Origin: Candidatus Omnitrophota bacterium
Lineage (GTDB): Bacteria; Omnitrophota; Gorgyraeia; Zapsychrales; Zapsychraceae
Direction of reading: 5' to 3'
Length of the DNA stretch: 64,000 bases
Assembly (NCBI GenBank): GCA_029261055.1
Contig: JAJDCA010000014.1
Span: 143,984 to 207,983, forward strand
Of the stretch, positions 1-64,000 are shown piece by piece. A model generated the notes under the pieces. That model had not been told where the DNA came from, did not search any database, and was given only the letters and a program-made list of their open reading frames with translations. The translations under genes were made by a program, and so were the position numbers. How positions within the stretch are numbered: position 1 is the stretch's first letter; every line of letters starts with the position of its first letter.

Positions 1-563
1 TGCGTAATCCTCGTGAGACCGTACGGGATTTGTCTGAGTCTGTGATGCGGCAAGTCATCGGTGACAGTTCTGTTTCTGAAGCTCTGACGACGCGTCGTGT
101 GGTCATTAATCAAAAAGCCGAAGAAAAATTGCAGGCTATTTTGGATGGGTACGAAAGCGGAATTCAGATTGAACATGTCAAATTACAGGACGTTGACCCA
201 CCGGAAAAAGTGCAACGTTCGTTTAATGAGGTAAATGAGGCTAAGCAGGAAAAAGAGAAAGTCATCAACCAGGCGAGGGAAGCCGAGAATAAGGTTATCC
301 CCGAAGCTAAGGGAAAGGCTGAGAAAACCATCAGGGAATCCGAAGCCTACGCATTGGTACGTGTTAAAAATGCGGAAGGGGATGCGGCAAAATTTTTAGC
401 GACCTGGGAGGCCTACAAATTTTCTAAAGATATTACGCGTAAGCGTATGTATTTAGAGACACTTCAAAAGGTTATTCCTAAAGCCGGTAAAATTTATGTC
501 TTTGAACCAGGGGCAAATAATATTTTACCCTTATTGAAATTAAATGAAGGAGTTCAACAATGA
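1..563 (+). CDS. hflK: HflK (SPFH/band-7 protease modulator), 5'-partial: the frame is open to the window edge
   Basis: Translation matches the HflK C-terminal region (ETLQKV, KIYVF motifs). Its stop overlaps the hflC start by 4 nt (ATGA), and hflC follows immediately. Confidence 0.8.
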   Translation, partial: RNPRETVRDLSESVMRQVIGDSSVSEALTTRRVVINQKAEEKLQAILDGYESGIQIEHVKLQDVDPPEKVQRSFNEVNEAKQEKEKVINQAREAENKVIPEAKGKAEKTIRESEAYALVRVKNAEGDAAKFLATWEAYKFSKDITRKRMYLETLQKVIPKAGKIYVFEPGANNILPLLKLNEGVQQ

Positions 564-1531
564 ATAAAATAAATAAAATATTACCTCTGATTGTCATTAT
601 TTTTGTTTTGATTGGCTCCTTATTTTTCAGTGGGGCTTTGTACACCGTGGATGAAACGCAACAGGTTATTGTGACTCGTTTTGGTGAGCCAATGGGCCAA
701 GCGATTACAGAAGCTGGATTACATTTTAAAATGCCGTTTGTTGAAAAGGCGACGTATTTTGAAAAACGACTTCTTCAATGGGACGGTGACCCGAATGAGA
801 TTCAGACGCTGGGAAAGAGATACATCTGGGTCGATACCACCGCCCGCTGGCGTATTGTCGATGCTCTAAAGTTTATGCAAACAGTGCGATCTGAGGTTAG
901 TGCTCAGGCACGGTTGGATGACATTATTGACGGAGCCACGCGCGATGTGATTGCCAGTCACAAACAGATCGAGTCCTTGCGTGATACCAACCGGCTGGTT
1001 GAAGAATTTAAAAAAGGAAAAATAAATGATGTTGATTTTGAGGTACAGCAAACCGCATTTGAGGCAATCAAATATGGGAGGGAAGGATTGAGCCGTATGA
1101 TTTTGAAACAATCCTCCAAAGCCATCTCGGAATTCGGGATTGAACTTGTCGATGTCAGGATTAAACGTATTAATTACATTCAGGATGTCCGCACCAAGGT
1201 GTATGACCGGATGATTTCCGAGCGTAATGCAGCAGCCGCCCGTTACCGCTCCGAAGGACAAGGAAAAAAAGCGGAAATTGAAGGGCAGATGGGGAAGGAA
1301 CTCAAGCGTATTCAGGCCGAGGCTTACAAAACAGCACAGGTCGTTAAAGGGGATGCTGACGCCAAGGCTATTAAAATTTACGCCAGTGCCTACAACAAAG
1401 ATCCGGACTTTTATGCGTTTCTTAAAACGTTAGAAAGTTACAAATACACCATCAATAAAGACACCACGCTTATGCTCACGACAGACAATGAATTCTACGA
1501 ACAGTTGCAAGGGGCAGGTAAGGCGCAATAA
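560..1531 (+). CDS. hflC: HflC (SPFH/band-7, FtsH modulator)
   Basis: 323 aa with an N-terminal TM helix followed by a band-7 domain (YTVDETQQVIVTRFGE). Classic hflK-hflC pairing with a 4-nt overlap. Confidence 0.85.
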   Translation: MNKINKILPLIVIIFVLIGSLFFSGALYTVDETQQVIVTRFGEPMGQAITEAGLHFKMPFVEKATYFEKRLLQWDGDPNEIQTLGKRYIWVDTTARWRIVDALKFMQTVRSEVSAQARLDDIIDGATRDVIASHKQIESLRDTNRLVEEFKKGKINDVDFEVQQTAFEAIKYGREGLSRMILKQSSKAISEFGIELVDVRIKRINYIQDVRTKVYDRMISERNAAAARYRSEGQGKKAEIEGQMGKELKRIQAEAYKTAQVVKGDADAKAIKIYASAYNKDPDFYAFLKTLESYKYTINKDTTLMLTTDNEFYEQLQGAGKAQ

Positions 1532-1540
1532 ACGGTTTTT

Positions 1541-4333
1541 ATGAAATCTGATTCTCTCATCATTCGTGGAGCTAAGGAACATAATTTAAAAAATATTGAC
1601 CTCGTCATACCACGCAATAAGTTTGTGGTTGTGACGGGGTTAAGCGGTTCAGGCAAATCTTCTTTGGCGTTTGATACCATTTATGCTGAGGGGCAGCGGC
1701 GGTATGTTGAAAGCCTTTCGGCGTATGCCCGCCAGTTTTTAGAGCAGTTGAAGAAGCCGGATGTGGAATCCATTGAAGGTCTTTCGCCCACCATTTCCAT
1801 CGAACAAAAAACTACCAGTCGCAATCCTCGTTCAACGGTGGCTACTCAGACAGAAATTAATGATTATTTACGTTTATTGTTTGCCCGTATCGGCACGCCG
1901 TATTGTTACAAATGTGGCAAGGTTATTGATCGTCAAACGATTCAGGAAATCGTTAAGCAGATTTTGGTTTACAAAGAAGGCACCGCTTTATTGCTTTTAG
2001 CTCCGCTTATTCGAGGGCGCAAAGGGGAGTATCGCAATATTGCCAATCAAGTCGCTAAGGCTGGTTTTGCGCGTTTAAGAGTGGATGGTCAGATTTATGC
2101 CGTCGAAGATACGATTCAATTGGACAAATACAAAGTGCATCATATTGAAGTTGTGGTGGATCGTCTTAAGATTAAACCGGGCATAAAAAAGCGGCTTACC
2201 GATTCTATTGAAACAGCGCTTCAGACAGGTCAGGGCATCATGATGGTAGATTTTGATGGCAAGTTTCCTGAAAAACTTTTTAGTGAAAAATATGCCTGTG
2301 TAGATTGTGGTGTCAGTATTACGGAGGTGGAACCGCGCACGTTTTCTTTTAATTCTCCCTATGGGGCGTGTCCGGAATGTAAGGGGCTGGGGACCAAGAT
2401 GGAAATTGATCCGGAGCTGTTGGTGCCGGATATTTCTAAGGCGTGGGTGAATGCGATTGCTCCTGCTAAAAAAGGACGGCGGGGATATTTGATGTATTAC
2501 CGGGCTGTGATGAGGGAATTAGCTAAACTTCATAAAATGGATGCGTATGCGCCATTTGAAGAGTTGAATTCAGAAATGAAAAATGTTATTTTTTATGGTT
2601 CCGAAGACGTGATTTTTGGCAAGCCGTACGAGGGGGTGGCTAATTATTTGGAGCGACTATTTATTGAGACGGACAGCAGTTGGCTTAAAGACGAAATTTC
2701 ACGCTACATGTCGGTTTTGCCCTGTCTTGTGTGTAAAGGTTCACGGTTTAGAAAGGAATCGTTGGCAGTAAAGGTTGCAGGAAAGAATATTGCGGAAGTG
2801 ACTTTATTTTCGATTGAGAAAGCCAAAGAGTTTTTTTCTAATTTAAAGTTGTCTAAAGATAAGGCCATTATTAGCGAGGCGATTTTTAAAGAAATTAATC
2901 GGCGCCTGGATTTTTGTTTGAATGTGGGATTAGGGTATTTGACGTTAGATCGTAAAAGTTCCACGCTTTCCGGCGGGGAGGCGGAGCGTATTCGTCTGGC
3001 GACTCAGGTAGGGTCCGGACTGGTGGGGGTGATTTACATTTTAGATGAACCCAGTATTGGTTTGCATGCCAAAGACAATGAGCGGCTTTTATCTACGCTG
3101 CATGCTTTGCGGGATATGGGGAATACGTTGATTGTGGTTGAGCACGATGAAGAAACGATTCGCCGATCAGATTACATCATCGACCTTGGTCCCGGAGCAG
3201 GCGTTCATGGGGGTGAGGTGACTTACAAAGGCACTGTGGCGGGGGCACTTAAATCTAAGGGTTCCTTGACGGGGCAATATTTGAGCGGCCGGTTAAAAAT
3301 TTCCAAACCAACGACACGGCGCGAGAGTGTTAAGGCGAATCAAATTAAAGTTTTTGGGGCTAAAGAAAATAATCTTAAAAATATTACGGTGAGTGTGCCT
3401 TTGGGCACCTTTACATGTATCACCGGTGTTTCAGGTTCAGGAAAGTCGACTTTGGTGGATGAAATTTTGTACAAAGTTTTAGCGCAGAAAATTTATCATT
3501 CCAAAGAAAAACCTGGAAAACATCGTAAGGTTACCGGGGTTGAGCATATTGATAAAGTGATTGAAGTTGACCAATCGCCGATCGGTCGTACGCCGCGGTC
3601 TAATCCAGCGACGTACACAGGGATTTTTAGCCATATTCGTGATTTATTCAGCCGGTTGCCGGAATCTAAAATGCGGGGATACAAACCCGGACGTTTTAGT
3701 TTTAATGTGAAGGGTGGACGGTGTGAGGCTTGCAAAGGAGATGGAATTTTAAAAATTGAAATGCATTTTTTGCCGGATGTGTATGTGGAATGTGAAGTAT
3801 GCCATGGGGCGAGGTTTACGGAACAGACGTTGGAAGTTGAATTTCACGGGAAAAATATCACGGACATTTTAGGCTTGTCTGTGGTGGACGCTTTGGATCT
3901 TTTTCAAAATATTCCACGTGTTAAGAAAATATTGCAGACCTTAAATGATGTAGGGCTTGGGTACATTAAACTTGGCCAACCGGCAACGACACTTTCCGGT
4001 GGAGAGGCGCAACGGGTGAAGTTGGCGAGTGAATTATGTAAAATGGCAACAGGACGGACATTGTACATTTTGGATGAGCCGACGACAGGATTGCATTTTG
4101 CTGATGTGGAGAAGTTATTGGTTGTTTTACAACGGTTGGTGGATAAAGGGAATACGGTTTTGATAATTGAACATAATTTGGAAGTGATTAAGAATGCGGA
4201 TTATGTTATTGATTTGGGTCCCGAAGGAGGCGATCGAGGTGGTCAAGTCATTTTTGCCGGCTCACCGGAGGCTCTCAGTCAACATAAAACTTCTTACACC
4301 GGGAAGTATTTGCTGGAGGCGCTTAAAAAATAA
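1541..4333 (+). CDS. uvrA: Excinuclease ABC subunit A (UvrA)
   Basis: 930 aa with two ABC ATPase modules (GLSGSGKSSLAFDTIYAEGQRRY and GVSGSGKSTLV), zinc-finger CxxC pairs and LSGGE signature motifs. Confidence 0.95.
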   Translation: MKSDSLIIRGAKEHNLKNIDLVIPRNKFVVVTGLSGSGKSSLAFDTIYAEGQRRYVESLSAYARQFLEQLKKPDVESIEGLSPTISIEQKTTSRNPRSTVATQTEINDYLRLLFARIGTPYCYKCGKVIDRQTIQEIVKQILVYKEGTALLLLAPLIRGRKGEYRNIANQVAKAGFARLRVDGQIYAVEDTIQLDKYKVHHIEVVVDRLKIKPGIKKRLTDSIETALQTGQGIMMVDFDGKFPEKLFSEKYACVDCGVSITEVEPRTFSFNSPYGACPECKGLGTKMEIDPELLVPDISKAWVNAIAPAKKGRRGYLMYYRAVMRELAKLHKMDAYAPFEELNSEMKNVIFYGSEDVIFGKPYEGVANYLERLFIETDSSWLKDEISRYMSVLPCLVCKGSRFRKESLAVKVAGKNIAEVTLFSIEKAKEFFSNLKLSKDKAIISEAIFKEINRRLDFCLNVGLGYLTLDRKSSTLSGGEAERIRLATQVGSGLVGVIYILDEPSIGLHAKDNERLLSTLHALRDMGNTLIVVEHDEETIRRSDYIIDLGPGAGVHGGEVTYKGTVAGALKSKGSLTGQYLSGRLKISKPTTRRESVKANQIKVFGAKENNLKNITVSVPLGTFTCITGVSGSGKSTLVDEILYKVLAQKIYHSKEKPGKHRKVTGVEHIDKVIEVDQSPIGRTPRSNPATYTGIFSHIRDLFSRLPESKMRGYKPGRFSFNVKGGRCEACKGDGILKIEMHFLPDVYVECEVCHGARFTEQTLEVEFHGKNITDILGLSVVDALDLFQNIPRVKKILQTLNDVGLGYIKLGQPATTLSGGEAQRVKLASELCKMATGRTLYILDEPTTGLHFADVEKLLVVLQRLVDKGNTVLIIEHNLEVIKNADYVIDLGPEGGDRGGQVIFAGSPEALSQHKTSYTGKYLLEALKK

Positions 4334-6828
4334 TGAATTTTTTAATTTTCAAAAATAATTTATTGCAAAAGTTTAGCATAGTTATTTTGATGCTTTCTTT
4401 TTTGTGTGGATCTGTTGGCCTGTTACAGGCTCAAGAAAATGAACAAGAATTATTCTTGGTTGCGCAAAAGGCGTTTGAGGATGGGTTTTACGACGTGGCG
4501 ATGCGCTACATTAATCAACTTTTGGAACAATATCCTCAAACAGAAAAACGTGTGGAGACCAATCTATTATTGGGGCAGTGTTATTTTTTTAAGAGTCAAT
4601 ATCTTAAGGCCTATGATATTTTTCAGGATACGTTGCAATATGCAAAATTAAAAGATGCTACGATTTTTTGGCTTGGGGAAACATATTTAAAAGGAGCCGA
4701 TTACAAACAAGCAGAACAACATTACCGTCAGGTGATTGATGTTTATCCACATTCAGAATACGCGCCGCAAGCTTATTATTCATTGGGATGGGTATTTTTT
4801 GAGCGAAATGAATTTGTCGAAGCCAAGGAATTATTTCTTAAGTTAATTAAGAATTTTCCTATCCATCAACTTACCGAAGATGCGCTTTTTAAATTAGGTG
4901 AGTCTGAATACAATCTGCAGTCTTACGAAACGACCATTCAATATTTTACCAATTATGTTATGCGCTATCCTCAGTCAAGACGTCATGCCCAATGTTATTT
5001 TTACATCGCGGAGGCGTATTACTATTTGCAGGATGTTTTAACGGCGGTCACATATTACGCCAAGGCCGCCGAAATGGCTTACGACAATAATTTAATTCTT
5101 ATGGCAAGAGTCAGCTTAGGGTGGAGTTATCTTAAGCTTGGGAAGCTCAACTTAGCGCAGGGGCATTTTGATAGTGCCTATCAATTTTCGACTGAAAAAG
5201 GTATTCTGACGGATGATGTTCTTTTGGGGCAGGCTAGTCTTTATGTTGAAATGGGCCAGCACAAAAAAGCTATTGCTTCTTATGGAGAATTGATTGAGCA
5301 GTTTGTGAATAGTTCAAGAATTGCAGAGGCCTATTTGGGGTATGCCAATACTTACTATTTATTGGGAAAATATGCTGCGGCGATTAAATCGTACAAAATA
5401 CTTATTGAAAAATTGTCTGAAGATAAGGGGCGTCCTGAAATTATGGAAAAAGCCTACTTTGGTTTAGCCTGGGCCTATTTAAAAGCCGGCAATATTGATT
5501 CTTCTATTAAAACATTTGAAACAATTAAAGATAAAACACAAAGTAAGACAGTGAAAATCAGTGCCTTGACTCAAATTGGGGATGCTTATCAGGATGTTGG
5601 TCAATTTGAAAATGCCATTGAAATTTATGATAAAATCTTAAGAGAGTATCCGGAAAGTATTTATGTTGATTATGTGCAATACCGTCAAGGTATTGCCCTT
5701 TTAAAAATGGAAAGGATAGATGCGGCCACATTGTCGTTTCAGAGTTTGCAGACAAATTTTCCAGAGAGTCAATATCTTGCGGATGTGAAATATTATTTAG
5801 CGGTGGCCTATTTTACAAAGGAAGATTGGGCCACAGCGAAAAAACAAATTGTAGATTTTATTAATGGCGGATCCGGAGGGAGTGAACTTTTAGCTGAAGC
5901 GAATTACATTTTAGCTTTGTCGTATTTCAATCTTGAAGAATACAATGAAGCACAAAAGATTTTTCAGAAAATTATTCGAAACTACCCCAGTCAATCCGCT
6001 ATGCTTAAGAAGGCTGAGGTCAGTATTGCCAAATGTATTTACAAGTTAGGCGATGTTAAGACTGCTTTAAAAAGGTTTAAAATTTTTATTTACAAATATC
6101 CACAATCAGAAGCCACACAAGAGGCTTTAATGTGGTTGGGAGAACATTATGAAGAAAGCGAAGAATTGAGTCAGTCTCTCGGGTATTACGAAAAATTTAT
6201 TGCAGATTTTCCGGGTAGTGAAAAATTAGGAACGGTTTATTACAAATTAGGTCAAGTTTATGAAGCCCAACAAGAATATGATCAAGCCATCAAGGCTTTT
6301 AAAAAGATTAACGCTGAAAAAGATTCTTCTCTTTTTGCACAGGCTCAGCTTGCGATTGCAAGTATTTTTACAAAAGAGTTAGATCATGAAAAAGCATTAA
6401 AAACATATCAGGATATTATTTTGACATCGCCGGAATTTAAACGAGATGCCTATGTAAAAATTGCTGAAGTTTGGATGGCAGCGAAAGATTATGCTAAGAC
6501 TATTGTTGCTTATCAAAATGCACTTCATTCAGATAAAGGGGAAAGTAAATTCATAAAAGCTCAATTGCAATTTAATATTGCAGATATGTATGAACGTTTG
6601 AATCAACGAAAGGCTAGTGTTGACGAATATCTTAAAATTCCTTACCTTTATCCCGAAGATGTTCCATGGGTTGTGAGGGCTTATTTACGTGTTGGAAGGA
6701 TTTTTGAAGATGATGAACAATGGGAAGATGCAAAAATTATTTACAATAAAATTGTTCAATTTCAGACGGATGAGTTAAAATTTGCTCAGGAACGCCTTGA
6801 ATGGATTGAAAAAAATACCGTGGAGTAA
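4333..6828 (+). CDS. Large secreted tetratricopeptide-repeat protein (831 aa)
   Basis: N-terminal signal-like hydrophobic segment followed by many TPR-like repeats rich in Y/A/L (AxxYYxLG pattern). No catalytic motif is recognisable. Confidence 0.65.
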   Translation: MNFLIFKNNLLQKFSIVILMLSFLCGSVGLLQAQENEQELFLVAQKAFEDGFYDVAMRYINQLLEQYPQTEKRVETNLLLGQCYFFKSQYLKAYDIFQDTLQYAKLKDATIFWLGETYLKGADYKQAEQHYRQVIDVYPHSEYAPQAYYSLGWVFFERNEFVEAKELFLKLIKNFPIHQLTEDALFKLGESEYNLQSYETTIQYFTNYVMRYPQSRRHAQCYFYIAEAYYYLQDVLTAVTYYAKAAEMAYDNNLILMARVSLGWSYLKLGKLNLAQGHFDSAYQFSTEKGILTDDVLLGQASLYVEMGQHKKAIASYGELIEQFVNSSRIAEAYLGYANTYYLLGKYAAAIKSYKILIEKLSEDKGRPEIMEKAYFGLAWAYLKAGNIDSSIKTFETIKDKTQSKTVKISALTQIGDAYQDVGQFENAIEIYDKILREYPESIYVDYVQYRQGIALLKMERIDAATLSFQSLQTNFPESQYLADVKYYLAVAYFTKEDWATAKKQIVDFINGGSGGSELLAEANYILALSYFNLEEYNEAQKIFQKIIRNYPSQSAMLKKAEVSIAKCIYKLGDVKTALKRFKIFIYKYPQSEATQEALMWLGEHYEESEELSQSLGYYEKFIADFPGSEKLGTVYYKLGQVYEAQQEYDQAIKAFKKINAEKDSSLFAQAQLAIASIFTKELDHEKALKTYQDIILTSPEFKRDAYVKIAEVWMAAKDYAKTIVAYQNALHSDKGESKFIKAQLQFNIADMYERLNQRKASVDEYLKIPYLYPEDVPWVVRAYLRVGRIFEDDEQWEDAKIIYNKIVQFQTDELKFAQERLEWIEKNTVE

Positions 6829-6837
6829 AAATTTATT

Positions 6838-6946
6838 ATTAAAGAAGCAAGAGGCAGAGAAGCAAGAAGCAAAGAATTAAGCAAATAAATTAATTTAGTT
6901 TTTGTTTTTTCTTTGCATCTTATTGCTTTACTTCTCTATTTCTTAA
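6838..6946. repeat. Copy A of a dispersed ~100-bp intergenic palindromic element with an AG-rich left arm and a CT-rich right arm
   Basis: The left arm aaagaagcaagaggcagagaagcaagaagcaaagaa and the right arm ttttttctttgcatcttattgctttacttctctatttctt are imperfect reverse complements. Related copies occur at 49670-49782, 50785-50890 and 55084-55178. This copy ends 15 nt before the exbB RBS and ATG. Confidence 0.6.
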
Positions 6947-6961
6947 AGGTGAGGAGAAGCA

Positions 6962-7612
6962 ATGGATACTATTTGGGAAATGAGCGCATGGAAGTTGATC
7001 AAAGCAGGGGGGCCGATTATGGTTCCGATTTTATTGTGTTCGTTATTTGCGCTGACGATTATTGTTGAAAAGTTTTGGTATTTTTTCTTAATTAAAACAA
7101 ATGTTCTTCAACTTAAGCAGCAGGTATTTGACTATTTAAAAAATAATAAGATTCCGGAAGCTGTGGAATTATGTGATGCCAACCGTTCGCCTGTAGCTAA
7201 AATTCTTAAGGCCGGAGTTGTGAAATTTGGGTCTTCTCGAGAATCAATTAAAGAGAATATGGAAGATGTTAGTTTATTTGAAATTCCTAAATTGGAAAGT
7301 CGCTTAGGGGCACTGGCGACCATTGCGCATATTTCTCCTTTGTTGGGGCTTTTGGGGACGGTGACAGGTATGGCGGCAAGTTTTCATACGATTCAGATGA
7401 GGGCGGCATCTCTGAACCCTGTCACCCCAGGCGATTTAGCCGGTGGAATCGGCGAGGCCCTTTTGACGACTGTGGCAGGCCTTATGGTCGCCATTCCGAC
7501 ATTTGTTGCCTACAATTATTGTATCAACCGTATTAATTATTTTGTTTTGGAAATGGAGAGAGGGGCAACGGAATTGGTGAATTTTATGAGCCAGACCGCG
7601 GAGGTAAAATGA
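6962..7612 (+). CDS. exbB: MotA/TolQ/ExbB-family proton channel
   Basis: 216 aa with three TM segments and the conserved C-terminal channel region (GLLGTVTGM...GIGEALLTTVAGLMVAIP). Overlaps the following exbD-like gene by 4 nt. Confidence 0.8.
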   Translation: MDTIWEMSAWKLIKAGGPIMVPILLCSLFALTIIVEKFWYFFLIKTNVLQLKQQVFDYLKNNKIPEAVELCDANRSPVAKILKAGVVKFGSSRESIKENMEDVSLFEIPKLESRLGALATIAHISPLLGLLGTVTGMAASFHTIQMRAASLNPVTPGDLAGGIGEALLTTVAGLMVAIPTFVAYNYCINRINYFVLEMERGATELVNFMSQTAEVK

Positions 7613-8013
7613 AATTTAAAAGGCATGCGAAATTAGAACATGGATTAAAGCAGATTGATATTGCCCCGTTGATTGATGTTATTTTTCAGCTTTTAATATT
7701 TTTTATGCTTTCATCTTCTTTTACGTTTCAATCCGGAATTAGCGTAAAGCTGCCCAAAGCCGTAACAAGTGATATTATCAAAGAAGAAAATTTTATTATT
7801 ACCATTACCGGTGAAAATGTTGTTTACTTCAACGGCGTGATTTCCACGTTAAAAGAATTGAAACAAAAGTTAGATCGGCCTAATATTAAAAAAAGACCGC
7901 TTCTTATTAAGGCTGATCGACGGGCATCTGTTGGGCGTATTGTTGACATATGGGATTTGTGTCGGAATTTAGAAATTGAAAAGATTAACATTGCAACGAA
8001 CCAGGAGAGGTGA
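7609..8013 (+). CDS. exbD: ExbD/TolR-family protein
   Basis: 134 aa with a single N-terminal TM (IDIAPLIDVIFQLLIFFM) followed by a periplasmic domain. Translationally coupled to exbB. Confidence 0.8.
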   Translation: MKFKRHAKLEHGLKQIDIAPLIDVIFQLLIFFMLSSSFTFQSGISVKLPKAVTSDIIKEENFIITITGENVVYFNGVISTLKELKQKLDRPNIKKRPLLIKADRRASVGRIVDIWDLCRNLEIEKINIATNQER

Positions 8014-8441
8014 TGATAGGCCGATCTTTCATCGTTTCATTTTTTTTGCATCTTATTATTTTTAGTGCTTTTATTTTTGTCCTTCCCGCCCGTTTTAATT
8101 TCCCTAAACCTATGTTTGTTTTTTTAGGGCCAATTTTAAAAAGTCAAAATATTGTTGGGCTAGGGGCAAAAGGAAAGAAGGCCAAAATAAATGTCAGTCT
8201 ACGAAAGTTTGTTTATGGGGTTCAGGAAAAACGTGCTTTTTCTGTAATGGGTGTAGACAAGAAATGGGCACAGGCATCTAAGGAATTTATTGATCCCCCT
8301 AAAAGATCCTTAAAGTCATTTTTTGGGATGAACGGACAAACACAACATTCTTTAAAAGATAACAGGAAATCAGATTTAAAGGATATCGGTGTAGATATGG
8401 ATACAACGCCCTATCATCCTCTAAAATTTAATTCGCCATGA
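8010..8441 (+). CDS. Hypothetical membrane protein resembling a TonB/TolA N-terminal anchor; no recognisable TonB C-terminal domain
   Basis: 143 aa with an N-terminal TM (FFLHLIIFSAFIFVLP) and then a Lys/Pro-rich segment. Its position as third gene after exbB-exbD matches where tonB usually sits. Confidence 0.35.
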   Translation: MMIGRSFIVSFFLHLIIFSAFIFVLPARFNFPKPMFVFLGPILKSQNIVGLGAKGKKAKINVSLRKFVYGVQEKRAFSVMGVDKKWAQASKEFIDPPKRSLKSFFGMNGQTQHSLKDNRKSDLKDIGVDMDTTPYHPLKFNSP

Positions 8442-8683
8442 TTAAAATTGACATCGTTGTAGCCATATCGATATATTTATCTTTTACATTGGCGCTTGTT
8501 TTTATTTTCTGGATATTTTATACTTGTAATGCAAAGAGTGTTATGGGAGAAAGTAACTATTTGAAGCAATGTGTTTATTGTACGTATGTTTTTTTTGAGT
8601 ATAAAAAAAAGAATGTACTGATTTGTCCAAGATGTAAGAGTTACATAACTATGGAGAAGGATTACGGTAGTACAAAAAAGTAG
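8438..8683 (+). CDS. Small membrane-anchored Cys4 zinc-ribbon protein (81 aa)
   Basis: N-terminal TM helix followed by CVYC...(17 aa)...CPRC. Overlaps the upstream gene by 4 nt. Confidence 0.4.
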   Translation: MIKIDIVVAISIYLSFTLALVFIFWIFYTCNAKSVMGESNYLKQCVYCTYVFFEYKKKNVLICPRCKSYITMEKDYGSTKK

Positions 8684-8695
8684 GTAAAGGAGATT

Positions 8696-9037
8696 GTGAT
8701 AATGTTAAGACAGTTAAAACGTAATAAGCAAGGGGTAGTTTTTATTACAATTCTTACAGTAATTCTTGGGTTAATGATTTTACTTGTAGGTTTTATGAGT
8801 TTAAACGTGAGTCAAGTTATGATTACAGAAAAAGAAATTGATAGTATTCAAGCAGAAATCGTTGGTTTAGGAGCCCTTGGAAGAGCCTTAGTAAGCCAAA
8901 TGTCTGCGACCCCCGCCAATTTAATCACCTACAATCAGATGATTGGCCAAAAAACATTTGATATTATTATTACTAGAGATACTTCTGGTGGCGGAATTAG
9001 TGGTACTGACATGTTAAGTGTTACAGTAGATTATTGA
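8696..9037 (+). CDS. Hypothetical small membrane protein (113 aa)
   Basis: An N-terminal TM helix (VVFITILTVILGLMILLVGF). There is no prepilin cleavage motif and no recognisable domain. Confidence 0.3.
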   Translation: MIMLRQLKRNKQGVVFITILTVILGLMILLVGFMSLNVSQVMITEKEIDSIQAEIVGLGALGRALVSQMSATPANLITYNQMIGQKTFDIIITRDTSGGGISGTDMLSVTVDY

Positions 9038-9231
9038 TCTTCCTTAAAGCCCTTCTTAAATTTGGTTTAATTTTATTAAAATAATAGAGGATGTTATTGA
9101 CAGAGTACTCCTGGTATTGTCTAATTGTAATGGTATTGTAGAGACAAGGCGGAGCTTCATCTGAGACGTGGCAGCATGATGTTTTTACAGCAAGCATTCA
9201 ACCTGTAGCAAGAGTAAGGTTTTTTTAAAAA

Positions 9232-10752
9232 ATGAAAAAGAGTGAAAAACATTTAGGCGTATTTTGGGGCCATAAATCTATCTATTTGGTCGAATCCTCT
9301 CAGGAAAACCCTCAGAAAATATTTTCTGTTCCTTTTTTCCAAGGTGATCAAGAGCCTATGGGGGCTGATATTTTGGGTGTGGCAGGCTCATCGTTTGCAG
9401 TTTTGATACAAGAGTCTTTACGTACGAATAAAATTTCGCCGTGCACTGTTAATTTATCTTTATCTACGAAGGATATTATTTTTCGTTCTTTTGTCATTCC
9501 ATGGATGTCATCCAGTGAAATTAGAGCCGTGGTGGAATTTGAGGGAAGCAAATATGTTCCGTTTGCTTTGGAAGAACTTTCCTATTCGTACCATGCCAGC
9601 ACATTTATAGACGATGGGACAAAACGCATACGGATTATTTTTGTCGCCATAAAAAAAGATACATTAGAGGAATACATAAAAGTGTTGGAACAGGCCTCTT
9701 TGGAGGTTGATCTTACCGAGCCCGCTTCTTTAAGTCTTATGCGCGCGTTAACACTCAAGAATTTAATTCCTCAAGATCAAACGGTAGCTATTTTAGAAAA
9801 AAGTGAAGTCGCGGGAAGAATTACTATCGTTGATCAAGGCGTTCCCCAATTTGTAAGAGAGGTTTTGTTAAAATCCAGTTCTTCGGATCTTGGGGAGGAA
9901 AATTCAGATGATCTTGCCTTCAATTTTCTTAAAGAAATACGAATATCTTTAGATTATTTTAACCGTCAGGATAAACACCTGGAAGTTAAAAAAATTATTT
10001 TAATCACAGAGAATCCCCCAGAAAGTTTATCCAAATATCTAGAAAGTGACCTTGCCATACCTGTTGTTGCATTTAGTGCACAATCTATTTTGGGGGATGA
10101 AAATTTTAGTGAAATAGACTTTCTTAATGCTTATGGCGTTGGGCTAAATGATGATGTGAATTCACAGGTGGCGTTTTCTCTTTCTCAAAAAAAAATAAAA
10201 CCGCTTAGCTTAGCCGATGTAAGTATTAAAAATATAGCTAACTTTAAAGTTTCGATCATCTCTGTGATTATTTTTATCTTAGTTATTGCCGGTGTTTTTA
10301 TTTTTTCTAACAAAGTCTTGGCAGAGCCTAAAAGCAAAATAGAGGGATTGAATCAAGAATTAGGAAGTTTTAAAGATTTTTCTACAGAAAGCTTAAAAAA
10401 ACAAAATCAAGAAATAAGTTTAAAATTAACGGGTTTTAAAAATGTTCAGATGAGAAATGAAGTGGCCTCTTTTTTAAAAATTATCCCAGGGTTGCTTCCG
10501 GAAGGGACATGGATTAAGGATTTTAATTTGGTTTTTCCTAAAACATCAGAAAAAAGGCTGGCCTTAAATTTTTCTGGATATGTTTATTCAGAAAATATTA
10601 ATGAGCAGTTTAGGGTGGTTAATAAATTATTGGAAAGCTTGAAAGCGAATAAAGGTTTTTCTGAATACTTTGAGAATATTGATCTTAAGAAAATGAATTC
10701 TGAAAGGCTACATAATCATGAGGTAACCTTTTTTAAGGTGCAATGCCAGTGA
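9232..10752 (+). CDS. pilM: PilM-like cytoplasmic actin-fold domain fused to a PilN-like TM and coiled-coil segment (GspL-like architecture)
   Basis: 506 aa: about 330 aa of soluble N-terminal domain, then a TM helix (VSIISVIIFILVIAGVFIF), then a coiled-coil and periplasmic region. It is the first gene of an M-O-P-Q-B-C-pilin cluster. Confidence 0.55.
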   Translation: MKKSEKHLGVFWGHKSIYLVESSQENPQKIFSVPFFQGDQEPMGADILGVAGSSFAVLIQESLRTNKISPCTVNLSLSTKDIIFRSFVIPWMSSSEIRAVVEFEGSKYVPFALEELSYSYHASTFIDDGTKRIRIIFVAIKKDTLEEYIKVLEQASLEVDLTEPASLSLMRALTLKNLIPQDQTVAILEKSEVAGRITIVDQGVPQFVREVLLKSSSSDLGEENSDDLAFNFLKEIRISLDYFNRQDKHLEVKKIILITENPPESLSKYLESDLAIPVVAFSAQSILGDENFSEIDFLNAYGVGLNDDVNSQVAFSLSQKKIKPLSLADVSIKNIANFKVSIISVIIFILVIAGVFIFSNKVLAEPKSKIEGLNQELGSFKDFSTESLKKQNQEISLKLTGFKNVQMRNEVASFLKIIPGLLPEGTWIKDFNLVFPKTSEKRLALNFSGYVYSENINEQFRVVNKLLESLKANKGFSEYFENIDLKKMNSERLHNHEVTFFKVQCQ

Positions 10753-10801
10753 CACTGCGTAACATAAAATATAAATATGTGAATCGAAGCATGAGAGTCT
10801 A

Positions 10802-11407
10802 ATGAATATTAAAGAACTAAGCCAATTTGACGTTAAAGATTTTAAAAATATTGATTTTGAAGAAATTAAGGAGCGTTTTCTTAGCCGGCCAGACTATGCT
10901 ATTGGCGGAACAATCCTTATTGTCGCATTATTTTTGACTTTAACAGTTTACAATAAATATAAATCAGAAAAGGCACATTTAAATCAGCAAATACCTCTTC
11001 TTATTGAAAAATTAGAGGTGGTTGAACATCATAAGAAAATTAAAAAAGAATATGAGGGCTTTGTAAATAGTTTTCCATCTTTTGTTGTTTACGATAAAAT
11101 TATCAATTTATTTTCTAAGATAGCGGCTAAGCACCGCGTTCAAATTACGTCATTTTCTCCAGCTAAACGCGAAGATAATGAATTCATCAGGATGACACAA
11201 GTAACAATGAATGTTACTACAAAAAATTACGATGATTTAGTAAGTTTTATGGAAGCTGTTGGAAATATTTCGGAGGCTCTTAGGCTTACCCATTGGTCTG
11301 GCGGGATGAGGACAGTACAGAGTACTCGCCGGAGGCAACAAACAACAGGTGAAAAAACTATCTGGGCAAATTTTTCAATCGAGGCTGTCCAATTAATTGA
11401 TGAATAA
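10802..11407 (+). CDS. pilO: PilO/GspM-like inner-membrane pilus assembly protein
   Basis: 201 aa with a single TM (AIGGTILIVALFLTLTVY) followed by a periplasmic domain. Position between pilM/N and pilP. Confidence 0.5.
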   Translation: MNIKELSQFDVKDFKNIDFEEIKERFLSRPDYAIGGTILIVALFLTLTVYNKYKSEKAHLNQQIPLLIEKLEVVEHHKKIKKEYEGFVNSFPSFVVYDKIINLFSKIAAKHRVQITSFSPAKREDNEFIRMTQVTMNVTTKNYDDLVSFMEAVGNISEALRLTHWSGGMRTVQSTRRRQQTTGEKTIWANFSIEAVQLIDE

Positions 11408-11822
11408 AATAATCTTTCAATTTTTGATTCTATGTGTGGTATTGTTTATTTCAACAGGGGATGTCCGTGCAGAGAAATATTTAAATCCGTTTAAATCAAG
11501 GTTGCCGGCAATCAAAATACTACCCAAAAAAGGGTTGGATACTACGTCTAGGCCTCATCAGAATGATTTTCGTCCTCAGGGACCTGATAATACTAAGAAT
11601 TTGATTCCGGTTCCACCACAACCGCAACCCGAACTGGAACCAAAGCTAATGCCGGAGCTAACGATTACAGGGCTCATTTGGAATTCGGATCGTCCGCAAG
11701 CGATTATTAATGCAGAAGTTGTAGGCATAGGAGATATTGTTTCAGAAGTGGAAATTATATCCATTAATAAAAAAGGTGTTGCTGTTTCTTTTGATGGCAG
11801 AACAATAACAATAAGTCCATAA
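11400..11822 (+). CDS. pilP: PilP-like periplasmic protein with a signal peptide
   Basis: Signal peptide MNKIIFQFLILCVVLFISTGDVRA, then a Pro-rich linker and a C-terminal beta domain (TITGLIWNSDRPQAIIN...). ATG chosen at 11400 in preference to the TTG at 11397 in the ORF track. Sits immediately upstream of the secretin gene. Confidence 0.45.
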   Translation: MNKIIFQFLILCVVLFISTGDVRAEKYLNPFKSRLPAIKILPKKGLDTTSRPHQNDFRPQGPDNTKNLIPVPPQPQPELEPKLMPELTITGLIWNSDRPQAIINAEVVGIGDIVSEVEIISINKKGVAVSFDGRTITISP

Positions 11823-11903
11823 ATGTTAGGGCTGTAAATTATTTGCAATTTTTTACACTTTTTTAGGTCATAAATTTGGCATTCTTGAAATGAAAAAGTC
11901 ATA

Positions 11904-13508
11904 ATGTGTGACCTAATAAAGTTTATCTGGAGGGATTTTATGAAAATAAAGAAAATGATAAAGCTTTTATTGCCTGCAATATTTTTATCTTTTTTAACCT
12001 TTTCAAATGCGTCTGCTTTGTATTTGGATGATCTGATTTATGAAGTAGATAATTCTAAAAAGATTTCCATGGATTTTAAAAATGCTTTATTAAATGATGT
12101 TTTAAAAATTTTTTCTCAACAGTCGGGATTAAATTTTATTGCGACTAATGATATTTCTGAAAAGACGGTTAATTTGTATCTTGATCAAGTCCCGGTTGAG
12201 GAGGCGTTAGAGCGTATTTTATCTGCAAATGATTTAACTTATGAGATAAAGGCTGGAAGCAATGTATTTGTTGTTAAGGCTTTAGACAAACCGGCCAAAC
12301 ACCTTATGACGCGTGTTTATCATTTAAAACATGCCACCGTCCCGTCTTCAAAATTAAATTCAACATTGTCAGGATTTGACAGTGGTGGTGGATCAGACTC
12401 AGGTGGTGGCGGAGAAGAAGGTGGGGAATCTGGTGGGGGGGAATCTGGTGGAGCTGAAGGAGAAAGTGGAGGTTCCTCCGGTGGATCTTCCGGAGGAGGT
12501 CTTGTCGATGCCGTTAGTGCCATTTTAACGGGAGACGGCAAGATTGTTGAGGACCCCAGGACAAACAGTTTAATTATTACAGATATTCCTTCGATGTTTC
12601 CGATGATTGAACAGACCATAGCTCGGTTAGATACCCGAAATCCTCAAATCCTTATTGAAGCAGAGATGTTGGATATTTCTAAGAATGCCACAGATGAATT
12701 AGGCGCTAAATTTGGGAAAGAGGCTGTAAATTTTCATGGAGCTTCTAAGCAATCGGTATTCCCTTTTGATAGTGGAAGTGTCCTTCGGTCACATGATTTT
12801 GCAACGCCCAAGTATACAGCCAGTAAAATATCTTTCGAAAATCTTAATTTTGTTGTAGAGTTTTTACGAAAGCAAACGGATACGAGAAATTTAGCCCGAC
12901 CGCGTATATTAACATTAAATAACGAAACAGCAGAAATTAATATTAAAACAGATGAGACCATAGGTGTGACGACTACAGCAGATTCTTCTGGTGATGGAAC
13001 CAGCTCTCTTGAGACTGTGGAAGCCGAACGTGCGGAAACAGGTGTTACTTTAAAAGTCACGCCTCAGGCGAATATTGAAACGAGGGAAATCATCATGGCT
13101 ATTGAGCCAAAGGTTATTCAGGCTAGAGCAGTATCAAGTGAATTTGAAGTATTTGGGGCTTTTAAAGATCCTGAAGAGCGCGGAGCCAAGGCTATACTAC
13201 GTGTCAGGGATGGAGATACTATTGTTATCGGAGGTTTGTTACGAACCGATATTAATCAAACAAAAACAAAAGTTCCTCTCGTAAGTAGAGTCCCTATTTT
13301 GGGGATGGCTTTTCGGCATAAAAATAAGACAGAAATACAACGTGAGTTGATTATTTTTATCACACCGCATATTCTTGATGAGGCAGTTGCTTTGCATTCT
13401 CAATCTTCTGACAGTTTTCAGAAGATTGTTCGTGAGCAGGATATTCCAAATAAAAAACTTGATCAAATAAACAAAGATTTGTCGTATATTGAAAAAAATA
13501 GATATTAA
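11904..13508 (+). CDS. pilQ: Type IV pilus/T2SS secretin (PilQ/GspD family)
   Basis: 534 aa with a signal peptide, N-domains and a Gly/Ser-rich linker. The C-terminal secretin domain reads RVRDGDTIVIGGLL...VPLVSRVPILGMAFRHKNK...ELIIFITPHIL. Confidence 0.85.
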   Translation: MCDLIKFIWRDFMKIKKMIKLLLPAIFLSFLTFSNASALYLDDLIYEVDNSKKISMDFKNALLNDVLKIFSQQSGLNFIATNDISEKTVNLYLDQVPVEEALERILSANDLTYEIKAGSNVFVVKALDKPAKHLMTRVYHLKHATVPSSKLNSTLSGFDSGGGSDSGGGGEEGGESGGGESGGAEGESGGSSGGSSGGGLVDAVSAILTGDGKIVEDPRTNSLIITDIPSMFPMIEQTIARLDTRNPQILIEAEMLDISKNATDELGAKFGKEAVNFHGASKQSVFPFDSGSVLRSHDFATPKYTASKISFENLNFVVEFLRKQTDTRNLARPRILTLNNETAEINIKTDETIGVTTTADSSGDGTSSLETVEAERAETGVTLKVTPQANIETREIIMAIEPKVIQARAVSSEFEVFGAFKDPEERGAKAILRVRDGDTIVIGGLLRTDINQTKTKVPLVSRVPILGMAFRHKNKTEIQRELIIFITPHILDEAVALHSQSSDSFQKIVREQDIPNKKLDQINKDLSYIEKNRY

Positions 13509-13556
13509 TAGGAATTACGTAATAATAATTTTTACGCAATTCTCTAAGGAGCAAAA

Positions 13557-15299
13557 ATGGCACATTTAAAATTAGGCGAGATTTTAATTAAGCAAGGACT
13601 CATAACCGAAAATCAGCTTGAAGAGGCCATAGAGATCCAGAAAAAAGATAAAGGGCGTATTGGGGAAATTTTAATTAAGCAGGGGATTATCAGTGAAGAA
13701 AATATGAATGCAGCTTTAGGGACACAGTTAGGGATGCCATATTACACTTCGGATAAACCTGAACTGCTCACGCCTCAACCAGATCAAGGTTTAGAAAAAA
13801 TTGTTCCACCGGATTTTGCCACAAAGAATGGAATTTTACCTTTATCTAAGCAATTGAATTCTTTAACGTGTGCCGTTGTCGATCCATTAGATCTTCTTAT
13901 GTTGGATAATTTAAAAATAATTACAGGTTGTGAAATTAACCCTGTCATTGCTACACGCTCAGCTATTCAAGAAGCAACCAGGGATTTTTACTTTTCAAAA
14001 TCGTCAGATTCAGGAATGCCGACAATGCTGGATAGGGCTGTTGAGAGATCGCATTCAGAAAAAAAGACGGCGGAAATTCTTACACCGCAAAGAAAAACTC
14101 AGGCTACTGCAGAGCTTAGCTTAGATAAGCTTATTGCCCAGGCAGGCGAAGCGCCTGTTATTAAGCTGGTTGATTTAATCATCCGTCAGGCTATTGATGA
14201 AGGGGCTAGTGATATTCATATTGAACCTTTTGAAGATAAAATTTTCTTGCGGTACAGGATTGATGGGCATCTTTACAATATTCCTCCGCCAGCAGCGCAT
14301 TTGCATTTACCTATTGTGTCACGAATAAAAATTTTAGCCAAACTCGATATTGCAGAAAAACGCCTTCCACAAGATGGGGCTATTACGGCTAAATTGGAGG
14401 AGCGATTGGTTGACCTCCGTGTTTCTACGATTCCCACAGTTTGGGGTGAAAAAGTGGTTATGCGTATTTTAGACAAGGGAGCTGTGCCGTTAGAATTAAC
14501 CGGTTTAGGGTTTGACCAAAAACAAATAGATATATTGCGCAAGTCATTGAGTGCACCGTATGGATTGTTTTTTGTCACAGGACCGACAGGGAGTGGGAAA
14601 TCAACTTCTTTGTATGCGGCTGTTAATGAAACGATTGATCCTCGGAAAAATATTATTACGGTAGAGGATCCTGTTGAATATAAAATTGAAGGGATTAATC
14701 AGGTAAATGTTAAGCCAGACATTGGGTTAACCTTTGCAACGGCGCTTAAGGCGTTTTTGCGTCAGGATCCGGATGTTATTATGGTTGGGGAAACGCGAGA
14801 CTTGGAAACAGCTTCTATTTGTGTGCGAGCAGCTTTGACAGGACATTTTGTTTTGAGTACCTTGCATACGAATGATGCAGCCTCAGCCATATCGCGCCTT
14901 ATTGATATTGGCGTCCCTAATTATTTATTAACCCCGTCTTTAGTGATGATTATGGCTCAGCGTTTGGTTCGCAAACTTTGTCCGGAATGCAAGGAGGCTT
15001 ATGAGCCTACAGAAGAACAGCATGGAGGGATTAAATTTAAGAGTGACTTAGTCTATCGTGCCAAGGGATGCGACAAATGTAAACAATCTGGATACAAGGG
15101 AAGACTTGTTGTTGCAGAAGTTCTTTTGGTCAATGATGACATCCGGACATTAATATCGCAAGAAGCAACGTCAGGAGCTATTAAAGATGCCGCCAGGAAA
15201 AATGGGATGGTGACAATTTTTGAATCAGCGCTTAAGTTGGTTGAAAAAGGTATCAGCAGTTATGAAGAGGCCTGTCGTGTTAGTGTTGATGGACAATAA
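13557..15299 (+). CDS. pilB: Type IV pilus assembly ATPase PilB/GspE with an N-terminal MshEN-type c-di-GMP-binding domain
   Basis: Walker A GPTGSGKST, Asp box, His box and a C-terminal tetra-Cys motif (CPECK...CDKCKQSGY). The N-terminus carries two tandem 24-aa motifs, KLGEILIKQGLITENQLEEAIEIQ and RIGEILIKQGIISEENMNAALGTQ. Confidence 0.9.
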   Translation: MAHLKLGEILIKQGLITENQLEEAIEIQKKDKGRIGEILIKQGIISEENMNAALGTQLGMPYYTSDKPELLTPQPDQGLEKIVPPDFATKNGILPLSKQLNSLTCAVVDPLDLLMLDNLKIITGCEINPVIATRSAIQEATRDFYFSKSSDSGMPTMLDRAVERSHSEKKTAEILTPQRKTQATAELSLDKLIAQAGEAPVIKLVDLIIRQAIDEGASDIHIEPFEDKIFLRYRIDGHLYNIPPPAAHLHLPIVSRIKILAKLDIAEKRLPQDGAITAKLEERLVDLRVSTIPTVWGEKVVMRILDKGAVPLELTGLGFDQKQIDILRKSLSAPYGLFFVTGPTGSGKSTSLYAAVNETIDPRKNIITVEDPVEYKIEGINQVNVKPDIGLTFATALKAFLRQDPDVIMVGETRDLETASICVRAALTGHFVLSTLHTNDAASAISRLIDIGVPNYLLTPSLVMIMAQRLVRKLCPECKEAYEPTEEQHGGIKFKSDLVYRAKGCDKCKQSGYKGRLVVAEVLLVNDDIRTLISQEATSGAIKDAARKNGMVTIFESALKLVEKGISSYEEACRVSVDGQ

Positions 15300-15325
15300 G
15301 CTAGTACTTAAAAAGGGAACAAAAA

Positions 15326-16558
15326 ATGCCGAAATTTTCTTTTGTAGTTAAGGATCAAGAGGGGAAAGCTTACAAAAATATTGTCGAAGCTGGGAGTCAG
15401 GCTGAACTCGTTGATAAACTTCAGAAACAAGGCTATTTTATTGTTAATATTAAAGAGCATGGTATATCAGCAAGGCCGCAAAAACCAGTTCAGGCAAATG
15501 TTAAAAAGAAATTTGGTCATACGAAAGTTAAGTTAGAGGATTTGTTAACTTTTTCCCGTCAGATGGCGACTATGCTTGAATCTGGGGTTACATTAAGCCG
15601 CAGTTTAGGCGTTATTAAAGCTCAAGTTGAAAGTCAGAAATTATATAACGTTTTAAATGAGGTGCATGCAAGTATTGAGGAGGGGGGATCATTAAGTCAG
15701 GCCTTGGGAAAACATCCTACAGTTTTTAACCAATTTTGGGTTAGTCTCATAGAAGTCGGTGAAGCTTCAGGAACCATTCCGAGTGTATTAGGAAAATTGG
15801 CTTTTTATATGGAGCAGCAGGCAGCATTTAAATCTACAGTTATTTCTGCTATTATTTATCCCGCTATTTTGTTTGCTGTTTCTATGGGGGCTATCAGTTT
15901 TTTTGCTCTTTTTGTTGGCCCAAAATTTGAAGAAATTTTTATTTCTATGAAAACCGAGCTACCTATAGTTACAAAGGTTTTATTGGGACTCTTTAGATTC
16001 TTAAGGTCAAATTTATTGGTGATTACTGGGGTGGTTATTGGGTTTGTTATGGCGTTAAAGTTTTATATACGGACATATCGCGGAAGGCTTCTTTTTGAGA
16101 AACTTGTATTTCGTTTGCCTGCAATAGGGGAAGTGTATAAACAAATTATTGTTGAGAGGTTTGCTTCTCAAATGTCTCTTTTGATTGATGCGGGGGTGCC
16201 TATTCTTTATGCGTTAGATATTGCGGAAAGACTAGTAGATAATAATGTTTGTGCTCTTATTATTAATAATGTGAAAGAAAAGGTCCGGGAAGGTGAGCTT
16301 CTCATGGCCCCGATGGAGCGGAGTGGATTTTTTCCTCCTATGTGTGTCCAGATGATTATGGTGGGGGAAGAAACAGGAGAATTGAGTAAAATGTTTAAGC
16401 ATGTAGCTGCATACTATCAAGATACCGTTTCGACATTTATGAAGCGTTTTGCCACCATTATTGAACCGCTTATGCTGGTTTTTATGGGGGCCATAATCGG
16501 AACTATTGTTGTAGCTATGTTTATGCCAATGTTCAATCTTTCTCAGATAGGAGGGTAA
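15326..16558 (+). CDS. pilC: Type IV pilus inner-membrane platform protein PilC/GspF
   Basis: 410 aa with two GspF repeats and three TM segments; conserved motifs LESGVTLSRSL and MIMVGEETGEL. Confidence 0.9.
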   Translation: MPKFSFVVKDQEGKAYKNIVEAGSQAELVDKLQKQGYFIVNIKEHGISARPQKPVQANVKKKFGHTKVKLEDLLTFSRQMATMLESGVTLSRSLGVIKAQVESQKLYNVLNEVHASIEEGGSLSQALGKHPTVFNQFWVSLIEVGEASGTIPSVLGKLAFYMEQQAAFKSTVISAIIYPAILFAVSMGAISFFALFVGPKFEEIFISMKTELPIVTKVLLGLFRFLRSNLLVITGVVIGFVMALKFYIRTYRGRLLFEKLVFRLPAIGEVYKQIIVERFASQMSLLIDAGVPILYALDIAERLVDNNVCALIINNVKEKVREGELLMAPMERSGFFPPMCVQMIMVGEETGELSKMFKHVAAYYQDTVSTFMKRFATIIEPLMLVFMGAIIGTIVVAMFMPMFNLSQIGG

Positions 16559-16577
16559 TAAAGTTTAGAAATTAATT

Positions 16578-16606
16578 TTGACATCGCAATATGCATATGG
16601 CATACT
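16578..16606 (+). promoter_or_regulatory. Candidate sigma70-type promoter in the 292-bp leader of the major pilin gene
   Basis: TTGACA (16578-16583), a 17-nt spacer, then CATACT (a 4/6 match to the -10 consensus). Confidence 0.3.
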
Positions 16607-16850
16607 TCAAGTAGAGTAATAAGGGATAAACAAAGGTAAACTACCTGTGAGGGTGGGGCACAAAACTATAGGGTCCCAAGATTAGTGTTGGGATAGCCAA
16701 GTTGCTACCGATAAGTATCGGTGTGAATCATGTGGACCTATTCTACGAAAGAGGTGGAATAGGTTTATTTTTTGGAAGGGAAGAAAAAGAGGACGTGAAA
16801 AGTAATAAAAACACAAATAAACATAAACACAAATTAGGAGGGAAGTAACA

Positions 16851-17279
16851 ATGGAATTGAGAAAATTAAAATCTAAAAAAAGTGGTTTTACATTACTGGA
16901 AATCATCGTGGTTATTATCATTGTTGGTGTTTTAGCTAGTTTAGCTTTACCGCGATTATTTAATACCATTGAACGAGCTCGATCGACAGAAGCATTTACA
17001 TCAATAGGCGTAATTCGTAAATCAGTTGAAAGATGTCTCTATCAAAATAATGCCGCTTTCTGTGGGAATATGACTAATTTAGATCTTCCTGATCCAGGGG
17101 CAATCCCAGGGGCGCATTTTACGTACACTATTGCTAATGTAGCTTTGCCGAACACTGTGACAGTAAAAGCTACACGTCTTGCTAATGTGGATGGTGGTGT
17201 TGCCACAGATTGGATTCAGCTTAAGGTGGATGGTACGGGTATTTTTCGAACCAGTACAACAATTTATGGTGTAAGATAA
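16851..17279 (+). CDS. pilA: Type IV major pilin (class III prepilin signal)
   Basis: Leader MELRKLKSKKSG, cleavage between G and F in GFTLLEIIVVIIIVGVLASLALP with Glu at +5. 142 aa with a C-terminal Cys pair. Confidence 0.85.
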   Translation: MELRKLKSKKSGFTLLEIIVVIIIVGVLASLALPRLFNTIERARSTEAFTSIGVIRKSVERCLYQNNAAFCGNMTNLDLPDPGAIPGAHFTYTIANVALPNTVTVKATRLANVDGGVATDWIQLKVDGTGIFRTSTTIYGVR

Positions 17280-17295
17280 AAAAGGTAAGGGGTCG

Positions 17296-17778
17296 GTGGA
17301 CTATCCATCGATCCCTTATATAAATTTTATGACAAATAATAAATTAAAGATTTCGAAAAAAGGATTCACCTTGGGAGAATTAATGGTGGTGGTGGTGATT
17401 GTGGGCGTCCTTGTGTCCATCGCCGTACCACAATATGGTGCAGCCATTGAAAGGATGAGGGCAGCTGAGGGGATTCAGATTCTAACCTCCTATTTACACG
17501 CTCAAGAGAGTTTTCGGCTAAGAAATGGTGGGACTTATGCCACAAACCTTCAAATTAATCAATTAGATATAATTTTGCCAACAGGTGCTGGAAGCTATTT
17601 TAATGCGCCTACTATCGCTAGTGCTAATCCAATTGTTAGTATTGCACGAAATGGTACTCAAAATCCGACTCCAAATTATGCGCTTACGATTAGTTCAACA
17701 GGGATTGTTTCCTGTAACGATGGAGGTGCAATGACCACTTGTACAAGATTGGGCTGTTCTGCAGGTGTCTGTAATTAA
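17296..17778 (+). CDS. Type IV pilin paralog
   Basis: KKGFTLGELMVVVVIVGVLVSIAVPQY prepilin N-terminus with a 22-aa leader if translation starts at 17296 (RBS aagggg 6 nt upstream). An alternative ATG at 17329 gives a shorter leader. C-terminal disulfide loop CTRLGCSAGVC. Confidence 0.8.
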   Translation: MDYPSIPYINFMTNNKLKISKKGFTLGELMVVVVIVGVLVSIAVPQYGAAIERMRAAEGIQILTSYLHAQESFRLRNGGTYATNLQINQLDIILPTGAGSYFNAPTIASANPIVSIARNGTQNPTPNYALTISSTGIVSCNDGGAMTTCTRLGCSAGVCN

Positions 17779-17808
17779 GCTAAAAATATTGAAGGGAATG
17801 TTAAGATT

Positions 17809-18246
17809 ATGATAATAAATTTTGTGAAAAGAAAGAAAGCCTTTACAATTACAGAACTTATGGTTTCAGTCATCATTATTGGGGTTATTGCTGGATTTGC
17901 GATACCTGATTATTTACGGTCAGTGCGGCGTGCTCATCAACAAGATATGTCTATGCAGCTCACGGCCTTGCATGCAGCGAGTATGATTTATCAATCTCAG
18001 AATGGAACATTTCTTGTAGAGACTAGTTTGCCATTAAATGGAACACCATCTATTAATAACGATTTGGGCATTAATATTATTTCTACAGATGGGACAAATT
18101 ATTCGTACACAAGTGATGGAACTAATTTTACAGCCACAGCAATTTGGAATTTTTCAACTGGCCCAGTAACTTTTCAAGTAGACCAAAGACCTATTTCAAC
18201 AACATCTGTTCCTCCGAATCCTCAATGTACGACAAACTGTTTATAG
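17809..18246 (+). CDS. Type IV pilin-like protein (Ala at -1 of the cleavage site)
   Basis: KKAFTITELMVSVIIIGVIAGFAIPDY: a hydrophobic N-terminal helix with Glu at +5. C-terminal CTTNC pair. Confidence 0.7.
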   Translation: MIINFVKRKKAFTITELMVSVIIIGVIAGFAIPDYLRSVRRAHQQDMSMQLTALHAASMIYQSQNGTFLVETSLPLNGTPSINNDLGINIISTDGTNYSYTSDGTNFTATAIWNFSTGPVTFQVDQRPISTTSVPPNPQCTTNCL

Positions 18247-18271
18247 TGATTTTTGAAGGAAGAAAGAAAAT

Positions 18272-18616
18272 ATGTTAAAAAATTTAAAAAAAGATGGGTT
18301 TTCATCCTTTGTAGAAATTATGATTTCAGCCGTTGTTTTTGCTATTGCTGCGGTTGGAATGTTTTCTATGGTTTCCAAACTCAAACCAAAGGGAGATGCT
18401 TCTGCTAAAAAATTAGAGGCCATGTATGCCGCTAAGAGCATCCTTGATGAGCTTCGTGGAAGCGTGGATGCCCGTACATGGTTAACAGGACCAAATGATT
18501 TATTGCCGGGTGGCGGTGTTCATTCAAAAACAAGAGGTGACGTTACAGTCGAGTATACTGTTACAGATGTTCCCGGTTCAGACCTTCGTCAGGTGAGTAT
18601 GAATGTGATATGGTAA
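18272..18616 (+). CDS. Minor pseudopilin-like protein
   Basis: KKDGFSSFVEIMISAVVFAIAAVG: a prepilin-like N-terminus (G-F, with Glu displaced to +6). 114 aa. Confidence 0.5.
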   Translation: MLKNLKKDGFSSFVEIMISAVVFAIAAVGMFSMVSKLKPKGDASAKKLEAMYAAKSILDELRGSVDARTWLTGPNDLLPGGGVHSKTRGDVTVEYTVTDVPGSDLRQVSMNVIW

Positions 18617-18721
18617 TACCAAATCCATTTATTAAAGTATCCTATTTGAATGGTGCATTTCTCGTTAAAGCGTCGAGAAATACGAAATTAAAATCGGTAT
18701 TATTTAATGGAATTGGTATAG

Positions 18722-19300
18722 ATGAATACTAATCATAAAAAAGCAATGACGCTTGTTGAACTTCTTCTGGCTACAACTTTAATAGGCATTGTTATGTTAG
18801 GCGTTATTGCTGTAACTACCGCAATCAAACAATTTCAACTTTCAGGGGCAGACATGAATATTTCTGCGATGCAAATAACAGGAGCACTCAAACGTATTGC
18901 CAGAGACGCTTCTATTGCCGTCAATTATCCTAACTCACCAGGGACGATTATTGATGCGGGTAGCAATAGTGTTTCTTTTCGTCAGGACCAGGATAGTGAC
19001 CTTTTAACCCAGGCCGATGCCATTTGGGTTATTTATACGGATGGCAGTGATGGGAACCCTCAAACGATCCATAGATGCCAACAGAATGCCCCCAACTCAG
19101 ATCCTGACTTTGGCAATGAATGTTCGCCTGCGAATGCTCAATTTATTATCAACAAAGTCGTTGCCTTTACGCCAGCTTTTGATGCTACGACAGGTTTGTT
19201 TACTGTTGCTGTCACCACACGCAATGACCCGAATAAACCTTTTCATCCCACAAAGAATCCAGAGTTTCAATTAAGTACCGATATCCGATCATATTATTAG
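18722..19300 (+). CDS. Minor pseudopilin-like protein
   Basis: KKAMTLVELLLATTLIGIVMLGV: an N-terminal hydrophobic helix with Glu at +5 relative to an A|M junction. 192 aa. Confidence 0.5.
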   Translation: MNTNHKKAMTLVELLLATTLIGIVMLGVIAVTTAIKQFQLSGADMNISAMQITGALKRIARDASIAVNYPNSPGTIIDAGSNSVSFRQDQDSDLLTQADAIWVIYTDGSDGNPQTIHRCQQNAPNSDPDFGNECSPANAQFIINKVVAFTPAFDATTGLFTVAVTTRNDPNKPFHPTKNPEFQLSTDIRSYY

Positions 19301-19311
19301 AATTTTATTTT

Positions 19312-20052
19312 ATGCACCGTTTTTACTGCCCTGATTCAGATTTTTCATCTTTCCAAATTAAAATTACCCAAAAGGATGAGATTCATCATTTATGCCATGT
19401 TGTGCGGCTTACGCCAGGGGATAATGTTGTCATTTTTGATGGTATTTCTAAAGAGGCAGAGGGGGTAATATTAAACATCACACCTCTAGCTGTTGTTGTG
19501 AAGATTAATTCTATTAAGGAAATTAAAAAAGAAAGTCCATCTATTATTCTGGCTTGCGCGATACCTAAAAAAAGTAAATTTGAAGTTATTATTGAAAAGG
19601 CAACGGAGTTAGGCGTTGATGCTATTATTCCGCTTAAAACACAAAGAACAGAATTTAAGCTAAAAAAAGAGGCCGTGGCCCATAAAAAATGTCGTTATCA
19701 AACAGTAGCCATTAATGCCGCAAAGCAAGCTCAAAGAGTTTCAGTTCCGACGATCCACGATATATCTGATTTTTCTTCAGCGATTGAATATTTAACAAAG
19801 GAGACAGTCGTGTTAATGCCAAGCCTGTTAGGGAATCGCCGGAATTTTTATGAGACCATGGAGGTTATTAAATCTCCAAAAATTATTTCTATTTGCATTG
19901 GTCCTGAGGGAGATTTTACACCGGAAGAATACAAACATGCGCATCAAATGGGATGTATTCCTATCAGCCTGGGTAAAACAGTTTTAAAGGTAGAGACAGC
20001 CGCTATGTGTAGCATGGCCTGTGTTAATACCTATTGGCCAAGAGAAAGATAA
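19312..20052 (+). CDS. rsmE: 16S rRNA (uracil1498-N3)-methyltransferase, RsmE family
   Basis: 246 aa with an N-terminal PUA-like domain and a SPOUT C-terminal domain (ICIGPEGDFTPEE, LGKTVLKVETAA). Confidence 0.8.
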   Translation: MHRFYCPDSDFSSFQIKITQKDEIHHLCHVVRLTPGDNVVIFDGISKEAEGVILNITPLAVVVKINSIKEIKKESPSIILACAIPKKSKFEVIIEKATELGVDAIIPLKTQRTEFKLKKEAVAHKKCRYQTVAINAAKQAQRVSVPTIHDISDFSSAIEYLTKETVVLMPSLLGNRRNFYETMEVIKSPKIISICIGPEGDFTPEEYKHAHQMGCIPISLGKTVLKVETAAMCSMACVNTYWPRER

Positions 20053-22132
20053 TATTGTGAAACAGTTTTTAAAAACAGTAAAACTTGAAAAGATTTTTTT
20101 TCTTTTTATTTTTCTCTTGGGATGGATTATTTACTCCAATACATTTAACAGTAGCTTTCACTTTGATGATCAAATTTTTATTGTTAACAACCCGTCGATC
20201 CGAACCCTTTTTCCTTCAAAAATATTAGATATACTAGCCTTTGGTGAAAAAAATCGTTTTATTGCTTTTCGCACATTTGCTTTGAATTATCATTTTCATA
20301 AGCTTGATGTTTTTGGATATCATATGATAAATTTTATGATTCATTTAATTACATCAGTTTTGGTGTGGTGGTTCGTGAGGTTGCTATTGTCCACCTTCCG
20401 ATGTGAGAAGTTACGACCATATGCCTCTACGATTGCTATTTTTACAGCTTTGTTATTTGTTGCTCACCCTGTTCAAACAGGGGCTGTGACATATATTACA
20501 CAGAGATTTGCTTCGTTAGTGGCATTATTCTATTTGCTGTGTGTGTGTTTGTATGTGAAAGGTCGATGTTCAGAAACACGATTAATCGCATCGTTACATT
20601 TTTGTGGTGCTATCGTGGCTGGCATGTTAGCTATGTTTACAAAAGAAAATGCTTTTACATTGCCTTTTGCTATTTTGATGATTGAATTTTGTTTGTTGCG
20701 ACAAAAAATACACACAAAGAAAGTAAATATGAAATTGTGCGGGGTGTTCGTTCTGTGCGCTTTGTTGTTTGTTTTGATCCTGCAATCACTTTTTCCCTTT
20801 GATTGGTGGTATCATATTTTATTTAATTCTAAAGGGCTTTCAGAATCCCATGATAATGAAATTATTACAAATTGGACGTATTTCTTTACGCAATTTCGTG
20901 TAATAGTCGCCTATTTAAAACTTTTATTTTTTCCCATCGGGCAAAATTTTGATTATGATATTGCGGCTTCCCATAGTTTTTTTGAATGGCCTGTCTTAGG
21001 CTGTTTTTTTATTCTTTTAGGGATTATTATCTATGCTTTAAAAATATTCCAACGCTACCCTTTGGTTTCTGTTGGAATTTTTTGGTTTTTTATAACCCTT
21101 TCTCTAGAATCAAGTATTTTTCGTATTGATAATTTAATGTATGAGCACCGTCTTTATTTACCATCGGTTGGGTTTTTCTTAGCATTTTGTGTTGGATGCC
21201 ATCGCTTAATAGGTAATTATAAAATACGTATTGTTTTTTTGAGTCTAATTGTAGGTGTTTTTTCTTTACTAACCTATCAACGTAATAAGGTTTGGGAAAA
21301 TGATATGACCTTATGGCAAGATGTGGTCAAGAAATCTCCACATAAATCAAGGGCGCATATGAGCTTGGGAGAAGCCTATATGAGGCAAGGAGATGATATG
21401 CAAGCAGTGACCCACTTTAATAAAGCCATAGAACTACATCCAAATGATGATGCTTCTTACAATAATCTTGGGTTAATTGATTTGAAAAATAAACAATATG
21501 ACGAAGCTTTAAGTAATTTTAAAAAGGCTTTGTCCATTAATCCAGATTTAGTTTTCGTAAATAATAATGTGGGGGTGTGTTATTTGATGAAGGGGGATCT
21601 TGATAAGGCTGAACAAGCATTTTTGCGTGCCATTGAGGAAGAATTTGGCTATCGAAAACCATATTATTATTTAGCAAATATTTATGTTAGTCAGGGGAAA
21701 AAGCAAAAAGCCATTGAAATGTATAAAAAAGTTATCAGGAATTATCCTGATGATACGGAAAGTTTATTTGCCTTAGTTAATTTATATTTTGATGAAAAAT
21801 ATTCAACGGAAGCTCTACAAATAGGGCATTTGATTTTAAAAAATGTGAATGATGTAAGCATACTAACAAATACCGGGAGCATATTTGCACAAAATCAGCA
21901 GCATTCTATGGCGTATGAATTGTATACGAAAGCCTTAAAAAAGGATTCCGGTTACAAAAGTGTATATCTTGAATTAGGTAAATTATTAGGCAATAGAGGG
22001 CGTTTTTCCGAAGCGATATCTGTATGGGAAAAAGGGCTTAGGATTACCCCAGGAGATAAGGTTTTGCAAGATCATATTAGACAGGGAAAGGCTTTACTCG
22101 AAAATAGTCTGACAAGTCCGGTAAGTCCTTGA
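20021..22132 (+). CDS. Polytopic membrane protein with C-terminal TPR repeats (PMT/ArnT-like glycosyltransferase-fold N-domain suspected)
   Basis: GTG start overlapping the rsmE 3' end by 32 nt. About 420 aa with ten or more TM helices, then TPR repeats (AHMSLGEAYMRQGD, YNNLGLIDLKNKQYDEAL and similar). Confidence 0.55.
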   Translation: MLIPIGQEKDNIVKQFLKTVKLEKIFFLFIFLLGWIIYSNTFNSSFHFDDQIFIVNNPSIRTLFPSKILDILAFGEKNRFIAFRTFALNYHFHKLDVFGYHMINFMIHLITSVLVWWFVRLLLSTFRCEKLRPYASTIAIFTALLFVAHPVQTGAVTYITQRFASLVALFYLLCVCLYVKGRCSETRLIASLHFCGAIVAGMLAMFTKENAFTLPFAILMIEFCLLRQKIHTKKVNMKLCGVFVLCALLFVLILQSLFPFDWWYHILFNSKGLSESHDNEIITNWTYFFTQFRVIVAYLKLLFFPIGQNFDYDIAASHSFFEWPVLGCFFILLGIIIYALKIFQRYPLVSVGIFWFFITLSLESSIFRIDNLMYEHRLYLPSVGFFLAFCVGCHRLIGNYKIRIVFLSLIVGVFSLLTYQRNKVWENDMTLWQDVVKKSPHKSRAHMSLGEAYMRQGDDMQAVTHFNKAIELHPNDDASYNNLGLIDLKNKQYDEALSNFKKALSINPDLVFVNNNVGVCYLMKGDLDKAEQAFLRAIEEEFGYRKPYYYLANIYVSQGKKQKAIEMYKKVIRNYPDDTESLFALVNLYFDEKYSTEALQIGHLILKNVNDVSILTNTGSIFAQNQQHSMAYELYTKALKKDSGYKSVYLELGKLLGNRGRFSEAISVWEKGLRITPGDKVLQDHIRQGKALLENSLTSPVSP

Positions 22133-22139
22133 TAATACA

Positions 22140-22168
22140 TTGACAATGTATTCGGGCTCAGGTATAAT
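22140..22168 (+). promoter_or_regulatory. Consensus sigma70 promoter of recA with a palindrome overlapping the -35 box
   Basis: TTGACA (22140-22145), an exactly 17-nt spacer, then TATAAT (22163-22168), about 80 nt upstream of the recA ATG. The 13-bp perfect palindrome ACATTGACAATGT (22137-22149; TACATTGACAATGTA over 22136-22150 is palindromic except at the central base) overlaps the -35 box. Confidence 0.6.
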
Positions 22169-22250
22169 TTTTTTCTTTTAAAGGAACCCCACACAAAATG
22201 ATTTCCCCATGGAAAATGAATTGTATTAATAATAGTTAAGGGAGGGTGTT

Positions 22251-23279
22251 ATGGTAGAGCAAAAGAAAGCGGTTGATCTTGATCAGCGCAAAAAAGCATT
22301 AGAATTAGCTTTAACGCAAATTGAAAAGCAGTTTGGTAAAGGGGCCATTATGAAGCTTGATGGCAATGCTGCGGTGAGTATAGATGCTATTCCAACCGGG
22401 AGTATGGCTTTAGATTTGGCTTTAGGGATAGGCGGAGTTCCACGTGGACGTGTCATTGAAATTTACGGTCCGGAATCCTCAGGTAAAACAACCCTTACAT
22501 TAAGCATTATTTCACAGATTCAAAAAATGGGTGGTACCGCAGCTTTTATTGACGCTGAACATGCTTTTGATGCGATGTATGCAAAAAAGATTGGAATCAC
22601 ATTGGATGATCTTTTGATGTCACAACCGGATACCGGTGAGCAAGCGATGGAAATTGCCGAAACTTTAACTCGGTCCAATGCTGTAGACCTTATTGTCGTT
22701 GATTCTGTGGCCGCTTTAACCCCACGATCAGAAATTGAAGGAGATATGGGGGATGCCCAAATGGGGGTTCAGGCTAGATTGATGTCACAAGCCTTACGTA
22801 AATTAACCGCAGCGATTAGCAAATCGAATACTTGTATTATTTTTATTAATCAAATCCGTATGAAAATTGGCGTGATGTTTGGTTCTCCAGAAACAACAAC
22901 AGGGGGACGCGCGCTAAAGTTTTATTCATCGGTACGCATTGATTTACGGAAAATTGAAACTCTTAAAAAAGGCGATACTTTTATCGGTAATCGCGTCCGG
23001 GCAAAGGTCGTCAAAAATAAGGTTGCCGCACCATTTAGGCAAGCTGAATTTGAAATTTATTTTAATGAAGGTATTTCGCGTACGTCTGATGTTTTAGACC
23101 TCGCGGTTGAGCAGGGGATTATTCAAAGAGCTGGGTCATGGTTTTCTATGGATAATGAAAAGATTGGTCAAGGTAAAGAGAATGTTCGTAAGTTCTTAAA
23201 GGAATCTCCTAAGATTTTAAGTAAAATTGAAAAAGATATTTTAAAGAACATAAAAGAAAACGATAATGCAGGAAAATAA
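22251..23279 (+). CDS. recA: Recombinase RecA
   Basis: Highly conserved throughout: [52 protein letters not shown]. Confidence 0.97.
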
Positions 23280-23745
23280 GGAGGCTGTACTCAGTCTTCG
23301 AAAATCTAAGGCTGTCGTTTACCGTTTGTTGAAATATCGTGTACACAGTGAAAAAGAAGTATACACAAAGTTAAAACGAAAAAGCTTTTCGGATCAAACG
23401 ATTGAAGAGACGCTTAAGTACTTTAAAGAATTAGAATTAATCGATGATCGTCAATTCACGAAAGAATGGATTTCTGCACGTCTTAATAAACCTTTCGGAT
23501 TTCATCGTATCCAGCATGAGCTTAAGTTAAAAGGTATTGATGATGGTCTGCTCAAAGCCGAGCTCCATGAGGCTTTGAGCGATTATTCAGAGGTCTCCAT
23601 TGTGCAGGATTTGGCCCAACAGCGCGCAGTGATGTACAAAGGGCTTGATCCCATGAAAGCTAAGCAAAGAATATATGGTTATTTATCCCAGCGTGGGTTC
23701 AGTCCAGAGGTGGTGAAAGAAGTAGTGAGTTTAATAGAATTATGA
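23266..23745 (+). CDS. recX: RecA regulator RecX
   Basis: 159-aa helical-repeat protein immediately downstream of recA, overlapping it by 14 nt. RecX-like repeats ([14 protein letters not shown]). Confidence 0.8.
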
Positions 23746-26402
23746 CTACAAACGAAATTAGACAAAAGTTTTTAGACTTTTTTGCTTCCAAAGGGCATGC
23801 CGTTGTTGTGAGTGATTCCTTGGTTCCTAAAGATGATCCTACCGTCCTGTTTACTACAGCTGGAATGCAGCAGTTTAAGCCTCAGTTTTTAGGGCATATT
23901 GATGAATACACTCGGGCGGCTACATCTCAAAAATGTTTGCGGACTGATGACTTGGATGAAGTGGGGCAAACGAACTTTCATCATACTTTTTTTGAAATGC
24001 TTGGAAATTTTTCTTTTGGGGATTACTTTAAGAAAGAGGCTATTGATTGGGCTTGGGAATTTTTGACGAAAGAATTAAAAATTCCGGCGGAAAAACTTTG
24101 GGTCTCGGTGTACAAAGAGGATGATGAAGCTGAAGCTATTTGGCTTAATGAAATTGGTATTTCAAAAGAAAAATTGGTCAAACTTGGGGATCATAGTAAT
24201 TTTTGGCCGGCTGATGCGAAAGAGAAAGGGCCTAATGGTCCTTGTGGACCATGCTCGGAAATATTCTATGATTACGGCGAAAATAAAGACTGCTCATCAA
24301 ATGTGTGTGATCCTGACTGTGGTTGTGGGCGTTTTTCCGAAGTCTGGAATTTAGTGTTTACCCAATATGAGCGGAAAGAAGGCGGTCTTTTGGAGCCTTT
24401 GCCGAATAAAAATATTGATACCGGAATGGGGTTGGAACGTCTTGTATCTGTTATTCAGGGGAAAACAAATAATTTTGAAATAGATGTTTTTGATCCAATT
24501 CTAAATGCGATTCATAAAATAAAAGAAAACGGTAAATACAAAATAAGTCTTAAAGACGAACGGATTATGGCAGATCATATCCGAGCTGTTGTCTTTGGTA
24601 TTTCCGATGGTGTCGTGCCCTCTAATGAAGGTCGGGGTTACGTGATGAAACGATTGATTGTCGATATTACAGACAAAGCTCTTCAGGCAGGGATAACGCA
24701 ACCAACCGTTTTTCGACTCGTTGATGCGGTTGTCGAGGCCATGGGGCAAGCTTATCCAGAGATTAAAGAAAAAGCGAAAGACATTGCAGGGATCATTCAG
24801 AATATTGAGGCTTCTTACATTAAGGTGCGTAAGGAAAGAATTCCGGAATTAGAAAAAAGAATTAAAGATATTTCAAGTTTACCGGAAGATCAAGCTGCAA
24901 TAATTTTAGGACAAACCATGTTTATGTATCGAGACACCTACGGTTTGACGATACCAACTATTAAGGCGGTCGTAGAATCTGTGAGCATAAATAAAGCCCT
25001 TCTTAAAAAGGCTGAAGATGAATTTCAGAAATTAATGACGGAACAGCAAAATCAATCCAGATCTGCTAGTAAAATGACAGGGGACGTTTTTGTTAATAAT
25101 ATATTAGACCTGGAGGTTCCAAAAACAGAATTTTGTGGTTATGAAAAAATGCAATGTGTCGGTAAGGTTTTAAGATTTTTTAAGAATGACAAAAGTGTGG
25201 ATGAGGTCAATGAAGGAGATCACGTCAAAGTTATTTTGGACAAGACACCATTTTACGCAGAATCCGGTGGGCAGGTTGGTGATACGGGCGAATTGGTTGC
25301 CGGGGAGAACCGTATACAGATTTCAGATACACAAAAAATAAATGATGTTTTTGTCCACGAGGCTATTGTTGAAAAAGGTGTGTTTAAAATAGGGCGTGAA
25401 GTTACCGCTTCTGTTGATGAGGCCCGTCGGTTATCCATTATGCGTAACCACACAGCGACGCATCTTCTTCAGGAAGCTCTTAGAAATGTTTTAGGAAGCC
25501 ATATTCAGCAGCAGGGTTCGTTAGTGGCCGAGGATCGTTTACGTTTTGATTTTACACACCATAAGCAAATAACAAATGATCAGCTTGTAAAAATTGAACA
25601 ATATGTGAATCAATTAATTTTAGCCTGCGATACTGTAGGCATTGAAAATTTACCCATAAAAGAAGCAAAAAAGAGTGGCGCATTAGCCTTCTTTGCAGAA
25701 AAATATGGCAATGTTGTTCGTGTTGTTTCCGTTGGGGGTTATTCCAAAGAATTTTGTGGGGGAACCCATCTGAAGTCGACAGGGCAATTAGGGCTTTTTA
25801 AAATAACAACTGAAGGCGCTGTGGCTCAAGGAATTCGACGTTTAGAGGCAAAGACAGGTGTGTTTGCGTTAGAGCTTTTTACTGAACAAGAACGTCAACT
25901 GATGGAAGCTGCCAGAGTATTAAAATCGCCGGTGACTGAAGTTGTGGAGCGCATTCATGCACAGACAAAGAAAATGAAACAGTTAGAAACGGAAGTAGAA
26001 AATATTCGTTTTGAAGTTATCAAGGATTCTCTAGACACGATCGTTACGGATGCAGAGGAGCTAAACGGGATTAAAATTGTCAGTCATGTTTTTTATGATA
26101 TTGAGATGGGCCTTTTACGACGGGTTTCAGATATCATACGAAAAAAGGTTGAATCGTCTGTCATTATTTTAGGTGCGCGTTCCAAAGAAAATGCCGCTAT
26201 ATTAGTTTCTGTATCGAAGGATATGATTCAAAAAGGGATTCAGGCCAATGAATTGATTAATGATGTTGCGCCATTGATCAATGGTAGCGGAGGTGGCCGA
26301 CCACAATTAGCTCAAGCAGGAAGTCGGGAAGTTCAAAAGGTGAGCGATGCCGTGGAAGAATCAAAACGTATTATTAAAGAAAAAATCGAAACTGTTAAAT
26401 AA
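23742..26402 (+). CDS. alaS: Alanine--tRNA ligase
   Basis: 886 aa with FTTAGMQQFKP, an editing-domain HxxxH motif (TATHLLQ) and a C-terminal DHHA1 domain (GGGRPQLAQAG). Confidence 0.97.
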   Translation: MTTNEIRQKFLDFFASKGHAVVVSDSLVPKDDPTVLFTTAGMQQFKPQFLGHIDEYTRAATSQKCLRTDDLDEVGQTNFHHTFFEMLGNFSFGDYFKKEAIDWAWEFLTKELKIPAEKLWVSVYKEDDEAEAIWLNEIGISKEKLVKLGDHSNFWPADAKEKGPNGPCGPCSEIFYDYGENKDCSSNVCDPDCGCGRFSEVWNLVFTQYERKEGGLLEPLPNKNIDTGMGLERLVSVIQGKTNNFEIDVFDPILNAIHKIKENGKYKISLKDERIMADHIRAVVFGISDGVVPSNEGRGYVMKRLIVDITDKALQAGITQPTVFRLVDAVVEAMGQAYPEIKEKAKDIAGIIQNIEASYIKVRKERIPELEKRIKDISSLPEDQAAIILGQTMFMYRDTYGLTIPTIKAVVESVSINKALLKKAEDEFQKLMTEQQNQSRSASKMTGDVFVNNILDLEVPKTEFCGYEKMQCVGKVLRFFKNDKSVDEVNEGDHVKVILDKTPFYAESGGQVGDTGELVAGENRIQISDTQKINDVFVHEAIVEKGVFKIGREVTASVDEARRLSIMRNHTATHLLQEALRNVLGSHIQQQGSLVAEDRLRFDFTHHKQITNDQLVKIEQYVNQLILACDTVGIENLPIKEAKKSGALAFFAEKYGNVVRVVSVGGYSKEFCGGTHLKSTGQLGLFKITTEGAVAQGIRRLEAKTGVFALELFTEQERQLMEAARVLKSPVTEVVERIHAQTKKMKQLETEVENIRFEVIKDSLDTIVTDAEELNGIKIVSHVFYDIEMGLLRRVSDIIRKKVESSVIILGARSKENAAILVSVSKDMIQKGIQANELINDVAPLINGSGGGRPQLAQAGSREVQKVSDAVEESKRIIKEKIETVK

Positions 26403-26418
26403 AAACTTAATATCACTT

Positions 26419-27642
26419 ATGAAAATTCTTACTCAAACAGGCCCAGGTATTCAGAAATTATACAATCGAAATTTATTTGCCCATAAGAAACATGTTGATG
26501 AGAGGGTTCGTAAGATTGTCGAAGATGTCCGTCTTCATGGTGATGAAGCTGTCATTAAATATACAAAAAAATTTGATAATGTAAAACTCACAGCCAAAGA
26601 ATTAAAAGTTCCTGAGAATGAAATCAGCGGAGCGTTCCAAAATATCACGAGTGATTTTATTGCAGATTTAAAGATGATTATTCAAAATGTGACTTTGTTT
26701 TATAAAAAGCAAAAACAAAAACCGTGTCGCCTTCGCCAAGATGATGGCATTATTTTGAAGGAAAATATTTTACCCCTAGAAACAGTAGGCATTTATATTC
26801 CAGCAGGAAGCGCTCCTTTAATATCCACGGTCTATATGACGGTCGTTCCCGCTAAGGTGGCGGGTGTCAAACGGATTGTTATTGTGACGCCGCCGGATAA
26901 AAATGGACGCATTAATCCATACATTTTAGCGGTAGCAAATTTGTTAAAAGTTAATGAAATTTATAAAGTCGGAGGGGCTCAGGCTATTGCAGCATTAGGA
27001 TTTGGAACCAAACATATTCCAAAAGTAGATAAAATTGTTGGTCCCGGGAATATGTATGTTACAGAGGCCAAGCGGCAACTTTTTGGTTTTGTCGATATTG
27101 ATATGTTAGCTGGCCCATCGGAATTGGCTATTATTGCCAATCGATACAGCAATCCAAATTATATTGTGGCTGATCTTGAGGCCCAAATTGAGCATTTGGG
27201 TGGATTAGCTGTTTTGGTAACGACCTCTAAGAAGATTATTCGACAGATACGTAAAAAGGTACCTAATGCGTATTTGATTTATGCGAAAAATATTGATGAG
27301 GCGATTAGTGTCGTGAATAAAATTGCACCGGAACATTTACAAATTTTGACGAACAATCCATCGGCTGTAGCGAATAAAATTCGTCATGCCGGGGCTATTT
27401 TCTTGGGGCCATACAGTCCGACAGCCTTAGGTGATTATGCCGCTGGGCCAAGTCATGTGTTGCCAACTATGGGAAGTGCTCGATTTTTTTCCGGGCTTTG
27501 TTTGTCTGACTTTATGAAAAAAAGTCATATTATCAGTTATTCAAAACGCGCTCTTGAGAAAGTGAGAGGCCCGATTGAAAAGATAGCCGCTCTTGAAGGG
27601 CTTAAGAAACATTATGAATCGGTAAATATACGATTTAAATAG
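26419..27642 (+). CDS. hisD: Histidinol dehydrogenase
   Basis: Matches the HisD family (IPAGSAPLISTVYMTVVPAKVAGV, GPGNMYVTEAKRQLFG, DLEAQIEH). ATG at 26419 preferred over the ORF-track start at 26347, which overlaps alaS by 56 nt. Confidence 0.9.
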   Translation: MKILTQTGPGIQKLYNRNLFAHKKHVDERVRKIVEDVRLHGDEAVIKYTKKFDNVKLTAKELKVPENEISGAFQNITSDFIADLKMIIQNVTLFYKKQKQKPCRLRQDDGIILKENILPLETVGIYIPAGSAPLISTVYMTVVPAKVAGVKRIVIVTPPDKNGRINPYILAVANLLKVNEIYKVGGAQAIAALGFGTKHIPKVDKIVGPGNMYVTEAKRQLFGFVDIDMLAGPSELAIIANRYSNPNYIVADLEAQIEHLGGLAVLVTTSKKIIRQIRKKVPNAYLIYAKNIDEAISVVNKIAPEHLQILTNNPSAVANKIRHAGAIFLGPYSPTALGDYAAGPSHVLPTMGSARFFSGLCLSDFMKKSHIISYSKRALEKVRGPIEKIAALEGLKKHYESVNIRFK

Positions 27643-27686
27643 TAACATGCCTTGAAGGTGTGTTTACCAGTTAAGGGGAGAGGAAA

Positions 27687-28307
27687 ATGAGTCAACGTAA
27701 AGGTACATTAGAACGTAAAAGTAAAGAAACTGAAATTAAGGCAGAGCTTAATGTTGACGGGACAGGTCAAACCAAAATTAAGACTAACATCGGGATCTTA
27801 GATCATATGCTGGAACTTTTTAGTTTTCATGGGCATTTTGATTTAAATTTAGATGTGCAAAAGGCAGATTTGGAAATTGATATTCATCATACGAATGAAG
27901 ATATTGGAATCGTTCTTGGAAAAGTATTTAAGAAGGCCTTAGATGAAAAAGAGGGGATTCGACGGTTTGGAACTGCTTTTTCTCCTATGGAAAATACGCT
28001 GGGACGATCTGTTGTGGATATTAGTGGGCGAGGATATTTAACGCTTCAAATTGGTGTTCCTGGTGAAGATGTTCCTACGATTAAAGATCAGGAAGACTAT
28101 TCAATGAATTATTTAGAGCATTTTCTGGAATCTTTTGCGCATGGTTTGGGTGCGACTATTAATGTTCAAATTAGCCAGCCTAATGAAGATCTGCATACAA
28201 ATATTGAGACTGTTTTTAAATCTCTTGGATTAGCTATGGACCAAGCGACACAAATTGATACCCGTCGAGAAGGGGTTGTCCCATCGACAAAGGGGATTAT
28301 TGATTAG
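27687..28307 (+). CDS. hisB: Imidazoleglycerol-phosphate dehydratase
   Basis: 206-aa IGPD with the HHxxE metal motifs (IDIHHTNEDIGI, LEHFLESFAH). Confidence 0.9.
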   Translation: MSQRKGTLERKSKETEIKAELNVDGTGQTKIKTNIGILDHMLELFSFHGHFDLNLDVQKADLEIDIHHTNEDIGIVLGKVFKKALDEKEGIRRFGTAFSPMENTLGRSVVDISGRGYLTLQIGVPGEDVPTIKDQEDYSMNYLEHFLESFAHGLGATINVQISQPNEDLHTNIETVFKSLGLAMDQATQIDTRREGVVPSTKGIID

Positions 28308-28907
28308 ATGATTGCTATCATTGATTACGGCATGGGCAATCTCCGCAGTGTGCAAAAGGCTTTGGAAAAAGTCGGGGCACAAACGCTGATTACAGAAAAA
28401 GTTGAGGATATTCAAAGAGCAGATAAAGTTGTCTTGCCCGGCGTTGGGGCTATGCAACCGGCCATGGCCAAACTTGAATCTCTTGGACTCATTGAGCCAA
28501 TAAAACAATCTATTTCAGACGGAACACCTTTCTTGGGTATTTGTTTAGGTTTTCAACTTCTTTTTGAGACGAGTGACGAAGGCGGCAATGTGCAAGGCTT
28601 AGGGATATTAAAAGGCAGTATTAAACGATTTACTGCTCTAAAAGTGCCGCACATGGGATGGAACCAGTTGGATATTCAGGAAAAAGATTGTCCTCTTTTA
28701 TCTGGAATTGATAATTTAGCCAATGTTTATTTTTGTCATTCTTATTTTGTTAATTCAGATAATGAAGATATCATTTTAACTTTAACTGACTATGGAATTA
28801 AGTTTGCTTCGGCTGTTCATAAAGATAATATTTTTGCCGTGCAGTTCCATCCAGAGAAAAGTCAAGAAATCGGTTTAAAAATATTAAGGAATTTTACTCA
28901 AATATGA
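28308..28907 (+). CDS. hisH: Imidazole glycerol phosphate synthase, glutaminase subunit
   Basis: Class I glutamine amidotransferase (GICLGFQLL catalytic Cys; HPEKS). Confidence 0.9.
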   Translation: MIAIIDYGMGNLRSVQKALEKVGAQTLITEKVEDIQRADKVVLPGVGAMQPAMAKLESLGLIEPIKQSISDGTPFLGICLGFQLLFETSDEGGNVQGLGILKGSIKRFTALKVPHMGWNQLDIQEKDCPLLSGIDNLANVYFCHSYFVNSDNEDIILTLTDYGIKFASAVHKDNIFAVQFHPEKSQEIGLKILRNFTQI

Positions 28908-29635
28908 TAATTTTTCCCGCTATAGATATTAAAGAAGGTAAAGTGGTCCGTTTGCTACAGGGCAAATTTGATGAAGTTACCCAATACGGTGAAGATCCTG
29001 TTGACATGGCCAGGCATTGGGAATCCAAAGGCGCACAATGGTTACATCTCGTTGACCTTGATGGGGCTCAAACTGGTGAAATTAGAAATTTAGATGTAAT
29101 CGTCAATATTGCTAAAACTGTGAATATTCCGGTTCAAATGGGGGGAGGCATCCGTACAAAAGAAGATATTGAAAAGTTAATCAATGGGGGTGTTTCCCGT
29201 GTTATTTTAGGAACAAAAATTGTAGAAGATCGAAACTTTTTGAAAGAAATTTTGGATATTTGGAAGGAAAAAATAGCCGTCAGTTTGGATTGCCATAATG
29301 GTATGGTTGCTCAAAGAGGTTGGACATCCACATCAAATTTGAAGGCCACAGAATTTGCTAAAGAGCTTCAGGGGCTTGGATTGACATGCTTAATTTATAC
29401 AGACATTGCGCGCGATGGCATGCTGTCCGGTCCGAATTTTGAAAGTTTGAAAGAGTTATTAGAAACAGTCCAAATTCCTATTATTGCATCCGGTGGAGTT
29501 GCTAATTTAGAGGATATTAAGAAATTATCATCTTTAGAATCCGATGGTCTCATTGGTGCGATTACAGGTAAGGCTATTTATGAAGGGAAGTTAGATTTGG
29601 AAGAAGCCCTTCAACTACTGAACAATGCTAACTAA
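28904..29635 (+). CDS. hisA: ProFAR isomerase
   Basis: [35 protein letters not shown]. Confidence 0.9.
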
Positions 29636-30380
29636 ACGTATAATTCCTTGCTTAGATGTTAAAGACGGCCGTGTCGTTAAGGGTGTTAATTTTGTCGATT
29701 TACGTGATGCCGGTGATCCGGTAGCGATTGCGGAGATGTACGACAAGCAAAAGGCTGATGAGATTGTATTCTTGGATATTACGGCCAGTCATGAAAAACG
29801 TGGTATTATGCTGGATATCGTTAAGCAAACAGCCGAAAAAGTTTTTATGCCTTTAACCGTTGGAGGAGGGATTCGGAATTTGGATGATATCCGGGACTTG
29901 CTCAAAGCAGGAGCTGATAAAATATCGATGAATACGTCGGCCGTTCAAAATCCTGAGCTTATTCGAGAGGCAGCCGAGAAGTTTGGGAGCCAATGTATTG
30001 TCATTGCTGTTGACGGTAAAAAGGTTAATGATAATTGGGAAGTTTTTATTCATGGGGGTCGAACTCCAACGGGTAAAGATGCTATTGAATGGGTTCGTCA
30101 GGTTGAATCTTTAGGCGCTGGGGAAATTTTGCTGACGAGTATGGACTTTGACGGTACAAAGAACGGTTATGATGTTGCCTTGACAGATGCGGTTTGCCAG
30201 GCTGTTAATATTCCCGTTATTGCTTCAGGTGGGGCCGGAAAGTTAGATGATTTTTACAATGTATTTGCTCAAACGCAGGCTGATGCAGCTCTTGCAGCTT
30301 CTGTGTTTCATTATGGTGAATTTTTAATTAGTGATGTTAAACAGCATTTAAGCAAAAAGGAAGTGGAGGTCAGAATATGA
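29625..30380 (+). CDS. hisF: Imidazole glycerol phosphate synthase, cyclase subunit
   Basis: [30 protein letters not shown]. Confidence 0.95.
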
Positions 30381-30730
30381 AAGAAATCGAGAAAATTCAA
30401 ATTACACCGCGGACGATAAAGAAGTTAACGTTTAACAAAGATGGCCTCATTCCAACTATCGTACAAGATTACAAAACCAAAGATGTTTTGATGATGGCGT
30501 ACATGAATTTAGATTCTTTAAAAGAAACGCTGAAAGGTGGAAAGACGTGTTTTTGGTCTCGTTCTCGTAAAGAATATTGGGTCAAAGGTATGACTTCAGG
30601 GCATTTTCAATTTGTTAAGGGCGTGTATTATGACTGCGATTGTGATACCCTTTTGATTAAAGTGCGGCAAGTGGGTTTTCCGTGTCATACATTCAAGAAA
30701 ACATGTTTTTACAGGAAAATTAAAACATAA
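30377..30730 (+). CDS. hisI: Phosphoribosyl-AMP cyclohydrolase (HisI domain only, no HisE fusion)
   Basis: 117 aa: [20 protein letters not shown] and the Cys-rich metal site DCDCDTLL. Confidence 0.85.
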
Positions 30731-32247
30731 TGTATTATCCTTCTCAAAATGAATTTTTGAAATTAACAAAAAAAGGTAACCTTATTCCAGTTTACAAGGA
30801 AATCCTTGGCGACCTGGAAACGCCTGTTTCTGCATATATGAAGATAGCCAAGAAGGCTAAGTATTCTTTTTTGCTGGAGTCTGTTGAGGGAGAAGAAAAA
30901 ATATCTCAGTTTTCTTTTTTGGCTCGCAATCCAGATTTGATTTTGAGAACAAAAGAAGGGGCTGTTGAGATTACACGTTTTCAAAATGGGAAAGCTGTTA
31001 CTCAAAAATATCCCATGAAAGATACCCCGCTTTCGTTCATACGTGAAATTATGCAGCAATATCGCTTTGTCAATATTGACGGCTTACCCAGGTTTTGTGG
31101 TGGTATGGTGGGTTATTTAAGTTATGATGTGGTCCGTTTCTTTGAAAAATTGCCGAAAAAAACAGTTGATGATCTTAAATTGCCGGATACCTTATTAGTT
31201 TTAGCTAAGAATCTTATTATATTCGATCATCGTAATCATAAGATAAAAGTGGTGAGTTGTGTTCATATTGATTCTAAAAGTTCTCAAAAAATACATGCAA
31301 AAGAGTATAAAAAGGCCCTAAAGGATATTGATCAGCTGGTTGAGCAACTAAATCGACCTTTGAGTATTTCTAAAAATAAAGATGGACGAAATGCCTCAAA
31401 ATCGTTAGAATTATCGGTCAAATCTAACCTGACCCAGCGAGAATTTGAAAATATTGTCCGTGAGGCCAAAAAGCAGATTCGGGCCGGTGAAATTATTCAG
31501 GTAGTTCTTTCTCAGCGATTTTGTATTGATTTAAAAACAGACCCGTTAAATTTGTATCGAACCTTACGTGTGTTGAATCCTTCACCGTATATGTACTATT
31601 TGAATTTCGACGGTTTACAGATTATCGGTTCTTCGCCGGAACTCCTTGTGCGATGTGAAGATGGTGTTGTGGATACACGTCCTATTGCCGGAACGCGACC
31701 ACGGGGCAAGGATGAAAAAGAGGATGATTTTTTAGCTAAGGATCTTCTTAATGATCCAAAAGAAAAGGCCGAACATATTATGCTAGTGGATTTAGGCCGA
31801 AATGATTTGGGGCGGGTTTGCCGTAAAGGGACTGTAAAATTATCTGAATTTATGCAAGTTGAAAAATATTCCCATGTGATGCATATTGTTAGTAATGTTA
31901 AAGGGAAGTTAAATTCCGGTAAGGATGCATTTGACGTATTAAGTGCTGCTTTTCCAGCTGGGACAGTATCCGGAGCCCCTAAGATTCGTGCCATGGAAAT
32001 TATTGAAGGATTAGAATCGGTGCAGAGAGGGCCTTATGCTGGCTGTATCGGGTACTTCAGTTTTTCCGGAAATTTAGATACATGCATTACGATTCGTACT
32101 ATTGTGGCAAGTAATAAAAAAGCTTATGTTCAGGCTGGGGCAGGAATTGTCGCCGATTCTCAGCCTAAAAAAGAATATCAGGAAACAATCAATAAAGCCA
32201 AGGCGCAGCTTCATGCAATTCAATTGGCACATAATTTGATAATCTAA
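30730..32247 (+). CDS. Anthranilate synthase component I family protein (TrpE/PabB-type chorismate-utilising enzyme)
   Basis: 505 aa with the conserved C-terminal chorismate-binding region (IAGTRPRG, LVDLGRNDLGRV, GAPKIRAMEII, GYFSFSGNLDTCITIRT). TrpE cannot be told from PabB on sequence here, and no trpG or trpD follows. Confidence 0.8.
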   Translation: MYYPSQNEFLKLTKKGNLIPVYKEILGDLETPVSAYMKIAKKAKYSFLLESVEGEEKISQFSFLARNPDLILRTKEGAVEITRFQNGKAVTQKYPMKDTPLSFIREIMQQYRFVNIDGLPRFCGGMVGYLSYDVVRFFEKLPKKTVDDLKLPDTLLVLAKNLIIFDHRNHKIKVVSCVHIDSKSSQKIHAKEYKKALKDIDQLVEQLNRPLSISKNKDGRNASKSLELSVKSNLTQREFENIVREAKKQIRAGEIIQVVLSQRFCIDLKTDPLNLYRTLRVLNPSPYMYYLNFDGLQIIGSSPELLVRCEDGVVDTRPIAGTRPRGKDEKEDDFLAKDLLNDPKEKAEHIMLVDLGRNDLGRVCRKGTVKLSEFMQVEKYSHVMHIVSNVKGKLNSGKDAFDVLSAAFPAGTVSGAPKIRAMEIIEGLESVQRGPYAGCIGYFSFSGNLDTCITIRTIVASNKKAYVQAGAGIVADSQPKKEYQETINKAKAQLHAIQLAHNLII

Positions 32248-32284
32248 AAATAGTTATCAAATATTTAATTAAAAAGGAGTAATT

Positions 32285-32530
32285 ATGGAAGTTAGAATAC
32301 GATTACAAAGATCAAAAGCAGCAAAGAAGCGTTACAATTACCGTGTGGTAGCTATTAGCCGCTCTACAGCACGAGATGGCCGTCATTTAGAAATTTTAGG
32401 ACATTATGATGCGGCTCAAAAGCCAGCGGCTGTTTCTATTAATCAAGAAAAGCTTGACCAATGGATTCAAAAAGGAGCTCGAATGAGCAACACTGTCCGA
32501 TCATTGGTAAAGAATTTGAATAAAAACTAA
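32285..32530 (+). CDS. rpsP: 30S ribosomal protein S16
   Basis: MEVRIRLQRSKAAKKRYNYRVVAISRSTARDGRHLEILGHYD is the typical S16 N-terminus. Confidence 0.9.
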   Translation: MEVRIRLQRSKAAKKRYNYRVVAISRSTARDGRHLEILGHYDAAQKPAAVSINQEKLDQWIQKGARMSNTVRSLVKNLNKN

Positions 32531-32541
32531 AGGAGTTAAGC

Positions 32542-32832
32542 ATGCCTACAGAACAAGCTGCCGCAGCATCTGCGCAATCTCCATTTTTTCAATATATCCC
32601 TTTTGTTCTTATTTTTTTCATTTTCTATTTTTTGGTTTTTAAGCCGGAAAAAAAGAAGAAAAAAGAACGTGAGGATATGAAAAGTAATTTAAAGAAAAAT
32701 GACCGTGTTGTAACCTCCGGAGGCATTCATGGGACAGTTGTTAGTCTTAAAGAAAAATCGGTTATGGTTCGTGTCGATGATAATGTAAAACTAGAGTTAG
32801 ATAAAGAATCTATCTCAACTGTTATTAAATAA
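32542..32832 (+). CDS. yajC: Preprotein translocase accessory subunit YajC
   Basis: 96 aa with an N-terminal TM and the motif VVTSGGIHGTVVSLKEKSVMV. Lies immediately upstream of secDF, the conserved arrangement. Confidence 0.75.
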   Translation: MPTEQAAAASAQSPFFQYIPFVLIFFIFYFLVFKPEKKKKKEREDMKSNLKKNDRVVTSGGIHGTVVSLKEKSVMVRVDDNVKLELDKESISTVIK

Positions 32833-32844
32833 GTCGGAGGTATT

Positions 32845-35049
32845 ATGACCAAGAATCTTAGAAATAGAGCCCTCATTATTTTAGGTGTTATTGTAGCGGC
32901 TATTTATTTAACTTTTCCCATTCAGAAGCGTATCAACCTTGGCCTTGATTTAAAGGGGGGGATGCATCTTGTCCTTAAAGTCGATACAGAGGAGTTAGAG
33001 GATGATGCTAAAAGTGATGCGGTATTGCGGGCCATAGAAATTCTACGAAATCGTATTGATAGCATTGGTGTGGGTGAGACTGTGATTCAACGTCAGGGTG
33101 AAAATGAGATTCTTGTTCAACTTCCAGGTGTGACAAATCGTGATCAGGCTATTGATTTGATTGGGCGCGTAGCTCAATTGGAATTTCGTGTTGTGGATGA
33201 TGATCCGAATAATTTAAAACAAGCTCTTGAAGGTGACATTCCTAAGGGATTTATTTTAAAATATACCAAGGATGATAAAGAACCTATTCTTCTTAAGGAT
33301 CAGGTTGCGTTGAGCGGGGAAACCATTGCGGATGCCAGTGTAGATTTTGATTCCACCGGTTTTGGACAACCTCAAATTTCATTAAAATTTAATACGCAGG
33401 GGAGCAGTGCCTTTGGTGTGATTACAAAACACAATGTAGGTCGACGATTAGCTATTATTATGGATGATGAAGTTCTTTCAGCCCCAAACATTAATGAAGC
33501 TATTTTAGGCGGGAAGGCTCAAATTACAGGTCAATTTTCTTTTGAAGAAGCTTCTGTATTAGCGTTGGCACTTCGTTCTGGTGCATTACCGGCGCCTATG
33601 CATATTGAAGAAGAGAGAACCATTGGTCCTCTTCTAGGGAAAGATTCTATTAACGCTGGAATTAATGCCACACTTATTGGAATAGCATTAGTCTTTAGTT
33701 TCATGCTTATTTATTATCTAAAAGCCGGTATGGTTTCGAATGTAGCGTTAATGCTGAATCTTCTTTTCCTTTTTGGAGCTATGGGGTTTTTGAATCTTAT
33801 GCTTCCAGAGGCGCAATTAACCTTAACCTTACCGGGTATTGCGGGGATTATTTTAACTTTAGGGATGGCGGTTGATGCCAATGTTCTTATTAATGAGCGT
33901 ATTCGGGAGGAAATTGATAATGGGCGTCCGCTTAAGGCCGCGATTAATAATGGGTTTAATAAAGCCCTTAAAGCCATTGTGGATTCCAACACAACAACAC
34001 TTATTGCCGCGTTTATGCTGTTTCAGTTTGGTTCTGGACCTATTAAAGGCTTTGCAGTGACTTTATCTCTTGGTCTTATTGTCAGTCTTTTTACCTCCTT
34101 GTTTGTCACGCGGACATTATTTAATGTCCTTTTGGATTGGAAGTTATTAAAAAGTCTTCCGATGATGGGATTGTTTTCCGGGTTTAAAATTAATTTTGTT
34201 TCCAAGCGTTATGTTTGCTATGTTATTTCTGCGCTACTTATTGTAGGTAGCATTTATGCATTAATGCAAAAAAAAGATAAGGCTTTTGGAATTGATTTTG
34301 TTGGGGGTCAAATTCAGGAATATCGGTTCCAAAATCCTATTCAGGCTGATAATTTGAGGGAAGCCCTTAAGCAAGTGGGGCTTGATGATGCGGTCATTCA
34401 GCAGTTTGATCAATCTCCTGGGGATGTGATTATTCGTACTTCTAACGATACGTACGATAAAGTCGTGGGGGCCTTTAAGCAAGATTTTCCAGACAATAGT
34501 TTTGAGATACTAAGAATCGAGAAAGTTGGTCCTGTAGTCGGAAAGTCTTTGCGTAAGGCTGCTATATTAGCGATTGTCTTTGCTCTTGGAGGTATTTTTA
34601 TTTTTGTCGGTTTTCGGTTTAAACATTTTGATTTTGCAACCGCCGGCATCATTGCTTTGTTGCATGATGTATTTGTGACACTCGGAATTTTGATTATGAT
34701 GGGCCGTCAAATTGATCTTTTGGTTGTGACGGCGCTTTTGACCATTGCGGGGTACTCGATTAATGATACGATCATTATTTATGACCGTGTACGTGAAAAT
34801 TTAGCCAAAGACAAAAAGATGGGCTTGGCTGATTTGATTAACTTAAGTATTAATCAAACGCTAGGACGGACATTGCTTACCACCATCACCACACTTTTAG
34901 TGGTTGTTACTTTATTTTTACGCGGTGGCGAAGTCTTAAATACCTTTGCCCTGTGTCTTATGATCGGCTTTATTGCTGGAACCTATTCCACCATTTTCAT
35001 CGCATCCCCACTCGTTTTGGCGTGGGAGAAGAAGAAAATAAGAAAGTAA
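32845..35049 (+). CDS. secDF: Fused protein-export membrane protein SecDF
   Basis: 734 aa: a SecD periplasmic domain plus 6 TM (GLDLKGG, LPGIAGIILTLGMAVDANVLINERIRE), then a SecF-like second half (GIDFVGG, LHDVFVTLGI, GYSINDTIIIYDRVRE). Confidence 0.9.
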   Translation: MTKNLRNRALIILGVIVAAIYLTFPIQKRINLGLDLKGGMHLVLKVDTEELEDDAKSDAVLRAIEILRNRIDSIGVGETVIQRQGENEILVQLPGVTNRDQAIDLIGRVAQLEFRVVDDDPNNLKQALEGDIPKGFILKYTKDDKEPILLKDQVALSGETIADASVDFDSTGFGQPQISLKFNTQGSSAFGVITKHNVGRRLAIIMDDEVLSAPNINEAILGGKAQITGQFSFEEASVLALALRSGALPAPMHIEEERTIGPLLGKDSINAGINATLIGIALVFSFMLIYYLKAGMVSNVALMLNLLFLFGAMGFLNLMLPEAQLTLTLPGIAGIILTLGMAVDANVLINERIREEIDNGRPLKAAINNGFNKALKAIVDSNTTTLIAAFMLFQFGSGPIKGFAVTLSLGLIVSLFTSLFVTRTLFNVLLDWKLLKSLPMMGLFSGFKINFVSKRYVCYVISALLIVGSIYALMQKKDKAFGIDFVGGQIQEYRFQNPIQADNLREALKQVGLDDAVIQQFDQSPGDVIIRTSNDTYDKVVGAFKQDFPDNSFEILRIEKVGPVVGKSLRKAAILAIVFALGGIFIFVGFRFKHFDFATAGIIALLHDVFVTLGILIMMGRQIDLLVVTALLTIAGYSINDTIIIYDRVRENLAKDKKMGLADLINLSINQTLGRTLLTTITTLLVVVTLFLRGGEVLNTFALCLMIGFIAGTYSTIFIASPLVLAWEKKKIRK

Positions 35050-35084
35050 TAAATAGAATTTCATTATTAAGTATTCCAAACAAA

Positions 35085-35117
35085 ATGGCCACCTTAATAG
35101 GTGGCTATTTTTTTTTG
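35085..35117 (+). terminator. Rho-independent terminator downstream of secDF
   Basis: 9-bp stem with one mismatch (atggccacc / ggtggctat), loop ttaata, followed by a run of about 9 T. Confidence 0.7.
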
Positions 35118-35232
35118 AATGATGCGCTCTGATGGTGATTACTGTTGGATTATTTATATTATTAAATCGTTAATTTTATAAATTGTCCTTAAAATGGTAA
35201 AATCAATTTAGCCAAGATCAATTTAAAATGAC

Positions 35233-37158
35233 ATGCCTGGTGCGATATCTCAAACTTTTAAATCTCTCGAACTTTTTGTTGGGCAGACGGTTTCGCTTGA
35301 TGATGTATTGAATAATTTAGCGGCTTTTCGGTATCGTAAGGTTCGCAAGGCGATTCGGTCTGGGGACTTTAGTCAGCGTGGGGGAGTTCTAGAAGTTTAT
35401 CCCACGAAGTTTGATTCGCCGGTACGTATTGATTTTGACGATGACAAAATTCGGGCGATTGCGAGTGTCAACATTGCTACCGGCACGTCGATTTGGCAGC
35501 ACAAGATTGTTATTATCCTTCCTAATAAGGCGGAAAAGAAAGAGGTTTTTTCTGCCGATGTTCCTCTAAATAATTTTGTCAATATTCAAGAAGGTGATTA
35601 TGTTGTGCATAATAATCACGGTATAGGGCGATTTCTTGGCATTGAACATGTTGATGTCGGGGATGCTGCGAAAGAACATTTGGTTATTGAATACAAGGGC
35701 GGGGATAAGCTTTTTGTCCCAAAGCATGATATCCGGTTGGTTCAGAAATATATTGGTCTTAGCAAAAGGCCGCCACGACTGTTTAAGTTAGGAAGTAAGG
35801 AATGGAAGCGCATACGGACACAAATTCAAAAACGTTTACAAAAAATAGCATCTGAACTTTTGCATATTCAGGCGGTACGAGCGAGTTTAAAAGGGTTTAG
35901 TTTTTCCAAAGATAATGATTGGCAAAAAGAATTTGAAAAAGGATTTCCTTTTAAGGAAACTCCGGATCAGTTGACCTCCACACTTGAAATGAAATTCGAT
36001 ATGGAGTCTGCACGACCAATGGACCGTCTTTTATGTGGGGATGTTGGTTATGGTAAAACAGAAGTTGCTTTAAGAGCTGCTTTTAAAGCGGTGATGGATA
36101 ATAAGCAGGTTGTGGTTTTGGTACCCACCACAATCCTTGCGGAGCAACATTATTTGAATTTTTCAAATCGTATGAAGAAATATCCTGTAAATGTGGCCAT
36201 GTTGAGTCGTTTTCGGACTAAGCAAGAGCAGTCCGCTACTATTAAAGAATGTTGTGAAGGGCGTGTTGATATTGTCATTGGAACGCATCGCTTATTATCC
36301 AAAGATATTGCGTTTAAAGATTTGGGGTTAATCATTATTGATGAGGAACAGCGTTTTGGTGTTACAGCAAAAGAACGTCTCAAGCATTTACGTTTATTGG
36401 CGGATATTTTGACATTAACTGCAACGCCGATTCCTCGGACGCTTTACATGGCTTTGTCTGGGTCTCGAGATATGTCCGTTATTTCTACAGCCCCTCAAAA
36501 TCGTACAGCCGTTAAGACACATGTTGTTGAATTTGATGAGGATTTGATTCAGGAGGTGATTCAAAGAGAATTAGATCGAAGGGGGCAGGTGTTTTTTTTG
36601 CATAATCGCGTGGAGGATATTACAGTGATTGCGAATACAATCCATCGTTTGGTGCCCAATGCACGGGTTGCGACGGCTCATGGGCAGATGCCAGCAAAAT
36701 TATTAGAAGAGATTATGATAAAATTTTTAAAAGGGGAAATAGAGGTTTTGGTATGCACAACGATCATCGGGTCAGGTATTGATATTCCTAATGCGAATAC
36801 ATTGATTATTAATCGTGCCGATCATTTTGGGTTGGCGGATCTACATCAATTACGTGGACGTGTGGGACGTTCTGAAAAAGAAGCGTATGCTTACTTCATA
36901 GTGCCGCCACGAAAAGTTTTATCAGATCAGGCAAAGGCGCGTATTGAGGCCATTGAAAAATACAGTGAGTTAGGCTCGGGTTTTCAAATTGCTTTTGAAG
37001 ATATGCAGCTTAGAGGGGCAGGAAATCTTTTAGGTCAAGAACAACATGGATATGTCTCCGCTATCGGCTTTGACCTGTATTGCCGATTATTAAAAGAATC
37101 AGTTGAAAATTTGAAGAAAACTAAGTATAAAGTAGGAGATGATTATGAAAAAAATTAA
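35233..37158 (+). CDS. mfd: Transcription-repair coupling factor Mfd, compact form lacking the N-terminal UvrB-homology domains
   Basis: 641 aa. Starts near the RNAP-interacting CarD-like domain (GDYVVHNNHGIGRFLGIEHV...KGGDKLFVP), followed by a SF2 helicase (GDVGYGKTEVALRAA, DEEQRFGV, QLRGRVGRS) and a short TRCF-like tail. The upstream 183 bp is non-coding and contains the secDF terminator. Confidence 0.8.
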   Translation: MPGAISQTFKSLELFVGQTVSLDDVLNNLAAFRYRKVRKAIRSGDFSQRGGVLEVYPTKFDSPVRIDFDDDKIRAIASVNIATGTSIWQHKIVIILPNKAEKKEVFSADVPLNNFVNIQEGDYVVHNNHGIGRFLGIEHVDVGDAAKEHLVIEYKGGDKLFVPKHDIRLVQKYIGLSKRPPRLFKLGSKEWKRIRTQIQKRLQKIASELLHIQAVRASLKGFSFSKDNDWQKEFEKGFPFKETPDQLTSTLEMKFDMESARPMDRLLCGDVGYGKTEVALRAAFKAVMDNKQVVVLVPTTILAEQHYLNFSNRMKKYPVNVAMLSRFRTKQEQSATIKECCEGRVDIVIGTHRLLSKDIAFKDLGLIIIDEEQRFGVTAKERLKHLRLLADILTLTATPIPRTLYMALSGSRDMSVISTAPQNRTAVKTHVVEFDEDLIQEVIQRELDRRGQVFFLHNRVEDITVIANTIHRLVPNARVATAHGQMPAKLLEEIMIKFLKGEIEVLVCTTIIGSGIDIPNANTLIINRADHFGLADLHQLRGRVGRSEKEAYAYFIVPPRKVLSDQAKARIEAIEKYSELGSGFQIAFEDMQLRGAGNLLGQEQHGYVSAIGFDLYCRLLKESVENLKKTKYKVGDDYEKN

Positions 37159-38092
37159 AAAAATAGGATTATCTATCTTTCTTTTTACCTCTCTTTTTTT
37201 AGGGGTATTGTCTCCACATGGCTTGGCCATGGATGATGGTATCATTGCCGTTGTCAATGATGAAGTCATTACGCTTAAAGATTTGCATGATTACATTCGT
37301 CAGACATACATTGGTCTAGTTGCGGAAGGTGTTAGAGGTCCACAATTGAAAGACATTATGCTTGATTTGGAAAAAAATGGCATAAACAAGCTGATTGAAG
37401 ATAAGATCATATTAACGAAGGCTAATGAAATAGGCATGGAGGTGCGGGATAAATTGATTGATCAGCGTGTTGCACGCGTTAAAAGCCGGTATGCGTCAGA
37501 GCAGGATTTTTTGAATTCGCTTATTGAGCATGGGGCCACGGTAACAGATCTACGTAATAAAATTTTAGAGCAATTAAAAATAAAATATGTCATTGATCAT
37601 GAAGTTAAGGCTAAAATTTTTGTTAACCCTCAAGAAGTTACGGATTTTTATGAACAAAATAAAAAAGATTTTTTGAGAAAAGAACGTGTGAATGTAGATT
37701 CTATTTATATTATGACGGATAACGATAAAGCCGGCGCTGAAAAAAAGGCTAAAGAGGCGTTAAGTTTTCTTCAAGAAGGAAAAGACTTTAAAACTATTTC
37801 TGAACAGTATTCTGATACTCCGTCAGTTGGAATCGTGGAGAAGGGACAATTTTTACCGGAGATTGAAGATGTGATATTTGCTTTGGAGGAAGGGCAAATA
37901 TCTTCTTTGGTTGAAGTTGAGTCAGGATATTACATTTTTAAACCCATCGGAAAGATTCCTGCTAGTATTGCCAGCCTCAGAGAAGTGAACGACACTGTTT
38001 TTAATCTGCTTTACAAAAATAAGTTCCGCCAGCGTTTCACCAATTGGTTAGATAAATTAAAAAAGCAAGCGTATATTGAAATTAAGCACTAA
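37139..38092 (+). CDS. SurA-like periplasmic chaperone / parvulin-type peptidyl-prolyl isomerase
   Basis: Signal peptide followed by a SurA N-domain and one PpiC/parvulin domain. The gene order surA-pdxA-ksgA matches the conserved E. coli arrangement. Confidence 0.7.
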   Translation: MIMKKIKKIGLSIFLFTSLFLGVLSPHGLAMDDGIIAVVNDEVITLKDLHDYIRQTYIGLVAEGVRGPQLKDIMLDLEKNGINKLIEDKIILTKANEIGMEVRDKLIDQRVARVKSRYASEQDFLNSLIEHGATVTDLRNKILEQLKIKYVIDHEVKAKIFVNPQEVTDFYEQNKKDFLRKERVNVDSIYIMTDNDKAGAEKKAKEALSFLQEGKDFKTISEQYSDTPSVGIVEKGQFLPEIEDVIFALEEGQISSLVEVESGYYIFKPIGKIPASIASLREVNDTVFNLLYKNKFRQRFTNWLDKLKKQAYIEIKH

Positions 38093-39023
38093 AAAAACAA
38101 TAGCCATAACTCTTGGTGATCCTGGTGGTATTGGGCCTGAAGTTGTAGCTAAGGCTCTCGCAAAACCATCGCTCCGCCGTTTGGCACATTTTCAAATTAT
38201 CGGTGACGAAGCTCCTTATCGGCGTTATTTTTCTTCACAATTTAAGAATTGTTCCTTTGTAGATTGTAAAAGTCTTTCGGTGAAATCTTGGAAAATCGGA
38301 CGCCCAACACGTGTTGGGGCGCGTGCTTCATTAGATTATCTTAATAAAGCCATTGAGCTTTTGAAAAATAAAACTGTTTCTGCCTTGGTCACTGCGCCTG
38401 TTTGTAAAGAATCTATTTGTGTTTTGGATTCGGGTTTTCAAGGGCACACAGAATTTTTAGCGCAGGCTTTTCATACGCCTCATGTGGGTATGATGTTTGT
38501 GAGTCAAGGTTTAAGGACTATTCTTGTAACACGTCATATCCCGCTTAACCAAGTCAGTAAGGCTGTGACATCTTCAAAGGTGTATGAAACGATTGCACTG
38601 ACAGACCACGCCCTTAGGTCTTATTTTGGTATTCAAAAGCCAGTTGTTGCCGTGTGTGGGTTAAATCCACATGCAGGGGAAGGGGGAACTATCGGAAAAG
38701 AAGAAATAACGCATATTATTCCAGCCATAAAAAAAGCACATAAAAATAAGATGAGGGTAGAGGGCCCCTTTGCTGCAGATACATTATTTTCTCCGGAAGC
38801 AGGTTGTTCGTATGATGCTATTGTGGCTATGTATCATGACCAAGGTCTTATCGGTGTAAAAACACAAGCTTTTACAAAACTTGTCAATTTGACAATTGGA
38901 TTGCCTTTTGTCCGTACATCTCCGGCTCATGGAACAGCATTTAATATTGCTGGAACAGAAAAAGCTGATTCGTCTTCTATGTGCGAGGCCATTAAATTAG
39001 CTGTTGAATTATCCGCTTCATGA
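38076..39023 (+). CDS. pdxA: 4-hydroxythreonine-4-phosphate dehydrogenase PdxA
   Basis: ITLGDPGGIGPEVV and HxGxEG metal-site motifs (NPHAGEGG; MYHDQGL). Confidence 0.85.
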   Translation: MKLSTKKTIAITLGDPGGIGPEVVAKALAKPSLRRLAHFQIIGDEAPYRRYFSSQFKNCSFVDCKSLSVKSWKIGRPTRVGARASLDYLNKAIELLKNKTVSALVTAPVCKESICVLDSGFQGHTEFLAQAFHTPHVGMMFVSQGLRTILVTRHIPLNQVSKAVTSSKVYETIALTDHALRSYFGIQKPVVAVCGLNPHAGEGGTIGKEEITHIIPAIKKAHKNKMRVEGPFAADTLFSPEAGCSYDAIVAMYHDQGLIGVKTQAFTKLVNLTIGLPFVRTSPAHGTAFNIAGTEKADSSSMCEAIKLAVELSAS

Positions 39024-39805
39024 AACCTATTACTCCAAAGAAAAGTTTAGGACAAAATTTTCTCGTAAATTCTAGAATACAAGAACGTATTATTGCGGCA
39101 TGTGATTTGCAAACGGATGAAACTGTATTAGAAATTGGGCCGGGTAAGGGGGCGTTAACACAAAAAATTATTGAACAGGTTAAGCTAGTATTAGCTATTG
39201 AAAAAGATAAACGGTGTGTTGATCACCTCTGCGGGCAAATGGAAGGAAAGAGCATCGAAATTGTTCATGCAGATATTCTTGCATATCCTTTTGAAAGTTT
39301 ACAACCCAAGACAAAAATTATTGGTAATTTACCCTACAATATTGCCACACCTATTATTGAAAAATTTTTAAAGCATCGAAAACGATTTTCTGCATTTTAC
39401 ATGACGGTTCAGCTTGAATACGGACAACGCATGGCCGCTAAACCGAATGCAAAAAAGGCAAAGGTGTATGGCGCATTTAGTTGTTTTGTGCAGTATTATG
39501 CAGATGTGAAAATGTTATTTAAAATTAAAAATACGGCTTTTCATCCTGTTCCTAAAGTTGAGTCTTGTTTTCTCAAACTTACTCCTCGAGAGCCGCAATG
39601 GAAGGCTGAGAATGAGGAGTTTCTTTTTCGTTTGATTCGAACATGTTTTAGTCAACGTCGAAAAACAATTTTGAACTCTTTGTCGAGTATTGTAGATAAG
39701 AAAACGATGAAGCCTGTGTTGGGTAAATTACAAATTCATCCGACATTAAGAGCCGAAAATTTAAGTCTGGAAAAATTTGTACATCTCGCGAATGCTCTTG
39801 TTTAA
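39020..39805 (+). CDS. rsmA: 16S rRNA (adenine1518/1519-N6)-dimethyltransferase RsmA/KsgA
   Basis: LGQNFL, EIGPGKGALT, IGNLPYNI. Confidence 0.9.
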   Translation: MKPITPKKSLGQNFLVNSRIQERIIAACDLQTDETVLEIGPGKGALTQKIIEQVKLVLAIEKDKRCVDHLCGQMEGKSIEIVHADILAYPFESLQPKTKIIGNLPYNIATPIIEKFLKHRKRFSAFYMTVQLEYGQRMAAKPNAKKAKVYGAFSCFVQYYADVKMLFKIKNTAFHPVPKVESCFLKLTPREPQWKAENEEFLFRLIRTCFSQRRKTILNSLSSIVDKKTMKPVLGKLQIHPTLRAENLSLEKFVHLANALV

Positions 39806-39921
39806 TTAAGAGCTTGGCCTAAAAGTTATTCTGCCAATCTCCAAAGCGGGTTTAATTCCCCGAGGCTTGCCTCGTTTGTAAAGGCGTAGTTCAATACCTC
39901 GAGGGCTTGCTTCGAGGTAGT

Positions 39922-40389
39922 TTATTCCTTCCACCCATCAAATAGGTGTTTAAGAAATTTTTCTTTATGTAGGTTGAAGGCATGTTGTAAAATTAATTCT
40001 TGGGTTTCCTCCCCGGTGTTGTAGAAAGAAACGCCAATTTGGTTTTCTTTGCCTTCTTTTTTGGCCCAGAGAATATTTCCATTAAGATTAACGGTTGTTT
40101 TTGGTGATAGGTAAACGGTTAATTTAATTTTTTGGTTGGGGGCAAACTTAGTATCTGAAGTAATACAAGCCCCAGCACAACTTAGGTCTTGGGTATAACC
40201 TTCGTACGTTTCTTTGGTTTTGTCTAATTGATAGGAGACAGCATTTTTAACTTCCCATCGTGGAAAATACCTTTGATCAGAATCAGTTGCGGCATTTTCA
40301 TCTGTTTTATGTGAAGACATATATTCCCCCCTTTCTGGAAAAGGTTTGATGATTGTATGAATAGTTAATAAGAAATAAAAAAAAGCCAC
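39922..40389 (-). CDS. PilZ-domain protein (putative c-di-GMP receptor)
   Basis: 155 aa with an RxxxR motif (RYFPRW) and a DxSxxG motif (DLSCAGA) about 30 aa apart. Convergent with ksgA. Confidence 0.65.
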   Translation of the reverse strand: MAFFYFLLTIHTIIKPFPERGEYMSSHKTDENAATDSDQRYFPRWEVKNAVSYQLDKTKETYEGYTQDLSCAGACITSDTKFAPNQKIKLTVYLSPKTTVNLNGNILWAKKEGKENQIGVSFYNTGEETQELILQHAFNLHKEKFLKHLFDGWKE

Positions 40390-40532
40390 AAAACTTTTAT
40401 AACGTTCCGTGGCTATTTTTAAAATAGCATATTAAATTATTGAATGCAAGGTCTATTTAATAAATTTTCTTGTGTAAATGAAATTTAAAGAATCTTGACA
40501 TGTCCTGACGAGGATGATAAAAAAGTCTTATT

Positions 40533-40916
40533 ATGGAGAAAAGAATTTATTATCATGATACCGATGCTGGCGGGGTGGTTTATTACGGGAATTATTTAAA
40601 ATTTCTAGAAGAATCCCGCACAGAATTTCTTGAACAAAAAGGTTTAGATATTACTGCATTAGCCCAAGCAGGTTTTCATTATGCTGTTCGGAAATGTTCC
40701 ATTGTTTACAAGAGTCCGGCAAGGTATGGTGATGTTATTATTTGTGAGGCACAGTTAAAAAAAATAACAGCAGCACAGTTTATCTTTGATCAGAAAGTTT
40801 ATGAAAAAAATAGTAAACGTCTCCTCGTTGAGGCGGAAGTAACCCTCGTTAGTTTGTCTCGGGAATTTAAACCCATACCTATTCCTGCGGAAATAAAATT
40901 GAAACTACATAAATAA
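40533..40916 (+). CDS. Acyl-CoA thioesterase, YbgC/4HBT hotdog family
   Basis: 127 aa starting YHDTDAGGVVYYGNYLKFLEESRTEFL, which matches the YbgC signature. Confidence 0.75.
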   Translation: MEKRIYYHDTDAGGVVYYGNYLKFLEESRTEFLEQKGLDITALAQAGFHYAVRKCSIVYKSPARYGDVIICEAQLKKITAAQFIFDQKVYEKNSKRLLVEAEVTLVSLSREFKPIPIPAEIKLKLHK

Positions 40917-40930
40917 AGGCAGAAAACTCT

Positions 40931-43900
40931 ATGACTAATACGCAATCCAAGAAATTCTATTTTTTTATTTTTTTATTTTTCTTTTTGTCTGGAGCTACAG
41001 GACTTGTATATCAGGTCATCTGGGCCAAATATTTATCTAACATTTTTGGAAGTACAGCGTATGCCCATACAATTGTGTTAGCCGTGTTTATGGGAGGATT
41101 GGCGTATGGAAATTATTTGCTTGGTAGAATTGCAGATCGTTTTAAAGGGAATTTATTGTATTTGTATGGGGTGATTGAATTGATTATTGGCATTTATTGT
41201 ATGTTTTATCCTAATATTGCAAATTTACTGGAGACCGTCTATCAGAATATTGCTTGGCATTTTCATCTTTCATCAACCAGCAAAAGTCTATTGGCGTTAC
41301 AATTCTTTTTTAATAGTGTGAATATTTTTATTCCAACTATGTTGATGGGAGGGACCCTCCCGATTATGGCGAAATTTATTACACACAAGAAGACGGAAAT
41401 TCTCAATAAAATTTCTATCCTTTATTTTATTAATAGTGTAGGTGCTGTTTTTGGGAGCCTTCTTTGCGGTTTTTTTCTCATTCGACTATGGGGGTTAGAT
41501 ACAAGTATTTCCGTTGCTGCGAGTATTAATGTTTTAATAGGGTTTTTGAGTATCGGTATTTCTAAGAGGGGCGGGAGGGTTTTAGGCGCATCGGATGTAA
41601 CCGAACAAACTTCATCCGAAAGAGATGTAGCATTGGAAGAATATAAACCGTCTTTTCGAAAAATTATTATTTTTGCGATTGGGATGAGTGGTTTTGTATC
41701 CATGCTTTACGAGGTTATGTGGATCAGGACATTGACACAGCTTTTCGGTTCGTCAGTCTATTCCTTTTCTCTTGTTGTGGCCGCTTTTATTGCTGGAATA
41801 AGTTTGGGTAGCTGGTGGTTAGCTAAAAATGCAATAAAAATAAAAGAAAAATATTATTTCTTTGGGGTCGTGCAAGCTTTAATTGCCATCACAATGTGTT
41901 TTTGTGTGTTGAGCATTAATCATTTTACTGAATGGGTTTGGTTTTTGTACCAGACTTTTAATACAAGAGAGTTTGTTTATCCCATATTTCTCTTTGCAAA
42001 GTTTTTTCTCGTATTTTTGATATTATTGTTGCCGACATTTTTTATTGGGATCACATTGCCTTTGGCAGGGTCCATATGTGCGAAAAGTCTAAAAATTCTA
42101 GGACGGGACGTAGGTAATGTGTTTTCGATCAATACTTTGGGGGCTCTATTTGGCACCGCCATAGCCGGGCTTATTTTATTGCCCAATATTGGCATTCTTA
42201 ATAGTTTTTATATCGGGATATTGATTAATTTAATTTTGGCGCTAATCCTTTTTCTGAGTTTGCGGCAAAAGAAATCGTTGCGAAATGCTTTGGGTGTTTT
42301 CGTTGTTTTCATCAGCCTATTAATATTTCAGCCGTTAAGTTTAGATAATAACTTGATGTTGACAAGCCTTTTTCGTTACAAAGCAAACGGGCAAATTAAC
42401 TTTTCAGAATATTTTAATTTGATAACGAATAAAAGGAAAATTCTTTATTATAAAGAAGGGCTAAATGGCAACGTTGCTGTTACAAAGATGGGAGATCAGA
42501 AGACTTTGTTTATTAATGGCAAACCAGATGCTTCATCAACTGGGGATATGCCAACACAATTATTGTCAGGACATCTTCCCGCATTATTGCATAAAAATCC
42601 GCGTAAGGTTCTTGTCATTGGTTTTGGAAGTGGTGTAACGGTTGGCGCATTGACGCGGCATTCTTCTATTGAACAAATTGATGTTTTAGAAATTTCTCCT
42701 GCAGTGATCGGAGCTGGAAAATTTTTTAAAGAGGTTAATAATGATTGTCTGAATAATAAAAAAGTTAATGTTATTATTGATGACGCAAAGAATTTTCTTT
42801 CCATAAATAAAGAAAAATATGATCTTATAATTAGTGAACCAACAAATCCTTGGACCGCAGGGACGGCTTCTTTACTGACGGTTGAATCATTTAAACGCAT
42901 TAAAAAATCTTTAAAGGAAGGTGGAATTATTCTGCAATGGTTTCATACCTATGAAATGAGTAATGATTTATTTCGAAGCATTGGAGCGAGTTTTACACAT
43001 GTTTTTCCAAAAGTAAGTGTTTGGCAGCCGGCTAATGGGGATTGTTTTTTCATCGGAAGCATGGAAGGAATCGACGGGAACCCTTTTAGGATGCAAACAG
43101 CTATTCAACAAAATGATGAGGTTAAGCAAAGTTTAAGACAAATCCATGCAGACAATATTTACAGCATCTTAAGTACACAGGTTTTATCTGCTCAAAAAAC
43201 ATATGAATTGTTTTACCGGAAGGCATTATTAAATGAAGACCGTTACCCGATTATCGAATTTAATGCGCCTCGAGCTTTTTTTCTTCGTAAGAGAGTGACT
43301 CTTTTGCAGGAAGCAGATGAACGTATTCATTTTGACAAGGCTAACAGTCTTATTTTGTCGCAGTTTCTTTCCCAAAAAGAATTAAATAATCAAGACATTA
43401 TGGATGTGTATCATTTTATGAAGACATCGAGGGTTTCACTTGTGAACCCTTTTCTTGAACATTATTTAGATACATTACTTTCAATGTCAGAAGATAAAAT
43501 TTCAGAAAAATTATTTCTTGAAATAAAGAAAAATGAACAACAAAGTCGTATTCAAATGTTAGAAAGGCTTAAAGAATTAAAAACGGAAAACCCCAATTCG
43601 TATGCAACTTTTCAGGCTTACCGTAAGGGATTGCAACATGAATATTTAGTGCGCCGTTCAATTTTTTTCAAGAATGAGGAGATGTATCAAGAAATTGAAC
43701 AATTAATTCTTGAGGGGGTAAATACATATCATGAGCATAAATATGAGTTGATCCTTCAGCTAGCAGATTTTTTTGCAGATCAGCATGAATATGAAAAATC
43801 GTTAGAAAAATATTTTGAAATTATCGTTTCAGGGGCACAAAATAATACAACAGAAAATAAAGGAGTTGTGAAGGCTGCTTTATTGAGGGTGAAGGATATG

Positions 43901-44008
43901 AGTTTAAAATACAATGATGTCGGAAGTCTTGTTAAAGTACGTGAATTAGCCGTAAAAATTTTTCCTGATGACGAGCGATTACTTCGGGACATTAGAAAAA
44001 ATAATTAA
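40931..44008 (+). CDS. Large polytopic membrane protein with a spermidine/spermine synthase-like domain and a C-terminal helical domain
   Basis: 1025 aa. About 480 aa of MFS-like TM region, then an aminopropyltransferase/methyltransferase fold (VLVIGFGSGVTVGAL, IDVLEISPAVI, DLIISEPTNPW), then about 300 aa of helical repeats. Confidence 0.75.
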   Translation: MTNTQSKKFYFFIFLFFFLSGATGLVYQVIWAKYLSNIFGSTAYAHTIVLAVFMGGLAYGNYLLGRIADRFKGNLLYLYGVIELIIGIYCMFYPNIANLLETVYQNIAWHFHLSSTSKSLLALQFFFNSVNIFIPTMLMGGTLPIMAKFITHKKTEILNKISILYFINSVGAVFGSLLCGFFLIRLWGLDTSISVAASINVLIGFLSIGISKRGGRVLGASDVTEQTSSERDVALEEYKPSFRKIIIFAIGMSGFVSMLYEVMWIRTLTQLFGSSVYSFSLVVAAFIAGISLGSWWLAKNAIKIKEKYYFFGVVQALIAITMCFCVLSINHFTEWVWFLYQTFNTREFVYPIFLFAKFFLVFLILLLPTFFIGITLPLAGSICAKSLKILGRDVGNVFSINTLGALFGTAIAGLILLPNIGILNSFYIGILINLILALILFLSLRQKKSLRNALGVFVVFISLLIFQPLSLDNNLMLTSLFRYKANGQINFSEYFNLITNKRKILYYKEGLNGNVAVTKMGDQKTLFINGKPDASSTGDMPTQLLSGHLPALLHKNPRKVLVIGFGSGVTVGALTRHSSIEQIDVLEISPAVIGAGKFFKEVNNDCLNNKKVNVIIDDAKNFLSINKEKYDLIISEPTNPWTAGTASLLTVESFKRIKKSLKEGGIILQWFHTYEMSNDLFRSIGASFTHVFPKVSVWQPANGDCFFIGSMEGIDGNPFRMQTAIQQNDEVKQSLRQIHADNIYSILSTQVLSAQKTYELFYRKALLNEDRYPIIEFNAPRAFFLRKRVTLLQEADERIHFDKANSLILSQFLSQKELNNQDIMDVYHFMKTSRVSLVNPFLEHYLDTLLSMSEDKISEKLFLEIKKNEQQSRIQMLERLKELKTENPNSYATFQAYRKGLQHEYLVRRSIFFKNEEMYQEIEQLILEGVNTYHEHKYELILQLADFFADQHEYEKSLEKYFEIIVSGAQNNTTENKGVVKAALLRVKDMSLKYNDVGSLVKVRELAVKIFPDDERLLRDIRKNN

Positions 44009-44029
44009 TCAAGAATCAACATATTCAAC

Positions 44030-44058
44030 ATATTAAGCTTGAGTGTGCACCATAATAA
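44030..44058 (+). promoter_or_regulatory. Candidate sigma70 promoter for gatCAB
   Basis: TTGAGT, a 17-nt spacer, then TATCAT, preceded by a TG that makes an extended -10 (TGgTATCAT). About 50 nt upstream of the gatC ATG. Confidence 0.4.
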
Positions 44059-44107
44059 TGGTATCATAGCGCAAATTTTTTGAAATAGAATATTAAGGAA
44101 AAAAGGC

Positions 44108-44392
44108 ATGATTAGCGACAAGGATGTTAAGTACATTGCAGGGTTAGCCAGAATTCATTTGGAAGATGATCAAGTAACGCATTTGACAAAGGATTTGGAA
44201 GGTATTCTGCATTACATTGAAAAACTGAATAAATTAGATGTGACCCAAGTTGATCCGACCAGTCATGTATTACCTCTTAAGAATGTTTACCGTGAAGATG
44301 AAGTGAAACCTTCCTTATCTCAAGAAGAGGTTTTAAAATTTTCTGTGGAACAACGAGATGGATCTTTTAAAGTACCCAAGGTTATTGAATGA
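44108..44392 (+). CDS. gatC: Glu-tRNA(Gln)/Asp-tRNA(Asn) amidotransferase subunit C
   Basis: 94 aa starting [22 protein letters not shown]. The gatC-gatA-gatB order is intact. Confidence 0.85.
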
Positions 44393-45831
44393 AGCTTAAC
44401 GCATTAACAGCCCACGAAATTTTAGATCTTATCAAGGATAAACAAACGACTCCGCAAGCTGTTTTGGATGAAGTCCAGCAACATATTAAACAGTCTGACA
44501 AAGATGTTCATGCGTATGTGCGGCTTGCCAAAAATTCTAATATTTCTGACGTCTCCGTAGATCAGAATGCTATTCCAATTCCCATTGGTATTAAAGATAA
44601 TATTTGTATTAAGGGCGAAGAAACGACATGTTGTTCAAAACTTTTGACAGGGTTTAAACCCCCTTACAATGCCACGGTGATTGAAAAGTTAAAGGCTTCG
44701 GGGGCGATGTTTGTCGGACATACAAACATGGATGAATTTGCTTTTGGTTCTTCGACGGAAAATTCTTTTTACGGTGTGACGCATAATCCATGGAATTTGG
44801 AATGTGTCCCTGGTGGTTCCAGTGGTGGGTCGGCTGCTGCTGTTGCGGCGAATGAAGCTATTTGGGCGATTGGATCAGATACTGGAGGATCGATTCGTCA
44901 ACCGGCCTCTTTTTGTGGTGTTGTTGGATTAAAACCAACGTATGGTCGTGTATCGCGTTACGGCCTTATTGCCTTTGCTTCAAGTTTAGATCAAATCGGT
45001 CCGCTCACTAAGGATGTGACGGATTCCGCTTTGTTATTAAATATTCTTGCCGGTCATGATTCTAAGGATTCTACATCGGTTGATCAACCTGTGCCGGATT
45101 ACACAAAGGCACTGACAAAGGATGTTAAAAATCTTAAAATCGGGGTGCCTAAAGAATATTTTGTTGAGGGAATGGATGCAGAAGTCAAAGCCTCTGTGAT
45201 GCAATCCATTGAAGTCCTTAAACAATGTGGCGCTCAATTTGTAGATGTTTCTTTGCCGCATACAGAATATGCGGTAGCGACGTATTACATTATTGCTACG
45301 GCTGAGGCCAGTTCTAATTTAGCGCGCTTTGATAGTGTGCAATATGGTTTGCGCCAGAATCCGGCCCAAAAACGCAAGACGACTCTTGTGGATATGTATG
45401 AAGAGTCGCGCAGTGTTGGATTTGGCGAAGAAGCTAAACGGCGAATTATGTTAGGAACCTATTCACTTTCTTCAGGATATTACGATGCGTATTATTTAAA
45501 AGGGCTTAAAGTCAGGACATTGATCAAGAATGATTTTGATAAAGCGTTTGAAAGCGTAGATGCGATTATTACGCCGACCTCACCGACAACAGCTTTTAAG
45601 ATAGGGGCCCGTGCAAAAAATCCTTTAGATATGTATCTTTCAGATATCTACACCATTTCGGCTAATTTGAGTGGCATTCCAGGCATATCTATTCCTTGCG
45701 GATTTTCTAAAGAAGGCTTACCAATTGGGTTGCAGATTTTAGCCAAACCTTTTGATGAAGAAATGTTGTTCCGTATTGCATACACGTTTGAGCAGAACAC
45801 GGAGTGGCATAAAAAGAAAGTTGGGTTTTAA
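44389..45831 (+). CDS. gatA: Glu-tRNA(Gln) amidotransferase subunit A
   Basis: Amidase signature ([25 protein letters not shown]). Confidence 0.95.
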
Positions 45832-45835
45832 TTAC

Positions 45836-45888
45836 GGGCATGATAAATCATGCCCGTACGGGGGGGTGTCATTTGTAGGGGCATGATT
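45836..45888 (+). repeat. Two tandem near-identical hairpins in the gatA-gatB spacer
   Basis: gggcatga-taaa-tcatgccc (45836-45855) and gggcatga-ttca-tcatgccc (45869-45888). The 8-bp stems are identical and they are separated by a G-rich 13-nt linker (45856-45868). Confidence 0.6.
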
Positions 45889-45917
45889 CATCATGCCCTT
45901 TAACGCCATTTAATTTT

Positions 45918-47357
45918 ATGAAATACGAAACAGTCATCGGTCTTGAAGTTCATTTGCAGTTGAGTACAAATACAAAGATTTTTTGTGGTTGTGCAAATAA
46001 GTTTGGTGAAGCGCCCAATACATTGACGTGTCCAGTTTGTTTGGGGCTTCCGGGAAGTCTTCCCGTCGTTAATAAAAAAGTTCTAGAGTACGGTATCAAG
46101 ATAGGTTCTGCTTTAAATTGTAAAATTAATTCTTTTGTAAAATTTGATCGTAAGAATTATTTTTATCCGGATTGTCCTAAAGATTACCAAATTTCTCAAT
46201 TTGATTTTCCTATTGCCTATGATGGCTTTGTTACTATTCCAATGGATGACAATGGAGAGAAAAAAATAACTATTCATCGTGCGCATTTAGAAGAAGATGC
46301 TGGAAAGCTTATTCATGATGCGCAAGCCAATTGTAGCTTAGTGGATTACAATCGAACGGGAACGCCTTTGGTGGAAATTGTTTCAGATCCAGATCTCCGG
46401 TCGCCTCAAGAGGCTTACGATTATTTGCAGGTTTTAAAATTAACACTGCAATATTTAAATGTCTCTGATTGTGATATGGAAAAAGGGAGTCTGCGATGTG
46501 ATGCTAATATTTCTATCCGCGAACAAGGCGATACCAAATTAGGAACTAAAACAGAATTAAAAAATATGAATTCTTTTAAGGCGGTTAAAGTAGCCTTGGA
46601 ATACGAAGAAAATCGCCAGCGGCAAGTTGTCGAAGCTGGTGATCGTGTTGTTCAGGAAACACGGTTATGGGACGATGCTAAAAATATGACATTGGTCATG
46701 CGTAGCAAAGAAGAAGCCCATGATTACCGTTATTTTCCAGAGCCGGACTTAGTGCCGTTTATTCAAGATGAAAAAATTATTGAAGAAATTCGCCAATCCA
46801 TTCCTGAACTTCCTGCGCAAAAATTAGAACGGGTTATTAAGGAATACCAAATTTCAGAATATGATGCAAAGATCATTATTCAGGATGCGTGTTTGGCTGG
46901 TTTTTTTGAAAATTGCACCAAGTATTACAAGGATACAAAGAAAATCTGTAATTGGATGAATGGAGCATTGCTTCAGGAAATCAATAGCCGCAAAACCACC
47001 ATTACAGACATAACATTAAAACCTGAAGACTTTTCGCTTTTGATTAAAAAAGTTGAGGAGGGGCTTATTAGTAATTTAGCCGGCAAAGATGTTTTGAAAT
47101 TTATGCTGGACACCGGAAAATCTGCCGATGTTCTTATTGAAGAAAAAGGATTAGCTCAAGTCTCTGACGACGGAGCTTTAAAAGAAATTATTCAGCAGGT
47201 TATTAGTGAAAACGAAAAAGTCGTTCAACAAATCAAAGAGGGAAAAGATAGCGCTGCTGGCTTTTTAGTCGGTCAAGCCATGAAAAAATCCAAAGGCAAA
47301 GCAAATCCCAAAAAAGTGGGTGAATTGATACGACAAATTTTAAAGGGGGATTCTTAA
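45918..47357 (+). CDS. gatB: Glu-tRNA(Gln) amidotransferase subunit B
   Basis: YETVIGLEVHLQL, and a C-terminal YqeY-like domain. Confidence 0.95.
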   Translation: MKYETVIGLEVHLQLSTNTKIFCGCANKFGEAPNTLTCPVCLGLPGSLPVVNKKVLEYGIKIGSALNCKINSFVKFDRKNYFYPDCPKDYQISQFDFPIAYDGFVTIPMDDNGEKKITIHRAHLEEDAGKLIHDAQANCSLVDYNRTGTPLVEIVSDPDLRSPQEAYDYLQVLKLTLQYLNVSDCDMEKGSLRCDANISIREQGDTKLGTKTELKNMNSFKAVKVALEYEENRQRQVVEAGDRVVQETRLWDDAKNMTLVMRSKEEAHDYRYFPEPDLVPFIQDEKIIEEIRQSIPELPAQKLERVIKEYQISEYDAKIIIQDACLAGFFENCTKYYKDTKKICNWMNGALLQEINSRKTTITDITLKPEDFSLLIKKVEEGLISNLAGKDVLKFMLDTGKSADVLIEEKGLAQVSDDGALKEIIQQVISENEKVVQQIKEGKDSAAGFLVGQAMKKSKGKANPKKVGELIRQILKGDS

Positions 47358-48700
47358 TGACTAAGAAATTTTTTACAGGTATTGCAACCGTCATTGTTCT
47401 TTTTTCTTTAACAACGCTGGCTGTATCTCAAATTGATCGCAAGACAAAAGATGATCTGTATTCTCAAATAGAGCTTTTTAGTTACACGCTTACAACGATT
47501 CAATCTGATTATGTGGAGGAGCTATCTCCGAAAGATCTTATTTATGGATCTTTAAAAGGAATGTTGGCCACGTTAGATCCGCATAGCCAGTTTCTTGATC
47601 CAGACGAATACAAAGAGTTAAAAACAGAGACACGCGGTAAGTTTGGAGGGTTAGGGATTGAAATTTCTATTCGTGACGGACTGCTTACGGTTATTACCCC
47701 TATTGAAGATACGCCAGCTTGGCGCGCAGGGATGCAATCCATGGATCGTATTGTTAAAATTGAGGGCGAGCTGACAAAAGATATTACCTTAGGCGACGCT
47801 GTTAAAAAAATGCGTGGTAAGCCGGGCACAGAAATAACCATCACTGTTTTGCGAGAGTCGGAGGGGGAAATCTTAGATATCACAATTACCCGTGAGGTCA
47901 TTCATATTCAAGATGTTAAGCATACACAAATTCTGAAAGACAATGTGGGATACGTTCGTTTAGCTGAGTTTCGTGAAGATTCAGCTAAAGAATTTCGCAA
48001 GGCTTTAGATGAATTAGATGATCTTGGAGCCGATAGTCTTATTTTGGATTTGCGGAATAATCCTGGGGGACTTCTAAATGTCGCTATTCGTATTACAGAG
48101 GAATTTCTTGGAGAGGGAAAGACAATTGTTTCAACCAGGGGTCGTCATCAAACACAAAATACAGTGACGCTATCCAAAAATCGGAATCATCTTATTGATT
48201 GGCCGATGGTTGTTTTGATCAATGAAGGCAGCGCTTCGGGAAGTGAAATTTTAGCTGGGGCTTTAAAAGATAACCATCGTGCGATTACGTTGGGATCAAA
48301 GTCTTTTGGAAAAGGATCGGTGCAGTCTGTGATTCCTTTGCCGGATGGGTCCGGCTTGAGGCTTACAACCAGTAAATATTTTACACCGTCCGGAGAGTCT
48401 ATTCATGGCAAAGGGATTGAGCCGGATATTGTTGTGGAAAGAATTATTCCTAAAAAAGACGAAAAAGATGAAAAAGAGAAAAAGATCGATGAAATTTTTG
48501 AAGATCTTGAATCGCGTGAGAAAAAAGAAAAGAAAAAGAAAGAAAATGGGGAAGATGATATTACAAAAAAGACAAGAGAAGTTCACGAGCGATTGTTAAG
48601 TGACAATCAAGTCCAAAGCGCGATTAGTGTTTTAAAAGGAATCAAGGTGTTTGAACGGTTTGAAAATATTGAGTTAGGATTGGATGAAGATGAGGGGTAA
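47357..48700 (+). CDS. ctpA: Carboxyl-terminal processing protease (S41 family) with a PDZ domain and a Lys/Glu-rich tail
   Basis: PDZ domain (GGLGIEISIRDGLLTVITP) and S41 catalytic region (LINEGSASGSEILAGALKD; Lys in SFGKGSVQ). The C-terminus is KKDEKDEKEKK...KKEKKKKENGEDD. Confidence 0.9.
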   Translation: MTKKFFTGIATVIVLFSLTTLAVSQIDRKTKDDLYSQIELFSYTLTTIQSDYVEELSPKDLIYGSLKGMLATLDPHSQFLDPDEYKELKTETRGKFGGLGIEISIRDGLLTVITPIEDTPAWRAGMQSMDRIVKIEGELTKDITLGDAVKKMRGKPGTEITITVLRESEGEILDITITREVIHIQDVKHTQILKDNVGYVRLAEFREDSAKEFRKALDELDDLGADSLILDLRNNPGGLLNVAIRITEEFLGEGKTIVSTRGRHQTQNTVTLSKNRNHLIDWPMVVLINEGSASGSEILAGALKDNHRAITLGSKSFGKGSVQSVIPLPDGSGLRLTTSKYFTPSGESIHGKGIEPDIVVERIIPKKDEKDEKEKKIDEIFEDLESREKKEKKKKENGEDDITKKTREVHERLLSDNQVQSAISVLKGIKVFERFENIELGLDEDEG

Positions 48701-48718
48701 TAGGCAAAGTGACGATCG

Positions 48719-49696
48719 ATGGTGATCCTTGGCATAGAAACATCTTGTGATGAAACAGCAGCGGCCGTTGTCAAAGATGGAAAAGAAGTTTTCTCCAATG
48801 TAGTCATGTCCAGCCTGAAAGAACATAAGAAATTTGGCGGGATTATTCCAGAGTTGGCGTCTCGGAGGCAGCTTGAATGGATTCAGACGGTTGTTAAACG
48901 GGCCCTAAAAGTAGCAGACCTTACATTAGACGATATTGATGCTGTTGCCGTGACATCACGGCCGGGGCTGATCGGATCTCTTTTAGTGGGTATTTCATTC
49001 AGTAGAGCTTTAAGTTTTTCTTTGAACAAACCGCTCATTAACGTCGATCACATCAAAGCCCATTTGTATGCAAATTTTTTAAGGCAATCATCTGCGGAAG
49101 AGTACCCACAATTACCGGTTGTGGGGTTGGTTGTTTCTGGCGGGCATACATCTTTGTACCATATCAAGAATTTTGATCAATTTAAACTTTTAGGGCAGAC
49201 ACGCGATGATGCGGTGGGAGAATCTTTTGACAAAGTCGCACGGATTTTAGACTTGGGGTATCCTGGTGGACCGGCCATTGACCGTTTGGCGAAAGGTGTT
49301 CAACCTACCGGGCAGATACGGTTTAAATGTGCTGATTTACCCAAGACGTATGATTTTAGTTTTAGCGGCATAAAGACGGCCGTTCTTTATTACGCTCGTG
49401 ATCACAAAACACAGAAGGATTTTGATGTGGCTGCCGTTGTCCAAGCATTTCAACAAATTGTTGTTTCTGTTTTGGTTAAGAAGAGTATTTATGCATGTCA
49501 AGAATTAAAGACCAAATCACTTGTCGTTGGTGGCGGTGTTGCGGCCAATTCGCTTCTTCGCAAACAACTCATGCACGAAGCAAAGTTGCAGGGCATAAAG
49601 GTATTTTTTCCATCAATGTCTTTATGTATGGATAATGCTGCGATGATTGCGGGATTAGGGTATTGGAGTAGGGAAAAGCAAGAAGCAAAGTTGTAA
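48719..49696 (+). CDS. tsaD: tRNA N6-threonylcarbamoyladenosine synthase TsaD (Kae1/Gcp family)
   Basis: ILGIETSCDETAAAVV, and HxxxH-type metal site residues (HIKAHLYA). Confidence 0.9.
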   Translation: MVILGIETSCDETAAAVVKDGKEVFSNVVMSSLKEHKKFGGIIPELASRRQLEWIQTVVKRALKVADLTLDDIDAVAVTSRPGLIGSLLVGISFSRALSFSLNKPLINVDHIKAHLYANFLRQSSAEEYPQLPVVGLVVSGGHTSLYHIKNFDQFKLLGQTRDDAVGESFDKVARILDLGYPGGPAIDRLAKGVQPTGQIRFKCADLPKTYDFSFSGIKTAVLYYARDHKTQKDFDVAAVVQAFQQIVVSVLVKKSIYACQELKTKSLVVGGGVAANSLLRKQLMHEAKLQGIKVFFPSMSLCMDNAAMIAGLGYWSREKQEAKL

Positions 49697-49782
49697 GAAG
49701 CAAGAGGCAAAGAGGTAAAAAAATAAATTTGATTTTTTGGTTTTTCTCTGCATCTTATTTCTTTGCTACTCTGTTTCTTTAA
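49670..49782. repeat. Copy B of the dispersed AG/CT palindromic element
   Basis: The left arm gaaaagcaagaagcaaagttgtaagaagcaagaggcaaagagg overlaps the last codons and stop of tsaD. The right arm tttttctctgcatcttatttctttgctactctgtttcttt is about 85% identical to the copy A right arm. The element ends at the mgtC RBS. Confidence 0.6.
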
Positions 49783-49796
49783 AGCGAGGAGGAGAT

Positions 49797-50246
49797 ATGT
49801 TTACAGGCACTACAGAAATATTTATTAAAATTATTTTGGCTATTGTATTAAGTGGCCTTATTGGTTTGGAACGGGAGCTTCGTCAGAAGGGGGCAGGATT
49901 ACGGACGCATATCCTTGTAGGTGTCGGTTCAACCCTTATTGTTTTGACGTCATTACATCTGTTTGATATGTACAAGGACGTAACCATTGTCGATCCTACG
50001 CGCATGATTACAGGAATTGTTACTGGGATTGGTTTTTTGTGTGCAGGGACCATTATTCGTTCTGGAGATCAGGTGAAAGGATTAACGACTGCAGCAACAC
50101 TTTGGATCGTTTCCGGTGTTGGAATAGCTGTTGGGGCAGGGCATTACAGTGCTGCCACCGTTGTTTCCAGCATTGTTTGTCTTGTTTTAATTATTGTTAG
50201 GAGTCTTGAAATAAAAATTGCTAAGAAAGTTAGACATCGTCATTGA
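49797..50246 (+). CDS. mgtC: MgtC/SapB-family membrane protein (MgtC domain only)
   Basis: IILAIVLSGLIGLERELRQKGAGLRTHILVGVGSTL with four or five TM segments. Start placed at ATG 49797 behind the RBS aggagg. The ORF-track start at 49737 reads through the repeat element. Confidence 0.75.
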   Translation: MFTGTTEIFIKIILAIVLSGLIGLERELRQKGAGLRTHILVGVGSTLIVLTSLHLFDMYKDVTIVDPTRMITGIVTGIGFLCAGTIIRSGDQVKGLTTAATLWIVSGVGIAVGAGHYSAATVVSSIVCLVLIIVRSLEIKIAKKVRHRH

Positions 50247-50261
50247 GCAGGAGGGTAAACT

Positions 50262-50780
50262 ATGGGATTAAGACATCGAAAACAGTCACGTGAAACTGAA
50301 GAAGATAAGACGATTGAAATTAGTGCTCAGATGCAGGGGTCACTGGTATTTAAAGATCCGATTGATTTGAAGATAAATGGCAATTTTGATGGGAGCCTGG
50401 AAGCCAGAGGGACGGTTACGATTGGAGAAACATCTAGCGTTGAGGCTGATGTCAGTGCAGACAATATTGTCATTGCGGGAAAGATTACAGGCAATATTAA
50501 GGCGAGCAAAATGTTGGTGCTTATGCCAACAGCTGTCTTAAAAGGAGACATTTCGACACCCAAGTTGAATATTGTTGAAGGCGCCATTTTTCATGGCAAT
50601 TGTCAAATGGTGGATGATTTATTAGGGATTGATGAAGTGTCGAGATATCTTGAAATTGACATTAATGAAATTGAAGAGCTCGCAAAATCTGGTCGTATCC
50701 CTGGGTTAAAAAAGGGAGAAGATTGGAAATTTGAACGCAATCAAATCGACAATTGGGCTTCTTCGGGAAAATTGAAATAA
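50262..50780 (+). CDS. Bactofilin-domain protein with a C-terminal excisionase-type (HTH_17-like) helix-turn-helix
   Basis: Residues about 20-120 are beta-helix bactofilin repeats (GTVTIGETSSVEADVSADNIVIAGKITGNIKASKMLVLMPTAVLKGDISTPKLNIVEGAIFHGN). The C-terminus VSRYLEIDINEIEELAKSGRIPGLKKGEDWKFERNQIDNW fits the excisionase-family HTH pattern. Confidence 0.7.
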   Translation: MGLRHRKQSRETEEDKTIEISAQMQGSLVFKDPIDLKINGNFDGSLEARGTVTIGETSSVEADVSADNIVIAGKITGNIKASKMLVLMPTAVLKGDISTPKLNIVEGAIFHGNCQMVDDLLGIDEVSRYLEIDINEIEELAKSGRIPGLKKGEDWKFERNQIDNWASSGKLK

Positions 50781-50784
50781 TAGA

Positions 50785-50890
50785 ATAAAAGAAGCAAAGG
50801 TGTAAAGAGGCAAGATGCAGAGACAAAAAAGTCAGTAGAGATTTTAAATCTTTGCTTCTTGTTTCTTATTCCTCTGCTTCTCTAAAAAAA
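50785..50890. repeat. Copy C of the dispersed AG/CT palindromic element
   Basis: aaagaagcaaaggtgtaaagaggcaagatgcagagacaaaaaa ... ctttgcttcttgtttcttattcctctgcttctctaaaaaaa. Ends directly at the ATG of the following gene. Confidence 0.6.
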
Positions 50891-51193
50891 ATGACGGCAT
50901 CCCAATTCATATCCGTAAGAGAAACAGCCCAAATACTTTCTGTATCTGAGAAGAAAGTGATGGAAATTATTGCCGACCGAAAGTTGCAAGCCTACCGCAT
51001 TGCCAATAAATTTTTACGTCTCAAAAAAGCCGATGTATTGTTTTTGCGTAATTCCGGCAACATCGCCACCGAAACCATGGCTCACGCATACACCTCCTCC
51101 GAAAAAATAAAAGACTTTTTCTATTTTAACGACTTTTACCTACTCTCCGCCGTCTTCGCCAGCGGCTTGCTGTACGTCATATTTTTTACATAA
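50891..51193 (+). CDS. Small tail-anchored protein: N-terminal excisionase-type HTH plus a C-terminal TM helix
   Basis: MTASQFISVRETAQILSVSEKKVMEIIADRKLQAYRIANKFLRLKKADV (HTH_17-like), then a linker and the C-terminal helix LLSAVFASGLLYVIFF. ATG at 50891 preferred over the TTG at 50852, which lies inside the repeat. Confidence 0.5.
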   Translation: MTASQFISVRETAQILSVSEKKVMEIIADRKLQAYRIANKFLRLKKADVLFLRNSGNIATETMAHAYTSSEKIKDFFYFNDFYLLSAVFASGLLYVIFFT

Positions 51194-51283
51194 AATATTT
51201 GGAAATCCCACCAAGTGGCCGTTCTAGGCTGAATATGTTACACTTTTCTTAAATCTTTTAATATTACTAATAGTCTAATTTTT

Positions 51284-54200
51284 ATGAAAAAAATGTGTAA
51301 AATAATCATTTTTCGTGTTTTTGTGTGGTTAATCTTTTTTATCTTTATGGTTCAAGGGATAGGGCCTTTGCCATTGTCCCATGCTCAGACATCTATGCCT
51401 ATCGAAGGTTCTGGTGTGCAAGGTTTACGTTTGGGGTTAACACCAATGTTTACACCTGTTTTGCTTAAAGGGATTAAAATTTTCCCGAGTAATCCATTTC
51501 AGTTTGAGTTTATGGTGGGTGCGGGCAATACGGTTGTGCAGGGTGATTTACTCAAAAAAGAATCATCCCGGCTTGTTAAATACTTTTTAACATCCCTTAC
51601 AGTCCCGGATGCAGATTTGTGGGTTAATCTTTCTCCAGACGAACCAGATCGGATTATTCCCGAGCAATTTGGTCAAACCGAAATGGGACGTGACCTGTTG
51701 GCACAGGACTACAGGCTGAAACAAATCACAGCATCATTGATGTATCCGGAAGATGAGTTAGGGGAAGAATTTTGGGATCAGGTGTATGAGCAGGTGTATC
51801 AAGAATATGGAACAATGAATATTCCGATTGATATGCTTAACAAAGTTTGGATTGTGCCGGAGAAAGCCGTTGTCTACGAGAATGTAGAAATGAACACGGC
51901 ATTTGTGCTGGAATCACGGTTGCGTGTTATGCTGGAAGAAGATTATGTAGGGGAGGGGCTTGCCCCCTCCCGTATTACGGGCAGACGCAAGGCCCGCCCC
52001 TACAGTAATTCTAATAAGATTTCCACCGCAGTCATCCGTAAAATTATTATTCCCGCCATTGAACGCGAAGTTAATCATGGACAGGGATTTTCTAAATTAC
52101 GCCAAATTTACCATTCCTTGATTCTTGCCACATGGTTTAAGCGCAATCTTAAGAAGTCTATTTTGAGTCAGATCTATGTGGGTCAAAATAAAATTACAGG
52201 TGTAGATATCCATGACAAACAAGCGAAAGATAAACTTTACCATCAATATTTAAAGGCCTTTCAGAAGGGGGCATACAACTACATCAAAGAAGATTACGAC
52301 CCGGTTACTCAGCAAATCGTACCCAGGAAGTATTTTTCAGGAGGGATTGAGTTGGCGATGCTTTCTTCAGGAAAAAAAGTTTTTGAGGCATTAGATGCGG
52401 CCATGCAGGTTACGAAAGAAATTTCGGATCAGTTGTTAAAAGAAATAACAGGGAAAACAGCAAGTTTTAAAGTACCTGTAAAGATTCTTCCAGAATCGGG
52501 GAAGGACACAAAAGGGACAAATTTAGGAATTTTTACAGCAAAAAAACAAAAGAAATTTAGAAATATTATTAATCCTAAAAAAGTAAAAACAGCGGAAGAT
52601 TTAGTCCGCATTATTGAGCAAATAAAAAAGGATAATATCCCAAAGGAAAGAAATTATTCCAAATACAGCCGCGTTTTAATAACCGGAATATCCATTCTTT
52701 CGCATGAATTGTACCAGCCATACCTTAATGATTTAGCCCGTATTAAGCTGAATGAGCTTAATACATTGGAAATTGACATCCAGGAATCTGACTTTAATTG
52801 GACAAAAGATATGCTGCATAGATTGCAAGTTTTAGCCAATTTTATCCCAACCATCGAAAATCCTAATGAGGACTTATTTATTGATGTTTTTGCAGGTTTT
52901 ACGGATGAACAGATAAAGATACTAGCAAATTCAGGGGATTTTCTGGATTTACAATTAAGTAAAAATTGTGTGCATCAATGTCTGTTTTGTAATGTTTCAA
53001 AGAATACGATACAAGGGGCCCCACGGCATATGCCATTTTCTCTTGCCATCAAAATAGCAAAGCGGATTCGTCGAGAAGGGCAATCTAATGTAAGTTTATA
53101 TCGGAAGAGCGACCCTTTGCATTATCATGACAAGGTCATTAATGCCACGTATGGTGATGTTGCTAGGCACTTAATTCCACTAGGGTATTATCTTTCTACA
53201 ATAACGCATGGGGATACAGGTGTTTTAGGGGAAGAGAATATGCGAGAAATTGTAAAAAGGTTTCCTCCATCCTTGTGGGGGCTCGAATTTAGTTTAAATG
53301 CTTATTATGCGAATGTAAAAAGGTATGCAATCAAAAAGGTGAATGGTGAAATAGATGCTGCGGAGGATGATGAAGTTAGGCAAAAACTTGTAAAGCCATA
53401 TGTGGATAATTTTGCTTCATTATTAGTAGAGCTTATTCCACAGGTTGAAGTAGACATAAGAGATCTTTTTTATGGTAAAAAAGTCGAGAAAATTTTGGAA
53501 GGGGCTGGTTTGCAGTTTGCGCTATCTGTTGTCAAAGAAATGCAATCTGTGCAAAATAAAATTTGGGAAGATGTCGGTAAAATTGTTTTTGAAAAAACAG
53601 GAAAATATATTCCTGTAAAGCATGATTTTGAATTTACAAGTGGCATTCGTTTTACTTATGATATGGTTTGGGAAAGTGATGCTGTATCATTTTTAAAAGA
53701 GTTAGGTGTTAAGGAAGATATTATTAGAGGCATTAATAAAAGTACACAAAGAGGGTTAGATGATCGTACTGAAGGCGAAAATTTTGTTTTACAGATTAAT
53801 ACAAATGGTTCTTTGTCATTACGAGTTGCAGAGGCTGAGGATCTTCGATTTAGAACCTTTGAAGAAATGTTTACGAGCGCTGATGCGGAAGGATTTCGCT
53901 CTTTTTTAGAGGTTATTAAAATTGTTCTTAAAACAAATTCTTTTAAATTTGATAAACAAATGGATGCAAAAGTATTAAGAAAAGATGTTAGTAAGGGGGT
54001 GCTTAAAAAATTATTTAAGAATGCTCTTAATTCCTCGGAAGATATTGAGAAATTCTTAATTAATAGAAGTTATTTGGTGAAAGGTTCAACACTTCAAACA
54101 TTCCACTATTTTGAAGTATTATTTGGTTTTTTTTATTCTAAAGAAGACATGTTGGCTGATTTGAAAAATAAGAAGTTTGAAGATATGTTTGAGAAATTAA

Positions 54201-54757
54201 AAAAAGTGCCTTTTCCTATTGGGGTAGACTTTTTTGTTAAGTTTAAACAAAAACAGTTTTTAGATAGGTATTCTTACCGAATTATTAAGGATCAGCATCC
54301 AAGATATCCGAGAAATATTAATCAATCAGTTCGTCATTTCAATTTGTCAAAAAATGTATTTTCCTCATTAAGAGAAAATAATCCTCTTGAAATTGAATAT
54401 GAAAAGTTAGAACGCCCGTCATTTATTGATGAAAGCAACCAAACTGCTTTTTATGATTCGGCACTTCTTGCAGACGGGCTTAATGAGAAATTTGGCGGGA
54501 TTGATTTGACTGCGGATAGTTTGCCTTTGCAGGCACGTGGAGAGGGAATTGAGTTTAAGTTTCCTTCTAACAGTAATATTCCTTGTTTCGATGATGACAA
54601 CGACGGTACCTGTGACCGTATTGATGTAGAAGGGCTTGCTACTATGTCCATCACGGGATTTCGGCCGGAGTTTTTTGAAATTGTGCCGGTGAATAGTGTG
54701 TCGGGATGGTTGGGCATTTCAGTGCAACGACCAACCATCCCAGATCTGTCTTTATGA
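51284..54757 (+). CDS. Giant hypothetical protein (1157 aa) with an N-terminal signal or anchor sequence and a central CX3CX2C motif
   Basis: Long uninterrupted ORF. N-terminus MKKMCKIIIFRVFVWLIFFIFMVQG. About 560 aa in: SKNCVHQCLFCNV (CX3CX2C), followed about 40 aa later by SDPLHY, which recalls the radical-SAM GGEPL position. No other family is recognisable by eye. Confidence 0.6.
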   Translation: MKKMCKIIIFRVFVWLIFFIFMVQGIGPLPLSHAQTSMPIEGSGVQGLRLGLTPMFTPVLLKGIKIFPSNPFQFEFMVGAGNTVVQGDLLKKESSRLVKYFLTSLTVPDADLWVNLSPDEPDRIIPEQFGQTEMGRDLLAQDYRLKQITASLMYPEDELGEEFWDQVYEQVYQEYGTMNIPIDMLNKVWIVPEKAVVYENVEMNTAFVLESRLRVMLEEDYVGEGLAPSRITGRRKARPYSNSNKISTAVIRKIIIPAIEREVNHGQGFSKLRQIYHSLILATWFKRNLKKSILSQIYVGQNKITGVDIHDKQAKDKLYHQYLKAFQKGAYNYIKEDYDPVTQQIVPRKYFSGGIELAMLSSGKKVFEALDAAMQVTKEISDQLLKEITGKTASFKVPVKILPESGKDTKGTNLGIFTAKKQKKFRNIINPKKVKTAEDLVRIIEQIKKDNIPKERNYSKYSRVLITGISILSHELYQPYLNDLARIKLNELNTLEIDIQESDFNWTKDMLHRLQVLANFIPTIENPNEDLFIDVFAGFTDEQIKILANSGDFLDLQLSKNCVHQCLFCNVSKNTIQGAPRHMPFSLAIKIAKRIRREGQSNVSLYRKSDPLHYHDKVINATYGDVARHLIPLGYYLSTITHGDTGVLGEENMREIVKRFPPSLWGLEFSLNAYYANVKRYAIKKVNGEIDAAEDDEVRQKLVKPYVDNFASLLVELIPQVEVDIRDLFYGKKVEKILEGAGLQFALSVVKEMQSVQNKIWEDVGKIVFEKTGKYIPVKHDFEFTSGIRFTYDMVWESDAVSFLKELGVKEDIIRGINKSTQRGLDDRTEGENFVLQINTNGSLSLRVAEAEDLRFRTFEEMFTSADAEGFRSFLEVIKIVLKTNSFKFDKQMDAKVLRKDVSKGVLKKLFKNALNSSEDIEKFLINRSYLVKGSTLQTFHYFEVLFGFFYSKEDMLADLKNKKFEDMFEKLKKVPFPIGVDFFVKFKQKQFLDRYSYRIIKDQHPRYPRNINQSVRHFNLSKNVFSSLRENNPLEIEYEKLERPSFIDESNQTAFYDSALLADGLNEKFGGIDLTADSLPLQARGEGIEFKFPSNSNIPCFDDDNDGTCDRIDVEGLATMSITGFRPEFFEIVPVNSVSGWLGISVQRPTIPDLSL

Positions 54758-55069
54758 TTTCTTTTCTAATACTTTTGTCAATTCCCCGCTATTGTGCAGT
54801 TCTATGAGGATGTCACAACCGCCGACAAATTCGCCGTTGGCGTAGAGTTGGGGGATGGTAGGCCAGTCGGAGTATTCTTTAATACCTTCACGAATGTCTT
54901 GGTCATCAAAGATGTTGAATGTTTCAAATTTAACTTTGTATTGGTCAAGGATATCCACCGCCGTTGCCGAAAATCCACATTGAGGAAAGTCGGGTGTGCC
55001 TTTCATGTAGAGAAAGATGGCATTGGATTTGATTTGGTCTTCTATTTTTTGTTTAAGTTCATCGGTCAT
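54752..55069 (-). CDS. grxD: Monothiol glutaredoxin (Grx4/GrxD family, CGFS active site)
   Basis: 105 aa containing FLYMKGTPDFPQCGFS and DILIELHNSGEL. Confidence 0.85.
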   Translation of the reverse strand: MTDELKQKIEDQIKSNAIFLYMKGTPDFPQCGFSATAVDILDQYKVKFETFNIFDDQDIREGIKEYSDWPTIPQLYANGEFVGGCDILIELHNSGELTKVLEKKS

Positions 55070-55083
55070 TGTGTCTCCTTTTT

Positions 55084-55178
55084 TAAAAGAAGCAAAGATG
55101 TAAAGAGGTAAGAGGTAGAGAAAAAATCATGTTGATGAAGCTTTTCTCTGCTTCTTGCGCCTTTGCTTCTTGTTTCTT
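55084..55178. repeat. Copy D of the dispersed AG/CT palindromic element
   Basis: aaaagaagcaaagatgtaaagaggtaagaggtagagaaaaaa ... cttttctctgcttcttgcgcctttgcttcttgtttctt. Lies between the bolA stop and the grx RBS on the minus strand. Its arms are nearly identical to copy C but arranged in a different order. Confidence 0.55.
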
Positions 55179-55182
55179 AACA

Positions 55183-55443
55183 CTAGAATCCATATTGTGT
55201 TTTTACTTCATTCCATTTATTGGGGGTAAACGTCCTTAACCCTAGGGCATGGACGGATTGTTTGAATTCTTCCTTTAAAGGTTTCATGACCATTTGATGC
55301 TGCTTAACAAGAGGCAGGCCTTCAAAGTTGGGGCTGATGACAATGGCTTCAAAATGCTGGCCGTCGTCTTTGGGTTCCATCACATGGGCCGTGGCACCTG
55401 TAACGGAGGATTCAATCATTTGTTTGAGGTCTTCTGACATCAT
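55183..55443 (-). CDS. bolA: BolA-family protein
   Basis: 86 aa with a BolA-like fold signature (IVISPNFEGLPLVKQHQMV...ALGLRTFTP). Adjacent to a CGFS glutaredoxin, its usual partner. Confidence 0.75.
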   Translation of the reverse strand: MMSEDLKQMIESSVTGATAHVMEPKDDGQHFEAIVISPNFEGLPLVKQHQMVMKPLKEEFKQSVHALGLRTFTPNKWNEVKTQYGF

Positions 55444-55477
55444 AAAATATTCCTTTCGAGTGAACCGTACACAAACC

Positions 55478-56425
55478 TCATGCAGACCCCCGAGGTTTGT
55501 GTCTGGTTACAAAGTCAATAACAGTATCTTCTAAACGGCCGTTGTTCAGCCGGTTGATTTCTTGTAAACAGGTAGGGGAGGTGACATTGACTTCGATGAG
55601 ATGATCACCGATTACGTCGATGCCTACAAAGTGCAACCCCAGTTTTTGTAAATGCGGTTTGAGAATTTGAATGATTGCCTCATCCCGCTTGGTTATTTCG
55701 GCGGGCATGGGTTTGCCGCCGGCAAAAAAATTGTTACGGTGTTCATCTTTTGCGTGCACACGCAATACCGCTCCGAGAGGGTCGCCATTAAGAAGAAGGA
55801 TGCGTTTATCGCCTTGGCTGGCTTCAGGTAAACATTGTTGCAGGATAATATCCTGAGCGCCATTGTGTGTTAAGGTTTCGATGATGACGCCAATATTTGT
55901 GTCGCCTTCACGGATACGAAAGATACCTTGGCCACCGTAGCCATTGATGGGCTTGGTGACGATTTCTTTTTCTTCAGATAAAAAGGCAAGGATGTCTGCT
56001 TTATTGCGTGTGATCAGGGTTCGGGGAATGAGCGAAGAAAATTGTGTCACCCAAATTTTCTCATTCGTCGTACGAATACCATTGGGGCTGTTCATGACAA
56101 GAATGCGTTCAGGCAATAAATCCAAGAGCCAGGTATTAAATAAATATTGAGCATCAAAAGGTGGATCATTGCGGATGAATACGGCATCAATGCTGTCTTC
56201 CGTTAAGGTAGCCATTTCATGTTGAATAAAGGGCTGTTCAGCGACTTGCTGGGGTGTGACTTCCGTGCAAGTAAAATGAAGTTTCCCATTTTTTTGTGTC
56301 AGTCCACCATTGTGGCAGGCATACACCTTGTGCCCTTTGCGATGGGCGCCGAGCATTAGAATAAACGATGTGTCTTTCTCCATGATGACGGTATGGAGAG
56401 GGTCCATGAGGAATACAAAATTCAT
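55478..56425 (-). CDS. gshB: Glutathione synthetase (prokaryotic ATP-grasp GshB)
   Basis: Aligns along its length with E. coli GshB: MDPLHTVIMEKDTSF, IRNDPPFD, LITRNKADILAF, GDKRILLLNGDP, VGIDVIGDHLIEVNVTSPTC. Confidence 0.9.
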   Translation of the reverse strand: MNFVFLMDPLHTVIMEKDTSFILMLGAHRKGHKVYACHNGGLTQKNGKLHFTCTEVTPQQVAEQPFIQHEMATLTEDSIDAVFIRNDPPFDAQYLFNTWLLDLLPERILVMNSPNGIRTTNEKIWVTQFSSLIPRTLITRNKADILAFLSEEKEIVTKPINGYGGQGIFRIREGDTNIGVIIETLTHNGAQDIILQQCLPEASQGDKRILLLNGDPLGAVLRVHAKDEHRNNFFAGGKPMPAEITKRDEAIIQILKPHLQKLGLHFVGIDVIGDHLIEVNVTSPTCLQEINRLNNGRLEDTVIDFVTRHKPRGSA

Positions 56426-57726
56426 TTTACATTTTCTTCCAGGCGAATAATTTCTCGATGCGCGGCAATGGCGGCAATACGGGCTAAAATGCGGTAGACG
56501 TCAAAAACATTGACATCATGATGAACTCCGCAGTCACCGTATTTACTGAGATGCGGACACATTTTTTTAAAGACCATGCCTTGGGCATTCAAATTGTCGC
56601 GCTGACCTTTACCGGCATGCGAACGGTAAAATCCACCGACAAGATTATTTTCAATTTGGTAAATGCACGCTTCACTGACTTCTTGTTCGATATTGTAAAT
56701 GGTGGACACCCCTTCCTGCAGAAGGAATCGGTCAATGATTTGTGCGCTTTTACCTTTGTACATCTTGTTACGATTTTTTCGGTTGAGCGTGAGAATATCT
56801 TTGGCATCCTCGATGGGAAGCACGCCCATGCCGTATGTTCCGGAATTTGATTTTAAAACAAGGTAAGGCTTTTCACTAATGTTGTGCTCTTTGTATTTGG
56901 CTTTAATATTGTTCAGTAAATCGGTAGCCGTATCAGCTAAAAGGGTGCGGTCATTTTCTTGATTAATGTTAACGTTGTTTACAACAGAGAATAAGCAGGA
57001 AAAAATCCAAGGGTCAACGTTAAGAATTTTGGCAAACTCTTCGATGAGATCTTTGGTGTGATCGAAATGATGCGACTTAAGGCGCGAATGCCAACCCGCC
57101 TGAATAGAAGGGTAGATCGGCACTTTAGCATTTTTTAAAACATCCGGAATTCCAGTCGTCAAATCATTATTCATGATCATCAAATCAAATTGTTGATGTC
57201 CTGCTTCGTAATCCGCTAAGATTTTTTTGAAACAGTGGATTTTAACGGGATGACCTGTGGCGGTCTCCAATTCAATCGCATGAGCCTTTTCACAAAAGCT
57301 TGGTTGAACGGTTAGAAAGGTTGCGATTTTGACATTGAATCCAGCACGTTCAATGATTTGCTGTAGGATGCGGACGTTTTCCAAATACCAGGCATTACGT
57401 GTGTGCTCTTCGGCAATAATGAGAATATTCTTACATTGCGGCATACGATTAAGGACTGCTTTACGGAGAAATTCGACGGAGTCAGTCAGACCGTGTTCAC
57501 AGAGATTGTTAAATCCGGCGGGAAAAATATTGGTATCCACGACGGCCATCTTAAATCCAGCATTACGAATGTCCACGGAAGAATAGAGAGGGAGTTCTTT
57601 GGCTTCTTCGTACGATTCCAGGAAGCGAAGGATTTCAGCTTGTTTATTTTGGATGCTTTCAATCAGTTGAGGCATCGGGTGCGTTGAATGCAAATGTGAT
57701 GTTTTATTCATGCCTGTATTATCCAT
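56422..57726 (-). CDS. gshA: Putative glutamate--cysteine ligase (compact GshA-family type); assigned mainly from context and size
   Basis: 434 aa, overlapping gshB by 4 nt (translational coupling). It does not resemble E. coli GshA; the call rests on its similarity, from memory, to the about 400-aa bacterial GshA-type family. Confidence 0.5.
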   Translation of the reverse strand: MDNTGMNKTSHLHSTHPMPQLIESIQNKQAEILRFLESYEEAKELPLYSSVDIRNAGFKMAVVDTNIFPAGFNNLCEHGLTDSVEFLRKAVLNRMPQCKNILIIAEEHTRNAWYLENVRILQQIIERAGFNVKIATFLTVQPSFCEKAHAIELETATGHPVKIHCFKKILADYEAGHQQFDLMIMNNDLTTGIPDVLKNAKVPIYPSIQAGWHSRLKSHHFDHTKDLIEEFAKILNVDPWIFSCLFSVVNNVNINQENDRTLLADTATDLLNNIKAKYKEHNISEKPYLVLKSNSGTYGMGVLPIEDAKDILTLNRKNRNKMYKGKSAQIIDRFLLQEGVSTIYNIEQEVSEACIYQIENNLVGGFYRSHAGKGQRDNLNAQGMVFKKMCPHLSKYGDCGVHHDVNVFDVYRILARIAAIAAHREIIRLEENVK

Positions 57727-57783
57727 AAAATAAGGGGATTGTCGAGGCTAAAATGTTGGGGCTAACCGTAAACGAACCAGGTA

Positions 57784-59025
57784 CTACTTGGTTTGTTTGT
57801 GGTTTACAAGTTTTTGCACGACCATGCTGCCGATGGTGTCGCCTTCGACATTGACGGTGGTGCGGATAGCATCAAGGATGCGGTCGATGGGGAGAAGGAT
57901 GGCAATCGCTTCAGCCGGGAGGCCGACGGATTGCAGGACCATCACCATCGTTACCATGCCGGCACTTGGAATGCCTGGTGCACCAATGGCGGCAATGATG
58001 GCGGTGAAAAAGACAACGAGTTGTTGAACAATATTAAGATCAATACCCATGATGTTGGCCACAAAAAGAGCAGCCACGGCTTCGTAAAGAGCGGTGCCGT
58101 CCATGTTAATGGTGGCCCCTAAGGGCAGAACAAATCCAGCCACATCTTTGTCGACTTTTAAATTGTTTTCGACACAACGCATGGTAATCGGCAGTGTCGC
58201 AGAACTTGAACTTGTTGAGAACGCTGTTACGAGAGCTTCACGAATTCCGCCTAAGAATTTTAAAGGGCTGAATTGTGTGACGGCAAACAAGATTGTTGGT
58301 AGAGTTACAATGCCATGAAATAGTGTAGCCCCAATCACGACGGCCATGAATTTACCTAGAGCAGACAGGAGTGTGACGTCTTGTGTCGCAATTAATTTTA
58401 TCAAAAGGGCCATGATGCCGATGGGGGCAATACGCATGATCCAGCCGACCATCATCATGATGAGCTCAAAAAATTCATTGAGAATGTTAAGGATATTTTT
58501 AGCTTTTTGACCAGCCATGACAAGGGCAATACCTAAAAGTAAGGCAAATAAAACGGTGGGTAAAACTTTTCCTTGAGCCATGGCTGCAAAAGGATTCATA
58601 AAGAGATTAGAAAAAAATGTTTGAATGAATTGAGAGAGCGTAACAGAGTCAGCAGAAAATGAGGCCATTGCATCCTGAAATAAAGCAACTTCAAGGCCAA
58701 CGCCGGGTTTAAATACGTTAACGACAATCAAGCCCAGGAGGACAGAAAGGGCTGTTGTGGAAATAAAATACACAAGGGATAGCTTCCAAACACGATCCAT
58801 TTGCGCGTGTGCCCGCAGGTTAGCAATACCCACGGTAATAGAGGTAAAGACGAGCGGAATCAAAATCATTTTTAAAAGATCAATGAAAATACCGCCTGCA
58901 ATTGTGCAGCCGTAAAGCGTGGGGGAGTAGACCGCATGTTCAGCTCCCAAGCGGCTTAAAATTAGCCCACCGAAAATGCCAATTACGGCGCCAGTCAGGA
59001 TTTGGAAGTTTAAGGAAAGTTTCAT
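57784..59025 (-). CDS. Dicarboxylate/amino acid:cation symporter (DAACS/SDF family)
   Basis: 413 aa with eight TM segments and re-entrant loops (SSSSATLPITMRC, GATINMDGTALYEAVAALFVANI). The substrate is not assignable; a TcyP-like cystine transporter is possible. Confidence 0.8.
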   Translation of the reverse strand: MKLSLNFQILTGAVIGIFGGLILSRLGAEHAVYSPTLYGCTIAGGIFIDLLKMILIPLVFTSITVGIANLRAHAQMDRVWKLSLVYFISTTALSVLLGLIVVNVFKPGVGLEVALFQDAMASFSADSVTLSQFIQTFFSNLFMNPFAAMAQGKVLPTVLFALLLGIALVMAGQKAKNILNILNEFFELIMMMVGWIMRIAPIGIMALLIKLIATQDVTLLSALGKFMAVVIGATLFHGIVTLPTILFAVTQFSPLKFLGGIREALVTAFSTSSSSATLPITMRCVENNLKVDKDVAGFVLPLGATINMDGTALYEAVAALFVANIMGIDLNIVQQLVVFFTAIIAAIGAPGIPSAGMVTMVMVLQSVGLPAEAIAILLPIDRILDAIRTTVNVEGDTIGSMVVQKLVNHKQTK

Positions 59026-59134
59026 TCAGAAATGGCCTCATTATTTAATTTCTTTAATGATTTAAAAATAGAATAGCAGTTTTTCTTAAAAGTACAACCA
59101 AAATTCTTACAGTCAGGGGTAATTTGAGTGGGCC

Positions 59135-59172
59135 TAGTTGTGAAATTGCCCTGCGGGGCAACTTCACAAGTC
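59135..59172. promoter_or_regulatory. Inverted-repeat operator-like element, copy 1 of 2
   Basis: TGTGAAATTGCCC-tgcg-GGGCAACTTCACA: 13-bp arms with one mismatch around a 4-bp spacer. Lies in the divergent intergenic region between the DAACS transporter and tolC. Confidence 0.5.
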
Positions 59173-59316
59173 TGTTAAAATTAAATTTTTTGTGTTAAAG
59201 GTGGGGTAGGTTAGGTTTAATTATTCTTTGAATAATGATGTGTCTTTATGTTGCTAAAATCTTGATTTGTACATTTATTCGTCGGTATTTTTAAGATTAT
59301 TTTCATTAGAATTAAT

Positions 59317-59340
59317 AAGTACGTACGCGCGTACGTACTT
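59317..59340. repeat. 22-bp perfect palindrome of alternating purine/pyrimidine
   Basis: AGTACGTACGCGCGTACGTACT (59318-59339) is its own reverse complement; 24 bp if the flanking A/T pair is included. The 16-bp core acgtacgcgcgtacgt is strictly alternating purine/pyrimidine. Confidence 0.7.
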
Positions 59341-59364
59341 TATTGTCGGGAATATGGGGTGGAA

Positions 59365-59400
59365 AGTTATGAAATTGCCCCGTGGGGCAACTTTACAACT
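59365..59400. promoter_or_regulatory. Inverted-repeat operator-like element, copy 2 of 2
   Basis: TATGAAATTGCCC-cgtg-GGGCAACTTTACA, about 90% identical to copy 1 as a direct repeat 226 bp downstream. The core TTGCCC-N4-GGGCAA is perfect in both copies. Confidence 0.5.
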
Positions 59401-59423
59401 AGGATTTTATTGAGATTTATTGA

Positions 59424-59458
59424 AACCGTAAACACACCCCGGGGGTCTGTTTACGGTT
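59424..59458 (+). promoter_or_regulatory. Strong hairpin 44 nt upstream of the tolC ATG
   Basis: aaccgtaaaca-(13-nt loop cacccc ggggg tc)-tgtttacggtt: a perfect 11-bp stem with no T-tract after it. Confidence 0.5.
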
Positions 59459-59501
59459 AGTTTACACTTGACATTAAATTGCATGTAATTAAGATGAAGG
59501 C

Positions 59502-60974
59502 ATGTTTTTTACTAAAAATTTAATTGTATTAATTATTTTTAGCATCATTTTTTTAGGGGGATGGGTTGAAGGGGAATGTGCGGATTACACTCTCTCCCTG
59601 GAAAAAACAACGCAGCTGGCCCTTCAAAATAATTTTGACATTCAACTCGCGAAATACGATGCTTGGATTGCCCGGACGGACAAAAAAGTAGCGGAGTCTA
59701 TTTACGACACTATTTTTGAGGCCGAAGTCCAATACCGTGACAATCAGAAAAAACGCACCTCGACAATCATTGGTACGCAGGCCTTGGACAATGATTACAA
59801 TATTGGACTTTCAAAAAAATTACCTACCGGGACAACACTTGAAGTTGATCTAATGAACAGTCGTAACTTTACAGATTCAGTATTTACTACGTCACCCTTA
59901 ACGCATGATTCGACCTTAGGGATGACAATTACGCAGGAATTAGGAAAGAATTTTTTTGGCCTTCGTGATCGTTGGGGTATTAAGATTGCGTTGGTGGATA
60001 TTGAAAATAGTGAGTACACGTCACTTGAGAAAATTGAAGAAGAAATTTCTGATGTACAGAAGGCGTATTGGGATTTAGTGCTTCAGATTGAACGTGTTAA
60101 AATTGAACAAGACATGGTGGATCAAGCCAAACGTTTGTACGATTTGCATCAGGAAAAATTGAAGGATGGTCTGGTGGAGATGCCGGATGTTTTGGCGTCG
60201 CAAGCAAATTACGAAAAGAGTAAAAATGATTTGATCTTTGCAGAGAATCAAGTGCATGCCAAAGAAAATGTGCTGCGATTGCTTTTAAACATTTCCGATG
60301 ATCACATCCGTATTCTTCCGACAGACACCTTTGCGCTTCCTGAACTCCAAAGGCCATTAGCGCCTACCCTTAAGAAAGCTTTTGAAAACCGTCGTGATTA
60401 CAAGCGGGCGGTTAATGATGTGAAGTCGAAGGACATTCAGCTAACCGTTAAAAAAAATAATTTGTGGCCGGAAATTAATTTAACGGCTTCTTTAGAGCGT
60501 AACGGCCTCGGAGATCATTTTAAACCGGCGGTTGAAAATATTACGAGGGAAGACAATCCAAATTTATTTGCTGGGCTGACCATTAACATTCCATTAGAAA
60601 ATCGTGCGGCGCGCGGAGCAAAGAAAGCGGCTGAATTAGAAAAAGCCAAGACTTTGGTGGCTTTAAAATTGCTTGAACGCAAAATTACCCTTGAGGTTGT
60701 CGATCAAGTCCGTGACAGTAATGTGTTTGCTGAGCTGGCCGACAACAGCGAACACATCGCCAATCTGCAAGCGCAGAAGTTGGAAGAGGAAGGTAAGCGA
60801 TTCCGTCAGGGCCGTTCCGACACAGATACCCTCATTCGTTTTCAGAAAGATGTTGTTCAGGCAAGAGCCGAAGCGGCCGCAGCCAAGCACCGTTACCATG
60901 CCGCGATGGTGGATTTAGAAACCAGAAGCGGGGTGCTTTTGGGGAAGTATTTTGACTTAAGTGCTAAGTGGTAA
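59502..60974 (+). CDS. tolC: TolC-like outer membrane efflux protein (OEP family)
   Basis: 490 aa with a signal peptide and two OEP repeats with coiled-coil segments. Immediately upstream of an RND pump gene. Confidence 0.8.
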   Translation: MFFTKNLIVLIIFSIIFLGGWVEGECADYTLSLEKTTQLALQNNFDIQLAKYDAWIARTDKKVAESIYDTIFEAEVQYRDNQKKRTSTIIGTQALDNDYNIGLSKKLPTGTTLEVDLMNSRNFTDSVFTTSPLTHDSTLGMTITQELGKNFFGLRDRWGIKIALVDIENSEYTSLEKIEEEISDVQKAYWDLVLQIERVKIEQDMVDQAKRLYDLHQEKLKDGLVEMPDVLASQANYEKSKNDLIFAENQVHAKENVLRLLLNISDDHIRILPTDTFALPELQRPLAPTLKKAFENRRDYKRAVNDVKSKDIQLTVKKNNLWPEINLTASLERNGLGDHFKPAVENITREDNPNLFAGLTINIPLENRAARGAKKAAELEKAKTLVALKLLERKITLEVVDQVRDSNVFAELADNSEHIANLQAQKLEEEGKRFRQGRSDTDTLIRFQKDVVQARAEAAAAKHRYHAAMVDLETRSGVLLGKYFDLSAKW

Positions 60975-61035
60975 GAGGTAATTCTTTTTTACCCCTTTCC
61001 CTAAAAATTAGCTGAACACAGTAAGGCTTTAGTGC

Positions 61036-64000
61036 ATGAAACTCGCTCAATTTTCTGTTAGAAATTCTTTACTCATCAATGTCTTGTCGTTGTTTATTCT
61101 TGTGGCTGGGTTTTACAGCATGATGAAGATGCGGCGTGAGGCGTTTCCGCAGGTTAATTACGACATTGTTACCATTAATACCATCTATTCTGGAGCCCCT
61201 ACCGAAGATGTAGAAAAATTAGTCACACTGCCTTTGGAAGAAGAAATTCGCGGCATCAGCGGGATTGACAAGATTAATTCTACATCTGAAGAAGGTATTT
61301 CCTCTATTGGAATTATTTTAGACCCTTCTGTAAAAAATAAAATCAAAGTGGTTAATGACATTCAGCGTGCGGTTGATCAAGTGCGTAATTTACCGGAAGG
61401 CGCGGAAGATCCTGTGGTCTTTGAGCTGGACACACGCGAGTTGCCGATTTTGGAGATTTCGCTTAGTGGGGATGTTTCTGAGTCTGAACGGCGGCTGTAT
61501 GCGGAATCATTAGAAGACAAAATTTTGGAGATTGATGGGGTGGCTTCTGTTAACCGTATTGGTTGGCGCGACAAAGAATTTTGGGTGGAGGCAGATCCGG
61601 ATAAATTAAAACAGAATCATGTTTCGATTCAGGAAATCATGGATGCTCTGCGGACGCGCAACCGGACTATTCCCGGAGGGCAGCTGACGACCCCGACGGC
61701 GGAATTTAACATTCGCACCACCGGAGAATTTACGACTTCTGAAGAAATCGAAGATGTCATCATCCGGGCGAATGATGCGGGTAATTGGCTTAAAGTTAAA
61801 GATGTCGCTCATGTGAAGGATACTTTTGAGGATGAAACACGGATTGCCAAAGTTCGAGGGGAGCGGGCCACGGCCATGGTGGTTGTCAAACGTGAGTTGG
61901 CGGATGCCATCAGTTTAGTGCGCGAGGTGCATCTCACGATTGATGCGTTTAAGCAAAAGCTTCCTGAGGGCATGGATGTGACCATTACCAATGATCTTTC
62001 GTATTACATTAAGCGGCGACTGAGTGTATTAAAAAATAATGGTATCATTGGCATCATTCTTGTTTTGTTAATTTTGTTTATCTTTTTAGATCCTATTCCG
62101 GCTGTTGCCACAGCGCTTGGGTTGCCGATTGCTTTTTTCCTTACCTTTATTGTCATGTCCATCATGGGGGTGAGTATTAATCTTGTAACCATGCTGGGAT
62201 TGATTATTGTGCTTGGGATGCTGGTGGACGATGGGATTATTGTGTCGGAAAATGTGTACAGGTATGTGGAAAGTGGCATGTCACCCAGGGAGGCGGCCTT
62301 GCGTGGGACGAGTGAGGTCATGATTCCGGTGACGGTAACGATTCTGACGACCTTTGCCGCATTCTCACCGCTTTTGTTTATGACCGACATCATTGGTAAA
62401 TTTATCCGGTACATTCCGATTGTGGTGATGGTCGCCTTGGCGGCGTCTTTGTTTGAGGCCTTTGTGATTTTACCGGCGCATCTTTCAGATTTTGTAAGGG
62501 TTAAGGCTAAGAATGCTTCGGGAAAAGTGAAATCGGAAAAAAAATGGCTGAAAGGGTTGGTTAATTTTTACACGAAGACATTAAATGTTGCGTTGCGGTT
62601 TAGGTATTTGGTTTTATTGTGGCTTGTTTTATGTCTGGCTATGGCCATGTGGATCGTAAAAAATAAGATGCAGATTGTCATGTTTGCCGGTGAGGGCATT
62701 GAGTATTTTTATGTGCGCGCTGAGTCGCAGAAGGGAACGCCGCTTGAAACATTGAATAAATTGATTGCGCCCGTGGAGGATTTGATTGCTACGTTAGATG
62801 ATCATGAACTGGATTCTTTTCGGACGTATTTAGGAAGCATTGAGCAGGAGGGCGGGTTTGATCCGAATGTCAAACGGGGTAGTCATTTGGGGCAACTCAC
62901 GGTGTTTTTGACGCCATTACAGAAGCGCAAACGAACTCCGCAGGAAATCATTGATGCTTTACGGCCGGGATTGGAAAAGATTAAGGGGTTTGAGAAATTG
63001 TACTTCTTTTTGCCGAAGGAAGGGCCTCCGACAGGGAATCCTGTTGAGGTAGCGGTTAAGGGGGAAGATTTTGGTGTCTTGCAAAAAATTGCAGACCGTT
63101 TTGTGAAATATTTAGAGCCGGTTGAAGGGGTTTCGGATGTGAACACGAGTTACGATTTTGGTAAGAAGCAGCTACGCGTGGTTGTGGATGAAGCCAAGGC
63201 GAAGAGATATTTTCTAACCGTCGGCAAGATTGCAGCAGCGGTGCGCAATACGTTTCGGGGTGGCGTGGCGACAACCATTAAACCGACGAAGGCGGAAGAG
63301 GAAATTAATGTGTTGGTGCGTTTTCCGAAGGCCTTGCGTGAAGACCTTAAGGCCTTTGACAAAATTCTAATTCCTAATCAGTTCGATAATTTAGTGCCGT
63401 TGAGTTCTGTGGCACAGATTGAAGAGAGCGAAGGCGTTTACAAGATTACACATCTGGATGGCAAACGCGTTATTTATGTAACAGCACAGGTTGACAACAA
63501 GAAGGCCACTTCGCTTGGGGTGAATTTGCAATTACAAAAAGAATTTCAGGATATCGGCCAGCAATATTTAGGGTACACAGTTAAATACAGTGGTGAATTC
63601 GAAGATCAGCAAAAATCGATTAAGAATTTACAGACATCATTTTTATTTGCTTTGGCGGCCATTTTTATTATTTTAGTAGCCATGTTTCGTTCTTTGATTC
63701 AGCCGTTTATTGTGATGATGGCGATTCCTTTTGGTGTTGTCGGTGTTATTTTTGCTTTTTATGCGCATGGACGTCCTTTGAGTTTCTTTGCTTTCATGGG
63801 GCTGGTAGGGTTGACCGGGATTGTGGTCAATGATTCGATTGTGCTGGTGGATTTTATTAATCGTCTGCGTATCCAGGGTAAGGAGCGTCGGGACTCCCTT
63901 ATTGAAGCCGGTCAGATTCGTCTGCGTCCAGTCATCATGACCACGGTCACGACTATTGGAGGGTTGGTTTCCGTAGCTTACGGTATTGGTGGTGGCGACC
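61036..64000 (+). CDS. RND-family efflux transporter (AcrB/HAE-type inner membrane pump), 3'-partial at the window end
   Basis: The frame is open from ATG 61036 to the window edge. N-terminus MKLAQFSVRNSLLINVLSLFILVAGF, then a periplasmic porter domain, then the TM2-6 block (GLPIAFFLTFIVMSIMGVSINLVTMLGLIIVLGMLVDDGIIVSENV). Confidence 0.9.
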   Translation, partial: MKLAQFSVRNSLLINVLSLFILVAGFYSMMKMRREAFPQVNYDIVTINTIYSGAPTEDVEKLVTLPLEEEIRGISGIDKINSTSEEGISSIGIILDPSVKNKIKVVNDIQRAVDQVRNLPEGAEDPVVFELDTRELPILEISLSGDVSESERRLYAESLEDKILEIDGVASVNRIGWRDKEFWVEADPDKLKQNHVSIQEIMDALRTRNRTIPGGQLTTPTAEFNIRTTGEFTTSEEIEDVIIRANDAGNWLKVKDVAHVKDTFEDETRIAKVRGERATAMVVVKRELADAISLVREVHLTIDAFKQKLPEGMDVTITNDLSYYIKRRLSVLKNNGIIGIILVLLILFIFLDPIPAVATALGLPIAFFLTFIVMSIMGVSINLVTMLGLIIVLGMLVDDGIIVSENVYRYVESGMSPREAALRGTSEVMIPVTVTILTTFAAFSPLLFMTDIIGKFIRYIPIVVMVALAASLFEAFVILPAHLSDFVRVKAKNASGKVKSEKKWLKGLVNFYTKTLNVALRFRYLVLLWLVLCLAMAMWIVKNKMQIVMFAGEGIEYFYVRAESQKGTPLETLNKLIAPVEDLIATLDDHELDSFRTYLGSIEQEGGFDPNVKRGSHLGQLTVFLTPLQKRKRTPQEIIDALRPGLEKIKGFEKLYFFLPKEGPPTGNPVEVAVKGEDFGVLQKIADRFVKYLEPVEGVSDVNTSYDFGKKQLRVVVDEAKAKRYFLTVGKIAAAVRNTFRGGVATTIKPTKAEEEINVLVRFPKALREDLKAFDKILIPNQFDNLVPLSSVAQIEESEGVYKITHLDGKRVIYVTAQVDNKKATSLGVNLQLQKEFQDIGQQYLGYTVKYSGEFEDQQKSIKNLQTSFLFALAAIFIILVAMFRSLIQPFIVMMAIPFGVVGVIFAFYAHGRPLSFFAFMGLVGLTGIVVNDSIVLVDFINRLRIQGKERRDSLIEAGQIRLRPVIMTTVTTIGGLVSVAYGIGGGD

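Follow-up and report, generated by a model that had tools for sequence, protein, structure and literature searches.

The stretch of DNA analysed here, hereafter the window, comprises 64,000 nucleotides and carries uvrA, genes for a type IV pilus or type II secretion system, recA-recX, alaS, the his operon, trpE, secDF, mfd, gatA and gatB, and tsaD. The surrounding DNA is core Omnitrophota chromosome. Two operons in this region are arranged head-to-head on either side of a 476-bp spacer (positions 59026-59501), and the feature of interest, a perfect palindrome, sits within this spacer. The leftward operon, SDF-gshA-gshB, begins with a gene of the sodium:dicarboxylate symporter family (SDF), whose product is described as a dicarboxylate/amino-acid symporter. 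The rightward operon begins with a TolC-like outer-membrane efflux gene, which is followed by a gene for an AcrB-type RND pump. The original prediction had placed the palindrome in an AT-rich, divergent intergenic region beside other inverted repeats, and this description is borne out, including the base composition, which is 33% GC in the spacer when the palindrome is left out of the count and 50% GC in the palindrome itself. The coordinates of the features discussed below are collected in Table 1.

Table 1. Palindromic units, genes and promoter in and around the divergent spacer (positions are those of the window).
Feature	Position	Strand	Description
Perfect palindrome AAGTACGTACGCGCGTACGTACTT	59317-59340		24 bp, zero spacer; AA-(GTAC)2-GCGC-(GTAC)2-TT; central 10 nt are TACGCGCGTA
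Strictly alternating purine/pyrimidine run	59319-59338		20 nt; no other run in the window exceeds 14 nt
Extended imperfect dyad	about 59313-59345		A-rich left flank pairs with T-rich right flank; one bulged base; 14-bp stem
SDF gene	57784-59025	-	Sodium:dicarboxylate symporter family; first gene of the SDF-gshA-gshB operon; start codon 291 bp from the palindrome
TolC-like outer-membrane efflux gene	59502-60974	+	Start codon 161 bp from the palindrome; AcrB-type RND pump gene next, from ~61036
Sigma-70-like promoter TTGACA-16-TAAGAT	59468-59495	+	10/12 match; directly before the tolC start codon
Hairpin unit A	59133-59169		(CCTAG)TTGTGAAATTGCCC-TGCG-GGGCAACTTCACAA
Hairpin unit B	59365-59403		88% identical to A over 34 nt
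Hairpin C	59424-59458		AACC...GGTT hairpin family, AACCGTAAACAnACC...GGTnTGTTTACGGTT
AACC...GGTT family, second copy	57764-57804		Between the SDF and gshA genes
AACC...GGTT family, third copy	55463-55508		3' end of gshB

The palindrome first described at this site, the 22-mer AGTACGTACGCGCGTACGTACT at 59318-59339, is real, and the perfect dyad in fact reaches 24 bp. No other perfect palindrome in the 64-kb window is as long, the runners-up measuring 16 bp. On the basis of the window base frequencies, 0.006 perfect palindromes of at least 24 bp are expected per 64 kb, and this length was reached in 1 of 200 first-order Markov simulations. Extrapolation to a genome of 2-3 Mb raises the expectation to ~0.2-0.3. 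The earlier judgement that such a sequence is unlikely to arise by chance is therefore upheld at the scale of the window, and at the scale of a genome the 24-bp palindrome is unusual but not impossible, as one chance occurrence per genome could arise. No second copy was found in the window when up to three mismatches were allowed (0 of 100 shuffles gave a match), and neither a further copy nor a half-site (AAGTACGTACGC) was detected in the 69 kb made up by the window and 5 kb beyond it.

The strict alternation of purines and pyrimidines that had been ascribed to all 22 positions holds for 20 of them and is interrupted at the outer A-G and C-T steps; this run is nonetheless the longest of its kind in the window. 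Six CpG steps occur within the palindrome. When the A-rich and T-rich flanks are included, the extended dyad spans about 31-33 bp with one bulge. The single-strand hairpin formed by the palindrome has a predicted energy of -13.2 to -13.3 kcal/mol as RNA, whichever strand is considered, and of -8.2 kcal/mol as DNA. Synthetic linkers, adapters and Hi-C junctions were considered as artefactual sources of the palindrome and rejected, because its flanks are ordinary spacer DNA and its sequence is not known to match any of them. No independent assembly across the palindrome was found: the sole Logan contig recovered is identical to the window and begins at position 59428, and look-ups that used the SDF and gshA proteins gave no match.

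Apart from its palindromic units, the spacer contains few recognizable elements. Its only strong promoter is the sigma-70-like promoter directly before tolC, which is separated from the palindrome by 127 bp. Canonical sigma-70 promoters also occur elsewhere in the window, with TTGACA-17-TATAAT before recA (22140) and TTGACA-17-CATACT before a riboswitch (16578). Promoter candidates near the palindrome are all weak (8-9 of 12 positions), and one of these, the minus-strand candidate TTTCCA-17-TAAAGT (8/12), places its -10 element at the edge of the palindrome. The open reading frames in the spacer are spurious (22-48 amino acids, no Pfam match). At gathering thresholds, Rfam models identify only a c-di-GMP-I riboswitch in the window, which lies outside the spacer; a permissive scan of the spacer yields a single match, to MicC, with 28.7 bits against a gathering score of 90, and this sub-threshold alignment mainly involves the MicC terminator hairpin and its U-tail. 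Comparison of the spacer with phage and plasmid sequences by blastn returned only chance AT-rich matches, all with E values of at least 0.1. Protein annotation with Pfam covered open reading frames of at least 120 amino acids on the gene strands, a few of which have no Pfam match, and among these no transcription factor, recombinase or transposase is encoded next to the spacer.

The immediate neighbours of the palindrome are three other hairpin-forming units. Hairpin A folds as RNA with an energy of -19.6 kcal/mol (z -4.8), and hairpin B is a second copy of the same unit; no copies of this 34-37-nt unit beyond these two were found in the window. Hairpin C belongs to a separate family with the form AACC...GGTT, whose two further copies lie within 4 kb of it. 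Hairpins of this form were absent from all 50 shuffled sequences. A separate hairpin doublet is present between gatA and gatB (45833-45900). Searches of IMG/VR gave no match for the A/B hairpin, the C hairpin or an 18-mer of the palindrome. Thus, several small families of extragenic hairpins, clustered locally, are present in the genome, and the focal spacer alone holds four palindromic units. These observations change how the setting of the palindrome is to be read: its position between repeats A and B is as first reported, but the description of these repeats as operator-like is weakened, since both are copies of one repeated hairpin unit, which points to a cluster of extragenic palindromes rather than to a set of operators.

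Hairpins A and B can also be viewed as a 37-nt inverted pair, 84% complementary, that encloses 197 nt. If they are taken as terminal inverted repeats, the palindrome would be the interior of a MITE-like element of 271 bp (59133-59403). This segment folds far better than its shuffles (z -6 to -10), and the break in the Logan assembly at 59428 lies nearby. However, each arm is itself palindromic, and hence the inverted match follows from the direct repeat of a self-complementary unit. Furthermore, target-site duplications were not found, the flanks of A and B show no significant similarity to each other, no other copy occurs in the 69 kb or in IMG/VR, and the window holds no transposase gene. 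A mobile element of this kind is accordingly very improbable.

The flanks of the palindrome also give it the appearance of an intrinsic terminator, and a simple scan reports terminator-like matches at this position on both strands. Scoring by the method of d'Aubenton-Carafa gives -8.5 for the plus strand and -18 for the minus strand, both below threshold. By comparison, two plausible terminators within the window, those of secDF and of the riboswitch, score +47 and +7.5, respectively. No transcription unit was found that ends at the palindrome, given that the flanking genes diverge from the spacer and that the spacer contains neither a plausible open reading frame nor an Rfam RNA.

A more serious alternative holds that the palindrome serves a dimeric transcription factor as its operator. 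This factor, whose gene would lie elsewhere, would control the tolC-RND operon, the SDF-gshAB operon or both, and would have replaced a MarR repressor and its operator that are present in related bacteria. A perfect 24-bp dyad falls within the 16-28 bp typical of such sites and lies in a divergent regulatory spacer, and in its length and style it matches operators of efflux pumps, such as the 24-bp AcrR site TACATACATTTGTGAATGTATGTA (PMC10597343). The weak minus-strand promoter candidate whose -10 element touches the palindrome is a further point in its favour. Nevertheless, no regulator gene is adjacent to the spacer or among the annotated genes near it, half-sites are absent from the rest of the 69 kb, and the palindrome is distant both from the only strong promoter and from the two start codons (Table 1).

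Comparison with relatives bears directly on this proposal. Close relatives are missing from the databases searched, in which the best homologues reach 68% identity for TolC and 81% for SDF. In three relatives (L036, L037 and L039), tolC is preceded by a marR gene, and the marR promoter carries a conserved dyad, TTAGCnATGCTAATATTTAG...GCTAAC, that is unrelated to the focal palindrome. Both the marR gene and this TTAGC...GCTAA operator are missing from the region upstream of tolC in the genome studied here; tblastn searches of the window with the MarR proteins of the relatives uncovered no remnant of the gene. A proposed homology between the tolC promoter and the marR promoters of these relatives was rejected, as the alignment is unconvincing. 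The absence of the MarR pair is compatible with its replacement by another regulator, but a fourth relative (L038), which also has tolC without marR, has a short spacer and no such palindrome. Upstream of the orthologous operons, relatives thus show either the TTAGC...GCTAA dyad or no palindrome, and the orthologous spacer does not exist among them. Taking both sides together, we regard a protein operator as fairly unlikely.

The gene order SDF-gshA-gshB-grx-bolA-grx is conserved (L040), and SDF orthologues in two relatives (L041 and L042) are preceded by co-oriented ABC transporter genes. Both SDF and tolC have other upstream neighbours in the relatives compared, and the head-to-head junction of the two genes is therefore lineage-specific. 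One of these relatives provides a further clue to how such palindromes appear. A perfect palindrome of 54 bp and of the AACC...GGTT type, TAACCCTTTACACACATCGGGTGTCTGCAGACACCCGATGTGTGTAAAGGGTTA, lies between the two ABC genes of L041, whereas only 3 nt separate these genes in the sister contig L042, which lacks the palindrome at this site. This difference indicates that perfect, zero-spacer palindromes of the AACC...GGTT type have been gained by insertion in this clade.

A role as a restriction or modification site, which the original prediction had listed among its candidates, finds no echo in the composition of the window, where the counts of GTAC, CGCG, ACGT, TACGTA and CGTACG amount to 0.8-1.4 times those expected from a Markov model. 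The ratio of observed to expected counts is 0.81 for GTAC, 0.82 for CGCG, 0.85 for ACGT and 1.06 for GCGC, and both hexamers are at or above expectation. The only depleted tetramers are TATA (0.31) and CTAG (0.58).

The exact 20-mer that forms the alternating core of the palindrome was also sought in public collections. It occurs at eight loci in GTDB species genomes (596 Gb), six of them in Streptomyces and a related actinomycete, one in a Stappiaceae MAG and one in a Saccharibacteria MAG, and at 26 loci in JGI metagenomes. None of these loci, in either collection, has flanks that resemble those in the window. Several of the metagenome matches sit in GTAC or GT microsatellites, two Streptomyces species carry the 20-mer in the kdpD-kdpE spacer, and four Saccharibacteria contigs contain (GTACGTACGCGC)x2 as part of a block of ~70 bp that is conserved among them and located in a divergent spacer beside MNT/HEPN genes. 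By our own naive estimate, a random 20-mer would be expected ~0.5 times in 596 Gb, such that the eight occurrences represent roughly a 15-fold excess. Such recurrence fits a sequence that arises easily, because repeating self-complementary units such as GTAC and CG in tandem necessarily yields a sequence that is palindromic as well as alternating. The count of copies that had been suggested as a check on membership in a repeat family, made on the 69 kb and on these collections, thus revealed neither a second copy nor a homologous one.

These matches lend weight to the other main rival, in which replication slippage or a short tandem duplication would have produced the palindrome as a neutral sequence, under no selection and with no function. 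Viewed as (GTAC)2-GCGC-(GTAC)2, or as 1.67 copies of the 12-mer GTACGTACGCGC, the sequence has its palindromy and its alternation explained jointly, and it occurs singly in a spacer that is young and not conserved. The independent recurrence of the 20-mer in unrelated genomes, in excess of the estimate for a random sequence, points the same way. Other observations are less easily reconciled with slippage. Tandem Repeats Finder reports nothing at the palindrome, there is no microsatellite around it, and within the window GTACGTAC is confined to the palindrome. Its GC content and its CpG steps stand out from the spacer in which slippage would have occurred, and the conservation of the Saccharibacteria block across diverged contigs suggests that the related sequence has a function there. 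On balance, a purely neutral origin by slippage strikes us as unlikely.

Between divergent promoters, the twin-domain model of transcription leads one to expect negative supercoiling, and sequences of this type could respond to it. The palindrome could accordingly act as a Z-DNA or cruciform structure that buffers or couples the two divergent promoters. It has sequence features associated with both structures, namely the long alternating run for Z-DNA and a perfect 24-bp dyad with zero spacer for a cruciform, and it is located between divergently transcribed operons, which makes such an element physically plausible. Against this, only 6 bp are CG repeats, the DNA hairpin is modest in energy and the palindrome is not conserved. 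Z-DNA does not form readily at GTAC steps, and arms of 12 bp are close to the shortest from which a cruciform can extrude. We consider a supercoiling-responsive switch improbable.

A dedicated DNA structure might instead be the target of a hairpin-forming or site-specific recombinase, in the manner of a protelomerase resolution site. The central 10 nt of the palindrome, TACGCGCGTA, are identical to the core shared by the protelomerase sites N15 telRL and PY54 pal (PMC3540006), and hairpins A and B flank the palindrome as additional repeats flank N15 telRL (PMC12624138). The identity ends at 10 bp, however, and the palindrome measures 24 bp rather than the 42-56 bp of these sites; its flanks are asymmetric; and its 18-mer has no match in IMG/VR. 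Recombinase and protelomerase domains are absent from the Pfam-annotated genes of the 69 kb, as are RAYT-type transposases, and the neighbouring genes are core chromosomal genes. Since the shared decamer came to light only in hindsight, from a comparison with many known palindromic sites, we record it as a coincidence and do not count it as evidence, and we judge a protelomerase-like site to be extremely improbable. GC skew is positive across the whole window with no switch, which led us to reject a replication origin or terminus, and a tRNA-associated integration site was rejected because tRNA genes are absent from the window. The recombinase or replication site proposed earlier is thus left with the coincidence of the TACGCGCGTA core as its sole support. 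The broader category of a dedicated DNA-structure element, either a cruciform or Z-DNA switch that couples the divergent operons or a recombinase target that shares the TACGCGCGTA core, is likewise quite improbable.

The reading that we prefer, and which we put forward tentatively, is that the palindrome is a solitary, REP-like extragenic structural unit among a cluster of hairpins in a young, rearranged spacer. It would be one of four palindromic units in a lineage-specific spacer that formed where two operons met head-to-head. Rather than having originated as a conserved protein-binding site, which we do not favour, the sequence was probably inserted, or else built up locally through duplication of self-complementary GTAC and CG units. 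Any effect that it exerts would be structural. Transcribed in either direction, it is predicted to fold into an RNA hairpin of about -13 kcal/mol, with 10-14 bp in the stem and a U-rich tail, and this hairpin could weakly pause or stop stray transcription and thereby help to insulate the two divergent promoters from each other. On the DNA level, the palindrome could absorb negative supercoiling that arises between them. None of the evidence requires a sequence-specific regulatory role.

Several findings bear on the assignment of the palindrome to such a class. It is a 24-bp dyad in a 476-bp spacer, and hence lies within the 20-40 nt that define an extragenic stem-loop of the REP type, and no other hairpin of the spacer has a better terminator score. 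The many copies per genome that characterize REP elements are not seen for the palindrome in the 69 kb, where its neighbours A and B amount to two copies and the C family to three; with no second copy or half-site found there, the palindrome is at most a putative member of a REP family. Its alternating GTAC/CGCG sequence is also unlike that of the other hairpin families, and its symmetry is unbroken at the centre, while mismatches and asymmetric loops interrupt the neighbouring hairpins. Overall, a regulatory switch is not proven and a structural extragenic palindrome is most likely, with an operator and neutral slippage as its main rivals and with a supercoiling switch, the interior of a MITE and a protelomerase-like site being less likely.

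The importance of the site depends on which of these readings is correct. If the palindrome is merely extragenic, its value is descriptive, in that uncultured Omnitrophota would be seen to possess small, local families of hairpins and palindromes. Such elements, gained by insertion and gathering at rearrangement junctions, would be useful to know for genome annotation and for judging breaks in assemblies. If the palindrome were instead the target of a protein or a supercoiling-responsive structure, it would be a natural case of DNA structure acting as a regulator between divergent promoters, and this in a phylum that has no genetic system. This stronger reading is not supported by the evidence.

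The nearest parallels among known systems are the REP and BIME elements of Enterobacteria and Pseudomonas. The palindrome resembles these in its potential to form an extragenic hairpin of 20-40 nt, in its clustering with other palindromic units and in having neighbours that belong to small families, and the presence or absence of a comparable palindrome at an orthologous site in the relatives L041 and L042 is a further point of likeness. It differs from REP and BIME elements in being single-copy in the 69 kb, perfect through its centre and composed of alternating GTAC and CG units, and in lying between divergent promoters, whereas REP-type elements of E. coli are mostly found in transcribed 3' regions. 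A RAYT-type transposase, such as accompanies these elements, is likewise not seen in the 69 kb.

Similarities with other classes are more limited. The palindrome is like bidirectional intrinsic (Rho-independent) terminators in that, on either strand, a stem of 10-14 bp is preceded by A-rich and followed by U-rich sequence, but its scores are sub-threshold, its U-tract is interrupted and no upstream gene is in need of termination. Long palindromic operators are known for efflux repressors, QacR IR1 among them. Operators of the AcrR type share with the palindrome a 24-bp dyad, an alternating purine/pyrimidine character and a location in a divergent spacer upstream of a tolC-RND operon (PMC10597343); unlike them, the palindrome has no TetR- or MarR-type gene beside it and is removed from the strong promoter, and the MarR operator of its relatives is unrelated.

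Rahmouni and Wells reportedly placed Z-DNA-forming (CG)n inserts upstream of promoters in plasmid experiments, and the alternating tract of the palindrome similarly lies where transcription is expected to generate negative supercoils. In contrast to those inserts, the palindrome is natural and has only three CG repeats, which are flanked by GTAC. Finally, N15 telRL and PY54 pal have in common with it the central decamer and alternating pyrimidine-purine steps at the dyad (PMC3540006), whereas the focal palindrome is far shorter than these sites, does not have matching arms or a protelomerase gene, and resides in a chromosomal housekeeping context.

Beyond the window, the 20-mer that forms the alternating core of the palindrome occurs in unrelated genomes. 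Two Streptomyces species carry it in the short gap that separates kdpD from kdpE, some 20 bp ahead of the kdpE start codon. In four Saccharibacteria contigs it lies within (GTACGTACGCGC)x2, which in turn belongs to a conserved block some 70 bp long. The only one of the four that is annotated, L010, has this block in a long spacer between divergent genes, upstream of nucleotidyltransferase/HEPN gene pairs. Apart from the common 20-mer, the Saccharibacteria block has no relation to the window.

The spacer with the palindrome was not recovered from the independent Logan assembly of run SRR15505515. One break of the corresponding contig falls inside hairpin C, at 59428, and the other lies roughly 9.7 kb further downstream, within a tRNA gene. 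The tolC-RND operon of the window lacks both the marR gene that precedes tolC and the TTAGC...GCTAAC operator before tolC, which are present in three relatives (L036, L037 and L039). No periplasmic adaptor gene separates tolC from the RND pump gene in the window or in these relatives.

Several other elements were recorded (see table). Hairpins of an AACC...GGTT family recur within the SDF-gshA-gshB region. In the relative L041, two ABC genes that precede the SDF orthologue have a related perfect palindrome of 54 bp inserted between them; the same ABC/ABC junction in L042, a second relative with this gene, is without it. Two similar hairpins lie adjacent to each other in the 86-bp gatA/gatB spacer. 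The only Pfam signal in a 1157-aa protein is a weak radical SAM match, below threshold (it scores 23.5 bits, where 29.5 is the cut-off).

Coordinates of the features (window positions unless a contig is named)
Feature	Position	Detail
c-di-GMP-I riboswitch	16625-16709	49.7 bits; locus 16578-16850
Its sigma-70-like promoter	16578-16606	
Its terminator hairpin	16732-16768	
Three downstream pilin-like genes	16851-18246	N-terminal methylation motifs
gatA/gatB hairpins	45833-45858, 45877-45900	GGGCATGAT...ATCATGCCC
1157-aa protein	51284-54757	
AACC...GGTT hairpins	55463-55508, 57764-57804, 59424-59458	
Hairpin A outer arms	59138-59169	
tolC-RND operon region	59468-64000	
54-bp palindrome	L041 952-1005	
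Streptomyces 20-mer	L001 6952-6971; L007 4287-4306	
Saccharibacteria (GTACGTACGCGC)x2	L010 3446-3469	

Two tetranucleotides are strongly depleted across the whole window, TATA and CTAG, with observed/expected ratios of 0.31 and 0.58. The latter is contained in the left end of hairpin A and the right end of hairpin B, the two similar copies that flank the palindrome. The outer arms of hairpin A read TTGTGAA...TTCACAA, which are the half-sites of the box bound by the redox repressor Rex. Compared with these half-sites the hairpin B copy is degenerate, and whereas the half-sites of a Rex box stand 4 nt apart, those of hairpin A are separated by 18 nt.
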